Assembly (NCBI GenBank): GCA_963836075.1
Contig: CAWIIB010000001.1
Location: 608,001 to 672,000 of the forward strand
Origin: an uncultured Acidobacteriota bacterium
GTDB taxonomy: Bacteria; Acidobacteriota; JAQAZP01
Reading direction: 5' to 3'
DNA: 64,000 nt
Part shown: in pieces, positions 1 through 64,000 of the stretch
Position numbering within the stretch: the first letter of the stretch is position 1
Layout of the letters: every line of letters begins with the position of its first letter
Notes under the pieces: generated by a model
What the model was told of the DNA's origin: nothing
The model's database searches: none
What the model saw: the letters and a program-made list of their open reading frames with translations, nothing else
Program-made: the position numbers and the translations under genes

Positions 1-495
1 CCGCCGGGCGGTGGTTTCTTCGGTGGAAGCGGCCACCACTGCCGTGGGGTGGCCGTCGGCGGTTTCGCGGGCGAAACTGGGGCCCGAGATCACCCCCACA
101 GTTCCGGGCCCGGTCCGACGGCCCAGCACCTGCTCCAGCACCTGGGACATGCGGAGGTGGGTCTCCTGTTCCAGCCCCTTGGTGGCGCTGACCAGGATCT
201 GGCCCGGTTCCACCAGCGGCTCCATCTGCCGGGCCACGTTGCGGCAGAAGTGGGAGGGCATCACGGTGAGCACCAGCGGCGCGCCGGGGACGGCACGGTC
301 CAGGCGGCTGGTCACCTTGATCTCTTCGGGCAGGCGATAGCCGGGAAGGAAGACGTTGTTCTCCCGGGTGGCGTCCATCCGCCGGGCCAGGTCATCCTCG
401 TAGACCCAGAGCACCACCCGGCGGCCCATGCCGGCCAGGTGGATGGCCAGTGCGGTGCCCCAGCTCCCACCGCCCACAACGGCCAGTCGCTCCAT
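1..495 (-). CDS. gpsA: NAD(P)H-dependent glycerol-3-phosphate dehydrogenase (3' end outside window)
   Basis: Manual translation from ATG at 495: MERLAVVGGGSWGTALA...SATKGLE...ISGPSFA; follows plsY. Not in the ORF track because it runs off the edge. Confidence 0.9.
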   Translation of the reverse strand, partial: MERLAVVGGGSWGTALAIHLAGMGRRVVLWVYEDDLARRMDATRENNVFLPGYRLPEEIKVTSRLDRAVPGAPLVLTVMPSHFCRNVARQMEPLVEPGQILVSATKGLEQETHLRMSQVLEQVLGRRTGPGTVGVISGPSFARETADGHPTAVVAASTEETTARR

Positions 496-513
496 CAGCT
501 CTCCTCCCCCACC

Positions 514-1104
514 TCACCAGAGGCGGTTTTCCCGCCCCTGCAGAATGCGGGCGATGTTCGACCGGTGGCTCCAGACCACCGCCGCCGAGCAGCCGAGCAC
601 GGCGGCCAGTTGCGGGACGGTCACCGGATCCAGCCACCACACGGCCAGTGGAAAGGCCAGGGCGGCGGAGATGGAACCGAGGGAAACGGTCCGGCTGACC
701 AGGGCCACCGTGACAAAGACCACCACGGTGGGCAGCAGGGCCAGCGGCGACAGCACGAGGAAGACCCCGAGACAGGTGGCCACTCCCTTGCCCCCGCGAA
801 AGCGCAGGTAGACCGGAAAGATGTGCCCCAGCACCGCGGCCAGCCCGGCGAAAAAGACGGTGGTGCCCTCCCCGCCGGTCAGTGCCCCGGCGATGAGCAC
901 CGCCGCGGCCCCCTTGGCCGCGTCCAGCAGCAGCGTGGCCACACCCCAGAAGCGGCCGGTGGTGCGCAGCACGTTGGTGGCGCCGATGTTGCCGCTGCCG
1001 GCCTGCCGCACGTCCCGGCCGGTGCGCAGCCGGACGAGGATCAGGCCGAAGGGCACGGCCCCCAGCAGGTAAGCGAGCAGCAGGGCGGCGATACGGATCA
1101 TCAT
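514..1104 (-). CDS. plsY: Glycerol-3-phosphate acyltransferase PlsY
   Basis: Motifs GSGNIGATNVLR, GHIFPVYLRFRGGKGVAT and HRSNIARI. Confidence 0.95.
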   Translation of the reverse strand: MMIRIAALLLAYLLGAVPFGLILVRLRTGRDVRQAGSGNIGATNVLRTTGRFWGVATLLLDAAKGAAAVLIAGALTGGEGTTVFFAGLAAVLGHIFPVYLRFRGGKGVATCLGVFLVLSPLALLPTVVVFVTVALVSRTVSLGSISAALAFPLAVWWLDPVTVPQLAAVLGCSAAVVWSHRSNIARILQGRENRLW

Positions 1105-1712
1105 GGTTCCTTCACCTCATCGGCGTTCCCGGCCGGGACCAGCGGCCAGCGGTCAACCTCGTCGTATCTGGCTCCGGACGGCAGCAGTGTGCTGCTGAAC
1201 AGCGACAGCCGGGAAACGGTAAAACCGCCGAAGCTCCGTTCCTCGTGGGCAGCCAGACAGGAGGCCAGCAGCTCCCGCTCGCCCCGCCGCAGCGAGCGGC
1301 GGAAACGGCCCACGGTGAGGTGCGGCCGGAATTCCCTGCGCTCCCGGGGAAAGCCCTGAACCTCCATGGCCTCCGCCACCCGCTCCTGGAGATGGTACAA
1401 CGGATCGGGCGGCTGTTGAAAGCCGACCCACAGCACACGGGGGGACCGCTGGTGGGGGAAGACACCCGCACCCGCCGTGGCCAGCCGGAACGGGCCCGCC
1501 GACCCCGGACATCCGGCCAGGGCCCGGCGGATGGCATCCAACTGCTCCACTGGGACATCGCCCAGAAAGGCGAGGGTCAGATGAATTCCCTCGGGACGCA
1601 CCCAGCGCAGCGAGGTCAGCCCCCGCTCCAGCTCGCCCCGCAACCGGGCCAGCCCCGCCTTCACTTCCGGGGGTATGGCCAGGGCCACGAAGAGCCTCAG
1701 GGTCTCGTTCAC
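1101..1712 (-). CDS. thpR: RNA 2',3'-cyclic phosphodiesterase (2H family)
   Basis: RLFVAL start and two HLT motifs (HLTLAFLG, PHLTVGR); GTG start overlaps the cinA stop. Confidence 0.9.
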   Translation of the reverse strand: MNETLRLFVALAIPPEVKAGLARLRGELERGLTSLRWVRPEGIHLTLAFLGDVPVEQLDAIRRALAGCPGSAGPFRLATAGAGVFPHQRSPRVLWVGFQQPPDPLYHLQERVAEAMEVQGFPRERREFRPHLTVGRFRRSLRRGERELLASCLAAHEERSFGGFTVSRLSLFSSTLLPSGARYDEVDRWPLVPAGNADEVKEP

Positions 1713-2944
1713 AGGAACTGCCTCCGGACCATGTCCAGGGCGCTGCGGCAGGCATACTGGCGGATCTGCCCCCTGCTGCCCGTAAAGAGATACCGCTGGT
1801 GCAGCACCGTTTCTCCGCTGTCCAGGGCGATGTAGACCAGGCCCACCGGTTTTTCCGGGGTCCCGCCCCCCGGGCCGGCAACACCGGTGATGCTGACACC
1901 GATATCCGCCCCGAAGCGGTGCCGCACCCCCTGGGCCATGCCCAGGGCCACCGCGGAACTCACTGCGCCGAATTTCTTCAGGTAGAGCGGGTTGACGCCC
2001 AGCAGTTTCTCCTTGGCCTGGTTGCTGTAGGAAACCACACCGCCGAGAAAAACGGCCGAGCTCCCCGGCACGGCGGTGATCGTCTGGGCCAGCAGGCCGC
2101 CGGTGCACGACTCGGCCACGGCCAGCGTCCGGGAGTTGGCACCGAGCAGACCGCCCACCACCTCTTCCAGGGAGTCATCGCCGGAACCGAAACAGTGGCT
2201 GCCCAGCCGCCCGGCAAAACTCCGGGCCAGCCGGTCCATCCGGTCACCCAGTCGGGCGGCACGGCGGTCCACTCCGCGCAGCTGCACCTCGATCTGGCCC
2301 GGGGAGGCCAGCAGGCTGACCCGGATGGGACCGGAGGGATCGGGGTAGAGCTCCCGCAGCCGGGAGTCCACCTCCGGTTCGCTCAGGCCGGTCACCCGCA
2401 GCGCCCGCAGCTCCACCACCCCGCCGTCGTGACGGCCGCGCAGCGAGGGGACCACGTGCCGGGCAAAAATGTCCCGCAGTTCCGCCGGGACCCCGGGGAG
2501 CAGAAAGATCTCACACCCCTTCTCTTCCAGCCGCAGCCCGGGGGAGGTTCCGAGGCGGTTTTCCAGCGGCCGGGCGCCCATGGGCAGCAGCGCCTCACGC
2601 TCACAGGACGGCGGCATGGACAGCTGCTGCGCGGCGAAGCGCGCACGGATCTGCTGCAGCACCTTTTCGTTGAGCACCAGGGTGCGGCCCAGCACCCGGG
2701 CCGCCATCCGGCGGGTCAGGTCGTCCTCGGTGGGTCCCAGCCCGCCGGCGGCGAGCACCAGGTTGGACCGGCGGACCGCCGAGCGGAATACCGATTCCAG
2801 GGCCTGGTCATCGTCCCCCACCCTGGTCATCACACTGACCGGCAGACCGATCCGCTCCAGCTGACCGGTGAGGTAGACGGAATTGGTCTCCCGAAACCCG
2901 GAGGCCAGGAGTTCGGAGCCGATGAGGATGATTTCAACTTTCAT
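1709..2944 (-). CDS. cinA: Competence/damage-inducible protein CinA (MoCF domain plus NMN deamidase)
   Basis: GSELL, GGLGPTEDDLTR, LPGVPAE, AESCTGG, SITGVAGPGG. Confidence 0.95.
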   Translation of the reverse strand: MKVEIILIGSELLASGFRETNSVYLTGQLERIGLPVSVMTRVGDDDQALESVFRSAVRRSNLVLAAGGLGPTEDDLTRRMAARVLGRTLVLNEKVLQQIRARFAAQQLSMPPSCEREALLPMGARPLENRLGTSPGLRLEEKGCEIFLLPGVPAELRDIFARHVVPSLRGRHDGGVVELRALRVTGLSEPEVDSRLRELYPDPSGPIRVSLLASPGQIEVQLRGVDRRAARLGDRMDRLARSFAGRLGSHCFGSGDDSLEEVVGGLLGANSRTLAVAESCTGGLLAQTITAVPGSSAVFLGGVVSYSNQAKEKLLGVNPLYLKKFGAVSSAVALGMAQGVRHRFGADIGVSITGVAGPGGGTPEKPVGLVYIALDSGETVLHQRYLFTGSRGQIRQYACRSALDMVRRQFL

Positions 2945-3034
2945 GGCCCGGGGTGCAGCTCATCTGTTTCGGTGATAAGGATGTCCCGAAAATAATACCG
3001 TATGGGGCCACGGCTTGACAACGTGAGCGGGGGA

Positions 3035-3805
3035 TCAGGGATCAGGGTGTGTCTCGGGCCCCGTATCCTCCCCGCCCTCGATCAGGGTGGAGCAGTTGAT
3101 CAGGGCCGGACCGACGATGCCGCCGGAGATGATGAATTTCACGCCGTCCTCGATGGAGAGGTCCAGCAGCCGGACCTCGGACCGTGGCGTCACCACCAAC
3201 CAGCCGGATGTGGGGTTGGGGGTGGTGGGCAGGAAGACGCTGATCAGCTCGCCCTGGAGGTAGCGGTCAACGCCCCCGGGGTATTCCTGGGTCAGGAAGC
3301 CCATGGTCCAGATCCCCCGGCGAGGGTATTCCACCAGCACCACCCGCGAGAAACCGGCGTAGTGGCTCATACGGATTGACTGCATCAGCTGCTGGGCGGC
3401 GCCGTACACGCTCTTCACCAGGGGAATGCGAAGGATCAGCTGATCCAGGGCTCTGAGGATCCGGCGGCCGATGAGATTGGTGCCCAGGCCGCCCACCAGC
3501 AGGACCAGCAGCAGGGTCAGCAGCAGACCGATGGGGATGGTCAGCGAACGGATAAACGGCTCCCAGTCGCGCAGGGCGGCGCCGAACACCCCGGAGACGA
3601 TGAGGTCGATCAAACGGCGCACCAGCGGCGTGATATAGGCGTTGATGATCTTGAACAGGAAGTAGAGCAGGGTAATGGTGATCAGCAGGGGCAGCAGGAT
3701 CACCAGCCCGGTGATGAAGATCCGCCGCATTCGCGAGATGATGCTGCGCGGCGCCTTCTCCTTGCCCGGCCCTTCGCTGGTCTGGTCGGCCATGACGGGG
3801 CTCAA
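3035..3805 (-). CDS. DUF502 membrane protein
   Basis: FITGLVILLP, RIPLVKSVY, VLVEYPR, FLPTTPNPTSGW. Confidence 0.85.
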   Translation of the reverse strand: MSPVMADQTSEGPGKEKAPRSIISRMRRIFITGLVILLPLLITITLLYFLFKIINAYITPLVRRLIDLIVSGVFGAALRDWEPFIRSLTIPIGLLLTLLLVLLVGGLGTNLIGRRILRALDQLILRIPLVKSVYGAAQQLMQSIRMSHYAGFSRVVLVEYPRRGIWTMGFLTQEYPGGVDRYLQGELISVFLPTTPNPTSGWLVVTPRSEVRLLDLSIEDGVKFIISGGIVGPALINCSTLIEGGEDTGPETHPDP

Positions 3806-4371
3806 CCTTCTTTTCTATATTGCAGTTTGGGACTTATCAGGTGCCAGAACTTGATTCCGTAGTCAACGGCCGAGGCGATGGCCAGCAAAATCACCACCCA
3901 GAGCAGGGACTGTCCGACCAGCCGCACCATCTCGTGGCTGAACAGCAGTTTGGCCAGAATGAGAAAGATGATGGTCACCGACTGGGAGATCATCTTGTAC
4001 TTGCCCAGGGCCGACGCGGCGATCACCTGTCCCTCGACGGAGGCGATGCTGCGGAACCCGCTCACCGCCAGTTCCCGCCCGACGATCACCACCACCATCC
4101 AGGCCGGCACCAGGGTGTGGTCCACTTCCACCAGAGAGATAAAGGCGGCGCTGATCAGCAGCTTGTCGGCCAGCGGGTCGAGCAGTTTGCCCAGGGTGGT
4201 CACCTGGTCCCGCTTGCGGGCCAGGTAGCCGTCCAGCCAGTCGGTGCTCACGGCCAGCAGAAAAATGGCGCCGCCCAGCAGCTCCTTGCCCTCGAACTTG
4301 GTCAGCAGCACCACCACCAGGAAGGGCACCAGAAAGATGCGAAAAAGGGTCAGAAAAATGGGCAGGTTCAT
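3802..4371 (-). CDS. pgsA: CDP-diacylglycerol--glycerol-3-phosphate 3-phosphatidyltransferase
   Basis: CDP-alcohol motif DWLDGYLAR...GKLLDPLADK. Confidence 0.95.
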   Translation of the reverse strand: MNLPIFLTLFRIFLVPFLVVVLLTKFEGKELLGGAIFLLAVSTDWLDGYLARKRDQVTTLGKLLDPLADKLLISAAFISLVEVDHTLVPAWMVVVIVGRELAVSGFRSIASVEGQVIAASALGKYKMISQSVTIIFLILAKLLFSHEMVRLVGQSLLWVVILLAIASAVDYGIKFWHLISPKLQYRKEG

Positions 4372-4454
4372 TTCAGCTCCCGGTGATCAGCGGTATCCAG
4401 GATCGCTCACCCGGACCAGGGGATCTGTCGGAGCCACAGCCAGTCCGGAATCGG

Positions 4455-4483
4455 ATTATATAAACCGTGCCGGTGGGAGTCAA
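4455..4483 (-). promoter_or_regulatory. sigma70-type promoter of the pgsA operon
   Basis: Minus strand TTGACT-N17-TATAAT. Confidence 0.7.
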
Positions 4484-4564
4484 AGCGTAACCCCTCGACC
4501 GGAGGGTTTGCATTTGGGTAGAATAATCTGCCTGCAGCAGGCAGGTGGAAGATCAGGAGGCGCG

Positions 4565-6703
4565 ATGAACAGGATCAGTATTCACGATGCCGTTGGACGA
4601 GGACTGAGAACCGGGTTTTTCTTCGGCCTGCTGGCGGGGCTCCAGGAAGGCCTGTCGGCGGTCACCATCTCCCGCGCCCGCACCGGAGATGTGAGCATCA
4701 CCGGCCTGAGCAAGCTGGTCCACGTCTTCTTCACCCCGGTGCTGGCCGACAGCCTGCTGATGGCCCTGCTGGCCCTGATCCCGGCCTTGGGACTCTGGTT
4801 CTGGCAACGCAGGAGAAGATCGATCTCCGACTCCCCGGATCAGTGGTTCGGCCCCCTGCTGGCCGGGCTGGCCGGCGGGGGCGCGGTGCTGATCTTTGGC
4901 GCCTTCCGCACCTTCCCCGCGTTCAATCTGAACCTGCTGCTGAAGCTGGACGGGGTCTTCGGCCTGCTGGGCCTGGTTGGCGCCGCCCTGCTGGCCGGGG
5001 TGGCCTTCCATGTCCTGTCCCGGCGTTTCGCCGGCCGGACGATCATCCCGGCCCTGGCCCTGTCGGCGATCACCATTGCACTGCCCGCCGTACCGGCCTC
5101 CTGCTGGGTCTTTCGCAACGAGGACCATCCCCTGGGCGGCAACACCGGTTTTTCCATCGGCCTGTCCGTCACCGTTGTGGTTTTCGCCCTGCTGGTACTG
5201 CTGCTCCGCAAGTGGCTGAGCCGGCAGCCTTCGCGCCGCCGGGCCATCCGCTGGTGGTTCGGCCTGGCCGCCGCCGGTCTGGTCACCGGCACCTTTCTCC
5301 CCCTGGCCTTCATGGGCAGCACAGCCGACGATTCGACGACCCACACGGTCCCGGGCAACCGGAACGTGATCCTCTATACCGTGGACACCCTGCGGGGGGA
5401 CGCCCTGGACCTTGACGATCCCGAGACATCCCGCACTCCGAACCTGGCCCGGCTGGCCGCAGCCGGAACACGGTTCGACGATGTCCAGGCCCAGTGCCCC
5501 TGGACCCTCCCCTCCATCTGCTCGATGATGACCGCGATCCATCCCAGCGGGCAGGGAGTGGTCCGGTCGAACCACCGGCTGGACAGCGCCCGCCGGACAC
5601 TGGCCGAAGAACTGGCCGCCGCCGGCTTCCTGACCCAGGCGGTGATCTGCAATGCCTGGCTCACCGAAGACTTCGGTTTGAACCAGGGCTTCCAGGGCTA
5701 CAACCACGTCTGGGAGGAGGGGGCGTCCGAATACTGGTTGAACTGCGTCTGGGTCCGCATCGTCCGCCGGTTCCAGCCCGACTTTCTCCAGGCCCCGAAC
5801 ACCCACGACTCGGCCGAGATGGTGGACCGGGCGATCCGCTTTCTGCACCAGCATTCCACAAGCAACTTCTTCCTCTGGGTTCACGTCATCGACCCCCACG
5901 ATCCCTATGCCCCGCTGGGCCGGTTCCGCGCCATGGCCGCCCAGGGGTACAAGGGCCGGCTGCCGCCCACGAGGTCGGGCAATGTGAATCAGCTGCGCCG
6001 CGGCCGGATGCTGGAAGCGGAAGACCGCCGCCACCTGCGGCGCCTCTATGACCTGGAGGTGCAGTACACCGACGAGCAGTTCGGCCGGCTGATGCAATCG
6101 CTGGAAGAGCTGGGTCTCCTGTCCAACACCCTGGTGGTCTTCACCTCCGATCATGGCGAGGAGTTCTGGGACCACGAGAACGTGGGTCACGGCCACACCC
6201 TGTTCGACGAACTGACCCACGTGCCGCTGATCATCAGACCTCCGGAAGTGCCGCAGGTGCAGCAGGTATCCACCCAGGTCCGGCTGATCGACATGGCCCC
6301 CACCATCCTCGACATGCTCGGACTCCCGCCCCTGGCCGAGGGGCAGGGATCGAGCCTGCTGCCGCTGATGCAGGGCGTGGAGGAAGGGCACCGGCCCAGC
6401 TTTGGCGAAGCCCTGATCTATTTCGGGGAGAAGAAGTCGGTGGATGACGGCCGCTACCGCCTGATCACCTCGGACAACAGCGGCACCGTTGAACTCTACG
6501 ACCTGGAGACCGATCCCGGCGCCACCCACGACCTGTCCGCGGACCACCCGGAGATCGTCACCCGGCTCAAGGAAGGGCTCCGCGAGCACCTCCGCCGGCA
6601 GGAGGCGTTCAACCAGTCGCTGGAGAAAAACGAAGCGGACGGCGGGCCGGAACTGGACGAGCGGATGAAGGCCCGTCTGCGCGCCCTGGGCTACCTCCAG
6701 TGA
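4565..6703 (+). CDS. Multi-TM membrane protein with a C-terminal sulfatase/alkaline-phosphatase-superfamily domain
   Basis: About 7 hydrophobic segments, then NVILYTVDTLRGD, CPWTLPS, DPHDPY, TSDHGEEF, HGHTL, LRALGY; ATG at 4565 after GGAGG. Confidence 0.85.
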   Translation: MNRISIHDAVGRGLRTGFFFGLLAGLQEGLSAVTISRARTGDVSITGLSKLVHVFFTPVLADSLLMALLALIPALGLWFWQRRRRSISDSPDQWFGPLLAGLAGGGAVLIFGAFRTFPAFNLNLLLKLDGVFGLLGLVGAALLAGVAFHVLSRRFAGRTIIPALALSAITIALPAVPASCWVFRNEDHPLGGNTGFSIGLSVTVVVFALLVLLLRKWLSRQPSRRRAIRWWFGLAAAGLVTGTFLPLAFMGSTADDSTTHTVPGNRNVILYTVDTLRGDALDLDDPETSRTPNLARLAAAGTRFDDVQAQCPWTLPSICSMMTAIHPSGQGVVRSNHRLDSARRTLAEELAAAGFLTQAVICNAWLTEDFGLNQGFQGYNHVWEEGASEYWLNCVWVRIVRRFQPDFLQAPNTHDSAEMVDRAIRFLHQHSTSNFFLWVHVIDPHDPYAPLGRFRAMAAQGYKGRLPPTRSGNVNQLRRGRMLEAEDRRHLRRLYDLEVQYTDEQFGRLMQSLEELGLLSNTLVVFTSDHGEEFWDHENVGHGHTLFDELTHVPLIIRPPEVPQVQQVSTQVRLIDMAPTILDMLGLPPLAEGQGSSLLPLMQGVEEGHRPSFGEALIYFGEKKSVDDGRYRLITSDNSGTVELYDLETDPGATHDLSADHPEIVTRLKEGLREHLRRQEAFNQSLEKNEADGGPELDERMKARLRALGYLQ

Positions 6704-8863
6704 TCAGTTCAGCTGCAGGATGCCCTTGCGCAGCGCCTCGGTGATGCAGGGGTAGATCAGATCCTCGCCCAGCGGCGGCTCCGCCGCGGCCAGCAGCTGG
6801 ATGATCTCGCCCACCGCCCGTCGCCCGTCGCACAGTTCCAGCACCCGCGTTTCCTGGCCGGTGAGCTTGGACCGGCTCTCGCTGTGCACCAGGAAGGGCC
6901 AGGGGCCGCGGGGAACCGCGGCGCCCAACTCCAGCACCTGGGCCTCGATCTGCGGGCGGAAGGCCTCCCCCCGCAGCCGCACCAGGCCCTCCACCCGGAT
7001 CTCCCGCGAGCGGGTTTCGGCCATCAGGCGGTCCAGGGGAAAAGCCAGCTGTCGCTCCTCCAGCCGGCCGCTGAACCGCGGGCGGAGGGCGAGGAACCGC
7101 TCCCGGGACCGGCGGGGAAAGCCGGCGCCTCCGGCCCGGCAGACGGCGAGGAAGAGGTGGCTCTCCGAGCGGGATTCCATCAGGCCCAGCCGGGAGAGGC
7201 GCATCCCGGCCCGGCCGGCCAGGGCGGCCGCCTGGTTGGCGGTGATCAGCCCCTCCTGCACCTCGTACCCTGCGGCGCTGAGGGCCAGCGGGCCCCGCCC
7301 GTCCTCGATGATCCGGGTGATGCCGTACGAACCGGCCTCCCGGTAGACCAGCGAGTGGCGGTAGAGGGTGAAGCGCAACGGGTCGGCCTTGACCACCGTC
7401 CGGTGGTGGCGCTCGATAAAATCGAGGGTGGCCTGGTGGTCTTCCGGCCGCTCGCCGGGGAAACCGACGAACCAGCCCAGCACCACCGGCAGGTCCAGTT
7501 CCTCGCAGTGGTCGAGGATCTCCCCGGCCACCTCGATCTTCATCCCCTTGTCCATCAGGTCGAGGACGCGCTGGGAGGCCGACTCCAGGCCGTAGAAGAG
7601 CATCCGGCAGCCGCCCTCCCGCAGTTGCTGCAGAAATTCCCGGGTGTAGATCGGCTCGAATTTCACCTCGGCATACCAGCGGGCATCGGGCGCCGTGCGG
7701 CGCAAATGATCCGCGATTTCCCGCAGGGTGGCCGGCGGCACCGAATCGTCGTAGAAGGCGAAGAGCCGGGCCCCCACCAGCTCCCGCAGGCGGTCCACGT
7801 CGGCCAGCACCTGGGGCGTGCGGCGCTTGCGGAAGTTGCGGTCCGGGGTGAGCACCGGCCGGGTGCAGAAGGCGCAGCGGTTCCAGTAGCAGCCCCGTGA
7901 CGACTGGAGGTGGTAGACCACCTCCGGCGTCAGGTAGCGGTCCAGGGGCATCAACTCGTAGGCCGGAGTGGGGTACCCGTCAGCCGGCGCCGCGCTTTGC
8001 TGCGCCGTGCCCTGCACTGTCCCGCTGCGGTCCAGGTGGAGCAGGTTGGGCACCTGCCCCAGGTCTCCGGCGGGCCACTGTTCCACCAGCCGGGCCAGCG
8101 GTTCCTCGCCGTCGTGCAGCACGTAGCCGTTGACATGGGTGAACAGCGCCGGTTCGGTGCGGATCACCTCCTCCAGGGAGAGCAGCAGCGCACCGCCCAG
8201 TACCAGGCAGAGGTCGGGCCCGGCCGCCTCGCGCAGCAGCCGCGCCAGGGTCATGGCCGGCAGCAGCTGGTCGATGTAGCCCACCGACAGCCCCACCACC
8301 TGGGGCCCGCCGTCCAGAATGGCGGGGACGGTCACCTCCGCGAAATAGTCCACGAAGGGGTTGACCCGCCGGTCCTCCGCCGCCTGCAGCAGCCCTGCCA
8401 CCTCGCTTTCCCGGCCGTCCAGCCGGAAACCGAACGAGTCGTAGGATGCCGGCGAGAACTCGGTGGAGACCAGCTGCAGCGCCCGGTTGAGGGTGAACAC
8501 GGCGTCGTGGTAGGCGTCGGGGTCCATGAAGGGGCCCCAGCGGGTCATGGTCTCCCGGGCCGCGGCGGTGCCGGCGGCGATGGCCGGGCCGTCGAAAACC
8601 ACGTTGATCAGGTCGAGATAGCGGCGCTGCTCCGCCGGCTCCAGCGCGGGGCGCCGTTCCAGCGCCTGCAGTTCGTCCTGCAGCCGCTCCGCGGAACGGC
8701 GCAGGCGGCCGGCCGAGGTGAAGTGGTGGAAGGCGTCGATGTTGGCGTCCACCAGGGTCACCCGGCAGCCCACCCGGTCCCGGAGATAGCCGCCCAGGGC
8801 GGGCAGGGCGGGATAGGGCTGCCGCACTTCCGCGGCCGGCGGATAGACCAGTGTCACATGCAT
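6704..8863 (-). CDS. B12-binding radical SAM enzyme with a C-terminal winged-helix/PqqD-like segment
   Basis: SRGCYWNRCAFC (CxxxCxxC), N-terminal cobalamin-binding-like region, GLESASQRVLDLMDKG, VGFPGE. Confidence 0.85.
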   Translation of the reverse strand: MHVTLVYPPAAEVRQPYPALPALGGYLRDRVGCRVTLVDANIDAFHHFTSAGRLRRSAERLQDELQALERRPALEPAEQRRYLDLINVVFDGPAIAAGTAAARETMTRWGPFMDPDAYHDAVFTLNRALQLVSTEFSPASYDSFGFRLDGRESEVAGLLQAAEDRRVNPFVDYFAEVTVPAILDGGPQVVGLSVGYIDQLLPAMTLARLLREAAGPDLCLVLGGALLLSLEEVIRTEPALFTHVNGYVLHDGEEPLARLVEQWPAGDLGQVPNLLHLDRSGTVQGTAQQSAAPADGYPTPAYELMPLDRYLTPEVVYHLQSSRGCYWNRCAFCTRPVLTPDRNFRKRRTPQVLADVDRLRELVGARLFAFYDDSVPPATLREIADHLRRTAPDARWYAEVKFEPIYTREFLQQLREGGCRMLFYGLESASQRVLDLMDKGMKIEVAGEILDHCEELDLPVVLGWFVGFPGERPEDHQATLDFIERHHRTVVKADPLRFTLYRHSLVYREAGSYGITRIIEDGRGPLALSAAGYEVQEGLITANQAAALAGRAGMRLSRLGLMESRSESHLFLAVCRAGGAGFPRRSRERFLALRPRFSGRLEERQLAFPLDRLMAETRSREIRVEGLVRLRGEAFRPQIEAQVLELGAAVPRGPWPFLVHSESRSKLTGQETRVLELCDGRRAVGEIIQLLAAAEPPLGEDLIYPCITEALRKGILQLN

Positions 8864-9032
8864 TCCCGGAGGCTCCTCGTTGATCTCCCGGTTATCTTAG
8901 TCCGCCGTCTCCCGGCCGGGCAAGCGGCTGCGCCGCTTCGTTGACTCACGCCGGATGCTTACGGTACCGATACCGCCCTGCCGCGGCCGCTGGACACCCT
9001 GTTCCGGAGCCCCGGAACGGAAGAGGGAGCCC

Positions 9033-10106
9033 ATGGACTGGAACAGTCAATTCATCTGGACCCAGTTTTTTCTCTGCGCGGCGGCCATCGTTTTCGCCGG
9101 CACCAAGCTGACCCGCTATGGCGACCGGATCGCCGAGATAACCGGCCTGGGCCGCCTCTGGGTGGGCGCCGTACTGCTGTCGGTGGTCACCTCCCTGCCC
9201 GAAGTTGTCACCGCCTGCTCCTCCGCCTGGCTCGGCGAGCCGGACATCGCGCTGCAGAACGTGATCGGCAGCAACCTCTTCAACGTGCTGGTGCTGGTGA
9301 TGCTCGATTTCCTGGTCCGCCGCCGGGCCGTGCTGGCCGATGCCGACCCGGGCCACCGGGGAAGCGCCTGGACCGGCACGGCGATGATGCTGGTGGTGGC
9401 CGCGGCGGCCCTCTTCTTCAACCTGGCCCAGGACCGGGGCCAGGCATTTGAAACCTACAGCCGCATTCCCATTGGTCTGGACAGCCTGTTGCTCGGCGCC
9501 ATCTACCTCTGGGCCATGTGGCGCATCTTCAAGGTGGGCCGGGCGGAACAGAAGGTCAGCAAGGCACAGTCCCCCGCGGCCACCGCCGGTGGGCTGAAGC
9601 TCTCACGCATCTACGCCGTGTTCGGCGCCGCCTCGGCGGTGATCGTGGTCTTCGGCTACCGCATGACCGTGCTGGGCGACATCATTTCCGAAACGCCGCT
9701 GCACATCGCCGGGCACCAGTTCATGATCACCGACAACTTCGTCGGCATGTTCCTCATCGCCGTGGCCACTTCCCTGCCCGAGCTGGTGGTGACCATCAGC
9801 GCCGCCCGGATGGGGGCCGCCGACCTGGCGGTGGGCAACATCCTCGGCTCGAACATCTTCAACATGGTGATCATCTTCCTGGCCGACGGCTGCTACTTTC
9901 ACGGGCCACTGCTGCTCTACTCCGGCCGGGCCGTGTTCTACACCTCGCTGCTGGGCGCCCTGATGACCATGGTGGTGCTCCACGGCATCGGCCGACCGAC
10001 CAGCCGCCTCTTCTTCAACCGCCTCGGCCCCCACTCCATGGTCATCCTGCTGCTCTACGCCGCCGGCATGACCCTGCTGGCCTCCATGGGCCTGCTGGTC
10101 TCCTAA
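9033..10106 (+). CDS. Sodium:calcium antiporter family protein
   Basis: Two alpha repeats TSLPE...GSN(L/I)FN; very hydrophobic. Confidence 0.88.
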   Translation: MDWNSQFIWTQFFLCAAAIVFAGTKLTRYGDRIAEITGLGRLWVGAVLLSVVTSLPEVVTACSSAWLGEPDIALQNVIGSNLFNVLVLVMLDFLVRRRAVLADADPGHRGSAWTGTAMMLVVAAAALFFNLAQDRGQAFETYSRIPIGLDSLLLGAIYLWAMWRIFKVGRAEQKVSKAQSPAATAGGLKLSRIYAVFGAASAVIVVFGYRMTVLGDIISETPLHIAGHQFMITDNFVGMFLIAVATSLPELVVTISAARMGAADLAVGNILGSNIFNMVIIFLADGCYFHGPLLLYSGRAVFYTSLLGALMTMVVLHGIGRPTSRLFFNRLGPHSMVILLLYAAGMTLLASMGLLVS

Positions 10107-10152
10107 GCGGTGACAGTCCGCTGTTTTCACGGTTCAGGTCCTGTACCTGGGA

Positions 10153-10812
10153 TCAGAAGGACGCTCGCTGCACCGGGCTGTTCCCCGGGCCGAGGTAGAG
10201 GCGGGTCACCTTGTCGACGTAGTTGACGGTCTCGGTGATCCGCGGCACGCGGCCCAGCCGTTTGACCCGGCCCTCGCCGGAATTGTAGGCCGCAAGGGCC
10301 AGGGAGAGGTCCTGGTTGAACAGGTCGTGGAGGTAGCTGAGGTAGCGGATGCCGCCGTGCAGGTTCTGGTCCGGGTCAAAGGCGTCGGAGACCCCCAGCA
10401 TGCGCGCTGTCTCCGGCATCAGCTGCATCAGCCCCTGGGCGCCCTTGGGGGACACCGCCACGGGGTTGAAACCGGATTCCACCTCGATCACCGAAACCAC
10501 CAGCCGGGGGTCCATCCCGTAGCGGCTGCAGATCGATTCGATCTTCGGCAGGTAGTACCAGGCCCTGCCGCTGCCCGGTTTCATCAGCGCGGCCAGATTC
10601 TTGCCGGCGGGCCGGCGTCTCGGTGTGGTACGCACCACCGTTTCACAGCGCGCGCCGTGCTTCGGCTGGCGGTTGGTGAAGACCACCTTGCCGTCGGGCT
10701 GAACCACGCGGTAGATATCGGCCATGGCGCCGGCGGCAAAAAACGAGAAAAGCAGGGTCAGGCAGAGATACCGCGCCGCAAAAACCGATCCTGTCGCTCG
10801 CATGCAGGGCAT
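10153..10812 (-). CDS. Lytic transglycosylase (DUF4124-like N-terminus plus SLT domain)
   Basis: Signal peptide; VESGFNP, GAQGLMQLMP, ALAAYNSG. Confidence 0.88.
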   Translation of the reverse strand: MPCMRATGSVFAARYLCLTLLFSFFAAGAMADIYRVVQPDGKVVFTNRQPKHGARCETVVRTTPRRRPAGKNLAALMKPGSGRAWYYLPKIESICSRYGMDPRLVVSVIEVESGFNPVAVSPKGAQGLMQLMPETARMLGVSDAFDPDQNLHGGIRYLSYLHDLFNQDLSLALAAYNSGEGRVKRLGRVPRITETVNYVDKVTRLYLGPGNSPVQRASF

Positions 10813-10838
10813 CTCGTTCTAGCTCTCCGCGGCCGGGT

Positions 10839-10889
10839 TGCCGATAGGTTTCTCGTTCACTCTATCGGCATGAAACGGCCGGCGGTTGA
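10839..10889 (-). promoter_or_regulatory. sigma28-like promoter within a 9-bp inverted repeat
   Basis: Minus strand TCAA-N16-GCCGATAG; TGCCGATAG-N14-CTATCGGCA at 10839-10870. Confidence 0.45.
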
Positions 10890-10915
10890 GCCGGAATTTG
10901 ATGGTCCGGGGATGG

Positions 10916-13562
<2,647 letters not shown>

Positions 13563-13737
13563 CGGAAAGTTCCTTTCATCCGGTTACGAGTAACAGCAAC
13601 GTGGATCGACCAACCGCGACCCTCACTGCTGCCCGTGGGAAGCCCAATGATCATTTGTGCGAGGGGCGGATGTCAACCGGAGAAGCTGCCGAGACAGGAA
13701 AAATAGCCCGGGATTCCGCAATCGGGTCCGGCTTCAC

Positions 13738-13771
13738 TTTCATGGACAATAGACAGGAGAGACACTATGTT
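13738..13771 (+). promoter_or_regulatory. Candidate promoter containing the shared motif TTCATGGACAAT
   Basis: TGGACA-N17-TATGTT; the same 12-mer occurs at 16209 and a one-mismatch copy at 58262. Confidence 0.45.
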
Positions 13772-13825
13772 TAGACGTTAGCGATGAACGATCAAAGCAA
13801 CTTCAATCTCCAAATGGATGTATCG

Positions 13826-16195
13826 ATGAAGACCGCTCCGGTGCTCGGGCTGATCATTGTTTGTCTCTTCACAGTTCCGGCCACTGCAGCCACCATCCGC
13901 ATCCCCGCCGACCAGCCCACCATCCAGGCCGGGATCGATGCTGCCGCGGCCGGTGACACGGTGCTCGTGGCCGACGGCACCTGGACCGGCGGTGGCAACC
14001 AGAACATCGACTTCAAGGGCAAAGCGATTACGGTGCGGTCCGAGAATGGTCCGGCTGACTGCACCATCGACTGCGCCGAGGCAGGCCGCTACGCCTTCCG
14101 CGGATTCCTCTTCACCAACGGTGAAGGGCCGGATTCCCTGCTGCAGGGATTCCGGATCATCAATGGGGTGGTATACGGTACCTGGGATGCAAAGGGCGGC
14201 GGCATTTATGTCTCGGGCGCTTCACCGAGGATCGAAGATTGCATCATTGAATCCTGCCGTGCGTGGTACGGCGGCGGCATTTTCCTCGAGGACTCCTCGG
14301 CGGAGATTCTTAACTGCGTGATTACCGGCAACGACTCCAGCTGGGGCGGTGGTGGCATATGTTGCTTTGATACCGGGGTGCGGATCATTGGGAACAGTAT
14401 CGTCGACAATGAAGCCTATGACGCCGGGGGCGGCATCTTTTGTTACAGCAGCAGCGGTGTTGTGATCGAGGGGAACGAGATTGCCAACAACGTGGTGACC
14501 GAAATCGACTACTTTGGCGCCGGCGGCGGCATATTTTACTACTCTTCAAACACCCTGACCTTCACAAACAACGTGATCACCGGAAACAGTGCCTACCAAT
14601 CCGGAGGAGGCCTGGACTGCACCGCCGCATCCGCTATCATCAGTGGCAACACATTCGAAGATAACACTGCCCCTGCCGGCGGAGCGCTCCGCTTGCTCGG
14701 ATCTTCACCCACAGTGGAAAACAACCTCTTTGTTGCCAACCACGCCGACTGGTATGGCGGCGCCATCCACTGCCGTAACGCCTCTCCGGTCATCACCGGC
14801 TGCACCATGTCCGGCAACTCGGCGGAGACCTTTGCCGGGGCCGTGTACAGCAGTTCCAGCTCCGCACCCCTGATCACCAACTCGATCCTCTGGGGCAACA
14901 GCCCGGACCAGATCCATTTCATCGATCCCGGCATGCCCCTGGTCACCTGGTCCGACATACAGGATGGCTGGGAAGGCGAGGGCAACTTCGACGCCGCCCC
15001 GGTCTTCACCAATGGTCCCGAAGGTCTCTTCTACCTCAGCCAGATCGCCTCCGGCCAGGCCCTGGACAGCCCCTGTGTGGACTCCGGTGACCCGCTGTCC
15101 GAACTGGTCGACGGCACCACCCGCACTGATCAGCTGCCGGATTCGGGAATTGTGGACCTGGGCTATCACTACCCCTGTCCTGAAGCATGGATCCGCCTGG
15201 TCACCGGCCCCGGCGCCGGGTATGACAATCCGCCACTGGTGCGTGTCTATTTCCCGGTCCACCACGGTTCTCTGGAATACGAGTTCGCGGCGTATGGCGC
15301 TCCCCACTACGGTACGAATGTGACCTGCGGCGATATCAATGGTGACATGGTCGATGAGATCCTCACCGGGCCCGGCCCCGGGGACATCTACGGCCCCAAT
15401 GTGAGGGGCTTCAACAGCAGCGGCACTCCCCTGCCCGGCCTCAACTTTTTCGCCTACGGCACGAACAGGTTCGGTGTGAACGTGGATGCCGCAGACCTGG
15501 ACGGTGACGGCCGCGACGAGATCATCACCGGCGCCGGACCGGCAGAGGTGTTTGGTCCCCACGTCCGTGCCTGGATTTACAATGGCCCATCGGGTGTCAC
15601 ACCAATCCCGGGGGTGAGTTTCTTCGCCTACGGCACACCAAAGTGGGGCGTCAACGTGACGGCGGGTGACATTGACGGTGACGGGTTCGACGAGATCGTC
15701 ACCGGGACGGGGCCAGGAGCGGTGTACGGGCCCCATGTCCGTGGCTGGAACGTGGACGGCAACCCGTCGGTCTCAGCCATCCCCGGGGTCAGCTACTTCG
15801 CTTACGGCACCAACAGGTTCGGCGTCAACGTCAGCTGCGGCGACGTGGATGGCGACGGTATCGACGAGATCGTCACCGGCGCAGGCCCGGGCGCGGTCTT
15901 CGGCCCCCACGTCCGCGGCTGGAATTACGACGACAATGCCATTGCACCCCTGCCCGGATTCAGTTTCTTTGCCTGGAAGACCGAGCCGCTCAGCTTTGGA
16001 GTGAATGTCTTTACAGGGGTCGACCTGGATGGTGACGGCCGTGATGAACTGGTGGCGGGCCGCGGCCCTGGTCCGGACGCCGACACCGAGATCAAGGTCT
16101 TTACCTACGAAGGGACTGCGGTCAGCCAGTGGCTGTCACTGGAGGCATTCCCCGGTCTGACCCACGGAACAAATGTTGCGGCGGGGCGATTTTGA
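13826..16195 (+). CDS. Secreted parallel beta-helix protein with C-terminal FG-GAP-like propeller
   Basis: Signal peptide, QPTIQAGIDAA cap, repeated GGG(I/A)...N motifs, five DxDGD-type loops, ends THGTNVAAGRF. Confidence 0.85.
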   Translation: MKTAPVLGLIIVCLFTVPATAATIRIPADQPTIQAGIDAAAAGDTVLVADGTWTGGGNQNIDFKGKAITVRSENGPADCTIDCAEAGRYAFRGFLFTNGEGPDSLLQGFRIINGVVYGTWDAKGGGIYVSGASPRIEDCIIESCRAWYGGGIFLEDSSAEILNCVITGNDSSWGGGGICCFDTGVRIIGNSIVDNEAYDAGGGIFCYSSSGVVIEGNEIANNVVTEIDYFGAGGGIFYYSSNTLTFTNNVITGNSAYQSGGGLDCTAASAIISGNTFEDNTAPAGGALRLLGSSPTVENNLFVANHADWYGGAIHCRNASPVITGCTMSGNSAETFAGAVYSSSSSAPLITNSILWGNSPDQIHFIDPGMPLVTWSDIQDGWEGEGNFDAAPVFTNGPEGLFYLSQIASGQALDSPCVDSGDPLSELVDGTTRTDQLPDSGIVDLGYHYPCPEAWIRLVTGPGAGYDNPPLVRVYFPVHHGSLEYEFAAYGAPHYGTNVTCGDINGDMVDEILTGPGPGDIYGPNVRGFNSSGTPLPGLNFFAYGTNRFGVNVDAADLDGDGRDEIITGAGPAEVFGPHVRAWIYNGPSGVTPIPGVSFFAYGTPKWGVNVTAGDIDGDGFDEIVTGTGPGAVYGPHVRGWNVDGNPSVSAIPGVSYFAYGTNRFGVNVSCGDVDGDGIDEIVTGAGPGAVFGPHVRGWNYDDNAIAPLPGFSFFAWKTEPLSFGVNVFTGVDLDGDGRDELVAGRGPGPDADTEIKVFTYEGTAVSQWLSLEAFPGLTHGTNVAAGRF
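14990..15540 (+). repeat. Dispersed repeat, copy 1 (linker plus start of propeller)
   Basis: By eye, highly similar at DNA level to 19081-19631. Confidence 0.85.
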
Positions 16196-16298
16196 TCGGC
16201 GCGTTCAATTCATGGACAATGTCTCAGTTGAGATTTCCTGCCGTTTACCGCAGGAGCAGGTGTATAATTTCGATCAATTGCAATCATGGAGGGTGCTG

Positions 16299-17822
16299 AT
16301 GAAGAATTCGCTGACCTGTTTTGCCTGCCTTTTCTTGATCGCAGCCCTACCTTCCGTTGCCGCCACCATCAACGTCCCCGGCGACCAGCCCACCATCCAG
16401 GCGGGCATCGACCTGGCGCTGGATGGCGACACGGTGCTGGTGGCCGACGGCACGTACACCGGCGAGGGCAATTGGAATATCGACTTTCACGGAAAGGCCG
16501 TGACCCTCATCTCGGCCAACGGGCGCGACCATTGCACAATCGACCTCCAGGGCCACTGGGGTTTCCAGCTGGACAGCGGAGAGGGACCGGGCAGTGTCAT
16601 CCAGGGGTTCACCATCGCCAACGGCAGCAGATCCTTCCCCCCGGGCAGCGGCGGGGCAATCTACTGCGGGGATGCAAGCCCCAGCATCCTGGACAACTCG
16701 TTCATCGACAACGTCTCCCCGGGTGATTCGGGCGGTGCCATTGCCTGTGGGAACACCACTGTGATCCGGGGGAACTACTTCTCCGGGAACTGGTGCGATG
16801 ATGACGGTGGCGCTCTCTCCACCACTGGAGGCTCCCCACTGGTTCTGGACAATGTCTTCTATGATAATGAATCCTTCCTGAGTGGTGGGGCGATTGGCTG
16901 TTGGGGGGGATCACCGCTGATCATCAACAATCTAATCGTGGGAAACAGAACGGATTTCGAGGCCAATGATATCGGAGGAGGAGGAATCTCCTGCTACTAC
17001 GGCGCTTTTCCCGAGCTCATCAACTGCACCCTGGCGGACAATGACGCCGGGTGGATTGGTGGCGCTGTTTTTGTTGATGAGTACTCCGGAATCACCTGCA
17101 CCAACTGCGTTCTCTGGAACAACACCAGCATTATGGGGTTCGACCAGATCAGCGGAATGTCGGGAGGGATGGCCCTCGTCGAATATTCCGACGTGATGGG
17201 CGGCTGGAGCGGCACCGGCAACATCGACAGCGACCCCCTCTTTGTCACCGGGCCCGGCGGAGACTACCTGCTGTCCCAGACCAGCGCCGGCCAGGCCGTG
17301 GACAGCCCCTGTCTCGACACCGGCAATGGTCCTGCTGATGACGTCTGCTACCAGGAGAACGGCTGGTGGACTTGCCTCCACCAGCTCACCACCCGCAGCG
17401 ACCGTATCCGCGACCTGGGCACGGTGGATATGGGCTACCACGCCGCGGCCTGGAGCTCGGTGGGTGCGTCGTTCACCTGCACTCCCGCTTCGGGCACCCT
17501 GCCCTTCAGCAGCCTGATGACCGCCACCCTGTTCAACCACTACCCCGATATGACCCGGAAGATTGCCGCCCGCATCGACATCGACCTGGCCGGCGGGGCG
17601 AGCTTCGCCTCCTGGCGTGCCGGTTATACCAACATCGCCGGCGGCAGCAACCATGTGCGGAGCTGGATGCAGTATTTGCCCCCGTATGCCACCTTGCGGG
17701 GAGACAATCGGTTCACGCTCATTGCCGAGGATGTGACGCCGGCGCCCTACAACCAGCCGCCCTACCCGCCGGCCGGTTCCAGCGCGTATGATCTCATCAC
17801 GGTGACCGGCTACGCTCCATAG
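16299..17822 (+). CDS. Secreted parallel beta-helix protein with an alternative ~120-aa C-terminal domain
   Basis: Same cap and linker as its neighbours; ends ...EDVTPAPYNQPPYPPAG...GYAP; TATAAT and GGAGG upstream. Confidence 0.82.
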   Translation: MKNSLTCFACLFLIAALPSVAATINVPGDQPTIQAGIDLALDGDTVLVADGTYTGEGNWNIDFHGKAVTLISANGRDHCTIDLQGHWGFQLDSGEGPGSVIQGFTIANGSRSFPPGSGGAIYCGDASPSILDNSFIDNVSPGDSGGAIACGNTTVIRGNYFSGNWCDDDGGALSTTGGSPLVLDNVFYDNESFLSGGAIGCWGGSPLIINNLIVGNRTDFEANDIGGGGISCYYGAFPELINCTLADNDAGWIGGAVFVDEYSGITCTNCVLWNNTSIMGFDQISGMSGGMALVEYSDVMGGWSGTGNIDSDPLFVTGPGGDYLLSQTSAGQAVDSPCLDTGNGPADDVCYQENGWWTCLHQLTTRSDRIRDLGTVDMGYHAAAWSSVGASFTCTPASGTLPFSSLMTATLFNHYPDMTRKIAARIDIDLAGGASFASWRAGYTNIAGGSNHVRSWMQYLPPYATLRGDNRFTLIAEDVTPAPYNQPPYPPAGSSAYDLITVTGYAP

Positions 17823-17849
17823 TCCTGCGATTTTCCGCAAGGAGTTTAC

Positions 17850-20280
17850 ATGGCGAGGTGGATCAGAACCGCCATCCCGACCCTCCTGCTGGGAATTGTC
17901 TGTCTCCCGGCCCATGCCGCCACCATCCACGTCCCCGCCGACCAGCCCACCATCCAGGCCGGTATCGATGCCGCCGCGGCCGGTGACACGGTGCTCGTGG
18001 CCGACGGCACGTACACCGGTGAAGGGAACCGGGACATCGAGTTCCGGGGGGAACCGATCACCGTCCGCTCCGAAAACGGGCCGGAGTACCTGCACCATCG
18101 ACTGCAACTCCTCCCCGACCAATCCGCACCAGGGCTTCCGCATCGTCTCGGGCGAGGGGGCGGGCACGTTGCTGCAGGGGTTCACGATCATCAACGGGAT
18201 GGGGGGGGGCCACGGGACGGGGGAAGGCGGGGCCGTCTACGCCTATGCTTCTGCGATCACTGTCGAATTCTGCATCATCGAGTCCAGCAGGGCCTCACGG
18301 GGTGGCGGCATCTACGCCCTGCTCGCAACGGTGAACGTCCTCGACTGCCGTATCGAGGGATGCACCGGTTGTGGAATTTACTGTCACAGTTGTGAAGGCA
18401 TAATCTCCGGCAACACCATCACCGACAACACCGGCGGCCTCGGCGCCGGCCTCCACAGTTCTTTCAGCCGCTTCCTGATCTCGGAGAACACCATCACCGC
18501 CAATACAACTTACAATGGTGGGGGCGGGATCTACTGCACCGGCGGGATCGGCACCGATATCGTCAACAATACCATCGCCGACAACTATGCCGAAACTTTT
18601 GCCAAGACGGGAGGAAACGGCATCCTCTGCCAAACCGCGGATGGCCTGAGGATCGCCGACAACGTGATCACCGGCAATACTGGTTACAGTTACGGCGGAG
18701 GGATCAGCTGCGAGTATTCATCACCGGTCATCGAGGGCAACCGAATCCAGGGGAATACGGCATTCATGGGCGGAGCGGTGAGGGTGCTTCACAACTCCCC
18801 CCTACTGAAGAACAACCTGATGACCGGGAATCATGTCAGCGGGTATGGCGGCGCGGTCCACTGCCTGTACGCCGCGCCCCGGATCGAGGGCTGCACCATG
18901 GCCGACAATCACGCCGACACCACGGCCGGTGCTGTGTACTGCAATGCGGGATCCACAGCGGTCATCACCGAATCGATCCTCTGGGGCAACACCCCGGACC
19001 AGATCCGCACCATCGAACCGGGCGAAGCAAATCTCTCCTGGTGCGACATCGAGGGCGGCTGGCCGGGCAAGAACAACATCGACGCCGACCCGGTCTTCAC
19101 CAACGGTCCCGAAGGTCTCTTCTACCTCAGCCAGATCGCCTCCGGCCAGGCCCTGGACAGCCCGTGCATCGACTCCGGTGATCCGCTGTCCGAACTGGTC
19201 GACGGCACCACCCGCACCGACCAGGTGCCGGATTCGGGAACTGTGGACCTCGGCTATCACTATCCCTGTCCTGAAGCATGGATACGCCTGGTCACCGGCC
19301 CCGGAGCCGGGTATGACAATCCGCCACTGGTGCGTGTCTATTTCCCGGTCCACCACGGTCCCATGGAATACGAGTTCTCGGCCTATGGCGCTCCCCACCA
19401 CGGTACGAATGTGACCTGCGGCAATGTCAATGGTGACATAGTCGATGAGATCCTCACCGGGCCCGGCCCCGGGAACATCTACGGTCCCCATGTAAGGGGC
19501 TTCAACAGCAGCGGCACTCCCCTGCCCGGCCTCAACTTCCTCGCCTACGGCACGAACAAGTTCGGAGTGAACGTGGCCGCCGGCGACCTGGACGGTGACG
19601 GACGTGACGAGGTCATCACCGGCGCCGGACCCGGCACTGTCTTTGGCCCACACGTCCGCGGCTGGACCTACGACAACACCGCCGTCACCCCGATGCCCGG
19701 CGTCAACTACTTCGCCTATGGCACCCCCAAGTGGGGCGTGAATGTTGCTGCGGGCGACATCGACGGCGACGGTTTTGACGAGATCGTCACCGGAGCGGGC
19801 CCCGGAGCGGTGTTCGGCCCCCATGTCCGGGGCTGGAATGCGGACGGCGGAGAAGTCACCGCCATTCCCGCAGTCAGCTTCTTCGCATACGGCACACTGA
19901 AGTTCGGCGTCAATGTCAGCTGCGGCGACGTGGACGGCGACGGTATGGACGAAATCGTCACCGGTGCCGGTCCGGGCGAGAATTTCGGTCCCCACGTCCG
20001 AGGCTGGAACTACGACGGCGACGCCGTCACTCCCCTGTCGGACTTCAGTTTCTTTGCCTGGCTGACCGGTTCCCAGAGCTACGGGGTCAACGTCTTTACC
20101 GGCACCGACATCAACGGCGACGGCCTCGACGACGTGATCGCCGGCCGCGGCCCCGATCCGGAGGCTGATACCCAGGTCAAGGTCTTCAGCTACTTCCAGG
20201 GCGAGGTGGTGGAGTGGATGGCTATCGACGCCTTCGAGGGAATGACCCACGGTACGAACGTGGCGGCGGGACGATTCTGA
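17850..20280 (+). CDS. Secreted parallel beta-helix protein with C-terminal FG-GAP-like propeller (frameshift near 18089)
   Basis: ORFs 17850 and 17896 join on removing one C; paralog of the 13826 gene. Confidence 0.82.
19081..19631 (+). repeat. Dispersed repeat, copy 2
   Basis: By eye, highly similar at DNA level to 14990-15540. Confidence 0.85.
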
Positions 20281-20291
20281 ATCCATAAAAA

Positions 20292-20316
20292 TGGCGAGCC
20301 CAATGGGATTTGAACC
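20292..20316 (-). other. Orphan tRNA 3'-end fragment (att-like scar)
   Basis: Minus strand GG-TTCAAAT-CCCAT-TGGGCTC-G-CCA has the exact T-loop/T-stem/acceptor/discriminator/CCA spacing; the 5' part is absent (recX lies there). Confidence 0.7.
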
Positions 20317-20318
20317 GG

Positions 20319-20831
20319 TCACCAGTCCAGCAGGTCGGGGAACTCCCGGGCCAGGTGGGACCTGACCGCGTCGGGCGGGTGGCCGTTGTTGGCCAGGTGC
20401 CGCATCAGGCGGACCAGGCCCTTGCGGTTCTTCGGCCGGCCGCCCACCCTGAGCCGCTTCTCCAGCGCCCGCTGCAGGATGGCATCCCGGCCCCCGGCCT
20501 CCAGCTGAGCCTCCTCCGCCGCTTCGGCTGCAACGACCTCGTCCACGCCCAGACGGCCCAGTTCCAGCAGCACCCGTCGCATCCCCTGGTTGCGGTGGAC
20601 AAAGCGGCTGCGGGCGGCCTCGCCGGCAAAGCGGCGGTCGTCCAGCAACCGCTGCTCCTTCAGCCGCACCAGCACCCGGGCCACTGTGTGCGGATCCCCC
20701 GGGCCTGCAGCTCGGGTGCCGGCTTCCAGGCGCGTGCGCAGCTCGGCCTCGGAACGCATCCGTACAGCCAGCAGCTTCACCGCCCGGGTATAGAGCGCGG
20801 CATAGGTGTCCTCACCCTTTTCCTGGTTCAT
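20319..20831 (-). CDS. recX: Regulatory protein RecX
   Basis: AVKLLAVRMRSEAELRTRL, LLDDRRFA, ELGRLGV; position between pilT and alaS. Confidence 0.8.
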   Translation of the reverse strand: MNQEKGEDTYAALYTRAVKLLAVRMRSEAELRTRLEAGTRAAGPGDPHTVARVLVRLKEQRLLDDRRFAGEAARSRFVHRNQGMRRVLLELGRLGVDEVVAAEAAEEAQLEAGGRDAILQRALEKRLRVGGRPKNRKGLVRLMRHLANNGHPPDAVRSHLAREFPDLLDW

Positions 20832-20887
20832 GAATCAGAGGATATCACGCGCGGCGGCAGGCAGCGCAAGGGGCTGCGCGGCCCGGA

Positions 20888-22033
20888 TCAGCCGCCGGCC
20901 TTCATCTGCTCGGCTTCCTGGGCCAGCATCCGCTCGGCCACCTCGGCACCGAGGTCGGAGGTCGACTGGATGCCCTGAATCTTCAGCCTGAACTCGTCGG
21001 GCCGGGTCGTCCGCTTGATCGCTTCCTCCACCGTGATCATCCCCTGCTTGTAGAGGTGGAACAGCGACTGGTCAAAGGTCTGCATGCCGTACTGCGAGAC
21101 GCCGGCGGCGATGGCATCGTGGATCAGTTTGGTCTTATCCGGGTCCTCGATGCAGTCGCGGATATAGTTGGTGGCGATCAGCGCCTCCACCGCCGGCACC
21201 CGACCCTCCTTGTCCGCCCGGGGCAGCAGCCGCATGGAGATCACCGCCTTGAGCACGGCGGCCAGCTGCAGCCGGATCTGCTGCTGCTGGTGCGGCGGGA
21301 ACATGGCGATGATGCGGTTTATCGTCTCGGTGGCATCGAGGGTGTGCAGGGTGCTGAAGACCAGGTGACCGGTCTCGGCGGCCAGCAGGGCAGTCTCGAT
21401 GGTCTCGTAGTCCCGCATCTCCCCCACCAGGATCACGTCGGGGTCCTGGCGCAGGGCGCTGCGCAGGGCGCAGGAGAAGTTGCGGGTGTCCACGTCGATC
21501 TCCCGCTGGTTGACCAGGCTCCGCTTGTCGCGGTGCAGGAACTCGATGGGGTCCTCGATGGTCATGATGTGTTCGCTGCGCGTGGCGTTGATGTGGTCCA
21601 CCATGGCGGCCAGCGAAGTGGACTTGCCGCTGCCGGTGGTTCCGGTGACCAGCACCATGCCCCGCTTCTCCTGGCAGACCTTTTTCAGCACCGTGGGCAG
21701 GTTGAGGGCCTCGATGCTGAGGATCTTCACCGGGATCACCCGGAAGACCATGCCCACCGTGCCCCGCTGCTGGAACATGTTGCAGCGGAAGCGGCCCAGT
21801 CCGGCTACGGAATGGGCCATGTCGATCTCCAGGTTTTTCTTGAACCGTTCCTTCTGCCGGTCGTTCATGATGCTCGAGGCAATGGCCACGGTGTCTTCCG
21901 AGAGCAGGCGCTTGATGTCCACCAGCGGAAAGAGGTCTCCGTTGATCCGGATCACCGGATGCTGGCCCACCTTGAGGTGAACGTCCGAGGCATTGCGTTC
22001 GATGGCCATTTTCAGCAGGTCGTTGATGTGCAC
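20888..22033 (-). CDS. pilT: Type IV pilus retraction ATPase, PilT/PilU family
   Basis: ASDVHL, GTTGSGKST, TIEDPIE, LRQDPDVILVGEMRD, AAETGHLVFSTLHT, GMQTFDQ. Confidence 0.9.
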   Translation of the reverse strand: MHINDLLKMAIERNASDVHLKVGQHPVIRINGDLFPLVDIKRLLSEDTVAIASSIMNDRQKERFKKNLEIDMAHSVAGLGRFRCNMFQQRGTVGMVFRVIPVKILSIEALNLPTVLKKVCQEKRGMVLVTGTTGSGKSTSLAAMVDHINATRSEHIMTIEDPIEFLHRDKRSLVNQREIDVDTRNFSCALRSALRQDPDVILVGEMRDYETIETALLAAETGHLVFSTLHTLDATETINRIIAMFPPHQQQQIRLQLAAVLKAVISMRLLPRADKEGRVPAVEALIATNYIRDCIEDPDKTKLIHDAIAAGVSQYGMQTFDQSLFHLYKQGMITVEEAIKRTTRPDEFRLKIQGIQSTSDLGAEVAERMLAQEAEQMKAGG

Positions 22034-22185
22034 CGTTCACCTCCAGTCACGGGCGCGGCTCGCGCAAACGGAAAACAGGCGGCTGCCCCGGTAGAATTCT
22101 TGCGGATCTCTATCTTGGTATCGGCAGACGAGCAGCGCCAGATTATCGGTAGTTTTGTGGAAATCAGGGGATGGGAGCCGCGGGA

Positions 22186-22947
22186 TCAGCCCATGTCGCC
22201 GAAGGCCAGCTGCAGCGCCACCAGCGAGGCCAACGCCGCGGTGGCCGTGCGCAGGATCCGGGGCCCCAGGGAGACCGGCCGGAACCCCGATTGCAGGGCC
22301 AGGTCCAGTTCCTCCGCGGTCCAGCCGCCCTCGGGCCCCACCAGCAGGGAGACGGTCTCCGCCGGCGTTTCCTGGGACAGCGAGCGGTCCAGCGGCGGGT
22401 GGACTCCGTGCTCGGCAGGGATGATCCGTAATCCGGGTCTGGAAGCGGCGTCCTCCAGGGCCTGGCTAAAGGCCAGGGGCGGGCTGAGGTGGGGCGGGCG
22501 GAAGCGGCCGCTGGACTTGCAGGCATCGCGGGCGATCTTTTCCCAGCGGGGGAGCCGGCGGGCCACGCCCTCGGTGGTGGCCAGCAGCGCCGCCCGGCTG
22601 CGGGTGGTGACCACCGGAGAGATGCTTCTGGCCCCCAGTTCGGTGGCCCGGGCGATGATCTCCTCCATCACCCCGCGGGAGGCGGGCAGCGCCTGGTAGA
22701 GGGCCACATCGAGCAGCGGCTCGCGGGAGCCGGGGGGCAGCTCCGTTTCCAGCAGCACCGACAGCCGGTCCCGGCCGATGGTCTCCACCCGGCCCCGGTA
22801 GCCCCGGCCCCGGCCGTCGAAGACCTCCACCTCCGCGCCCGGCCGCACCCGGCGGACGCGGGCCAGGTGGTGGAACTCCTCCCCCCGCACCTCGGCACGG
22901 TTGGCGGCAATGGCTTCCGGCGGGACAAAGACCCTTTTGCAGGACAT
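22186..22947 (-). CDS. rsmE: 16S rRNA m3U1498 methyltransferase
   Basis: HHLARVRR, ATELG, VGPEGG, SLGPRILRTATA. Confidence 0.92.
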   Translation of the reverse strand: MSCKRVFVPPEAIAANRAEVRGEEFHHLARVRRVRPGAEVEVFDGRGRGYRGRVETIGRDRLSVLLETELPPGSREPLLDVALYQALPASRGVMEEIIARATELGARSISPVVTTRSRAALLATTEGVARRLPRWEKIARDACKSSGRFRPPHLSPPLAFSQALEDAASRPGLRIIPAEHGVHPPLDRSLSQETPAETVSLLVGPEGGWTAEELDLALQSGFRPVSLGPRILRTATAALASLVALQLAFGDMG

Positions 22948-22962
22948 CCGGCCCCTATCCGC

Positions 22963-23628
22963 TCAACAGAGCTTGAGCACTTCGCGGACCATTCTGGTTA
23001 TACCGGTGTTCACCTCGCCGATCCGCTGGGCCACCATGTAGGCCGGGGTGCTGACCACCTTGTTCTCGGCGTCCACCACCGCTTCCTCGGCCCCGGCGTT
23101 CCGGTGCACCGCGCCCCACTTCTCCAGGGCCGCGGCGGTATCCGGGTCGTTGCCGATGGTCAGGGTCAGCGAGATCCCCGAACCATCGAAAGCCTTGGCC
23201 ACCGCCGCCGGGGCAATGCAGGCGGCGCCGATGGGCTTGCCGGCGGCGGCGCAGTCCAGCAGCAGCCTTTTGAGGTCCGGGTCGACGTCGCAGTCCTCGC
23301 CCTGGAAGGCGTAACTGCAGAGGTTCTTGGCGGCGCCGAAGCCGCCGGGCAGCACCAGGGCGTCGAAATCGGCGGCCGTCACGCCGGCCAGCGGCAGCAC
23401 CGGCCCCCGGGCGATGCGGGCCGACTCCTCCAGCACGCTGCGCCGCGCCCCCTCCTCCGGTTCGCCTTTCTGGTGGTTGACCACGTGGGCCTGGTCCTTG
23501 TCCGGTGCGATACAGACGATCTCGGCCCCCTCCCCGTCCAGGGCCAGCAGGGTGCACACCGATTCGTGGATCTCGGCTCCGTCATAGACGCCGCAGCCGG
23601 AAAGAACAACACCTACCTTTTTCGCCAT
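22963..23628 (-). CDS. elbB: Glyoxalase ElbB (DJ-1/PfpI family)
   Basis: LSGCGVYDGAEIHE, ESARIARG, PGGFGAAKNL, CIAP, STPAYM. Confidence 0.92.
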   Translation of the reverse strand: MAKKVGVVLSGCGVYDGAEIHESVCTLLALDGEGAEIVCIAPDKDQAHVVNHQKGEPEEGARRSVLEESARIARGPVLPLAGVTAADFDALVLPGGFGAAKNLCSYAFQGEDCDVDPDLKRLLLDCAAAGKPIGAACIAPAAVAKAFDGSGISLTLTIGNDPDTAAALEKWGAVHRNAGAEEAVVDAENKVVSTPAYMVAQRIGEVNTGITRMVREVLKLC

Positions 23629-23702
23629 TGGTCTGGCCTCCGCTGAATCGTCCTCGGTTGTTTCGTGTCTGCCGCAATTGTACCCCCGGGACCCGGGGAC
23701 GT

Positions 23703-24602
23703 TCAACCGCGCGGCCTGGTCAGCACCAGTCCGGCCCACTCGCCGTCGATCACGCGGTTCAGGCAGTGCAGCCCGCGGGCGCGGTAGGCGGCGAGCACCT
23801 CACGCTCCTCGTCCCCGGCGAGGATGCCGGCCAGCAGCAGGCGGCCGCCGGGCTCCAGCAGCGGACCGGCCAGCACCGGCGCCATCCTGATCAGCGTGCT
23901 GCCGAGAATGTTGGCCGCCACCAGGGGGAAGGACCGTCGGAGCGCTGCCCCGGGGTCCGCGCTCACCAGCAGGTCCACCCGGTGGGCCAGCTGGTGGCCG
24001 GCGATATTGTCAGCGGCCACCGCCACGGCCTGGGGATCGATATCGGTCCCCACCACCCGCGGGCAGCCCAGCAGGGCGGCGGCCAGGGCCAGGATGCCCG
24101 ACCCGGTGCCCACGTCGAGAAAATCGGTCCCCTCCCCGGCAGCCTCCTCCAGCTGCCGCAGGCAGAAGAGGGTGGTTTCGTGGTGCCCGGTGCCGAATGC
24201 CAGTCCCGGTGTGATACGCAGCACCTTACGGCCGGCGTATTCCTCGGGCACCGGATCCCCTTCCCCGGGGATCACCAGCAAACGGCGGCCCACCGGAAAG
24301 GGCTGCTGCCCCTCCCGCCAGCGGGCCAGCCAGTCCTCGCTCTGCTGGTTTCCGGCCTCCACCTCCAGCTGCTGGTCCGGATCGAGACCGGCGGCCATCC
24401 CTGCCAGGCGGGCAGCGGCCTCGTCCCGTGCTGCATTGTCGCTGAACCAGGCGGTGAGCTGCGGGGCGGCCCGCAGGTCCTGCGCCGATCCCACACTGTC
24501 CGATGAGGTGCCGCTGCAGCCGCAGGAGAAGAGCACGGCGGTCACCTGCTCTCCCAGTGACTGGGTGAGAGTGATCCGCAGATAGGGCCACGTCTGTTTC
24601 AT
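23703..24602 (-). CDS. prmA: Ribosomal protein L11 methyltransferase
   Basis: PGLAFGTGHHETT, LDVGTGSGIL, VAANI; follows dnaJ. Confidence 0.92.
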   Translation of the reverse strand: MKQTWPYLRITLTQSLGEQVTAVLFSCGCSGTSSDSVGSAQDLRAAPQLTAWFSDNAARDEAAARLAGMAAGLDPDQQLEVEAGNQQSEDWLARWREGQQPFPVGRRLLVIPGEGDPVPEEYAGRKVLRITPGLAFGTGHHETTLFCLRQLEEAAGEGTDFLDVGTGSGILALAAALLGCPRVVGTDIDPQAVAVAADNIAGHQLAHRVDLLVSADPGAALRRSFPLVAANILGSTLIRMAPVLAGPLLEPGGRLLLAGILAGDEEREVLAAYRARGLHCLNRVIDGEWAGLVLTRPRG

Positions 24603-24641
24603 CTGCTCCTGGGGGTGGAGGACGAGCCGCGGGATACGATT

Positions 24642-25781
24642 CTAGTTGAAGATGTCCTTCACCTTGGCGAAGAGCGTCTTCTCCCCGTTGGCCCGTTCGT
24701 TGCTCTCCAGTTCGGACAACTGCTCGAAGAGCTCTCGCGCCTCACGGCTCAGTTTTTCCGGTGTGCGCAGTTCCACCCTGGCGAAGAGGTCGCCGGTGCC
24801 GCCGCCAACGCCCTGGACGCCGGCGCCGCGGATGCGGAAGGTGGTGCCGGACTGGGTGCCCTGGGGTATCTTCAGGTCCGACCCCTCCCGGTCACCGAGC
24901 TCGGGAAGGGTCAGTTCGGTGCCCAGGGCGGCCTGGGAGAAATCGAGCGGAACGGTGCAGACCAGGTGGTTGTCCTCGCGGGAGTAGAACTCGTGGTCCC
25001 GGGCGTGGATCACCACGTAGAGATCGCCGCGCATTGCACCCCGGGGGCCGGCCTCGCCCTCGCCGGTCAGCCGCAGGCGCGAGCCGGAATCGACGCCGGC
25101 CGGAATCTTCAGTTTGAGGTCCTTGGACTTTTTCAGCAGCCCCTGGCCCTGGCAGGTTTTGCAGGGATTGGTGATCACCGAGCCCGCGCCGCCGCAGCGG
25201 GGACAGGTGCGGGCCAGGCTGAAAAACCCCTGGCGGAAGGTCACCTGTCCGGCCCCCCCGCACTCGGAGCAGCGGGACGGTCCTTCAGTCCCGGCGGCTC
25301 CGCTGCCGGAACAGTCGGTGCAGGGCTCGTGGCGGAAGAGCTGGATGCTGGTCTGGGTCCCGAACACCGCCTCTTCGAAGTCGATCTCCAGGTCGTAGCG
25401 CAGGTCCGCGCCACGCTGCACGCCGCCGCGGCCCCGCCCACGGCCGCCTCCCCGGCCAAAGATGTCGCCAAAGCCGAAAAGGTCGCCGAGAATATCACTG
25501 AAATCACCGAAAATGTTGGGGTCGAAACCGGAGAATCCCGCGCCGTTGCGGAGCCCGCCATGGCCGTACTGGTCGTAGAGCGACCGTTTCTCCGCATCAC
25601 CCAGTACGCTGTACGCCTCGGCGGCCAGCTTGAATTTCTCTTCGGCCCCCTTGTCGCCCTGGTTCTTGTCCGGGTGGTACTCCACCGCCTTGCGGCGGTA
25701 AGCCCGCTTGATCTCCTGCTCACTGGCTCCCCGGGGGATCCCCAGTACGTCGTAGTAGTCCTGTTTGGCGTTGTCGTTCAC
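24642..25781 (-). CDS. dnaJ: Chaperone DnaJ
   Basis: J domain HPD, G/F region, four CxxCxGxG repeats. Confidence 0.97.
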   Translation of the reverse strand: MNDNAKQDYYDVLGIPRGASEQEIKRAYRRKAVEYHPDKNQGDKGAEEKFKLAAEAYSVLGDAEKRSLYDQYGHGGLRNGAGFSGFDPNIFGDFSDILGDLFGFGDIFGRGGGRGRGRGGVQRGADLRYDLEIDFEEAVFGTQTSIQLFRHEPCTDCSGSGAAGTEGPSRCSECGGAGQVTFRQGFFSLARTCPRCGGAGSVITNPCKTCQGQGLLKKSKDLKLKIPAGVDSGSRLRLTGEGEAGPRGAMRGDLYVVIHARDHEFYSREDNHLVCTVPLDFSQAALGTELTLPELGDREGSDLKIPQGTQSGTTFRIRGAGVQGVGGGTGDLFARVELRTPEKLSREARELFEQLSELESNERANGEKTLFAKVKDIFN

Positions 25782-25837
25782 GTGTCGCGAAACCCCTGTG
25801 CCGCTTCAGCGCCCCCGGAGGTCAGTCCGAGCGCCCC

Positions 25838-27652
25838 TCAGTCGGAACGGCCGTCAGTGAAAAGGGAATTGGAAAGGACCTTGGAAACCAGTTGCAGCTC
25901 CGAAAGGCACTCGTTGCAGCCGGAGATGCTTCCATCGTTTATCTCCCGGCGGGCGCGCTCGAGAACGGCGCGGATCCGGGACCGCTCGCTCTCCTGCAGG
26001 ATCTCGCCGAACTCGGCGTAGCTCTTCTCAACCGAGTAGAGCAGGCCCTCGAGATTGCGGATGGTGCGCACCAGCTGGCGCCGTTTCTGGTCGTCGTCGG
26101 CATGGGTCCGGGAATCCTCGATCACCTGCTGGATCTCGTCCTCGCTCAGCCCGCCGGACGGGGTGACCTTCATCGCCTGCTCCTTGCCCGAGGTCCGGTC
26201 GCGGGCGGTGATGGAGACGATGCCGTTGGAGTCGATGGCAAAGGTGACCTCGATCTGGGCCACCCCCCGGGGAGCCGGCGGGATGCCCACCAGGTCGAAG
26301 CGGCCCAGGGAGCGGTTCTCGTCGATCACGTCCCGCTCACCCTGCAGGGCGTGGATTTCAACCTTGGTCTGGTTGTCCACCACCGTGGTGAAGACCTGGG
26401 CGCTCTTGGTGGGGATGGTGCTGTTGCGCTCGATCAGCCTGGTGAATATTCCCCCGCGGGTTTCGATACCCAGGGACAGCGGCGTCACGTCCAGCAGTAC
26501 CATGTCCTTGATCTCACCGCCGAGGATCGCGCCCTGCATCGCAGCGCCAATGCCCACCACCTCCTCGGGATTGCGGTCCCGGCTGGGCTCCCGGCCGAAG
26601 ATCTCGCGCACCAGCTCGATGACCCTGGGGGTACGGGTCTGGCCGCCCACCAGCAGAACCTTGTCGATCTGGCTGGCCTTCAGCCGGGCGGAGGTCATGG
26701 CCTCGCGACAGGGGCCCACCGTGCGCTGCACCAGGTCCTCCACCATCGATTCGAAGTGCTCCCGGGTCAGGGTGGCGTTGATGTGCTTGGCGCCGCCTTC
26801 ACCGGCGGAGATGAAGGGCAGGTTGATCTCCGCCACCTCCTCCGACGACAGCTCGCACTTGGCCTTTTCCGCTACTTCCTTCAGCCGCTGCAGGGCCATG
26901 CGGTCCTGGCGCAGGTCGGTGCCGTGTTCTTTCTGGAAGCTGGTGGCCAGCCAGTTGATGATCCGCTGGTCGAAATCCTCGCCGCCGAGGAAGGTGTCGC
27001 CGCTGGTGGACAGCACTTCGTGCACCCCCTCGCTGAGACGGAGGATGGAGACGTCGAAGGTCCCGCCGCCGAGATCGAAAACCGCCAGGGTCTCCTCCAC
27101 GGACTGGCCGGTGCCGTAGGCCAGGGAGGCTGCGGTGGGCTCGTTGATGATCCGCAGCACGTCGAGGCCGGCTATCCGGCCGGCGTCCTTGGTAGCCTGC
27201 CGCTGGGCGTCGTTGAAGTAGGCCGGGACGGTGATGATCGCCTCGTCCACCACCTCTCCCAGGTACTCCTCGGCCACCTCCTTCATGTGCGTCAGCAGCA
27301 TGGCCGAAATCTCTTCCGGGCTGTAGAGCTTGTCCTGGATGTTGATCTTCACGTCGCCGTTGTCCGCCTCGGCCAGCGAATAGGGCAGGAACTCCTCCAC
27401 CCGGCGGATCTCGTCGGAGTCGATCTTGCGGCCGATGAGCCGCTTGACGGCGTACACGGTGTTGGTGGGGTTGGTGATCGCCTGCCGTTTGGCGATCTGG
27501 CCCACCAGCCGTTCGCCGGCGAGGGTGAAACCGACCATGGAGGGGATGATGCGGCTGCCTTCCCGGCTGGGAACCACGGCCTGCTCGGAGCCCTCGGTGA
27601 CCGCGACGCAACAGTTGGTGGTCCCGAGGTCGATGCCGATGATCTTGCCCAT
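25838..27652 (-). CDS. dnaK: Chaperone DnaK (Hsp70)
   Basis: GIDLGTTN, TVPAYFND, DLGGGTFDVS, LLDVTPLSLGIE. Confidence 0.95.
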   Translation of the reverse strand: MGKIIGIDLGTTNCCVAVTEGSEQAVVPSREGSRIIPSMVGFTLAGERLVGQIAKRQAITNPTNTVYAVKRLIGRKIDSDEIRRVEEFLPYSLAEADNGDVKINIQDKLYSPEEISAMLLTHMKEVAEEYLGEVVDEAIITVPAYFNDAQRQATKDAGRIAGLDVLRIINEPTAASLAYGTGQSVEETLAVFDLGGGTFDVSILRLSEGVHEVLSTSGDTFLGGEDFDQRIINWLATSFQKEHGTDLRQDRMALQRLKEVAEKAKCELSSEEVAEINLPFISAGEGGAKHINATLTREHFESMVEDLVQRTVGPCREAMTSARLKASQIDKVLLVGGQTRTPRVIELVREIFGREPSRDRNPEEVVGIGAAMQGAILGGEIKDMVLLDVTPLSLGIETRGGIFTRLIERNSTIPTKSAQVFTTVVDNQTKVEIHALQGERDVIDENRSLGRFDLVGIPPAPRGVAQIEVTFAIDSNGIVSITARDRTSGKEQAMKVTPSGGLSEDEIQQVIEDSRTHADDDQKRRQLVRTIRNLEGLLYSVEKSYAEFGEILQESERSRIRAVLERARREINDGSISGCNECLSELQLVSKVLSNSLFTDGRSD

Positions 27653-27690
27653 GTCAGTTACGTCTCCCACAGAACAGGCCCGGACCGCAG

Positions 27691-28428
27691 CTACTCGTCG
27701 GACGGCTCGGGTGAATCGGCGTCTTCCGCGTCATTTCCCTCGTTGATCACCACCTGAACCATCGGCGACCGGATCAACCGGTCCCGCAGGTAGTAGCCCT
27801 TCTTGAGTTCGGCCACCACCGTGTTGTTCTCCTTATCCGGATCGTTGACCACCGCCACGGCCTCGTGGATGTTGGGGTCGAAGGTCTGCCCCACACAGTC
27901 AATCTCCTGCAGTCCCTGCCGGGCCAACAGGTCCACCAGTTGCTTGTGGATCAGCCGCACCCCCTCACCAAAGGTTTCGGGATCGGCCTGCTGGTTGGTG
28001 GCCAGGGCCAGCTCGAAATTGTCGATCACCGGCAGCAGTTCCTCGATCAGCGACTGGCTGGCCCGCAGGACCACCTCGCGTTTCTCCCGCTCCATCCGTT
28101 TGCGGAAGTTGATGAAATCGGCCTGGGCCCGCAACAGGTCCTCGCGCAGCCGGTCCCGTTCATCGGCCACCGCCTGCGCCGGATCGGCCTCCTCCCCGTC
28201 AACCGCGAGGAGCTCAGGTTCCACCACGTCCGCCTGCTCCGTCCCGCCGTTGCGGATCTCGTCTCCCATGGTCCTCGCTTCTCCATTGCTGCCGTCGTTG
28301 ACCTCCGGTATCTCCACCGGGTTCCCGTCGGCGTCCACCTCACGGATGATCTCCAGTTCCACCAGGTCGTTCAGGTCGCTGCCGCCACTCTCATCCCCGG
28401 CGTCCACTGGGATCTCCTTGCTCGTCAC
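27691..28428 (-). CDS. grpE: Nucleotide exchange factor GrpE
   Basis: RAQADFINFRKR, LLPVIDNFE, FDPNIHEA, KGY. Confidence 0.93.
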   Translation of the reverse strand: MTSKEIPVDAGDESGGSDLNDLVELEIIREVDADGNPVEIPEVNDGSNGEARTMGDEIRNGGTEQADVVEPELLAVDGEEADPAQAVADERDRLREDLLRAQADFINFRKRMEREKREVVLRASQSLIEELLPVIDNFELALATNQQADPETFGEGVRLIHKQLVDLLARQGLQEIDCVGQTFDPNIHEAVAVVNDPDKENNTVVAELKKGYYLRDRLIRSPMVQVVINEGNDAEDADSPEPSDE

Positions 28429-28459
28429 AACAAACTCCTCTCACCTCAACCGTTTGCGG

Positions 28460-29518
28460 TCAACCGCGGCCGTGGAGCGACAAAGTCCGGCCGATCAGTG
28501 TGCCAAACTGGTTGGCGATGTTGCCCACCAACCCGATCATCCGCGAATATTCCATCCGCTTGGGCCCCAGCACCCCCACCGAACCGATGACCCGGCCACC
28601 GATGCTGAACGGTGAGGAGACCACGCTGCAGGCTCCGAAATCGGCCATCCGGCTCTCGCTGCCGATAACGATGGATACATCGTTCAGTTCCAGGCAGGAG
28701 TTGAGCAGGGCAACCAGTTTGCTTTTCTGTTCCATTGCCTCCAGCAGGACCCGCAGCGACTGCTTCTCGGCGAACTCGGGGGCCCGCAGCATGTTCGACG
28801 TGCCCTCGAGAAAAATCTCGGAATCCTCGTCGAGGTTGGAGAAAAAGAGCCGTCCCAGGCTCAGGGCGCTCTCCACCAGCCGGTTGCAGAGCACCGACTC
28901 CTCGGTGAGCCGCCCCGAAATGTGATCGCGGACGCTGGACAACGCCCAGCCGGCATACTCGTCGGCCAGAAACCTGGAAAACTGGTCCAGCTCCTCCTGG
29001 TCGTAGTCCTCCTCCACGTCGATCATCCGGTTGTTCACCACTCCCGAAGGGGAGACCATGACCACCAGGACCTTCCGCGGGGCGAGGAGGATGAACTCCA
29101 TCTGGTGGAACAGCATGTGGTTCTTGTCCGGACCGGTGACGATGCCCACCAGGTTGGAAAAGCGGGAGAGCAGCAGCGAGGTGCCCTGCATCATATCGCG
29201 TATCTCGCCGGCCAGGCCCACCATGCCGCGGGAGATCAGCCGCTCCTCCTCCGGGGCCAGTTCGCACCCCTCGGCCAGGTTGTCCACAAAATGCCGGTAG
29301 CCCTGGTCGGTGGGGACACGGCCGGCCGAGGTGTGGGGCTGGAAGAGATAGCCCCGGTCTTCCAGGTCGGACATCACGTTGCGCAACGTGGCCGCACCCA
29401 CATCGAAACAGTCCAGGGCCGCCAGGCTCGTCGAGCCCACCGGCTCACCGGTCCGAATGTGCAGGCGCACCACCTCCCGTAAAATCTTTTCCGAACGTTC
29501 TGGGAGCGAGCCTTTCAC
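28460..29518 (-). CDS. hrcA: Heat-inducible transcription repressor HrcA
   Basis: GEPVGS, ATLRNVMSDLE, PHTSAGRVPTDQGYR, GVLGPKRMEY; GTG start inferred. Confidence 0.95.
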   Translation of the reverse strand: MKGSLPERSEKILREVVRLHIRTGEPVGSTSLAALDCFDVGAATLRNVMSDLEDRGYLFQPHTSAGRVPTDQGYRHFVDNLAEGCELAPEEERLISRGMVGLAGEIRDMMQGTSLLLSRFSNLVGIVTGPDKNHMLFHQMEFILLAPRKVLVVMVSPSGVVNNRMIDVEEDYDQEELDQFSRFLADEYAGWALSSVRDHISGRLTEESVLCNRLVESALSLGRLFFSNLDEDSEIFLEGTSNMLRAPEFAEKQSLRVLLEAMEQKSKLVALLNSCLELNDVSIVIGSESRMADFGACSVVSSPFSIGGRVIGSVGVLGPKRMEYSRMIGLVGNIANQFGTLIGRTLSLHGRG

Positions 29519-29576
29519 ATCGTTTCCTTCCCGGTCATCCCCCGGGGCTGTCCATTCGCCCCGGGCGTGCATGCGG

Positions 29577-29605
29577 TTCATAGCATCGGCAACCACCGTT
29601 GTCAA
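29577..29605 (-). promoter_or_regulatory. sigma70-type promoter of the hrcA operon
   Basis: Minus strand TTGACA-N17-TATGAA with an extended TG. Confidence 0.55.
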
Positions 29606-29721
29606 GAAACGCAGGTCCCCACGGCCGGAACGGAGGAGCCGTTCCGCTTGCGGCGTTCCCCAATCCCCTGTTACTCCGTTTCGTCACTGCCGGGCAGGGA
29701 CTTGAGACTGCACCCGCGGGT

Positions 29722-30564
29722 TCAGCGGCCGAAATTCCACTGGTCGGTGTCAAAACGGTCAGTTTCAAGCCGGGCCACGCTCTCCAGCTCACCCTCGTCC
29801 AGGGGCTGCTCCAGGAACTCGACCCCCAGGCGCCCGGCCATGCCCCGGGCCAGCAACGGCACCAGGTCGTCAATCTGCTCCACGCCAGTGCCCGCGGCCT
29901 CCCCCAGGGAGGTGAAGGGCCGCTCCCCCGCCGGGCCGGCCCCTGACTGCCCGGTGGCTCCGAGGAGCAGGTCCCAGTGAGGCACCACCGGCAGCGAGCC
30001 GTGCTGCAGGAAACGGCCCCCCATCCTCCGCTGGGAGCTGCCCAGCAGCTTGCGCCCCCGGTGGGTCAGCTCGTAGCGGGAGATGGATGAGAAACAGGGA
30101 CTGCTGCTCCCCGGCCCCTCGGCGGCCCCGCCCCCGCTGTCCGGTCGCCCGGGCAGGGCGGGCCGGGAAACCTCGGCGTCGATACCGGCCAGATTGAGGC
30201 CGCGGCACAGGCCCTCGGAGATGACGCGGTAACTCTCGGTGATCGATGCGCCGCCGGGAAAGCCGTCGGTGGCGGTGACCACGCTGTAGGTGATCTCCTG
30301 GTGGTGCAGGACGGCCCGCCCCCCGGTGGGGCGGCGCACCACGTCAATGCCGTTATCGGCACAGAACCGGCGGTCCACGGTTCGTTCAACGCGCTGCAGG
30401 TATCCGAAGGAGAGTGTGGGCCGGTTCCAGCCATAGAAACGCAAAACACCGCCGAACCTATCCGGCGGAGCGCTCTCGAGGAGATACTGGTCCACTGCCA
30501 TGTTCCACGGCCCGCGGGCCGGGCCGTGGATCAGCAGTCGCCAGGGTGTGACGGGAGACGGCAT
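29722..30564 (-). CDS. Lipoate--protein ligase/octanoyltransferase family protein (LipM-like)
   Basis: WNMAVD, LRFYGW, VRRPTGGRAVLH, KLLGSSQ, QHGS. Confidence 0.88.
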   Translation of the reverse strand: MPSPVTPWRLLIHGPARGPWNMAVDQYLLESAPPDRFGGVLRFYGWNRPTLSFGYLQRVERTVDRRFCADNGIDVVRRPTGGRAVLHHQEITYSVVTATDGFPGGASITESYRVISEGLCRGLNLAGIDAEVSRPALPGRPDSGGGAAEGPGSSSPCFSSISRYELTHRGRKLLGSSQRRMGGRFLQHGSLPVVPHWDLLLGATGQSGAGPAGERPFTSLGEAAGTGVEQIDDLVPLLARGMAGRLGVEFLEQPLDEGELESVARLETDRFDTDQWNFGR

Positions 30565-30582
30565 CGCAGCCAGGAACAGGGG

Positions 30583-31227
30583 TTACTTCTGCTCTCCCAG
30601 CGGCTTCAACTCCCCCTGGGGTGTTTTGCTTGCCGGCTTGTCGGCGGTGACCGCCGGTTTCGGGGCAGCCGGCGGAGCAGAGGGACTGCTATCCTTGGCC
30701 TTGGACACGTCGCTCATGTCGACGCTGCCCTTGAAGTGGGCACCCTCGGCAATGACGATTTTCGGTGCGTGGATGTTGCCCTCCAGAAAACCGGTGGCCA
30801 CGATCTCCACCTTGTTTTCCGAGAAGACGTTGCCGAAAACCTTGCCGCTGATGGTCACAGTGGCGGCATGGATGTCGGCTTCCACATGGCCCTTCTCGCC
30901 CACCACCAGGTTCTTCTTGAGGATGATCTTCCCTTCCACGCGCCCTTCGAGGGTCACGTCACCGTCGCCGAGAAGTTCGCCCTTGATCGTGATCTCTTGC
31001 CCGATAATGGTAATCACCCCTTTCCTCTCCATGGTCGACTGGGACTCGCCAGGTGTTCCGGTTGACATTGCGAATGGTTCACTCTTTTCCGCCGGGGCGG
31101 GTGTGGGGGCCGGCGCGCTGCTCGGTTTCCAGGGGGGGGCAGCTTTGGCCGGTTCGGTCCGGGGCCTCTCCTCCTCCCTCGGCGGCGGGTCAGCCTTCCG
31201 GTTCGTTTTGCTCCCGAAGAGGGACAT
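30583..31227 (-). CDS. Bactofilin (polymer-forming cytoskeletal protein)
   Basis: IIGQEITIKGEL...EGNIHAPKIVIAEGAHFKG beta-helix with Pro-rich tails. Confidence 0.88.
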   Translation of the reverse strand: MSLFGSKTNRKADPPPREEERPRTEPAKAAPPWKPSSAPAPTPAPAEKSEPFAMSTGTPGESQSTMERKGVITIIGQEITIKGELLGDGDVTLEGRVEGKIILKKNLVVGEKGHVEADIHAATVTISGKVFGNVFSENKVEIVATGFLEGNIHAPKIVIAEGAHFKGSVDMSDVSKAKDSSPSAPPAAPKPAVTADKPASKTPQGELKPLGEQK

Positions 31228-31335
31228 CAGACTTTCCTCACTCGATAACACATAAAGTGTCCCAGATACGCGGTCCACCGGGACCATTTCCACTGGTGGA
31301 TGAATCCTCCCCCGACCCAAGATAAATGGGGAGGT

Positions 31336-31411
31336 TGGAGCGGGCAACGGGGATCGAACCCGCGACCCCAAGCTTGGGAAGCTTGTACTCTACCAACTGA
31401 GCTACGCCCGC
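31336..31411 (-). tRNA. tRNA-Gly(CCC)
   Basis: GCGGGCGTAGCTCAGTTGGTAGAG...CAAGC TT CCC AA GCTTG...GGTTCGATCCC...GCCCGCTCCA, 76 nt. Confidence 0.97.
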
Positions 31412-31534
31412 TCTCGTTCGAGTCATTCTGTTTCTGTTTGAAACGAAGCTATCTCTATCGCATCCGACCTGGGTTGTCAACCCAAATGTCCAATCTGAAA
31501 CCCGGTTCCTGAGGCCGGCTGAAGTCCCGCACCG

Positions 31535-33265
31535 CTAGTCGCCCCGCAGCAGCTCCAGCTTGTAGAGCACCGCCTCCAGCAGCTGCCTGGCGGCCCTGGC
31601 CGCGGCCAGTTCGGCCTTGCCCGCCCGCTCGAGGACCACACAAAACGCCACCCGCGGTTCGTGGGCCGGCGCGAAGCCCACCACGATGCCGTCCAGCCCT
31701 TTCTTGCGGTCACCGCCGGTGCCGGTCTTCATCGCCAGGTCGAGGCCGTCGATGGCGGCACGGCGGCCGGTCCCCTCCTCGCTCTCCACCACTTCGAACA
31801 TGGCATCGGTGAGGGCGGCGGCCACGGCCGGTTCGATAATCGCTTCCCCCAGGACCCCGGTGGCCGTTTCGGTCACCGTCTCCCCCAGAAGGTTCTCCCG
31901 CCGCAGCAGCAGCCGCGGCTTCATCATCGTGCCGTCGTTGGCGATGGCCGCGGCGACCAGGGCCAGGTGCAGCGGGGTGCTGCCGAGGAAATCGAGGCCC
32001 ACGGAGAGGCGGGCCAGGTCCCAGGTGGAATCGGGGTCACCCAGGAACAGACCCAGTTCCATGGGTAGCAGGCCGCCCTCCAACCGGCCGCCATACCCGA
32101 AGTCTTCCAATTCCTGGACCATGCGGGCCTTGCCCAGCAGCATGCCCAGCCGGGCGTAGATCAGGTTGCAGGAAACGGCCATGGCATGCTCCACGTGGGG
32201 AATTTTCCCATGGGCCCGCCAGTCGTAGAACAGCTTCCCCTCGATGGCGGTATTCCCGGTGCACTGGAAGGGGAAGAGGTCGAAGCGCTCCAGGGACCCC
32301 TCCTCCAGGGCCGCGGCCAGGGTGATCAGCTTGATCACCGAGGCCGGCTCGTAGAGCCGCCCGAGGGCGGGGTTGGGGCCGCCGTCGGCCCCGTTGGCCG
32401 CCACGGCCAGCAGGTCACCGGTGAGCGGATCGATCACCACGATGGCGCCCCGCTGGCCGTCAAGGGCCTGGTGTGCCGCCCGCTGCAGATCCCCATCGAT
32501 GGTCAGCACGGTGATGTTGTTCCGTTCCAGGTTTCCCAGGACACCCTCCAGACCCCACTGCGGGTCGGCCCCCTGGCCCAGCAGGGAGTCCACACCCTCC
32601 TCCAGACCGTCGAAGAGGCCGCTCTCCAGATCCAGCTCGGCCAGCGGAATCCCGCTGCGGTCGAGAATCGCGGCGAAACGGCCCCGGCGGATCTTTTTCT
32701 CGGTCAGCTCGATCAGCTGCCCGGCCCGGTCCCCGAACGGCGAGATTTCCGGCCGCTGGAGCGGGGCCAGCGTACGCTTGGCCTCCTCCAGACGGTTGAG
32801 GCCGCAGTAGGCACAGCCGAGGTAGAAGTTGTATTCGTCACCGTCGATCCCCCGCTGCCCGAGATAGCGGCAGAGGAGTTCCATCGCCCGGTAGTCACCC
32901 CGCTGCAGGTAGGAGCGGGCAAAGAGCGGCCACTTCCCCGGCAAGCCCGACAGCCGAAGCAGGCAGCGGTCCGCCTCGTCGAACGCCGACGCCGCCGTCC
33001 CGTAGTCGCGGGTCTCCAGGGCCAGCAGCGCCGTTCCTTCCTCGGCCCCGCCGCGGAGGAGTTTCAGGGAGCGCGCCCTCTGGAAGCCGGCCGCGGCGCG
33101 GGCCGTGTCACCGTCCAGCAGGAAGCGGATCCCCCCCCGGACCGTGTGCATGGAGAAGAGCAGCCAGGCCACCAGGCCGATGACCAGCACTACAGCGATG
33201 CCCAGCAGGCGGCCCCGCAGTTTGGAACTCCCCTCACGTCGTCCGCCTCTGCCGTAATTTCTCAT
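31535..33265 (-). CDS. Penicillin-binding transpeptidase-domain protein with a TM anchor and TPR-like N-terminal region
   Basis: SVIK (SxxK), SCN (SxN) and KTGT motifs. Confidence 0.85.
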   Translation of the reverse strand: MRNYGRGGRREGSSKLRGRLLGIAVVLVIGLVAWLLFSMHTVRGGIRFLLDGDTARAAAGFQRARSLKLLRGGAEEGTALLALETRDYGTAASAFDEADRCLLRLSGLPGKWPLFARSYLQRGDYRAMELLCRYLGQRGIDGDEYNFYLGCAYCGLNRLEEAKRTLAPLQRPEISPFGDRAGQLIELTEKKIRRGRFAAILDRSGIPLAELDLESGLFDGLEEGVDSLLGQGADPQWGLEGVLGNLERNNITVLTIDGDLQRAAHQALDGQRGAIVVIDPLTGDLLAVAANGADGGPNPALGRLYEPASVIKLITLAAALEEGSLERFDLFPFQCTGNTAIEGKLFYDWRAHGKIPHVEHAMAVSCNLIYARLGMLLGKARMVQELEDFGYGGRLEGGLLPMELGLFLGDPDSTWDLARLSVGLDFLGSTPLHLALVAAAIANDGTMMKPRLLLRRENLLGETVTETATGVLGEAIIEPAVAAALTDAMFEVVESEEGTGRRAAIDGLDLAMKTGTGGDRKKGLDGIVVGFAPAHEPRVAFCVVLERAGKAELAAARAARQLLEAVLYKLELLRGD

Positions 33266-33296
33266 CTGATACGCTCTCCCCCCATCTGTATATCCT

Positions 33297-34109
33297 TCAG
33301 GTCGCCCCCGCCCGATCCGGGCAGCTCAGGCGGACCTCGTCCCCCCGCTTGACCCCGGTGAGCGCGGCGGCGCTTCCCCTGTTCACGGCGATTTCCAGAT
33401 ACCCGGCACTTCCCACCAACGCCACCGGCTCCCCGGGCGGCGCCTCGGCATAGGTGCCCACCAGCCGTGAGACCTGCCCCCCGTCCCACTCCAGCACCAG
33501 GGAGCCGTCCCCGGGACCGTGCTGCTGCAACGTGGCGCCGGGGATGCTGGTGATCAGGTTGCCGAACACGTCCACCTGCAGCACCACGCCCCGGATCACA
33601 CCTCCCACCACCCGGTTCTGCTCCGGCAGCCACTCCGCCCGCACCGCGTGCGGCAGCGGTGGGCCCAGCTGCTCCCAGGAGGTTCCGCGGGAGAGCCAGG
33701 CCGCCGCCGGGGCAAAGATGTCCCGGCCGTGAAAGGTCCGGCTCACCGGGGACAGCCGCACGTCCTCAGCTGTCAACTGCCGAAAGTTTACCTGGTCCGC
33801 GGCGTCCAGCGCAGCGGTGAACAGCCCGTTGTCCGGGCCCACGAACCAGTGACCGTCGGCCCGGGCCACCAGTGGCAGGCGCTCCGTCCCCACCCCCGGG
33901 TCCACCACCGCCAGGTGCACCGTTCCCCGGGGGAACCAGCTCCAGGCCGTGGCCAGGATAAAGCCGGCAGCGGCGATGTCGCCCGGCTGCACCTCGTGGG
34001 TCAGGTCCACCAGCCGGGCCCCGGGGTCGATGCCCAGGATCACCCCTTTCATCACGCCCACATAGGCGTCCCGCGACCCGAAATCGGTGAGCATGGTGAT
34101 CACGGCCAT
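33297..34109 (-). CDS. SAM hydroxide adenosyltransferase (DUF62) family protein
   Basis: LTDFG, VVDPGVG, GPDNG, TFHGRDIFAP, DVFGN, LEIAVN. Confidence 0.9.
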   Translation of the reverse strand: MAVITMLTDFGSRDAYVGVMKGVILGIDPGARLVDLTHEVQPGDIAAAGFILATAWSWFPRGTVHLAVVDPGVGTERLPLVARADGHWFVGPDNGLFTAALDAADQVNFRQLTAEDVRLSPVSRTFHGRDIFAPAAAWLSRGTSWEQLGPPLPHAVRAEWLPEQNRVVGGVIRGVVLQVDVFGNLITSIPGATLQQHGPGDGSLVLEWDGGQVSRLVGTYAEAPPGEPVALVGSAGYLEIAVNRGSAAALTGVKRGDEVRLSCPDRAGAT

Positions 34110-34229
34110 GGCAAATCCCCGGCAGCGGTGGAACGCGGTGAAGACTGAGCAGAGAACCGGTTGCCCGGCGAGGGGGTAGTATATACTACGCTTTTGATCA
34201 GAGTGGAATCGCCGGCCGGAGAAAAGTAC

Positions 34230-35393
34230 ATGGAACGCGTCTATCTCGATCACAACGCCACCACCCCGCTGGCCCCCCAGGTGCTGGAGCTGATGAACCG
34301 GCTGTTCGCCGAAGAGTTCGGCAACCCGTCCAGCCAGCACCGCCAGGGTCAACGGGCCAAGTCCCTGCTGGAAACGGCCCGGACCCTGGCAGCCCGGTTC
34401 ATTGGCGCCGCGCCCCGGGAAGTGCTCTTCTGCGGCTCGGGCACCGAAGCCGATATCATCGCCATCAGGGGCGCCCTCGGTGCGGCGCCGCCGGGTGATG
34501 GTCCAGCCCAGCTGATCACCTCCCCCATGGAACACGACGCGGTGGAAAAGACCTGCCGGGCCATGGAGAAGGAGGGCGTGGGGGTCCGACGGCTGCCGGT
34601 GGACCGGATGGGCCTCGTCGACCCGGACGACCTGCGCCGGGCCATCGGCCCGGAAACCCGTCTGGTTTCGGTGATCCACGCCAGCAGTGAGACCGGCGTC
34701 ATCCAGCCGGTGGGCGAACTGGCCCGGGTCTGCCGCGAGGCCAATGTGCTCTTCCACTCCGATGCGGTGCAGGCCGGGGGCAAGCTGCCCCTGTCCGCTA
34801 AGGAGCTGGGAGCCGACATGCTCTCCTTCTCCGCGCACAAGTTCCACGGGCCCAAGGGGTGCGGCATCCTCTATGTCCGCGGCGGTGTGCGGCTGGCGCC
34901 GCTGATGGTGGGCGGGGGCCAGGAGCGGGGGCTCCGCGCCGGCACTGAAAACGTGCCCCTGCTGGCCGGGGCGGGAGAGGCCGCCCGGCTGGCCGCCGAG
35001 ACCCGGGAGGGGACCGCGCAGCGACTGGACGAACTGCGGGAGCGGATGGAGTCCCGGATCCTGGACACCGTCCCGGGGACGGTGGTGCACAGCCGCGGAA
35101 CTCCACGGCTGGCCAACACCACGTCCCTCTCGGTGGCCGGTCTTGAGGGGGACACCCTGGCCATCAACCTCGACCTCAAGGGCTTCGCCGTCTCCACCGG
35201 CTCGGCCTGCTCCTCCACCTCCCCCGAGCCGTCCCGGATCCTGGGGGCCATGGGGGTGCCCGAGGAACTGAACCGGGCCACCATCCGCATATCCACCGGC
35301 CGGGGCACCACGGCGGAGGAGCTGGACCGCTTTGTGGACGGCCTGGCCGATGTTGTGCAGCGACTGCGCCGGCTCTCCGGCGGCCGGCGGTGA
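34230..35393 (+). CDS. iscS: Cysteine desulfurase (IscS/NifS type)
   Basis: YLDHNATT, GNPSS, SAHKFHGPKG, RAGTEN, STGSACSS. Confidence 0.9.
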   Translation: MERVYLDHNATTPLAPQVLELMNRLFAEEFGNPSSQHRQGQRAKSLLETARTLAARFIGAAPREVLFCGSGTEADIIAIRGALGAAPPGDGPAQLITSPMEHDAVEKTCRAMEKEGVGVRRLPVDRMGLVDPDDLRRAIGPETRLVSVIHASSETGVIQPVGELARVCREANVLFHSDAVQAGGKLPLSAKELGADMLSFSAHKFHGPKGCGILYVRGGVRLAPLMVGGGQERGLRAGTENVPLLAGAGEAARLAAETREGTAQRLDELRERMESRILDTVPGTVVHSRGTPRLANTTSLSVAGLEGDTLAINLDLKGFAVSTGSACSSTSPEPSRILGAMGVPEELNRATIRISTGRGTTAEELDRFVDGLADVVQRLRRLSGGRR

Positions 35394-35405
35394 GGAAGGG
35401 GACCG

Positions 35406-36485
35406 ATGGGCATCTGCGGCTCTGACAGGATCGCCGTGGCCATGAGCGGCGGCGTGGATTCCACCACCGCGGCCCTGCTGCTGGCCGATGCCGGGCACCG
35501 GCTGCTGGGGATCACCATGCGGCTCGCCCCTCCCGGTTCCCCCGCGTCGGACCCGGCGGTCGACGCTGCCGGGGCGGCGGAACTGATCGGTATCCCGCAC
35601 CACGTGGTGGACCTGCACCAGCCGTTCGAGAAGCTGATCGTCCACCCCTTTGCCAACGCCTATTGCAGCGGGCTGACCCCCAACCCCTGCGCCCGCTGCA
35701 ACGTCTCGGTGAAATTCGGCCTGCTGGCCCGGCAGGCGGCCGACCTGGGCTACCCGGCGCTGGCCACCGGCCACTACGTGCGCCGGGAAGCCGGCCCCGC
35801 GGGTTGGCGGCTGCTTCAAGGGACTGACCGGACCAAGGACCAGTCGTACTTCCTCTTCGGCCTGGGCCAGGAGCAACTGGCCCGCGCCTGCTTCCCCCTG
35901 GGCGGGATGACCAAGGACGAGGTGCGGTCCATCGCCACCAGCCGCGGCCTGCCCGCCGGCGGCAAGGCGGAAAGCCAGGACATCTGCTTTCTCACCGCCT
36001 ACGGCGACAGCGGAGTTGCGGCCCTGGCCGCACGCCTGGCCACGCCGCCGCGGGCCGGTGAAATCGTCGACCGGAACGGGAACGTGCTGGGTGCGCACCA
36101 CGGCGTCCATCATTTCACCGTGGGCCAGCGGCGCGGGCTGGACCTGCCGTCCACCCGGCCCTGGTACGTCCTGCGGCTGGAACCGGAAACGGCCCGGGTG
36201 GTGGTGGGACGAGAGGAGGACCTCTACAGCCGGCGGCTGACCCTGGCCGGGGCGAACTGGATTTCCTCTCCCCCGCCGACTCTCCCTCTGGAGGCCGATG
36301 TCCGCATCCGCTACCGCCATCCCGGCGCCCCGGCCACCATCGAACCCGGTCCTCACGGTTCGAACCTCGAAGTGCTGTTCGAGGAGGAGCAGCGGGCAAT
36401 CACCCCCGGTCAGGCCGCGGTTTTCTACCAGGGCGAAGAGGTTCTGGGCGGCGGCTGGATCTTGACACCAGGCGGCCCCAACTGA
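35406..36485 (+). CDS. mnmA: tRNA 2-thiouridine(34) synthase
   Basis: AMSGGVDS, TPNPCARCN, KDQSYFL, ESQDICF, TPGQAAV. Confidence 0.95.
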   Translation: MGICGSDRIAVAMSGGVDSTTAALLLADAGHRLLGITMRLAPPGSPASDPAVDAAGAAELIGIPHHVVDLHQPFEKLIVHPFANAYCSGLTPNPCARCNVSVKFGLLARQAADLGYPALATGHYVRREAGPAGWRLLQGTDRTKDQSYFLFGLGQEQLARACFPLGGMTKDEVRSIATSRGLPAGGKAESQDICFLTAYGDSGVAALAARLATPPRAGEIVDRNGNVLGAHHGVHHFTVGQRRGLDLPSTRPWYVLRLEPETARVVVGREEDLYSRRLTLAGANWISSPPPTLPLEADVRIRYRHPGAPATIEPGPHGSNLEVLFEEEQRAITPGQAAVFYQGEEVLGGGWILTPGGPN

Positions 36486-36498
36486 GGATTTATCCCTA

Positions 36499-36570
36499 AT
36501 GTTAAGTGCATGTTAAGCCGATATGTAGGATACCGTGTCTCTTGACGATCACTGAGTGGTATGCTAATTT
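36499..36570 (+). promoter_or_regulatory. AT-rich promoter with tandem ATGTTAAG repeats
   Basis: ATGTTAAG at 36499 and 36510 (11-bp period); TTGACG-N17-TAATTT at 36542-36570. Confidence 0.5.
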
Positions 36571-36654
36571 GAATTGTTAATAAAATCCTGAACCAGAAGG
36601 ATGAAAGGCGTCTCTTCCCCGGGAAACCGGTGTCCAGGACCCAGTGGATTGCCC

Positions 36655-37815
36655 ATGCCGGACTCGTCACCCACCCAGCTCGCCGGAAACCTGAGCACCA
36701 TGAACCTTGCCGATCTGCTGCAGTGGATCTGCCTGGGGCACAAGACCGGCACCCTGCACCTGCAGAACGGGAGCATCCGCAAGCAGGTCTATATCCTCGA
36801 AGGAAAGCTGGTCTCCGCCGGATCGAACATCTCCCGCGAGCGGCTGGGGCAGTTTCTGCTGCACCACGGCCGGATCACCGAGGACGACCTGCGGGCCGCG
36901 CTCTCCCACCAGGCCGCCGGCGGCAAGACACTGGGGGAGATTCTCTGCCGCCTGGGCAAACTGAACCAGGCTTCGCTGCTCAGCATCCTCCAGCTCAAGG
37001 CCGAGGAGACGATTTACGACCTGTTCCACTGGAACAAGGGCAACTTCCACTTCGTGGCCGACAAGCTCCCCGAGTGGGCGATGACCGAAATCCGGCTGGA
37101 CGTGACCATGCTGATCATGGAGGGGCTGCGGCGCAAGGACGAGATGGAGATGATCCGGCAGACCCTGCCAACCAACCGCATACTGCTGGCGGTGAACGAC
37201 GGGCGCGAGGCGGATGCCGAGGCCCTGACCGGTTTCGACCGCCACGTGGTGAACCTGGTGCGCCGGGGGCTGACCATCGCCGGGATCAAGGATAACTCGC
37301 GGGCGCCGGAGTTCATCCTGCTGAAAAGGCTCCACGAGTTCGTGGAACAGGGCCTGCTGCGGGTGGAGCGCAACCTCTCCAGTGAGGACCGGGACCCGGA
37401 TCAGCTGACCTTTGTGGAATGCCTGAACCGCTGCCGGCAGAACCTCGCCGACGAAGACCTCAACGCCACCCTGCAGAGCCTGGATTCTCTGCGGACCCAG
37501 GCCCAGGGCGAACCGGGCGGGGAGGCGGCGCTGGCCGGGCTGGAGAAATCGACGGCGGAGCTGATCTACAGCACGATCATCAGCCCCAACCACGTCCCGG
37601 TGCTCAAGCACGGCCTGGACCAGCTGGTGGAGATGAAGTTCAGCGCCGAAGAGGGATTCATCGTGTCGCGGATCGACGGCGTGACCGACATCAGGTCGGT
37701 GGTGCAGATCAGCCCGGTGAGCGAGTTCGACACCCTGCTCATCTTCCGGCGCCTGCTTGAAGAAGAGGTGATCGACCTCACCGGAACCGGCGAGATCATA
37801 CCGCGCAAGAACTAG
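36655..37815 (+). CDS. DUF4388 (PatA N-terminal-like) domain protein
   Basis: LAGNLSTMNLADLLQW...KTGTL, RLGQFL, LFHWNKGNFHF, LIMEGLRRKDE; C-terminal EGFIVSRIDG. Confidence 0.8.
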   Translation: MPDSSPTQLAGNLSTMNLADLLQWICLGHKTGTLHLQNGSIRKQVYILEGKLVSAGSNISRERLGQFLLHHGRITEDDLRAALSHQAAGGKTLGEILCRLGKLNQASLLSILQLKAEETIYDLFHWNKGNFHFVADKLPEWAMTEIRLDVTMLIMEGLRRKDEMEMIRQTLPTNRILLAVNDGREADAEALTGFDRHVVNLVRRGLTIAGIKDNSRAPEFILLKRLHEFVEQGLLRVERNLSSEDRDPDQLTFVECLNRCRQNLADEDLNATLQSLDSLRTQAQGEPGGEAALAGLEKSTAELIYSTIISPNHVPVLKHGLDQLVEMKFSAEEGFIVSRIDGVTDIRSVVQISPVSEFDTLLIFRRLLEEEVIDLTGTGEIIPRKN

Positions 37816-37977
37816 TGTGGTGTACCAGAAATTCCTTCTCGTGATTTGGCCTCCACATCACGGTCCGCTGTGTTGCTCATCGCTTGCATACCTCAGGGTA
37901 TGCGCGCTCTTCGCGCCTTGCGGGCCGCGCGCGGAAACCAAATCCTTTGAGAACTTATTTCTGGGACACCACACTAG
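37812..37977. mobile_element. MITE-like palindromic element (166 bp) with CTAG at both ends
   Basis: CTAGTGTGGTGTACCAGAAAT...ATTTCTGGGACACCACACTAG (20/21 inverted match, extending imperfectly to ~45 bp); internal hairpin GCATACC-TCAG-GGTATGC. Confidence 0.8.
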
Positions 37978-39302
37978 CCCGCAACGGAGCGGGAACGCAG
38001 GAACCCGGCCAGCTCGTCTCGGCCCACCTCCTGCTGCTCCGCGGAAGCGAGGTCCTTGACCCGCACCACCCCGCGCTCCAGCTCATCGGGGCCCAGCACC
38101 GCCACCAGCGGAATGCCCTTGCGGTCGGCATAGCCGAACTGCCGGCCCAGTTTCTCGGTCCCGGGGAAGACCTCCACCATCACGCCGTCCCGGCGCAGCT
38201 GGTCCGCCAGTCTGAGAGATTCGGCGGCCAGCTGGTCGTCGAAGACGGTGACCAGCATGGCGGCGGCGGCCGGGGCCTCGCTCTCCCGGTCCAGCTGCTG
38301 CAGAGCTGTGGTGATGCGGTCCAGGCCGAGGGTGGTGCCGGTGGCCGGCAGGTCCCGGCCGGTGAGCTCTCCGATCATGCCGTCGTAGCGGCCGCCGCCG
38401 GAGAGGCTGCCGATGTGGGGCAGGTCGTCGAGCACCGTCTCGAAGATCGGTCCGGTGTAGTAGTCCAGGCCCCGGGCCAGGTGGGGGTCGAAGGATACGG
38501 CTTCCTCGGGCACGCCCAGCGGCTCCAGCAACCGGTAAAGCCGCTCGATGGTCTCCAGGCCGGTGACGGTTTCCGGCCTGGAGCCCACCGCGCTGCGCAG
38601 TGCCGCGGACCGTTCCTGCCGGTCGCCCGGGAGGTCGAGCAGCCGGAGAATCTCCCGCGACGGGTCGGCCCCCACGCCTTTTGACTCCAGCTCGGCCAGC
38701 ACACCATCGGCGCCGATCTTCTCCAGCTTGTCGATGCTCCGGCAGACCTCGTCCTCCATCCCCCCGGCCACCCCGGCGCCAAGGATAATGCCGCTGAGCA
38801 GCTGCCGGTCGTTGAGCCGGATGCGCACCGAGCCGAAGCCCAGTTGCCGGAACGCCTCGTAGAGGATGGCGATCAGCTCCGCGTCGGCGATGGTCGACGC
38901 GCTGCCCACGCAGTCCGCGTCGCACTGGATGAATTCCCGGTAACGGCCCTGGCGGCTGGAGTGCCGGTCGGCCCGCCAGACCGGCTGCATCTGGTATCGT
39001 TTGAAGGGCAGGCCCAGTTCGGGATACATGGCCACCACCCGGGCCAGCGGGACGGTGAGGTCGTAGCGCAACGCCAGTTCACGGCCGCCCTTGTAGTCCA
39101 GGCGGTAGATCAGCTTCTCGGCGTCCTCGCCGTATTTGCCGGTGAGCAGGTCGTAGCGCTCGATGGCCGGAGTCTCCAGGGGTTCGTAGCCGTAGCGCAG
39201 AAAGATCGAGCGGAAGATGCCGGCCACCCGCTCCCGCTGCCGCATGTCCTGCGGCAGAAAATCCCTGGTTCCCTTGAACAGCCGCGGTACGATTTTGCCC
39301 AT
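37974..39302 (-). CDS. hisS: Histidine--tRNA ligase
   Basis: KGTRDF, LRYDLTVPLAR, GRYREFIQCDAD, ARGLDYYTG, GGGRYD. Confidence 0.96.
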   Translation of the reverse strand: MGKIVPRLFKGTRDFLPQDMRQRERVAGIFRSIFLRYGYEPLETPAIERYDLLTGKYGEDAEKLIYRLDYKGGRELALRYDLTVPLARVVAMYPELGLPFKRYQMQPVWRADRHSSRQGRYREFIQCDADCVGSASTIADAELIAILYEAFRQLGFGSVRIRLNDRQLLSGIILGAGVAGGMEDEVCRSIDKLEKIGADGVLAELESKGVGADPSREILRLLDLPGDRQERSAALRSAVGSRPETVTGLETIERLYRLLEPLGVPEEAVSFDPHLARGLDYYTGPIFETVLDDLPHIGSLSGGGRYDGMIGELTGRDLPATGTTLGLDRITTALQQLDRESEAPAAAAMLVTVFDDQLAAESLRLADQLRRDGVMVEVFPGTEKLGRQFGYADRKGIPLVAVLGPDELERGVVRVKDLASAEQQEVGRDELAGFLRSRSVAG

Positions 39303-39332
39303 CGATATCTCTCCAGCCTTGAATCGCCGAGG

Positions 39333-40578
39333 TCAGCGGCGTTCTGTGGTCAGTCGGGTGTACAGTTCCTGATACAGCGGAAAGACGGTGTGTTCCCAGT
39401 CGAACCGCTGGCCAAGCTTCTGTTGGCCGGCCCGGCCCAGCCGCTCCCGCAGATCGGCGTCCTGCAGCAGCCGCTGGAGATATTCGGCCAGCACGCGGGC
39501 CTGCCCGCAGGGCACCAGCAGCCCGTCCTCGGCCATCGTCGATCACAGCCGGAATACCACCGGCCATGGCCCCGATCACCGGTTTGCCATAATACCATGA
39601 CTCGAGAAAAACGTAGCCGAAGGAGTCGGCCCGGGAGGGGAGGACAAAAACATCCTGGGCGGCCAGGGCGTCCTTTTTCAACTGCTCGTCCGGGCTCTCC
39701 AGGTCGATGATCCGGGCGCGGAAGGCCGGATCGATACCCCGCAGGTAGCTGCCGAAACCCTCTTCCGTGGAACCGGCCAGCACCAGCCGGGCATCGGACC
39801 CGCGGCGCCAGAGCAGCTTCATCGCCTCCACCGCGTCGCGGGACCCCTTGAGCACCGACTTGTGGGCCAGGTGCAGCACCAGCGGCCCATCGACGCCATA
39901 CCGCTTGCGGAACCGCTCGCCGTCTCCCCCGCCCATCCCGGCCAGGTCGAGGCCGTTGGGCGCCACGGTGATGCGCTCTTCGGCCACGCCGCAGCGCGCC
40001 AGCAGTTCGGCCTCGCCGGCGGTTTTGGCGATCACCGTGTCGGCGCCGCGCAGCATGGCCAGTTGCTCGGGCGCGGTGTAGTGGCCCAGCAGCCCGCTCG
40101 GCCGGCAGCGCTCCCCGCTGTGCACGTGCGGCGAGACGACCAGCGGGATCCCGGCCCGGCGGGCGATGCGGCCGCCGGCCCGGATGATGGCGTTCACCGG
40201 CAGCGAACTGGCGTGAACGATATCGAACGAGCGGTGGTCCCGGCCGGTGGCCCTGATCAGCGAGGGCAGCCAGGGCGAGTGGGCCAGCCACCCCCGGACC
40301 GCGGAAAAGGGCAGCCGCGCCGCACCGCTGAGCGGGGAGCGGTGAAAGGGCAGGTAGCGCACCGGGAAGCGGACCACCCGCACGCCGCCCACCACCTCCT
40401 CCCCCGCCGGGAGGTGGGCTGCCTCACGGTCCCAGAAATAGCGGAAGTCGAGGGCGTTGGTGGTGTAGACGGTGACACTGTGGCCGGCGGCGGCCAGCGA
40501 TTCGGAGAGGAGCTGGAAACTCTTTTCCGCGCCGCCGTGGGACGGCCAGTAGCGGTGTACCAGGTGCAGTATGTTCAT
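39333..40578 (-). CDS. Glycosyltransferase family 4 (frameshift near 39531)
   Basis: GGAE, DVFVLPSRADSFGYVFLESWYYGKPVI; the 39333 ORF supplies the C-terminus. Confidence 0.85.
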
Positions 40579-42455
40579 TGCAGCTCGATGGGCAGTTCAC
40601 AGGTGGCGGAACCACGGTTCTCGAACCAGTCGATGAACTCGTCCACCAGATCGATCTTCAGCCGAAACTGGCCGTGGCAGTGCAGCGGCGGGACCGAGAC
40701 GAACACCCGGTCGGTCTGACCGGGAAAGAGGTTGCGCGCCAGGTAGAACCGGGGGAAGGCCTCGCGGACCATCTTGCCCTCGGTGTCGAAGAGCTTGAGC
40801 CCCAGGGCCACGTGCCCGCCGCCGGGCAACGGGTTGGCCAGCCAGACCGTGTCACCGAGGTTCTCCAGTTCCACCTCGATGGGGATCTCGGCGTGGGCAT
40901 ACATCCGCTCGGGGTGGGAGGTGACGCGGATCCGGGCCCGCAGTTCGCCGGGGGTCAGGCTGGTGGGCAGCCGCCCGCCCTCGCGGTAGATGGCGGGCAG
41001 CGGCTCCTCGGACAGCGGCCGGCGGAGAAACGGCGACAGGCAGTCCAGCAGGCTGATCTCGTGGACCATGATGCCGAGGTCCATGGTACAGCGGGTCAGC
41101 TCGGCCTCGAAGATGGCATCCACCTCGAAACGGACCTCGCAGTCCTCTTCGCCGTTGCGCTCCACCGGGAAGTGGTGTGTCTGCCAGCTGTCCAGCACCG
41201 GCACGGTCCCCAGGCAGTGACCGTTGCCGTAGACCGAGAGCTGCGGGACATTGACCAGCGCATAGGGGCAGTTGACGTGCACCTGCAGGGTCAGCCCCTC
41301 CCCCTCGGGGACACCGAGGCGGCAGACCGCCGAGCGGCCGATCCAGCGGAAGCGGCCCCCGTCCTCGCCGTCCAGGTTGTACCAGCCCATGCCCAGGTGC
41401 CCGTCGCTGACCCCCATGATCACCCGGTGGGGGTAACGGCCGCCCTCCGGCCGCTGGAAGGGATCGTAGTCCAGCTCCTGTCCGACGTTCACCGGCACAT
41501 CCACCCGCTGCTCCAGGAGAGCCCAGAAGGAGGCGGGGATCTTTTTGCGGTTGCGCAGCCGGGAAACCAGGATTCGGGGCAGCCGCAGCAGGGTGGCCAG
41601 AATGGCGCGTATCCGCATCCGGCAGTAGGTGTAGTGACCCGACCGGAGGTTCTCGCTGAACAGCTCCCACTCCCGCCCGAGAATCCGGGTGAAGACCCAG
41701 GGGATCTTGCGCAGGGGGAAGAATTTGAGGACGAAGAGAAAGTAGTTGCGCTTGGAGAGCAGCACCTTGGTCAGCGGCTGGCGTTCGAAGAAGGCCGAGT
41801 ACTTGTGGTAGACGATGGAATCGGGCGCCACCTGCACCGTGTAACCGCACATCCGCACCCGCAGGGCCAGGTCCACGTCCTCGAAGTAGGCGAAGTACAT
41901 CGGGTCGAACAGGCCGGCGGCCTCCAGGGCCTCGCGCCTGATCAGCAGCGCCGCCCCGCAGACGCTGACCACCTCCCGCACCTCCTGCCACCGCGGCCCG
42001 TCGATCCGGCCCACGCAGGCGTCCCAGGCAAAACCCAGCAGGTTCATCCCGTGACCGAAACTGCTGATCAGGCCCCGCTGGGAGAACATCAGGATTTTCG
42101 ATCCGCAGATGCCCACCTCGGGGTCGGCCTCCATCACCTCCAGCAGGCCGTCCAGCCAGTCCGGCTCGACCTCGGTGTCCGCGTTGAGCAGCATCACGTA
42201 GTCGGCGCCCGATTTCAGGGCGTGAAGAAACCCCACGTTGTTCCCCCGGGCAAAGCCGATGTTGCGGTCGTTGACCACCACTTCCACCCCGGGGTAGCGC
42301 TCACGGACAAACTCCACGCTGCCGTCGGAGGAGGCGTTGTCCACCAGGAGGATGTGATGGTTGGGATAGGTGGTGCGCAGCAGCGAGTCGAGACAGCAGC
42401 CCAGATGGTCCTTGCCGTTCCAGTTGAGGATAATGCTCACCACACGGGGTTTCAT
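40575..42455 (-). CDS. Glycosyltransferase family 2 with C-terminal beta-sandwich-like extensions
   Basis: ILNWNG, VDNASSDGS, LLNAD, YFEDVDL; ~290-aa extra C-terminus. Confidence 0.85.
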   Translation of the reverse strand: MKPRVVSIILNWNGKDHLGCCLDSLLRTTYPNHHILLVDNASSDGSVEFVRERYPGVEVVVNDRNIGFARGNNVGFLHALKSGADYVMLLNADTEVEPDWLDGLLEVMEADPEVGICGSKILMFSQRGLISSFGHGMNLLGFAWDACVGRIDGPRWQEVREVVSVCGAALLIRREALEAAGLFDPMYFAYFEDVDLALRVRMCGYTVQVAPDSIVYHKYSAFFERQPLTKVLLSKRNYFLFVLKFFPLRKIPWVFTRILGREWELFSENLRSGHYTYCRMRIRAILATLLRLPRILVSRLRNRKKIPASFWALLEQRVDVPVNVGQELDYDPFQRPEGGRYPHRVIMGVSDGHLGMGWYNLDGEDGGRFRWIGRSAVCRLGVPEGEGLTLQVHVNCPYALVNVPQLSVYGNGHCLGTVPVLDSWQTHHFPVERNGEEDCEVRFEVDAIFEAELTRCTMDLGIMVHEISLLDCLSPFLRRPLSEEPLPAIYREGGRLPTSLTPGELRARIRVTSHPERMYAHAEIPIEVELENLGDTVWLANPLPGGGHVALGLKLFDTEGKMVREAFPRFYLARNLFPGQTDRVFVSVPPLHCHGQFRLKIDLVDEFIDWFENRGSATCELPIELQ

Positions 42456-42564
42456 CGGGCCTGGCCGCTGCTTTCCCGCCTCCGGCAGGCGATGTGATCG
42501 GTGTTTTCCGGCCGGGCCTTTGCTCTCGCCCGCCCGGGGACGAGGATGCTGAATCAGGAAAAGC

Positions 42565-42594
42565 ATCATACGTGACAGTTATTTGCACTGTCAA
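42565..42594 (-). promoter_or_regulatory. sigma70 promoter overlapped by a palindromic operator
   Basis: TTGACA-N18-TATGAT; TGACAGT-N7-ACTGTCA at 42573-42593. Confidence 0.6.
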
Positions 42595-42726
42595 CGAAGC
42601 CCGCGGATGCCGGCCCCCGCGCCGTGGAACAGCCCTCAAGAGTGCGCTGCCGGCAGCCGTTAAAGAATATGGCGCTACCGTTATGCGTAGGAAGAGTGTG
42701 GCTGCATACATATCGGAGGTCCCAGG

Positions 42727-43861
42727 ATGGCTATCAGGGATGTGGTTTTCCTAGAAGTTCTCGAGTGGTTCGACCAGAGCGGTACCGAGGTCGCCCACCG
42801 GCTGCCGGAGAGCGGGTCGGGAGAGTTCAAGTTCGGCGCCCAGTGCATCGTCCGAGACAGCCAGGCCGCAGTCTTCTATTCCGGCGGCGTGGCTTGCGAC
42901 GCCCTCGGACCGGGCCGGCATACCCTGACCACCAAGAACGTCCCGCTGCTGACCAAGCTGCTCTCCCTGCCCTGGGGCGGCACCAGCCCCTTCCGGGCCG
43001 AGGTCTACTTCGTCAACCTGCGGGTGATCAACAACCTCAAGTGGGGCACCCGCGACCCGGTGGCCTTCCGGGACAGCGAGCTGGGCCTGGTCCGGCTGCG
43101 GGCCCACGGCGTCTGCAACATCCAGGTCACCCAACCGGTGCTCTTTGTCAACAGCCTGGTGGGCACCGAACCGACCTACGATGTGGACCGGCTGGAAAAC
43201 TACCTCAGCGAGATCGTGGTCTCACGTCTCAACGACCACCTGGGTGAAAACCTCAGCACCCTGCTCGACCTGCCCAGCCACTACGCAGAGCTCTCCGACG
43301 GCCTGGCCCAGCGGCTGGCCGCCGACCTTTCGCAGTACGGCATCGGTCTGCGCGACCTCTATCTCAACGCCATCACGCCGCCGGCCGATGTGCAACAGGC
43401 CATCGACGACCGCAGCCGCCTCGGTGTTCTGGGCGACGAGCTGCCGAAGCTGATGAAGATGAAGACGGCCATGGCCCTGGAGAAAGCGGCGGCCAGCGGC
43501 GGTGCGGCGGAAGGGGGGATCGGCATGGGCCTGGGCCTGATGGTCCCCGGCCTGCTGGCCGGGATGCACGGCGGCGCGCCGGCACAGGCGTCCGCCGGCC
43601 AGACCGGGGACAGCGATCCCTGCCCCGAGTGCGGCCTGCCCGCCGGGCCGGGTGCGCGGTTCTGCCCGCACTGCGGCCACCAGATGCTGGTGCTGCGCAA
43701 GTGTGCCAAGTGCGGCAAGAACCTCAGCCCCAAGGCCCGGTTCTGCCCCTCCTGCGGCACCCCGGGCAGCAGCCTGGCCGCGGCGCAGGAACTGCCCGTC
43801 GTGCAAGAGCGAGAACCGGCCGGAATCGGTCTTCTGCAACCAGTGCGGGGAAAAGCTCTGA
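42727..43861 (+). CDS. SPFH (YdjI-like) domain protein with C-terminal zinc ribbons (frameshift near 43780)
   Basis: VRDSQAAVF, LGPGRHTL, PFRAEVYFVN, KWGT, RLRAHG; repeated CxxC...FCxxCG. Confidence 0.82.
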
Positions 43862-43897
43862 GCCCTCGGAGCCCCGCCCTGATCGCCCCGGTGCGCC

Positions 43898-45185
43898 GTG
43901 GACAAGAGCAAACCCTGGCAGGCCCGCATGCGAATGCCCCCAGTGCGGGGCCGTGGTGGAACTGGATGTGGGCAGCCCCCTGCTGGTCTGCCCCTTCTGC
44001 CGCACCACCCTCTACCTCTGCCCCCGTGGCCCGCTGACCTACTTCATGGAGGCCCACCGTCGGCCCGGCGCCGGTAAGGAGATCCTGGTCCACCTGCCCT
44101 TCTGGCGCTTTCGCGGTATTCGCTACCGGGTGCTGGACAGCAAGATCGGCGGAACCCTGTTGGACGCCACCACGCCTGCCGTGGGGGGCCTGCCCACCGG
44201 CGGCCACCCTGGGCATCCGGCCCCAGGTGGCCCCGCTGACCCTGCTGTCCAACGGCCGCAAAGCGCTGCCGGCAACCATCCCCGACCACGAGGCCCTGCA
44301 ACACGCCCAGACCCGGGTGAAGATGGCCGAAGCGGAACGGCCCGACCTGGAGCGGTTTATCGGTGAGACCCAGTGCCTGATCCACGCCCCCTTCCTGCTG
44401 CGCCCGGAACCCGGCCGGGGATGGCGGCGACCTCCACGGGGCCTGGGTCGGCTCCTCGTTCCGCCACCGGCTCTCCCCGGAAGAGTACCAGCGGCTGGAG
44501 CAGGAGAGCCGCCGGCCCGCAACCGCGGTGTCCATGAGCTTCCTCACCCTGGTCTGCCCGGAGTGCGCCGGCGGCCTGCCGGCGGTGACCAGTGCAGTGG
44601 CCCTGGTCTGCACCTGCTGCCTCAGGGCATGGCGCATCCGGGGCCAGGAATACCAGCCCCTGAAGTACCGCGGTGCTGCGCACCGCCGACCCGGGGCCCG
44701 GAGGGCGCTTCCTGCCCTTCTGGCAGCTGGACCTGCAGCTGGGCGGAATCGACCTGGCCACGCGGGCCGAAATGCGCAGGGCCCTGATCCCCTACCAGGA
44801 ACCTCCCGCCTCCTGGGAGGACGAGCCGCTGCAGCTCTTTGTCCCGGCGTTCAAGCTCAACCCCCAGGTGCTGATCCGCCTGGCCGGCAACATCAGCCTG
44901 GCGCCATTTGACCGCCCCGATGAAACCGCTGAGTTCCGCCCGGGCGAGCAAGCGGAATCACTGCGCCTGCCCCTCACCGAGGCGGCCCAGGCGGTAAAAG
45001 TGGTGCTGTGCAGCCTGTTCGGCAGGAACCGGCGCCTGGCCCCCCTGGTGCCCGCTTCGGCCATCCGCATCCGCAGGGCCCGCCTGGTCTTCCTGCCCTT
45101 CCGCAACCGCGGCCGGGATTTCATCGAGCCCTGCTCCAACCAGTCGGTGCCCGCCGCCGCCCTGCGTCTGGGACACGCCCTCTGA
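43898..45185 (+). CDS. Zinc-ribbon protein, fragmented by several frameshifts
   Basis: Fragments in different frames: CPQCG...CPFC...LPFW and CPECAG...CTCC...LPFW; start inferred. Confidence 0.55.
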
Positions 45186-45196
45186 ACACCCGGCCC

Positions 45197-45226
45197 TTGA
45201 CGCACCGGAACAGCGCCTCCTAAAAT
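45197..45226 (+). promoter_or_regulatory. sigma70-type promoter
   Basis: TTGACG-N18-TAAAAT upstream of the S8 protease. Confidence 0.55.
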
Positions 45227-45360
45227 GATTTCAGCTTAAAAAAAACACGATAGCGGTCTGTGATAAAATCTGTAAGACGGCACTGTTGACCAACCGGCAG
45301 CCGCGGCTCGCGGCCGCCGCATTACGGGGTTGACCCATTCAAGCCCCCTGGGAGACTGCG

Positions 45361-46842
45361 ATGAACCCGATACACCGCCTGATCGGCGTCACGGCCCTGA
45401 CGCTGACCATCGTCCTGCTCATTTCCAGCCCGCCCGTCATGGCGCTGCTGGGCGACGTTGACGGGTCCGGCCGGATCGACGGGATGGACCTGATCCTCTT
45501 TGCCCACACCTTCGGCTCTCTGGAAGGCGACGAGCGCTACGAGCTCTCCGCCGATTTCAACCAGACCGGCGATATCGACGGGCTGGACCTGATCATCCTG
45601 GCCAACAACTTCGGCACCAACACGGCCGAGGAGGCCCGGATCGAATTCGTGCCCGGCGAGGTGCTGGTGAAGTTTGCCGGCACCAGCGATGACCGGATAC
45701 GGGAGATCCTGGCCCGGGAGAACGCCCAGGTCAAAAAGCAATACCCCCGCTGCGGGGTGCACCTGGTGACCTTCAACAACGGCCTCACCGAGGAGGTGAC
45801 CGCGGCCAGGCTGATGGTGCACCAGGAGGTGGAGTACGCCGAGCGCAACCTGATCTGCCGGCCCTCCTGGCGGCCCAACGACCCGCTGTTCATCAACCAG
45901 TGGAACTTCCAGCAACTGGATATGGAAGCGGCGTGGGATCTGAACCGCGGCGGCAGCCCGTCGGTGATCGTGGCGGTAATCGATTCCGGCGTGGCCTACG
46001 AGAATTTCGGCGAGTTCGGCCGCGCCCCCGACCTGGCCGGCGTGAACTTTGTCCACTCCTGGGACTTCGTGGACAACGACAGTCACGCCAACGACCAGGA
46101 CGGGCACGGGACCCACGTCACCGGCACCATCGCCCAGGCCACCAACAACGGGTACGGCTCCACCGGAGTGGCCTTCAACAGTTCGATCATGCCCCTGCGG
46201 GTGGTGGGACCCGAAGGAACCGCGACCCACGGCGACATCGCCGAAGCACTGCGCTGGGCCGGGGACCACGGGGCGAAGATCGCCAACATGAGCCTCGGCG
46301 GGACCGGCGGCACCAGCACCGTGAGCGGAGCCCTGCGCGACACCTTCAACCAGGGGATGCTCAGTTTCGCCGCCAACGGCAACGACGCCAACGACCCGGA
46401 CTGGAGCACCGGCATCGACTTTCCGGCCAACGACACCAACTGCGTCGCGGTGGGGGCCATCCGTTATGACCGCACCCGCTCCTACTACTCCCAGTACGGT
46501 TCCGCGGCCGAGCTGTCGGCGCCCGGCGGTGACACGCGGGTGGACCAGGACGGGGACGGCTTCACCGATGGCGTGGTCCAGGAGACCTACGGCAACAGCT
46601 TCAACACCTTCCGTTTCTACTGGTGGCAGGGCACATCCATGGCCAGCCCCCACGCGGCCGGGGTGGCCGCGCTGATCGCCTCCATGGGCGTCAGCCAGCC
46701 GTCGGCCATTCGCAACCTGATGCGGGAATCGACGGAAGACCTCGGCCCGGCGGGATACGACGAGCAATACGGCTACGGGCTGATCAACGCCCGCATCGCC
46801 CTGGCACAGCTATCCGATGGGGGAAGCGGCTGGATCGACTGA
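45361..46842 (+). CDS. Secreted S8 subtilase with an N-terminal dockerin-like domain
   Basis: Triad VIDSG, HGTHV, GTSMASP; duplicated GDVDGSGRIDGMDL / ADFNQTGDIDGLDL. Confidence 0.9.
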   Translation: MNPIHRLIGVTALTLTIVLLISSPPVMALLGDVDGSGRIDGMDLILFAHTFGSLEGDERYELSADFNQTGDIDGLDLIILANNFGTNTAEEARIEFVPGEVLVKFAGTSDDRIREILARENAQVKKQYPRCGVHLVTFNNGLTEEVTAARLMVHQEVEYAERNLICRPSWRPNDPLFINQWNFQQLDMEAAWDLNRGGSPSVIVAVIDSGVAYENFGEFGRAPDLAGVNFVHSWDFVDNDSHANDQDGHGTHVTGTIAQATNNGYGSTGVAFNSSIMPLRVVGPEGTATHGDIAEALRWAGDHGAKIANMSLGGTGGTSTVSGALRDTFNQGMLSFAANGNDANDPDWSTGIDFPANDTNCVAVGAIRYDRTRSYYSQYGSAAELSAPGGDTRVDQDGDGFTDGVVQETYGNSFNTFRFYWWQGTSMASPHAAGVAALIASMGVSQPSAIRNLMRESTEDLGPAGYDEQYGYGLINARIALAQLSDGGSGWID

Positions 46843-46891
46843 GTCGGGGTATTCCCCCACTGTTGCGACACTACCAAGGAGTCCCTGAACG

Positions 46892-47542
46892 ATGAAGACC
46901 GAACGCACATGGATAAAGACGGGACTGGCCGTTGTCCTGTTGCTCTGCTCTTTTACCGCCGCCGACTGCCTGGCGGGCGGTTTCCTCGATGATTCCTCCG
47001 CCGGCGTCCGTCTGGGCTACTTTGAACCGACCAACGCCAGCGACAGTTACGACGCGGTCTACGGCTCGGGAGCCCTGCTCTACGGCCTGCTCTGGGACTG
47101 GCGGGTCCGCGAGTACCTGGTCATCGAAGGCGAGTACCATCACTTTGCCAAATCGGGCGAGCGGGTCAACCTGGCGGGCGGCAGCTGGGTCAGCAACGGC
47201 ATCAAGGAGGATCTGTCCTACGACTCGTTCCTGGCCACGGCCAAGTACATGTTCCGGCGGGACAGGGGCACCCAGCCCTACCTCGGCGCCGGCCTGGGCC
47301 TCTACCTCATCGACGTCTCCAGCAGCGTGGGGGGCAGCAGCTTCAGCAAGCCCGGCTACCACTTCACCGCCGGTTCCCTGTTCATGGCCAATAAAAAGAT
47401 CAACATCACCGCTGAACTGCGCTACAGCATGATCCCCAGCGTTCTCGGCGACAACCCGAACAGCGTCAGCGCCTACTACGGCGAAAGCGACGCCGGCGGG
47501 CTGGCCTTTGCCCTGGGCGTTCTGTACAGCTTCGGCAACTAA
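46892..47542 (+). CDS. Outer membrane beta-barrel protein (8-stranded type)
   Basis: Signal peptide, PYLGAGLG, aromatic-rich strands, ends GVLYSFGN. Confidence 0.75.
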   Translation: MKTERTWIKTGLAVVLLLCSFTAADCLAGGFLDDSSAGVRLGYFEPTNASDSYDAVYGSGALLYGLLWDWRVREYLVIEGEYHHFAKSGERVNLAGGSWVSNGIKEDLSYDSFLATAKYMFRRDRGTQPYLGAGLGLYLIDVSSSVGGSSFSKPGYHFTAGSLFMANKKINITAELRYSMIPSVLGDNPNSVSAYYGESDAGGLAFALGVLYSFGN

Positions 47543-47554
47543 TCAGGCAGCTCC

Positions 47555-48772
47555 ATGAACTACACACTGATTGAATCACTGGTGATTCCGGGGAGCACCC
47601 GGATCGTATTTCTGATCCTCGACGGGCTGTCCGGCCTGCCCGACCCGCAGCAGGGCACCGAGCTGCAGGCCGCCGCGACCCCGAACCTCGACGCGCTGGC
47701 GCGGCGCTCGGTCTGCGGCCTGATCGACCCCATCATGCCCGGAGTCACACCGGGCAGCGGCCCGGCCCACTTCGCCCTCTTCGGCTACGACCCGGTGGAA
47801 TGCAACATCGGGCGCGGGCTGCTGGAAGGGGTGGGCATCGGCATGGAGCTGACCCCCCGCGACGTGGTGGCCCGGATCAACTTCGCCACCATCGGCGACG
47901 ACGGGCTGATAACCGACCGCCGGGCCGGCCGGATCTCCAACGAGATCTGTCACCGGCTCTGCGACGTCCTGCAGCAGGCGGTGGACCTGGGGCCGGAGGC
48001 TGAGTTCCGCATCATGCCGGTGAAGGAACACCGGGCGATGATCCTCATCCGCGCCGACGGGCTTTCCGGCGAGATGCGCGACACCGACCCGCAGAAGGTG
48101 GGCCTGGCGCCGCTGGAACCGGCAGCCCTGCCCGGCGCGGAAGGCCCCGAAGCAGACCGCACCGCCGCGCTGGTCAGCCGCTTCGTGGCCCAGGCCCGGG
48201 AAGCCCTGGCCGGCGAGGAGAAGGCCAACGGAGTGCTCACCCGGGGCTTTGCCCGGGGCCGGAGCTACCGCTCGATGAACGAACGGTTCGGTCTGGACGC
48301 CTGCGCCATTGCCGGCTACCCGATGTATCGCGGGGTGGCCAGCCTGCTGGGCATGAAGCTGCACCCCATCACCCCCGACCCGCAGTCCTCCTTCGAAGCG
48401 CTGCAGGCGGTGTACAACGACCACGATTTCTTCTTCGTCCACGTCAAGCCCACCGACGCCCGGGGCGAGGATGGCGATTTCGAGGGAAAGAAAAAGGTGA
48501 TCGAGGAGGTTGACGCCCTGCTGCCGATGATCACCGGCCTGGAACCGGATGTGCTGGTGATCACCGGCGACCACTCCACCCCGTCCCAGATGGCGGCCCA
48601 CTCCTGGCACCCGGTTCCGGTGCTGCTCAGCAGCCCGCTCTGCCGCACCGACGCGGTGGACCGCTTCGACGAGATCGCGGCGTCCGGTGGCGGCCTGGGC
48701 CGTCAGCCGTCGGTGAACCTGATGGCCCTGGCCCTGGCCCACGCCGGACGGTTGGCCAAGTTCGGGGCATAA
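47555..48772 (+). CDS. apgM: 2,3-bisphosphoglycerate-independent phosphoglycerate mutase (ApgM type)
   Basis: LILDGL, TPNLD, TPGSGPAHFALFGYDP, HVKPTDARGEDG, TGDHSTP. Confidence 0.88.
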   Translation: MNYTLIESLVIPGSTRIVFLILDGLSGLPDPQQGTELQAAATPNLDALARRSVCGLIDPIMPGVTPGSGPAHFALFGYDPVECNIGRGLLEGVGIGMELTPRDVVARINFATIGDDGLITDRRAGRISNEICHRLCDVLQQAVDLGPEAEFRIMPVKEHRAMILIRADGLSGEMRDTDPQKVGLAPLEPAALPGAEGPEADRTAALVSRFVAQAREALAGEEKANGVLTRGFARGRSYRSMNERFGLDACAIAGYPMYRGVASLLGMKLHPITPDPQSSFEALQAVYNDHDFFFVHVKPTDARGEDGDFEGKKKVIEEVDALLPMITGLEPDVLVITGDHSTPSQMAAHSWHPVPVLLSSPLCRTDAVDRFDEIAASGGGLGRQPSVNLMALALAHAGRLAKFGA

Positions 48773-48826
48773 AAACGGGGACTGTCCCGAGGTTTCCGCA
48801 GGAAACCGGGGACTGTCCCCGTTTTT
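48771..48826. terminator. Bidirectional hairpin/REP-like element between apgM and ilvE
   Basis: AAAAACGGGGACTGTCCCG-AGGTTTCC-GCA-GGAAACC-GGGGACTGTCCCCGTTTTT. Confidence 0.75.
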
Positions 48827-48840
48827 ACATACCCCTGCCC

Positions 48841-49920
48841 CTATCCTACCAGCTTCATCCAGTCGTATTTGTCCTCGGCCTTGCCATACTGGATGTCGGT
48901 AATCTCTTTGTAGAGCCGCATGGTCACCGGGCCCGGCTCGTCGGCACAGACCGAGAACTCCTGGCCCCGGTCGGAGATGGTGCCGATGGGGGTCACCACC
49001 GCGGCAGTGCCGCAGCCGAACATCTCGGTGATCTTGCCCTGGCGCACCGACATGGCCACCTCGTCGATGGAGATGCTCCGTTCCTCGATCTCATAGCCGA
49101 GATCGGGTGCCATCTCGATGATCGAGCGGCGGGTGATGCCGGGGAGGATGGTGCCGGTGAGCGGCGAGGTGACGATGGTGGAATCGTTGAAGACGAACAT
49201 CACATTCATCGCCCCGATCTCCTCCACCAGGCGGTGTTCCTTGGCGTCGAGCCACAGCACCTGGGAGTAGCCCTGCTCCTTGGCTTCCTCGTTGGCCAGC
49301 AGCGACGCGGCGTAGTTGCCGCCGCACTTGGCCTCGCCGGTGCCCCCGGAGGCGGCGCGGGTGAACTTGTGCGAAGCCATGATCTTCACCGGCTTGCCGA
49401 TGCCGCCCTTGAAGTACGGCCCCACCGGGGAGAGGATGATGTAGAAGAGGTAGCGGTTTGCCGGGCGGACACCGAGGAACTCCTCGATGCCGATCATGGT
49501 CGGCCGGATGTAGAGCGAGCTGCCCAGTTCCGCCGGAACCCACTGCCGTTCCAGACGCACCAGCTCGATCATCGCCTCCAGCACCGGCTGCACGTCCATC
49601 ACCGGCATGCTCATTCGCTGGGCCGAGCGGTTCATCCGCTGCAGGTTCAGTTCCGGACGGAAGAGGGCCGCCCCGCCGTCCCTGGCAAAGGCCTTCATCC
49701 CCTCGAAAATGGTCTGACCGTAGTGGAAACAGACGGCGGCCGGGTGGAGCGAGAACGATTCCAGCGGCCCGATGGTGGGATCGTGCCAACCGCCCTTGTC
49801 GGCATCGTAGGCCATGGTGAATATCCGGTCGGTGAACCGGACACCGAAGCCGAGGGTATCCGGGTTCAGCTCCGCCGGATCGACCTTTGTTTCGACAACA
49901 TCCTTGATTGTGATCTCCAT
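48841..49920 (-). CDS. ilvE: Branched-chain amino acid aminotransferase
   Basis: HYGQTIFEGMKA, SLYIRP, AKCGGNY, ILPGITR, GCGTAAVV. Confidence 0.95.
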   Translation of the reverse strand: MEITIKDVVETKVDPAELNPDTLGFGVRFTDRIFTMAYDADKGGWHDPTIGPLESFSLHPAAVCFHYGQTIFEGMKAFARDGGAALFRPELNLQRMNRSAQRMSMPVMDVQPVLEAMIELVRLERQWVPAELGSSLYIRPTMIGIEEFLGVRPANRYLFYIILSPVGPYFKGGIGKPVKIMASHKFTRAASGGTGEAKCGGNYAASLLANEEAKEQGYSQVLWLDAKEHRLVEEIGAMNVMFVFNDSTIVTSPLTGTILPGITRRSIIEMAPDLGYEIEERSISIDEVAMSVRQGKITEMFGCGTAAVVTPIGTISDRGQEFSVCADEPGPVTMRLYKEITDIQYGKAEDKYDWMKLVG

Positions 49921-50175
49921 CTATCAGTCTCCTTGGGGGTCGGCAACGGTGTTTGTTCCAGCCATTTTTCCCCGCAGGGGGGCCCCGTGTCAAGGAACGG
50001 CGCCACCGGGCGAAAGATTCCACCGGTCGACCGTCGGATCATTGAACTGGCATGGCCCACTCGTGGTAGGATAGACTGGAATTGCCGGATACCGGTTATC
50101 TGCCCGCTGTCAGACGATCCCGACCAGCCATCGGGCGGCGGCGGGAGAAGACCAACCACCACAGGAGTGTGACTC

Positions 50176-52479
50176 ATGACCCTCGAGCACTGTCGCGGAT
50201 TGGCCCGGTCGGGCCTCTCGCTGGGCCTGCTGTTCGGCCTGCTGGCCCTGTTCACCGTACCGGCATCCGCCGCCACGGTTCCGAACAACTTCACCGACAC
50301 CCAGGTGGTGGCCGATCTCGCCATGCCCACCGACTTCGCCTTCCTCCCCGACGGCCGCATTCTGGTCGTCGAGCAGTGGACGGCCAAAGTCCGCCTGATC
50401 GTCAATGGCGCCATCGGCGGAACCGACCCGCTGGTCACCGTACCCAACGTGAGGGACGACCACGGCGAGGCCGGCCTGATGTGCATCGAGGTGGACGCCG
50501 GCTGGCCCGCTCGGCCCTACATCTACGTCTATTACAACAACGCCTCGACGAACACCTGCTGTCTCTCGATGTACACCGTCACCGGCGACCTGAGCAACCC
50601 GAGCAGCGATAACCTGAACATCGCCCCGTCGAGCCGCTACGACATATTGACCGACATCCCCGACGACTTTCCCAACCAGAACGGCGGCACGGCGCGCTTC
50701 GGCAACGACGGCATGCTCTACCTCAGTCTCGGCGACGACCTGGACGAATGCGAGTGCCAGGAGACCAGTTCGCTCTACGGCGAGATCCTGCGCCTCGACA
50801 TGTCGGCCATGCCTGGCGCCGGTTCCGGTCCGCCGCCCAAAGCCGACATCACCCCCCCCGACAACCCGTTCAGCGGCGACGTCAACACCAACATGGTCTT
50901 CTGCTACGGTCTGCGCAACCCCTACCGCTTCGAGATCGACCCGGTCACCGGCAACCTCATCATCGGCGACGTGGGCGAGGCGACCAACGAAGAGATGAAC
51001 ATCGCCTCCGGCGGCGAGAACTTTGGCTGGCCCTTCCGCGAAGGGGAGATGATTCGCGAACCGGCGGGCTGCGACGAGCCGGGCGGCCCCGGCGGGACGG
51101 ACTACGACCAGCCGATCTTCTATTACAACCGTGTCGGCTTCAGCGCCTCGGTCATCAGCTGCGGAATGTACCGCCCGGTGGACTACCCGAACGACGACAG
51201 CCTCCCCCCCGATTACAACGGTGACATCTTCTTCGCCGAATACTACCAGGGCTACCTGGTCCGGCTGAAATACAACGGCAGCGGCTGGGAGGTGGCCGAC
51301 CCGGTGGCCGGCCAGCCCAGCGCCGACCACTGGGCCACAGACATTTCCGAGGTTTCCCGCATGCAGGTCGGTCCCGACGGCGCCCTGTGGTATCTCGACC
51401 AGTTCGATCCGGCCTGGCCCGATCTAGGTGCCCTGCGCCGCATCAGCTATGACGGTCCGTCCCAGCCCGAGCCGCGGATCATCACCGGCCCCGGACCGGC
51501 CGAGGCCAACGACTGCCTGGTGCGGGTTTTCAACCCCGAGAGCACCGGCGTGGCCCTGGCCGAGTGGGCCGCCTATGGCGTGCCCAAGTACGGGGTCAAT
51601 GTGGCCACCGGCGACCTGGACAATGACGGTTTGGTGGAAGTGCTCACCGGCGCCGGGCCCGGCGCTGTGTTCGGGCCCCACGTCCGCGGGTTCGACCTGA
51701 CGGGCATTCCGGTCTCCGGGGTGAGCTTCTTTGCCTACGGCACCCTCAAGTTCGGCGTCAACGTCGCCGCCGGCGACCTGGACAACGACGGCTACGACGA
51801 GATCCTCACCGGCGCCGGCCCCGGCGCGGTGTTCGGGCCCCACGTGCGCGGCTGGAACGTTGACGGCGGGACCGCCACATCAATCCAGGGAATCAGCTAT
51901 TTCGCCTACGGCACACCCAAGTGGGGCGTCAACGTCGCCGCCGGCGATATCGACGGTGACGGCTACGACGAGATCATCTCCGGTGCCGGACCGGGCGCGG
52001 TGTACGGGCCCCACGTGCGCGGCTGGAATTTTGACGGCGGCAGTTCCACCTCGTCCATTCCCGGGGTGAGCTTCTTTGCCTACGGCACCCTGAAGTTTGG
52101 GGTCAACGTGGCCTGCGGCGACTTCGACGGCGACGGCATCGACGAGATCATCACCGGCGCCGGGCCGGGCGTGGTCTTCGGCTCCCACGTGCGGGGCTGG
52201 AACTACGACGGCGGGCCGCTGACCTCGGTGGGCGGGGTCAGTTTCTTCGCCTACACCGGGTCGCTCTACGGGGTGCGGACGGCACTGCTGGACCTGGACG
52301 GCGACGGCTACGACGAGTTGCTCACCGTCCCCGGGCCCGACCCCGACTGGCCGGCCCAGGTCAAGGCCTGGAACATCGACGGCGGATCGGCCACGGCTAT
52401 CAGCAGCATCGATTTCGACGGGTACGCCGACGGTGCGTTGATGCACGGTGGTTCGGTGGCCGGCGGTATCGGCTACTAG
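50176..52479 (+). CDS. Secreted PQQ-dependent sugar dehydrogenase-like protein plus FG-GAP-like propeller (paralog 1)
   Basis: QNGG...FGNDGMLY, GLRNPYR, GDVG, NFGWP; then propeller repeats. Confidence 0.85.
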   Translation: MTLEHCRGLARSGLSLGLLFGLLALFTVPASAATVPNNFTDTQVVADLAMPTDFAFLPDGRILVVEQWTAKVRLIVNGAIGGTDPLVTVPNVRDDHGEAGLMCIEVDAGWPARPYIYVYYNNASTNTCCLSMYTVTGDLSNPSSDNLNIAPSSRYDILTDIPDDFPNQNGGTARFGNDGMLYLSLGDDLDECECQETSSLYGEILRLDMSAMPGAGSGPPPKADITPPDNPFSGDVNTNMVFCYGLRNPYRFEIDPVTGNLIIGDVGEATNEEMNIASGGENFGWPFREGEMIREPAGCDEPGGPGGTDYDQPIFYYNRVGFSASVISCGMYRPVDYPNDDSLPPDYNGDIFFAEYYQGYLVRLKYNGSGWEVADPVAGQPSADHWATDISEVSRMQVGPDGALWYLDQFDPAWPDLGALRRISYDGPSQPEPRIITGPGPAEANDCLVRVFNPESTGVALAEWAAYGVPKYGVNVATGDLDNDGLVEVLTGAGPGAVFGPHVRGFDLTGIPVSGVSFFAYGTLKFGVNVAAGDLDNDGYDEILTGAGPGAVFGPHVRGWNVDGGTATSIQGISYFAYGTPKWGVNVAAGDIDGDGYDEIISGAGPGAVYGPHVRGWNFDGGSSTSSIPGVSFFAYGTLKFGVNVACGDFDGDGIDEIITGAGPGVVFGSHVRGWNYDGGPLTSVGGVSFFAYTGSLYGVRTALLDLDGDGYDELLTVPGPDPDWPAQVKAWNIDGGSATAISSIDFDGYADGALMHGGSVAGGIGY

Positions 52480-52497
52480 AACAGAGTCTGATTTCCG

Positions 52498-52541
52498 AAA
52501 GGCCCGGGGGGTTGCCATTGGCAACCTTCCGGGCTTTTTTT
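52498..52541 (+). terminator. Rho-independent terminator
   Basis: GGCCCGGGGGGTTGCCA-T-TGGCAACCTTCCGGGCT stem followed by a T-run. Confidence 0.75.
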
Positions 52542-52679
52542 CTTTATCAGGTTAAAACTGCAGCGTTTCCGTGATATAGTCTACCTTTACTGTAGACTTT
52601 TGGCGGCAGCACTGTGTTCCTCAAACCCGCTTCCCGGGTCGCCGCCGCCATGCCACAACATCATGGGAGTGAAGATCCA

Positions 52680-54986
52680 ATGACCACCGACAGAACCCGC
52701 AAGCCCGCTTCCGGGAGCCCTGTTCTCGCTCTCTGCGGCATCCTTCTTTTTTTCGCCGCCCTGCCGGCGGCAGCCGCAACGGTGCCCGACGATTTCGATG
52801 ACAGCCTGATCATCAACGGCCTGAGCCTGCCGGTGGGCTTCACCTTTCTCCCCGATGGCCGGATCGTGTTTATTGAACAGGTGACGGCCAACATCCGGCT
52901 GCTGGTCAACGGCGCCATCGGCTCCATCGACCCGCTGGTCACCGTCCCGTCGGTCTACACCAGCGGGAACGAAAGGGGCCTGCTGGGGATCGACGTGGAC
53001 CCCGACTGGCCCAGCCGGCCCTACATCTACATCTATTACAGCCACCAGGGAACCAACACCAACTACATCTCGATGTACACGGTCACCGGCGACCTGAGCG
53101 ACCCGAACAGCGGCAACCTGCAGATCTCCCCGTCCAGCCGCTATGACATCATCACCGATATTCCGGACAACGCCTTCAACCACAATGGCGGCACGGTCCG
53201 TTTCGGCACCGACGGCATGCTCTACGCCAGCATGGGGGACGACGCCACCCAGTGCACGGCCCAGGAAACCGACGACCTGCGGGGCGTTATCCTGCGCCTC
53301 GATATCTCGGCCATGCCGGGCACCGGCTCCGGGCCGCCGCCCAAGGCCGACATCACCCCCGCGGACAACCCCTTCTCCGGTGACCCCAACACCAACCTGG
53401 TCTTCTGCTACGGCCTGCGCAACCCGTTCCGCTTCAACGTGGACCGGGTCAGCGGCGACCTCTACATCGGCGACGTGGGCCTGGGAAATTACGAGGAGGT
53501 GGACCTGGCCACGGGCGGCGAGAACTTCGGCTGGCCCTTCCGCGAGGGCCCGATGATCCGCACCCCCAGCGGCTGCGACGAGCCCGGCGGCCCCGGGGGA
53601 ACCGACTACGACGACCCGATCCACTACTACGACCGCACGGGGTTCAGCGCCTCCATCATCAGCGCCACCTACTACCGCCCGGAGAGTTACCCCACGGACA
53701 GCAGTTTCCCCCCGGAGTACAACGGCGACTGCTTCTACGTGGAGTACTACCAGGGCTGGATGGTGCGCATCGAGAACAGCGGCAGCGGCTGGCAAAAGGC
53801 CGACCCGGTGGCCGGACAGCCCGACGACGACCACTGGGCCACCGGCCTGGTGGGCGCGGCCGATTTCCAGATAGGCCCTGACGGCGCCATCTACTATTGC
53901 ATTCAGTACGGCGATGGCGGAGCCGGCACCGGCGGCTCGTTACGCCGTATCGCCTACACCGGCACGGCCCAACCCCAGCCCCGCATCGTCACCGGCCCCG
54001 GACCGGCCGAGGCCAACGACTGCCTGGTGCGGGTCTTCGACCCAACGAGCACCGGGTCGTCGCTGAACCAGTGGCCGGCCTACGGCGTGCCCAAGTACGG
54101 GGTCAACGTGGCCACCGGTGACCTGGACAGCGACGGCCTTGTCGAAGTGCTCACCGGCGCCGGTCCCGGCGCGGTCTTCGGGCCCCACGTCCGCGGGTTC
54201 ACCCTCGACGGGACGCCGGTCGCCGGGGTCAACTTCCTGGCCTACGGCACCAACAAATACGGGGTCAACGTGGCCGCCGGCGACCTGGACAATGACGGCT
54301 ACGACGAGATCCTCACCGGCGCCGGCCCCGGCGCGGTCTTCGGGCCCCACGTGCGCGGCTGGAACGTGGACGGCGGATCGGCCAGTTCCATCTCGGGAAT
54401 CAACTACTTCGCCTACGGCACCCCCAAATGGGGCGTCAACGTCGCCGCCGGCGACATCGACGGCGACGGCTACGACGAGATCATCTCCGGCGCCGGGCCC
54501 GGCGCGGTGTACGGGCCCCACGTGCGCGGCTGGAACCATGACGGCGGGCCGTCCACCTCGTCGATCCCCGGGGTGAGCTTCTTTGCCTACGGCACCCTGA
54601 AGTTCGGGGTCAACGTGGCCTGCGGCGACTTCGACGGCGACGGCATCGACGAAATCGTCACCGGCGCCGGGCCGGGCGTGGTCTTCGGCTCCCACGTGCG
54701 GGGCTGGAACTACGACGGCGGGCCGCTGACCCCGGTGAGCGGTGTCAGCTTCTTCGCCTACACCGGTTCGCTCTACGGGGTGCATACGGCGCTGCTGGAC
54801 CTGGACGGCGACGGCTACGACGAACTGCTCACCGTCCCCGGGCCCGATCCCGGCTGGCCGGCCCAGGTCAAGGCCTGGAACATCGACGGCGGAACGGCCA
54901 CGGCCATCAGCGGTATCGATTTCGACGCCTACTCCGACAGTTCGCTGATGCACGGCGGCACCGTGGCCGGCGGTATCGGGTACTAG
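52680..54986 (+). CDS. Secreted PQQ-dependent sugar dehydrogenase-like protein plus FG-GAP-like propeller (paralog 2)
   Basis: ERGLL, HNGG, GLRNPFR, NFGWP; tandem duplicate of the 50176 gene. Confidence 0.87.
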   Translation: MTTDRTRKPASGSPVLALCGILLFFAALPAAAATVPDDFDDSLIINGLSLPVGFTFLPDGRIVFIEQVTANIRLLVNGAIGSIDPLVTVPSVYTSGNERGLLGIDVDPDWPSRPYIYIYYSHQGTNTNYISMYTVTGDLSDPNSGNLQISPSSRYDIITDIPDNAFNHNGGTVRFGTDGMLYASMGDDATQCTAQETDDLRGVILRLDISAMPGTGSGPPPKADITPADNPFSGDPNTNLVFCYGLRNPFRFNVDRVSGDLYIGDVGLGNYEEVDLATGGENFGWPFREGPMIRTPSGCDEPGGPGGTDYDDPIHYYDRTGFSASIISATYYRPESYPTDSSFPPEYNGDCFYVEYYQGWMVRIENSGSGWQKADPVAGQPDDDHWATGLVGAADFQIGPDGAIYYCIQYGDGGAGTGGSLRRIAYTGTAQPQPRIVTGPGPAEANDCLVRVFDPTSTGSSLNQWPAYGVPKYGVNVATGDLDSDGLVEVLTGAGPGAVFGPHVRGFTLDGTPVAGVNFLAYGTNKYGVNVAAGDLDNDGYDEILTGAGPGAVFGPHVRGWNVDGGSASSISGINYFAYGTPKWGVNVAAGDIDGDGYDEIISGAGPGAVYGPHVRGWNHDGGPSTSSIPGVSFFAYGTLKFGVNVACGDFDGDGIDEIVTGAGPGVVFGSHVRGWNYDGGPLTPVSGVSFFAYTGSLYGVHTALLDLDGDGYDELLTVPGPDPGWPAQVKAWNIDGGTATAISGIDFDAYSDSSLMHGGTVAGGIGY

Positions 54987-55012
54987 CCCCTGCCCCGTCG
55001 CAGACTGCTTGT

Positions 55013-55061
55013 AAAAAACAAAGGCCCGGATGACGTGATGTCATCCGGGCCTTTGTTTTTT
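55013..55061. terminator. Bidirectional Rho-independent terminator
   Basis: AAAAAACAAAGGCCCGGATGAC-GTGAT-GTCATCCGGGCCTTTGTTTTTT perfect hairpin. Confidence 0.88.
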
Positions 55062-55098
55062 GACCCGGGAGTTAATTGGGCTTAAAGATTAACCCAGG

Positions 55099-55695
55099 TC
55101 ATCTGCCGACACTCTGTCCCACTGGCACCCCCACCTTCACTTTCTCCAGGAAAAGCCGGTGCACGGGGCTCCCCTCGCTGAGCTCCGGATGGAAACTTCC
55201 CGCCATCACCCCGCCCGATGAGACCAGCACCGGCTCGCCGTCGTACTCGGCCAGCACCTTGACCCCGGGGCCCATACCGACGATCCGCGGCGCACGGATG
55301 AAGACCATCTCCAGCGGTTCGCCGCCGCACAACCGTCCCTGACCGACAAAGCTCTCCACCTGCCGGCCGTAGGAGTTGCGTTCGACGATGATGTCGATCA
55401 GCCCCAGGGACGTCTGGGCCGGCGAGCGGACCTCGGCGGCCAGCAGGATCAGCCCGGCGCAGGTGCCGAAGACGGTGCCGCCACGCCGCACCATTGCGGC
55501 CAGCGGTTCGGCAAAACCGTACTCGTCGATCAGCTTGAGCAGGGTGGTGCTCTCGCCGCCGGGAATGATCAGACCGTCCAGCTCGTCCAGCTCCCGGGGC
55601 CAGCGGATCACCTCCGCTGAAACCCCCAGCTCAGCCAGTTTTTTCACGTGGGCCGCAAAGTCGCCCTGCAGGCCCAGCACACCGATACCGTTCAT
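55099..55695 (-). CDS. pdxT: PLP synthase glutaminase subunit
   Basis: GVLGLQGDF, PGGESTT, GTCAG, FIRAP, FHPE. Confidence 0.95.
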   Translation of the reverse strand: MNGIGVLGLQGDFAAHVKKLAELGVSAEVIRWPRELDELDGLIIPGGESTTLLKLIDEYGFAEPLAAMVRRGGTVFGTCAGLILLAAEVRSPAQTSLGLIDIIVERNSYGRQVESFVGQGRLCGGEPLEMVFIRAPRIVGMGPGVKVLAEYDGEPVLVSSGGVMAGSFHPELSEGSPVHRLFLEKVKVGVPVGQSVGR

Positions 55696-56582
55696 TACCA
55701 TCCCCTGTTCTGCAGCAGCTCCTCCTCCTTGAGCTGCTTGACGTCGATGCCGCGCATCGGCTGGCCCAACCCCTCGGAGACCTGGGCCAGCACCGCCGGG
55801 TCCTGGTAGTGGGTGGCGGCCTTGACGATGGCCCGGGCGCGGCTGGCCGGGTCTTCCGACTTGAAGATGCCCGAACCGACGAAGATGGCCTGGGCCCCCA
55901 GCTGCATCACCAGCGAGGCGTCGGCCGGAGTGGAGATGCCGCCGGCGGAGAAGTTGGGCACCGGCAGTTCGCCCTTCTCGGCCACCAGGCGCACCATCTC
56001 GTAGGGAGCGCCCAGCTCCTTGGCCTTGCTCATCAGCTGCTCCGGGGTAAGGATGGTCAGCTCGCGGATGCCGTTCATGATCTGCCGCATGTGCCGCACC
56101 GCCTCGACGATGTCGCCGGAGCCGGCCTCGCCCTTGGTCCGCATCATCGCCGCGCCCTCGGCGATGCGCCTGAGCGCCTCGCCCAGGTTCCGCGCGCCGC
56201 AGACAAAGGGCACCTTGAAGGCGAACTTGTCCACGTGGTGTGCCTCGTCGGCCGGGGTGAGCACCTCGCTCTCGTCGATGAAGTCGACGCCCAGAGCTTC
56301 GAGGATCTGCGCCTCGGCAAAGTGGCCGATGCGGCACTTGGCCATCACCGGGATGGAGACCGTCTCCATGATCTCCTTGATGATCGTCGGGTCGGACATG
56401 CGGGCCACGCCGCCGTCACGGCGGATGTCGGAGGGCACACGCTCCAGGGCCATCACCGCCACCGCGCCGGCATCCTCGGCGATCCGGGCCTGTTCGGCGT
56501 TGGTCACGTCCATGATCACGCCGCCCTTGAGCATCTCGGCCAGTCCGGTCTTCAGCCTCAGGGTTCCCTTTTCCTCGCTCAT
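55695..56582 (-). CDS. pdxS: PLP synthase lyase subunit
   Basis: [38 protein letters not shown]. Confidence 0.97.
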
Positions 56583-56609
56583 CGTCCGCTCCTTTCCTCT
56601 GCGTATGTT

Positions 56610-58123
56610 TCAGATCCAGACGTCTTTGGTTTTCCGTTGTTCAGCCGGCTCGGGCCGCCGGCGGAGGTTTTTCCTGATGATCCGGCCCAGGGTGGCGATA
56701 CCCTCGGCGATGCGCCGCTCCGACTCGCGGATAAAGGTCAGGCGGAAGGCATTCTCGCCCCCGCGGTCGGGGTGGAAGAGCACCCCGGGCGAGAACCGCA
56801 CCCCGGCGTCCCGGCTTTCCTGGTGAATGCGCAACACGTCGGTGCCCTCGGGCAGGGTGACCCAGACCGACATGCCGCCCCGCGGCCGGGTCCAGTCAAC
56901 GCGTCGGGGAAAGTGGCTTTCCAGGGCTTTCAGCAGGGTCTCCAGCCGCTTGCCGTTGACCAGCTGCATTTTTTCAAGGTGGCGGTCGAGGTGCCCCTCG
57001 CGGCAGAACTCCAGCATGGCCTGCTGCAGGATCATCGGGGTGCCCAGGTCGGTGTAGCCCCTGATCTCGCTGACCTTCTCCCGCACCGCATCGGGCAGCA
57101 CCATCCAGCCCAGACGGATACCGGGGAAGAGCACCTTGGAGAAGGTGCCCAGCAGGATCACCTCTTCCCCGCCCTCCATCCCGCGCAGCGGCGCCGGCTC
57201 TTCTCCGTCATACATCATGCCGGCGTTGAAGTCGTCCTCCACCACCGGCACCCGCGCCTCCCGCGACCAGCGCAGCAGTTCCTGCCGCCGCTTCTGCGGC
57301 AGGGTGGCTCCGGTGGGGTTCTGGTGATTCGACATCACGTAGAGGAACTTGGCCCGCTCGGCCCCCGAGACGGCGGGCAACGCTGCGGTGTCCAATCCGT
57401 GGTGATCCACCGGCAGCGGAAGGATCGTGGCGTCGAACAGCTGGAAGGAACGGTAGGCGTTGGGATAGCCGGGAAGCCCCATCAACACCAGGTCGTCCGG
57501 CTCCAGCAGCAGCTTGCCCACCAGGTCCAGCCCCTGCTGGATCCCGCTGACGATGACGATGTTCTCCGGCCGCACCGTTATCCCCCGCTCCCCGCAACGC
57601 TGGGCAAGATACTGGCGCAGCGGCGGGTAGCCCTCGGCCGGTCCGTAGGAGAGCAAATCCCCCTGGTCCCGGTTCCAGACCCGCTGCAGGCAGTCCTGAA
57701 AGTCCTGCGCGGGGTAGAACTCCGGCGAGGGGATGGCGCTCTCGAAGTTGATCGCCCCCTCGAACCGCTCCCCCATGCCCAGTTCGTCGCCGTCGGTGCC
57801 GGCATGGCGGGTGGCCCGCCGGGCCAGCAGCCGCTCCCAGGGCAGTTGGAAGGCCAGCGATTCTCCGGCACCCGTGGTTTCGCGGGCCGGGCCCACAAAG
57901 GTGCCCGCGCCCACCCGGCTGCGCACCAGGCCCAGCTTCTGCAACTCGGCATAGGCCGCGGCCACCGTGTTGCGGTTCAGGCCCAGTTCATCGGCCAGCT
58001 GCCGCGATGGGGGAAGACGGAACCCTTCGGCCAGTTTCCGCTCTCCACGGCCTCGCTGATCCGGGCCACCAGCTGCTCCCGGATGCTCACCGGCGAGGAT
58101 TGGTCTATATCCAGCTGAAGCAC
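56610..58123 (-). CDS. MocR/GabR-family PLP-dependent regulator, PdxR-like (frameshift near 58036)
   Basis: GntR HTH RLPPSRQLADELG plus aminotransferase domain GTFSK...RLGW; the true N-terminus MLQLDIDQSSPVSIREQL (GTG 58123) is in another frame. Confidence 0.85.
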
Positions 58124-58141
58124 TTCTCTCTCCACAAGATG

Positions 58142-58219
58142 CAATCAAGCCAATCGATAGGACAATCCGCACAATTATACCATTAACACGCGAGACAAGC
58201 AACAGACAATCAAGACAAT
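58142..58219 (-). promoter_or_regulatory. Promoter with three CAAT-N5-CAAT repeat pairs
   Basis: Minus strand TTGCTT-N17-TATAAT with extended TG (58174-58202); CAAT at 58142/58151, 58163/58172 and 58207/58216. Confidence 0.65.
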
Positions 58220-58363
58220 TCAGTGGGAATCGACATTTCCATTGGAAAACAGCCTTGTCGTTTCATGTACAATGAATTAACTTGATATGACAGCCAGGCC
58301 GGGAACGAAGCGTCACCCGTCCCCGAAGCCAATTTTCATCATTTGAATCCGGGGAGAACGTCG

Positions 58364-61300
58364 ATGCGGAACAGTGTCGCCGCGAAGCGCCGTACATTCC
58401 TGCCGGGCCGGGTGCTGTTCCTGGCCCTGGCGCTGGTCTTCTCTTCTGCCGGCAATGCCGCGGCCGCCACCATCATCGTTGACTGGACCGGCGCCGGGGA
58501 CTACCTCACCGTCCAGGAGGGTCTCGAGGCAGCAGTGAATGGCGACACCGTCCGGGTCCGGTCCGGCACCTATACGCTGCCCGTCGGAACCCATCTCGAT
58601 TTCGACGGCAAGGCCGTGCGGCTCACCTCGGTAAGCGGGCCCGAGAGCACCATCATCGAGGGGCCGGAACCCTACGACTTCTGTGTTCGCTTCGAATCGG
58701 GCGAAGCGCCCTTCACCAGGCTGAACGGCTTCACCCTCGACGGGATCCTGGTCCGGATCCACGGCCAGTGCATCACCGACCATTTCGAGACAACATTTTT
58801 CTGCGGAAGGGCATTGAATGCGGGAGCGGGTCCCCGGTGATCACCGGCAACCGGTTTCCAGACCAGTGAGGACGACTATGCCGTCTACCTGGGTTCGGCT
58901 TCGAGCGACGGTCTCCGGGCGGTCATCGAAAACAACCATTTCAGCGGCGACGGAAGTGGTCAAGGAATCTACTACTCCAGCAGATGATCCCGATACCGGT
59001 TCCATCATCCGCGGCAATGTGATCACCGGATTCGACCACCGGCGTATACAGCGCCTGCAACCGGAAGATACCTCGATACGGCTCCGCTGATCGAGAACAA
59101 CCTGATCTATGGCAATGAACTGGGTATCAACACCCGACCGAGCCATCCTGGCCGGGAACACCATCGTCTTCAACCGAGAACCCAGCTGGATACGCCGGCA
59201 TCCACGTCGCCAGCGGAAACGACGCCTGATCATGCGGGACTGCATCGTCTGGGGAAATCGATCCTTCTGGGACGCCCAGATCTACAACGACCTCTCATTC
59301 GGCATCGAAGTATCCCACTCGCTGATCGAGGGCGGCCGCGACGGCATCAAGCGGCACGGATCCGGTCACCTGGGGCACTGGCAACCTGGATGCCGATCCG
59401 CTCTTTCTCAATGGGCCTGCCGGGCCCTGCTACCTGAGCCAGGTCGCCGCCGGACAGGCCGCCGACAGCCCCTGCCTGGATGCCGGCAGCCGACCGGCAA
59501 CCACCGGCGAGGGGACAACCCGCACCGACCAGGCCGACGACACCGGCACCCTCGATATCGGTTACCACCAGCAGGAGATCCCCGGCCTCTTCATCTGCCA
59601 CGACCTGCCCGAGAACCACGTCCATGCCATGGAGGGCGGCGAGCAATCCCGTGGTGCCGCGCTGGGCATCTGGCAGGGCGGCGAGGGGATTCTGCTCTGG
59701 ACCGTGTCCGATGATGCCGGCTGGCTCGAATCTCTCACCCGCCTCCGGCACGTCCACGGTGAAATCGACGAGGTGCAGGTCCTGGTGGACACCGCCGGCC
59801 TGGCCCTCGGCGACCACCATGCCGTGATCACCATCGACGCCCCGGCGGCGGCCAACGGCCCGGTGAGCATCCCGCTGACCCTGACCATCAACCGCACCTG
59901 GGTGGTGGACCAGGCTGGCGGCGGTGAACTTCACCACCATCCAGGAGGGTCTCGACGCTGCCGTCGACTATGACGTGGTCCTGGTGCGGCCCGGCACATA
60001 CACCGGCGACGGAAACCGCGACCTCGACTTCGGCGGCAAGGAGCTGACACTGATCTCGGAGGGGGACCGGCGCTGACCATCATCGACGCCGAGGGCGAGA
60101 TTCGACGAGCACCACCGCTGTTTCAACTTCCAGGGCCAGGAGGGGCCCGGCGCCATGGTCCAGGGGTTCACCATCCGAGGGCGGGTTGGCCGAGGAGGGC
60201 GGCGGGATCCACTGCGGCTACCGTCTGCTCCCCCACGATCCGCGGGAAACATCATCATCCGGGAACAGCGCGGAACAGGCAACGGCGGGGGGATCTACCT
60301 CGCCTCCTACAGCCTGTCGCCGATCGAGGACAATGTGATCGCCGAAAACCAGGTCGTCGGCGGCGCCACCAGCTACTACGGCGGTGGCGAGGCATCTGCG
60401 CCCCTCTGCCCGCCGATGATCCGCGGCAACCGGGTCACCGGCAACAGTTCCGTCAGGCTATGGCGGCGGCATCTACTGCTACCTCCCGCCGGAGCGGCCT
60501 GCGAGAACAACCTCATCGCCGGCAACAGCGCGGCATCGCGGCGGTGGCGGTCTCTTTTTCAGGAACCAGGCCAACGCGGAGATCCGCAACTGCACCATCG
60601 TCGGCAACCACGCCGCCGAGGGCGGCGGATTCTACGCCCCCAACTGCAACGACGCCCACCACCCTCACCAACTGCATTCTCTGGGGCAACCAGGCCCTGG
60701 GCGAGGGCGACCAGGGCTTCACCTGGCCGCCGATGACCGTCCGGTACAGCGACGTCCAGGGGGGCGAGGCCGGCATCGACGGGGGGACGGCCCGGTGACC
60801 TGGGGTGACGGGAACTCGATGCCGACCCGCAGTTCGCCACCCTCTGCGATTACGGCAATTTCCTCTCCCAGACGGCCGCCGGCCAGCCCGCGGAGAGCCC
60901 CTGCGTGGATGCCGGCGATCCCTGCTGCCCCGCCCATGGACCGCACCACCCGCACCGATTTCGTCACTGACGCCAGCTTCGGTGGACATGGGTTTCCACT
61001 ACCAGGCCCTCACCGAACCCCGGCTGCTGCTCTCCCCTGATGAGCTCGACTTCCGGGCCATCGCCGGGGACGAAGACCCGGTACCGCAGGTGATCGCAGC
61101 TGGCCAACGGCGGGCCGGTCCGATGGGATGGACCGCCTCATCCAGCGCGGGCTGGCTGCTGCTGGACACCACATCCGGCAGTTGCCAGAGCGGTGAAACC
61201 GTTGCCATCACGGCCTCGACCATTATCACCGGCCTTGATCGCGGCGTTTACGAGGCCGAGCATCCTCATCGAGGCGCCCGGTGCGTCCGCTGCGCCGCGG

Positions 61301-63590
61301 ATCATCCCGGTATCCCTCTCTCTCGGCGGCACCTTCACCGTGGTCCCCGGAGGCGGCGGTGATTTCGACACCCTCCGGGATGCGCTGGACAACGCCGTCC
61401 ACGGCGACACCATCCTGGTGGCCGCGGGCACATACAGCGGCCCCGAGAACAGGGACCTCGACTTCGGTGGCATCGACGTGTCACTGGTCTCGATCGACGG
61501 TCCGGAGAAGACGATCATCGACTGCCAGGGCGACGGGCGGGCGTTCCACTTCCAGGGCGGCGAGAGCCGGGCAGCCACGGTGTCCGGCTTCACCATCACC
61601 GACGGTTCGGCCAAGAACGGCGGTGGGGCGATGCTCTTCGCGGTGCCGCCTCCCCGACGGTCACCAACTGCCGCTTCGTGGCCAACGCGGCCCAGATATC
61701 CGGGGGCGCGGCGTTTAGTGCCGGCACGATTCCTCCCCGCTCTTCCTCCGCAAAACCTTCCGCGAAAACCAGGCGGTGGAACGGGGCGGCGGAATGAACG
61801 TCATCGCATTTCAGTTCCGCCGAGCTTGTGGAAAACACGTTCGAGAGCAATGCACCGTGGAATATGGCGGTGGGATCTATGTCAGTTCCGACACGCCGGT
61901 CGTCATCCGCGGCAACAGCTTCGAAGGGAACAGCTGCACCGACCAGTGGAACAGCAGTCTTCGGGGGCGGGGTCTGCGTCGTCTGGCAGACCCTGGAGGA
62001 CAACATCTTCACCGGCAACATGGGCCCACCACGGCGGCGGGCTCTGGGGCTACCACTGCGAGTTGATCAACAACCTCTTCACCGGCAACCACGCGCTGCA
62101 AAAGGGCGGCGGGGCCTTCTTCGAGACGGCGGGGTGGTCCTGTCCACCACCATCGCCGGGAACACCGCCGGCACCCGGGGCGGCGGCCTCTTCCTCGCCC
62201 AGACCGGGACCTGCCGGATCAGCAACAGCATCCTCTGGGGCAACCAGTCGCTTTACGACCATGAGATCTGTCTCGGTTTTCCGGAGGACACCACGCTGAC
62301 CTTCGATTATTCCGACGTCGAGACGACCGGCGACTGGATCAGCGACGACGCCGATTTGACCTGGGGCAAGGGGAACCTGGAGACGGACCCGCTCTTTGTG
62401 CAGGGCCAGCTGGGCAGCCACCTGCTGAGCCAGGCGGCCGCCGGGCAAAGCGTCACCAGCCCCTGCGTAAACGCCGGTAACCCGATGAGCGAATGATTGA
62501 CGGCACCACCCGCACCGACGGTGTTCCTGACGCCGGCATCCTCGACATCGGCTTTCACCACCCGGCCGGCACACCGCCGCCACCATACAGCGCGCTGATC
62601 ACCGGCCCCGGGCCGGCACCGGCAACCCGCCGCTGGTGCGGGTCTTCCCGGCGGAACAGGACGCCTCCTACGATTATGAATTCCCGGCATACGGCGCCAC
62701 CGAATACGGCGTCAACGTGGCCGCCGGTGATGTGAGCGGAGAATGGTATCGATCCATCCTCACCGGCGCCGGCCCGGGCGAGATCTACGGTCCCCACGTG
62801 CGGGGCTTCCGGGTGGACGGCACTCCCCTGCCCGGCCTCAGCTTCATGGCCTACGGCACCAACAAGTATGGGGTCGAACGTGGCTGCCGGCGACTTGGAC
62901 AACGATGGATACGACGAGATCGTCACCGGCGCCGGACCGGGGGCGGTGTTCGGGCCTCACGTGCGCGGCTGGGACTACGACGGCACGCCGGGGGTTGCCC
63001 CGGTGCCCGGCGTATCCTACTTCGCCTACGGCACGCTCAAGTGGGGGGTCAATGTCGCCTGCGGCGACATCGACGGTGACGGCTATGACGAGATCGTCAC
63101 CGGCGCCGGCCCGGGTGCCGTGTTCGGTCCCCACGTGCGGGGCTGGAACGTGGACGGCGGAGCGGCGGCGGCCATACCGGCGGTGAGTTTCATGGCCTAC
63201 GGAACGAACCGGTTCGGTGTCCGCGTCACCTGCGGCGACGTGGACGGCGACGGCATTGACGAGATCGTCACCGGCCCCGGCCCCGGCACGATCTTCGGCA
63301 CCCATATCCGCGGCTGGAACTACGACGGCGGAGTGCTGGCTGAAATCCCGGGGATCAACTTCTTTGCCTGGGCCCACAGCCTGGCCAGCTACGGGGCCAA
63401 CGTCTGGGCCGGCACCGACCTCGACGGCGACGGCCGGGACGAACTGGTGGTGGGCTGCGGGCCCGATCCCGATGTGGGCACGCCGGTCAAGGCCTACCGC
63501 TACGACGGGAAGCAGGTCTCCCAGTGGTTCTCGCTGGAGGCGTTCGAGGGCATGACCCACGGCACCACCGTGGCGGCGGGGCGGTTCTGA
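58364..63590 (+). CDS. Large secreted protein: three beta-helix modules, two BACON-like spacers and a C-terminal FG-GAP-like propeller (heavily frameshifted; error or pseudogene)
   Basis: Signal peptide; caps DYLTVQEGL, FTTIQEGL, FDTLRDAL; three SPC...TTRTD...D(I/M)G(Y/F)H linkers; spacers WTVSDDAGWL and WTASSSAGWL; ends THGTTVAAGRF. Confidence 0.7.
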
Positions 63591-63593
63591 AGT

Positions 63594-64000
63594 TCAACGG
63601 CCCTGCTTCTGCAGCCGGACCAGCCTCCGGGAATAGAGGATCAGGCCGACCCAGAGCAGCAGGATCACCCCGCTGGCCGGCAGGGTGGCGTTGTAGGCCA
63701 GCAGGAAGAAGTCGTAGAGGCCGTGGGCGGCCATGGCCAGACCCAGGGTCGCCAGCTGCCAGAGCAGACGGGCGGTACGGGTGCGGCTGACCAGCAGGGC
63801 GTGGGCCGTGCCAAAACCCCAGATGGCGGCGAAGAGGGTGTGGGTCAGCGGCGAAGTGACGGCCCGGGCCAACTGGTGGGGCCAGGGCAGCAGTTGGGAG
63901 TAAAGCAGGTTCTCCACCGTGGCAAAGCCGATGGCCACGGCGCCGGCATAGACCATGCCGTCGATGCGCTCGTCGAAATGGCGCCAGCGGAAGACCAGGG
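63594..64000 (-). CDS. PrsW-family intramembrane metalloprotease (5' end outside window)
   Basis: FDERIDGMVY, GFATVEN, THTLF, HGLYD. Confidence 0.8.
   Translation of the reverse strand, partial: LVFRWRHFDERIDGMVYAGAVAIGFATVENLLYSQLLPWPHQLARAVTSPLTHTLFAAIWGFGTAHALLVSRTRTARLLWQLATLGLAMAAHGLYDFFLLAYNATLPASGVILLLWVGLILYSRRLVRLQKQGR

Follow-up and report, generated by a model that had tools for sequence, protein, structure and literature searches.

In a little-known class of uncultured Acidobacteriota, genes for accessory surface proteins separate the conserved housekeeping pair recX–alaS, and the stop codon of recX is directly followed by an orphan 3′ end of tRNA-Glu(UUC). The inserted genes encode beta-helix/FG-GAP proteins, and similar orphan tails recur with the same polarity at other sites of the genus. 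On balance, the sequence behind recX is probably the junction scar of a site-specific integration.

The window, i.e., the whole stretch of DNA analysed (64,000 nt), comprises positions 608,001–672,000 of contig CAWIIB010000001.1 (assembly GCA_963836075.1; JAQAZP01). The genome holding the window (G000) was compared with its two sister genomes (G001 and G002), using the identity of 4-fold sites between the species (0.71–0.78) as a neutral yardstick. The distant comparison covered 17 recX loci of the same phylum for gene order and 19 recX loci for the presence of tRNAs. Metagenome contigs were obtained from four runs in Logan (pieces of 180–858 nt, low depth); a metagenome scan with RecX recovered only one distant locus (34% identity).

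Insertion between recX and alaS

The features of the locus are as follows.

10916–13562, minus strand: alaS (Pfam tRNA-synt_2c, tRNA_SAD, DHHA1), in two overlapping frames that switch near 12190–12195
13647–13676, minus strand: alaS promoter (TTGACA, 18-nt spacer, GATCAT; 10 of 12 hexamer matches)
13784–16195, plus strand: orf1, a secreted beta-helix and FG-GAP protein (Pfam), divergent from alaS
16173–17822, plus strand: orf2, a beta-helix protein without the FG-GAP part (Pfam Beta_helix)
17850–20280, plus strand: orf3, a secreted protein with a right-handed beta-helix and an FG-GAP propeller (Pfam Beta_helix, NosD, FG-GAP), beside recX
20281–20286, strand unassigned: remainder of the 11-nt spacer between the CCA of the tRNA fragment and the stop of the convergent orf3
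20292–20318, followed by TTTTT at 20287–20291, minus strand: orphan 3′ end of tRNA-Glu(UUC), with T-stem/T-loop, 3′ strand of the acceptor, discriminator, and CCA but no 5′ half
20319–20831, minus strand: recX (Pfam RecX_HTH1, RecX_HTH2; 77% and 72% identical to the sister species)
20888–22033, minus strand: pilT-like type II/IV secretion ATPase (Pfam T2SSE; not recA), upstream of recX

In 11 of the 17 distant loci, alaS follows recX on the same strand within about 200 nt, and in a twelfth at about 1.2 kb; the pilT-like gene precedes recX in 13. Because recX and alaS are adjacent in these relatives, the beta-helix/FG-GAP cluster interrupts a conserved gene order and is an insertion. Each of the three genomes of the class has one or more such genes in this slot, oriented opposite to recX and alaS, and the slot genes are only 44–50% identical between the species, whereas the flanking orthologues reach 72–95%. 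The sister genomes contain no full-length match of at least 70% to any of the three genes; the best match of orf2 is at 55%. The initial annotation had described the cluster as an opposite-strand cargo of about 6.6 kb. It is not a recent unit of that size: the slot is occupied in all three species. The three genes include a tandem pair, orf1 and orf3, whose C-terminal parts are 75.7% identical (residues 319–803).

Two genes of the locus, alaS and orf3, are read in two frames. By tblastn, alaS lies in frames −1 and −2 in G000 and in a single frame in G001 and G002. The likely start of orf1 is the ATG ahead of the signal peptide near 13827 (N-terminal signal-like sequence). The frame of orf3 that opens with the ATG at 17850 encodes the N-terminus of the family and is exchanged for a second frame near 18089, where the spanning metagenome contigs (three of three runs) have one base fewer.

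A Pfam scan of the cluster detected only beta-helix/FG-GAP proteins and no integrase, and the four PF00589 matches of G000 (C1:206541, C9:572455, C9:1280867, and C9:1338110) are all outside the window; the cargo indeed lacks an integrase, as originally proposed. The cluster is not marked as foreign by composition: its GC3 (0.75–0.79) is lower than that of its neighbours (0.86–0.91) but within the range of the genome.

For the left border of the insertion, the initial annotation had matched GGATGTCAACCGG (13668–13680) with positions 20306–20318 of the fragment behind recX. The match of 11 in 13 positions exists but is not above chance: the window contains three non-self matches of this type where 1.79 would be expected, a total that 11 of 100 shuffles also attain. 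The site is that of the −35 hexamer (TTGACA) of the alaS promoter, which is conserved in all three species, and the left "att" repeat was therefore rejected. Local alignment of the fragment with the alaS–orf1 spacer gave P of about 0.04–0.07, with another 9-mer as the best match. Neither profile nor local alignment found a second copy of the fragment at the alaS border, and the inserts of G001 and G002 likewise lack one at their right ends. It is arithmetically correct, as had been pointed out, that excision of the intervening DNA places the −35 box and alaS right after the recX stop codon.

A joint connecting about 13675 to about 20318 was not among the 15 listed of 187 joints in the short, low-depth contigs of the four runs. 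One run showed a weak joint from 13564 to 17916, with a side of 30 letters. Two contigs cease to match at 20280 and continue with 13 and 41 unmatched letters. Because the class comprises just the three genomes, all with an occupied slot, there is no further member and no near relative with an empty recX–alaS site.

The tRNA-Glu tail behind recX

On the minus strand, the stop codon of recX (TGA, 20319–20321) is immediately followed by CCGGTTCAAATCCCATTGGGCTCGCCA (20318–20292) and then by TTTTT. The fragment has the exact spacing of a tRNA end (5-nt T-stem, 7-nt T-loop, 7-nt acceptor strand, discriminator, and CCA). ARAGORN detected no whole tRNA at this position; its sole call in the window is an unrelated tRNA-Gly(ccc) 11 kb away (31336–31411), from which the fragment differs at 9 of 27 positions. 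Rfam yielded no tRNA match between 13400 and 20900 even at E ≤ 10, and the 60 nt upstream of the fragment have no likeness to a tRNA body (P = 0.11). Sequence, both programs, and mismatch counts thus agree with the earlier description of a tRNA 3′ end that lacks its 5′ half and is unlike the tRNA-Gly. That description had named the absence of any tRNA with such an end, together with a different junction in relatives without the cluster, as evidence against an integration; the genome does encode one, tRNA-Glu(UUC) (C9:3137969–3138045), which matches the fragment at 24 of 27 positions (3 mismatches). The next-best tRNA among the 55 ARAGORN genes matches at 20 of 27 (7 mismatches). The fragment originates from tRNA-Glu.

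Of 50 genomic sites with a generic tRNA-end motif, 43 are in tRNA or tmRNA genes; the remaining seven include the window fragment and two near-identical copies. The fragment agrees with the orphans at C9:1393263 and C9:926728 in 24 of 25 positions each. An nhmmer profile of the copies recovers the window fragment genome-wide at E = 1.6e-9; the profile search of the genome gave four matches at E ≤ 2.8e-9 and the next at E = 0.04. Searching the three genomes with the 25-mer (≤2 mismatches) located nine places, whereas the reversed control located none. T-loop-like 10-mers are common in the genome (292 GGTTCRANYC sites), but the genome-wide E-value, the two copies with 24 of 25 identical positions, and the empty control refute a chance likeness in a short spacer, which is exceedingly improbable.

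It is hardly credible either that the fragment is what remains, after decay at the site, of a tRNA-Glu gene formerly located between recX and alaS. A whole decayed copy of tRNA-Glu does exist elsewhere in G000 (C9:926728). At the window fragment, however, the stop codon of recX is immediately next to T-stem nucleotide 49, which would place the tRNA body inside recX, and the upstream sequence is not tRNA-like; moreover, none of the 19 related recX loci has a tRNA, and their recX–alaS gaps are about 30–200 nt.

Neither a minihelix nor a terminator fold was seen for the window fragment. A cloverleaf or an acceptor/T-arm helix was rejected, since ARAGORN and Rfam were negative and the fold is no better than that of shuffled sequences (z −0.1; z 0.37). 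The same holds for an intrinsic terminator, as none was called at 20280–20330 and the z-score of the fold is 0.37. The TTATGGAT motif after the CCA resembles, by eye, the flank of a degenerate copy in G000 (C9:1396728–1396741).

In the sister species, the fragment behind recX is reduced to a decayed 13-nt relic, CCGGTTCGGATCC, in G001 and has not been kept in G002.

Orphan tails elsewhere in the three genomes

Two of the nine places are whole tRNA genes, leaving seven orphans. In six of them, the upstream 60 nt are unlike a tRNA body (P 0.017–0.60); the seventh (C9b, C9:926728) is the whole decayed copy. By eye, the identity with tRNA starts at nucleotides 49–52 of the T-stem in every orphan, and the spacers after the CCA differ among copies. 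The orphans coincide with differences in gene order among the species, and in most cases the DNA is conserved 5′ of the tail but variable 3′ of it.

One example of this polarity is contig C114 of G002, where the fragment, a terminator, and two FG-GAP_3 genes form a segment of 3.3 kb that is 79% identical to C9:3138019–3141309 of G000. The genes on either side of this insertion are direct neighbours in G000 (C9:1581597 and 1581553), which represents a matching empty site. In G000, the segment follows the intact tRNA-Glu, whereas the tRNA-Glu locus of G002 lacks it; no orthologue was found in G001 (best match 46%). At C9:1393263 of G000, an insert of 3.4 kb with HepT, MNT, and FG-GAP genes lies between a full and a degenerate copy beside a response-regulator gene; in G001, a single copy directly adjoins this gene. 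In contig C336 of G001, the fragment divides a syntenic peptidase gene from DNA missing in G000.

An explanation that requires no integrase is that a family gene arranged tail-to-tail with tRNA-Glu was duplicated together with its 3′ flank, including the tRNA end, and pasted behind recX through non-site-specific recombination. We consider this unlikely. The tRNA-Glu gene does border an array of family genes in both G000 and G002, and in contig C17 of G002 a family gene ends 14 nt from the fragment, an arrangement like that in the window (11 nt). The closest paralogues of orf3 include the gene beside orphan C9a of G000 (61%) and the G000 orthologue of the C17 gene (58%); the failure to find an integrase or a second repeat would also fit. 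However, the boundary in the T-stem recurs beside unlike DNA (a terminator with FG-GAP_3 genes, a DUF4143 ATPase, HepT, a response regulator), and the differing spacers after the CCA likewise speak against a copied flank. At a protein identity of about 60%, such a flank should be unrecognisable, yet 24 of 25 positions of the fragment are intact. In addition, 131 of the 132 family genes in G000 have no fragment; just one gene has a fragment no farther than 250 nt from its stop, where 0.3–1.3 would be expected, and the fragment was rejected as a general mark of family genes. No degenerate copies were found within the gene array near tRNA-Glu.

The orphans may instead be functional elements that are maintained, either as re-usable landing pads that a recombinase would serve in trans or as tRNA-derived minihelix or terminator elements at gene ends; this, too, we regard as doubtful. 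Orphan C9a and its positional orthologue in G001 (L028) are identical in 29 of 29 positions, far above the neutral 0.71–0.78, although their spacers cannot be aligned. All five orphans of G000 and G001 share a GGGCTCG variant that is present in no whole tRNA gene seen; a scan of species-representative genomes for this variant found two loci, neither of them a tRNA gene. The body of tRNA-Glu was not found in the 91%-complete assembly of G001, so GGGCTCG may be the real tRNA sequence of this species. Acceptor/T-arm hairpins are predicted for L033 in G002 (z −4.7) and L031 in G001 (z −3.5), and the helix of C9a is retained via a two-sided change. By eye, at least three of the six copies that comprise only the 3′ end (those of the window, L031, and L035) have the stop of a co-oriented gene no more than 45 nt away, and all six are followed by T-runs. 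By contrast, the window copy is unfolded and has no called terminator, and the copy at recX was lost in G001 and G002. Over the six copies, helix pairing (64.1%) is no better than in shuffled sequences (62.9%; 191 of 500 shuffles are as high), and a minihelix common to all copies was therefore rejected.

A more specific proposal is that the orphan tails are maintained landing pads, some of them folded as acceptor/T-arm minihelices, at which a trans-acting recombinase inserts, swaps, and shuffles beta-helix/FG-GAP cassettes and chromosome segments in an integron-like manner. It is speculative and improbable in our estimate, although it would explain the cross-species identity despite a neutral divergence of about 25%, the variant that is absent from real tRNA genes, and the placement at synteny breakpoints.

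A probable site-specific integration and its known counterparts

The attP sites of tyrosine integrases that target tRNA genes carry copies of tRNA 3′ ends. We infer that incoming DNA with an attP-like copy of the tRNA-Glu(UUC) 3′ end (from the T-stem to CCA plus a few T) would have entered a secondary site directly behind the stop codon of recX by recombination in the T-loop region, splitting the ancestral recX–alaS pair. The resulting junction would consist of host DNA, crossover, and the element-borne tRNA tail (attL type), which would account for the sudden onset of tRNA likeness within the T-stem and for the position of the inserted genes on its 3′ side. The opposite junction would have only a few crossover bases in common and hence be unrecognisable. 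The cargo genes belong to a secreted beta-helix/FG-GAP family that has undergone a huge expansion in this lineage; the slot may have been filled before the three species split or hit repeatedly, and its content would later have been turned over and duplicated in tandem. With no integrase left, the fragment is today probably an inert scar, at most a dormant recombination site.

The type of event is most likely of an already known kind, the scar of a site-specific integration; the recombinase, the crossover point, and the timing are what we infer. The secondary-site integration originally proposed is thus partly supported, with respect to the tRNA-Glu tail, the insertion, and the polarity seen elsewhere, but not with respect to a recent unit and a left repeat. 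Several observations argue against a scar. There is no tyrosine recombinase near any of the seven orphans, and the alaS border lacks a second copy. Despite the age of the insertion, the window fragment is nearly intact while that of G001 has decayed; a neutral scar should drift, because even 4-fold sites have diverged to the extent given above. The composition of the cluster is not foreign, and no near relative has the empty site.

The three genomes contain no integrase-linked copy of the tail. The integrase at 572 kb of C9 in G000 (451-aa open frame, 440-aa ORF) borders a low-GC island without an orphan nearby. The only integrase-linked copy, an independent precedent, is on an unrelated viral contig (L060). 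There, the same 25 bases of the tRNA-Glu end form an orphan at a distance of about 800 nt from a 388-aa tyrosine integrase, which is not closely related to the 440-aa ORF. The attP-type tail of the viral contig resembles the orphans in its sequence; unlike them, it lies near an integrase and reaches back to the anticodon loop, which corresponds to a different crossover sublocation. Sublocation classes of tRNA crossover were reportedly distinguished by Williams in 2002.

The locus shares features with several systems of integrated elements. Genomic islands placed in tRNA genes by tyrosine integrases, as outlined in the Islander study, have ends marked by a regenerated tRNA and a displaced fragment (PMC4383910); like them, the recX locus has an incomplete tRNA 3′ end at the border of the insert. 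Further similarities are the block of identity from a tRNA stem-loop to just beyond the CCA and the position of tRNA-Glu beside an array of accessory genes. The recX locus differs from such islands in the lack of an intact tRNA and an integrase and in its single repeat copy; the target is a non-tRNA spacer behind recX, and the insertion is present in all known species of the class. In Prochlorococcus, integrated elements of the Tycheposon type are described as flanked by partial tRNAs, and degenerate remnants with further partial tRNAs accumulate in islands (bioRxiv 10.1101/2020.12.28.424599). Flanking partial tRNAs, integrase-less remnants scattered in variable regions, and adaptive, lineage-specific cargo are all reminiscent of the situation reported here. 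However, the partial tRNAs described there reside in islands next to the full tRNA, and many of the elements still have integrases, whereas the orphans of this acidobacterial lineage are dispersed at single sites and have none. The streptococcal cis-mobilizable elements (CIMEs), according to the accounts in PMC5704250 and PMC7563491, are likewise integrase-less, bounded by att sites, and movable only by a recombinase in trans. They are portrayed as retaining both attL and attR and as having known parent ICEs at the same site, whereas the recX locus has one recognisable junction and no parent element was found in the three genomes.

The separation of a housekeeping gene pair by accessory surface-protein genes points to tRNA-Glu-tail sequences as marks of genome plasticity in this class. 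If the orphans are not re-used, they would represent ordinary integration scars, which are mainly useful for annotating the borders of islands. If they are re-used sites, the more than 100 secreted beta-helix/FG-GAP genes per genome may be spread or reshuffled without resident mobile-element genes.

The tRNA-Glu tail behind recX

The recX gene is followed directly by a piece that has exactly the spacing of a tRNA 3' end and lacks a 5' half, as the initial annotation had noticed; neither ARAGORN nor Rfam finds a tRNA at this site.

Features at the recX border
20831–20319, minus strand: recX, ending in TGA
20318–20292, minus strand: tRNA-end piece CCGGTTCAAATCCCATTGGGCTCGCCA, then TTTTT, directly after the recX TGA

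The orf3 gene is convergent and has its stop codon 11 bases past the CCA of the fragment. The interval between recX and alaS holds three plus-strand genes (orf1–orf3), whose products are secreted right-handed beta-helix proteins; two also carry FG-GAP propellers. The gene upstream of recX encodes a pilT-like ATPase, not recA.

Each of the 55 ARAGORN genes in the genome of the window (G000; 6.23 Mb, 10 contigs) was compared at its 3' end with the 27-mer. The full tRNA with a matching end that had been expected there proved to be a tRNA-Glu(ttc) (C9:3137969-3138045), which differs at 3/27 positions (runner-up, 7/27) and traces the fragment to tRNA-Glu(UUC); the tRNA-Gly(ccc) of the window is indeed unlike it (9/27 mismatches). 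A generic tRNA-end motif occurs at 50 genomic sites, 43 inside and 7 outside tRNA or tmRNA genes, and near-identical among the latter are the fragment in the window, C9:1393263-1393287 (C9a), and C9:926728-926752 (C9b). C9a is a tail alone, like the fragment behind recX; C9b belongs to a whole but decayed second tRNA-Glu copy (C9:926728-926805, locus L032), which is not called by ARAGORN, has a diverged body, retains 8 nt of the upstream flank of the true tRNA-Glu gene, and is identical to C9a in its 3' 25 bases. A profile built from the copies recovers four sites at E ≤ 2.8e-9, with the next match at E = 0.04. The motif counts and profile scores therefore indicate that the tail is real and not a product of chance.

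The interval between recX and alaS

The class of this genome comprises only three genomes of a single genus, G000 and those of two sister species (G001 and G002). Other families of the phylum supplied 17 loci for comparison. In 12 of them recX is followed on its own strand by alaS, at a distance of no more than about 200 nt in 11, and in 13 it is preceded by pilT; none of these distant recX loci has a tRNA. The order pilT-recX-alaS is therefore older and was later split by the beta-helix genes, which bears out the proposal that the cluster is an insertion. One distant relative (locus L013) has about 1.2 kb between recX and alaS, which may be another insertion.

The idea of a recent 6.6-kb unit did not hold, because G000, G001, and G002 all have a filled slot; the insertion either is old or has recurred. 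No empty recX-alaS site was seen among them, and the metagenome contigs over the region are too short to reveal either an unoccupied site or the joint that excision would leave.

The recX-alaS slot in the three genomes of the class
G000: three genes, 6.76 kb; full fragment behind recX
G001: a single 858-aa family gene in a 2.86-kb gap; GCCGGTTCGGATCCTCCC at the same place behind recX, matching the first 13 bases of the fragment at 11/13
G002: a contig break with at least one gene on either side; overlap of the two stop codons at the junction behind recX

The occupants are not simple orthologues, being 44–50% identical to each other as against 72–95% for recX, pilT, and alaS, and the sister genomes contain no full-length match of 70% or more to orf1–orf3. 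Within the cluster, orf1 and orf3 are a tandem duplication (75.7% identity across the C-terminal part). The GC3 of the cluster (0.75–0.79) is below that of its neighbors (0.86–0.91) but within the genome spread (mean 0.82, SD 0.08).

At the alaS border, the initial annotation had seen a left repeat, GGATGTCAACCGG (13668-13680). Although the site does match the fragment at 11/13, it forms the -35 hexamer in a good promoter for alaS (TTGACA, 18 nt, GATCAT) that is kept in all three species, with unalignable DNA farther upstream, and the window contains three such non-self matches where 1.79 are expected. When the fragment and the alaS-orf1 spacer were aligned locally without bias, P was about 0.04–0.07, with another 9-mer as the top match. 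On these grounds we do not regard 13668-13680 as a copy of an att site. The alaS leader (13590-13660) contains CATTGGGCT, which is kept in the sister species and identical to nine fragment bases; its likeness to the tRNA-Glu tail is probably coincidence (P about 0.04–0.07).

Two genes of the region are read in two frames. In alaS (12126-13562 and 10916-12229) the frames overlap, with a switch near 12190-12195, whereas the gene is a single long frame in G001 and G002. An indel introduced during assembly is the more likely cause, the alternative being a true frameshift in this essential gene. In orf3 (17850-18395 and 17896-20280, switch near 18089), the true N-terminus with signal peptide and family motif lies in the 17850 frame, and one base is missing near 18089 in the contigs of all three metagenome runs spanning that place, which suggests an assembly error in the genome of the window.

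Orphan copies of the tRNA-Glu end across the genus

The 25-mer occurs with at most two mismatches at nine places (four in G000, two in G001, three in G002), the reversed control at none. Whole tRNA genes account for only two of these, one in G000 and one in G002, each in a tRNA-Lys/tRNA-Glu pair. Among the six copies that are tails alone, similarity to tRNA-Glu extends from T-stem nucleotides 49–52 to 4–13 bases beyond the CCA. Synteny maps against G000 place these orphans at breakpoints.

On contig C114 of G002, the equivalent of G000 C9:1588221-1581597 is followed by the fragment, the tRNA-Glu terminator, two FG-GAP_3 genes, and the equivalent of C9:1581553-1577637. The FG-GAP_3 segment corresponds to G000 C9:3138019-3141309 (3.3 kb), directly behind the intact tRNA-Glu, and the outer blocks are adjacent in G000, where convergent genes with a spacer of a few tens of bases represent the empty site. 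The segment is absent from the tRNA-Glu locus of G002 itself and has no orthologue in G001 (best, 46%). Thus, one and the same DNA occupies the tRNA site in one species and a secondary site with a tRNA tail in another.

At C9a, a conserved block is followed by the full fragment, 3.4 kb with HepT-MNT and a family gene, a degenerate copy (…GGCTCGCCATTATT), and a response-regulator/kinase pair. The equivalent in G001 is a lone intact copy that lies 22 nt from the regulator gene and is flanked by a HipBA module on its opposite side; in G002, the conserved block and fragment are followed 14 nt on by the stop of a family gene whose G000 orthologue lies near tRNA-Glu. On contig C336 of G001, a syntenic peptidase gene lies on one side of the fragment; on the other are a DUF4143 ATPase and a family gene that are missing from this site in G000. 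Conserved DNA lies 5' and variable DNA 3' of the fragment in the window, at C114, at C336, and at the C9a locus of G000 and G002. Toxin-antitoxin modules adjoin orthologous orphans on opposite sides of the fragment, namely HepT with a presumed MNT (G000 C9:1393381-1394140, L025) and HipA-HTH (G001 L037:7954-9611).

The beta-helix/FG-GAP family is extremely expanded, with 132 genes sharing the orf1/orf3 C-terminus in G000 and 64–68 matches (E ≤ 1e-100) in each sister genome. Among the 132, orf3 alone has the fragment no farther than 250 nt from its stop codon, and the fragment therefore does not mark cassettes in general. Family genes directly adjoin two of the few orphans, a number above the 0.3–1.3 expected, and in both G000 and G002 an array of these genes neighbors tRNA-Glu.

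As the initial annotation had stated for the cluster, no integrase is present in the window, nor is there one beside any orphan. The sole integrase-linked copy found is on a viral contig, where a 388-aa tyrosine integrase is encoded about 800 nt away from a tRNA-Glu tail that has 25 identical bases and extends back to the anticodon loop. This enzyme is not close to a 440-aa tyrosine-integrase ORF of G000 (451-aa open frame; C9:572455-573024, L041:10414-11736), which is bordered to the right by 10 kb of low-GC DNA (0.45–0.58) and marks a probable separate integrated element.

Origin and preservation of the orphans

An element with a tRNA tail in its attP that integrates at a secondary site would place conserved DNA 5' and variable DNA 3' of the fragment, as observed, in the order host, crossover, element-borne tail, and the opposite junction would keep just a few crossover bases in common. 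Such a junction fits the missing second repeat, as no second copy of the fragment was found at the alaS border by profile, or at the right ends of the G001 and G002 inserts. Opposite-strand insertion at a secondary site with subsequent loss of the integrase is the best-supported mechanism, and we lean slightly toward it; that part of the initial annotation is thus partly supported, but the insertion is old or happened repeatedly, the supposed left repeat is a promoter, and neither an enzyme nor an empty recX-alaS site was found. Elements that have integrated, and degenerate ones too, are well known to have partial tRNAs at their borders (PMC4383910; bioRxiv 10.1101/2020.12.28.424599), with CIMEs as a further comparison (PMC5704250, PMC7563491); the recX case therefore belongs to a known kind.

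The orphans are better preserved than neutral scars would be. In G001, the positional orthologue of C9a has about 20 nt of upstream flank in common with it and is identical to it at 29/29 positions (25-mer plus TTTT), whereas identity between species at the four-fold sites of pilT and alaS is only 0.71–0.78, giving a neutral expectation of roughly 0.75^29, or about 2e-4. GGGCTCG is found in each of the five G000 and G001 orphans, whereas the true tRNA-Glu of G000 and G002 reads GGGGTCG; the tRNA-Glu of G001 is not in its assembly. Among species-representative genomes, the variant occurs at only two loci, neither of which is a tRNA gene.

The acceptor/T-arm hairpin folds in two copies (z = -4.7 and -3.5). 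Locus L033 of G002 (C17:52794-52818) resembles a tRNA without nucleotides 8–48, its tRNA-Glu 5' acceptor strand being fused directly to the T-arm to form a minihelix (z = -4.7), and the G000 orthologue (C9:1393240-1393287) has changes on both strands that preserve the helix. The copy in the window does not fold (z = -0.1), and helix pairing across all six copies does not exceed that of shuffled sequences (64.1% versus 62.9%). The more interesting point is that the orphans stay intact; their preservation could be due to recombination at the same sites again and again, to gene conversion, or to some function, for example termination.
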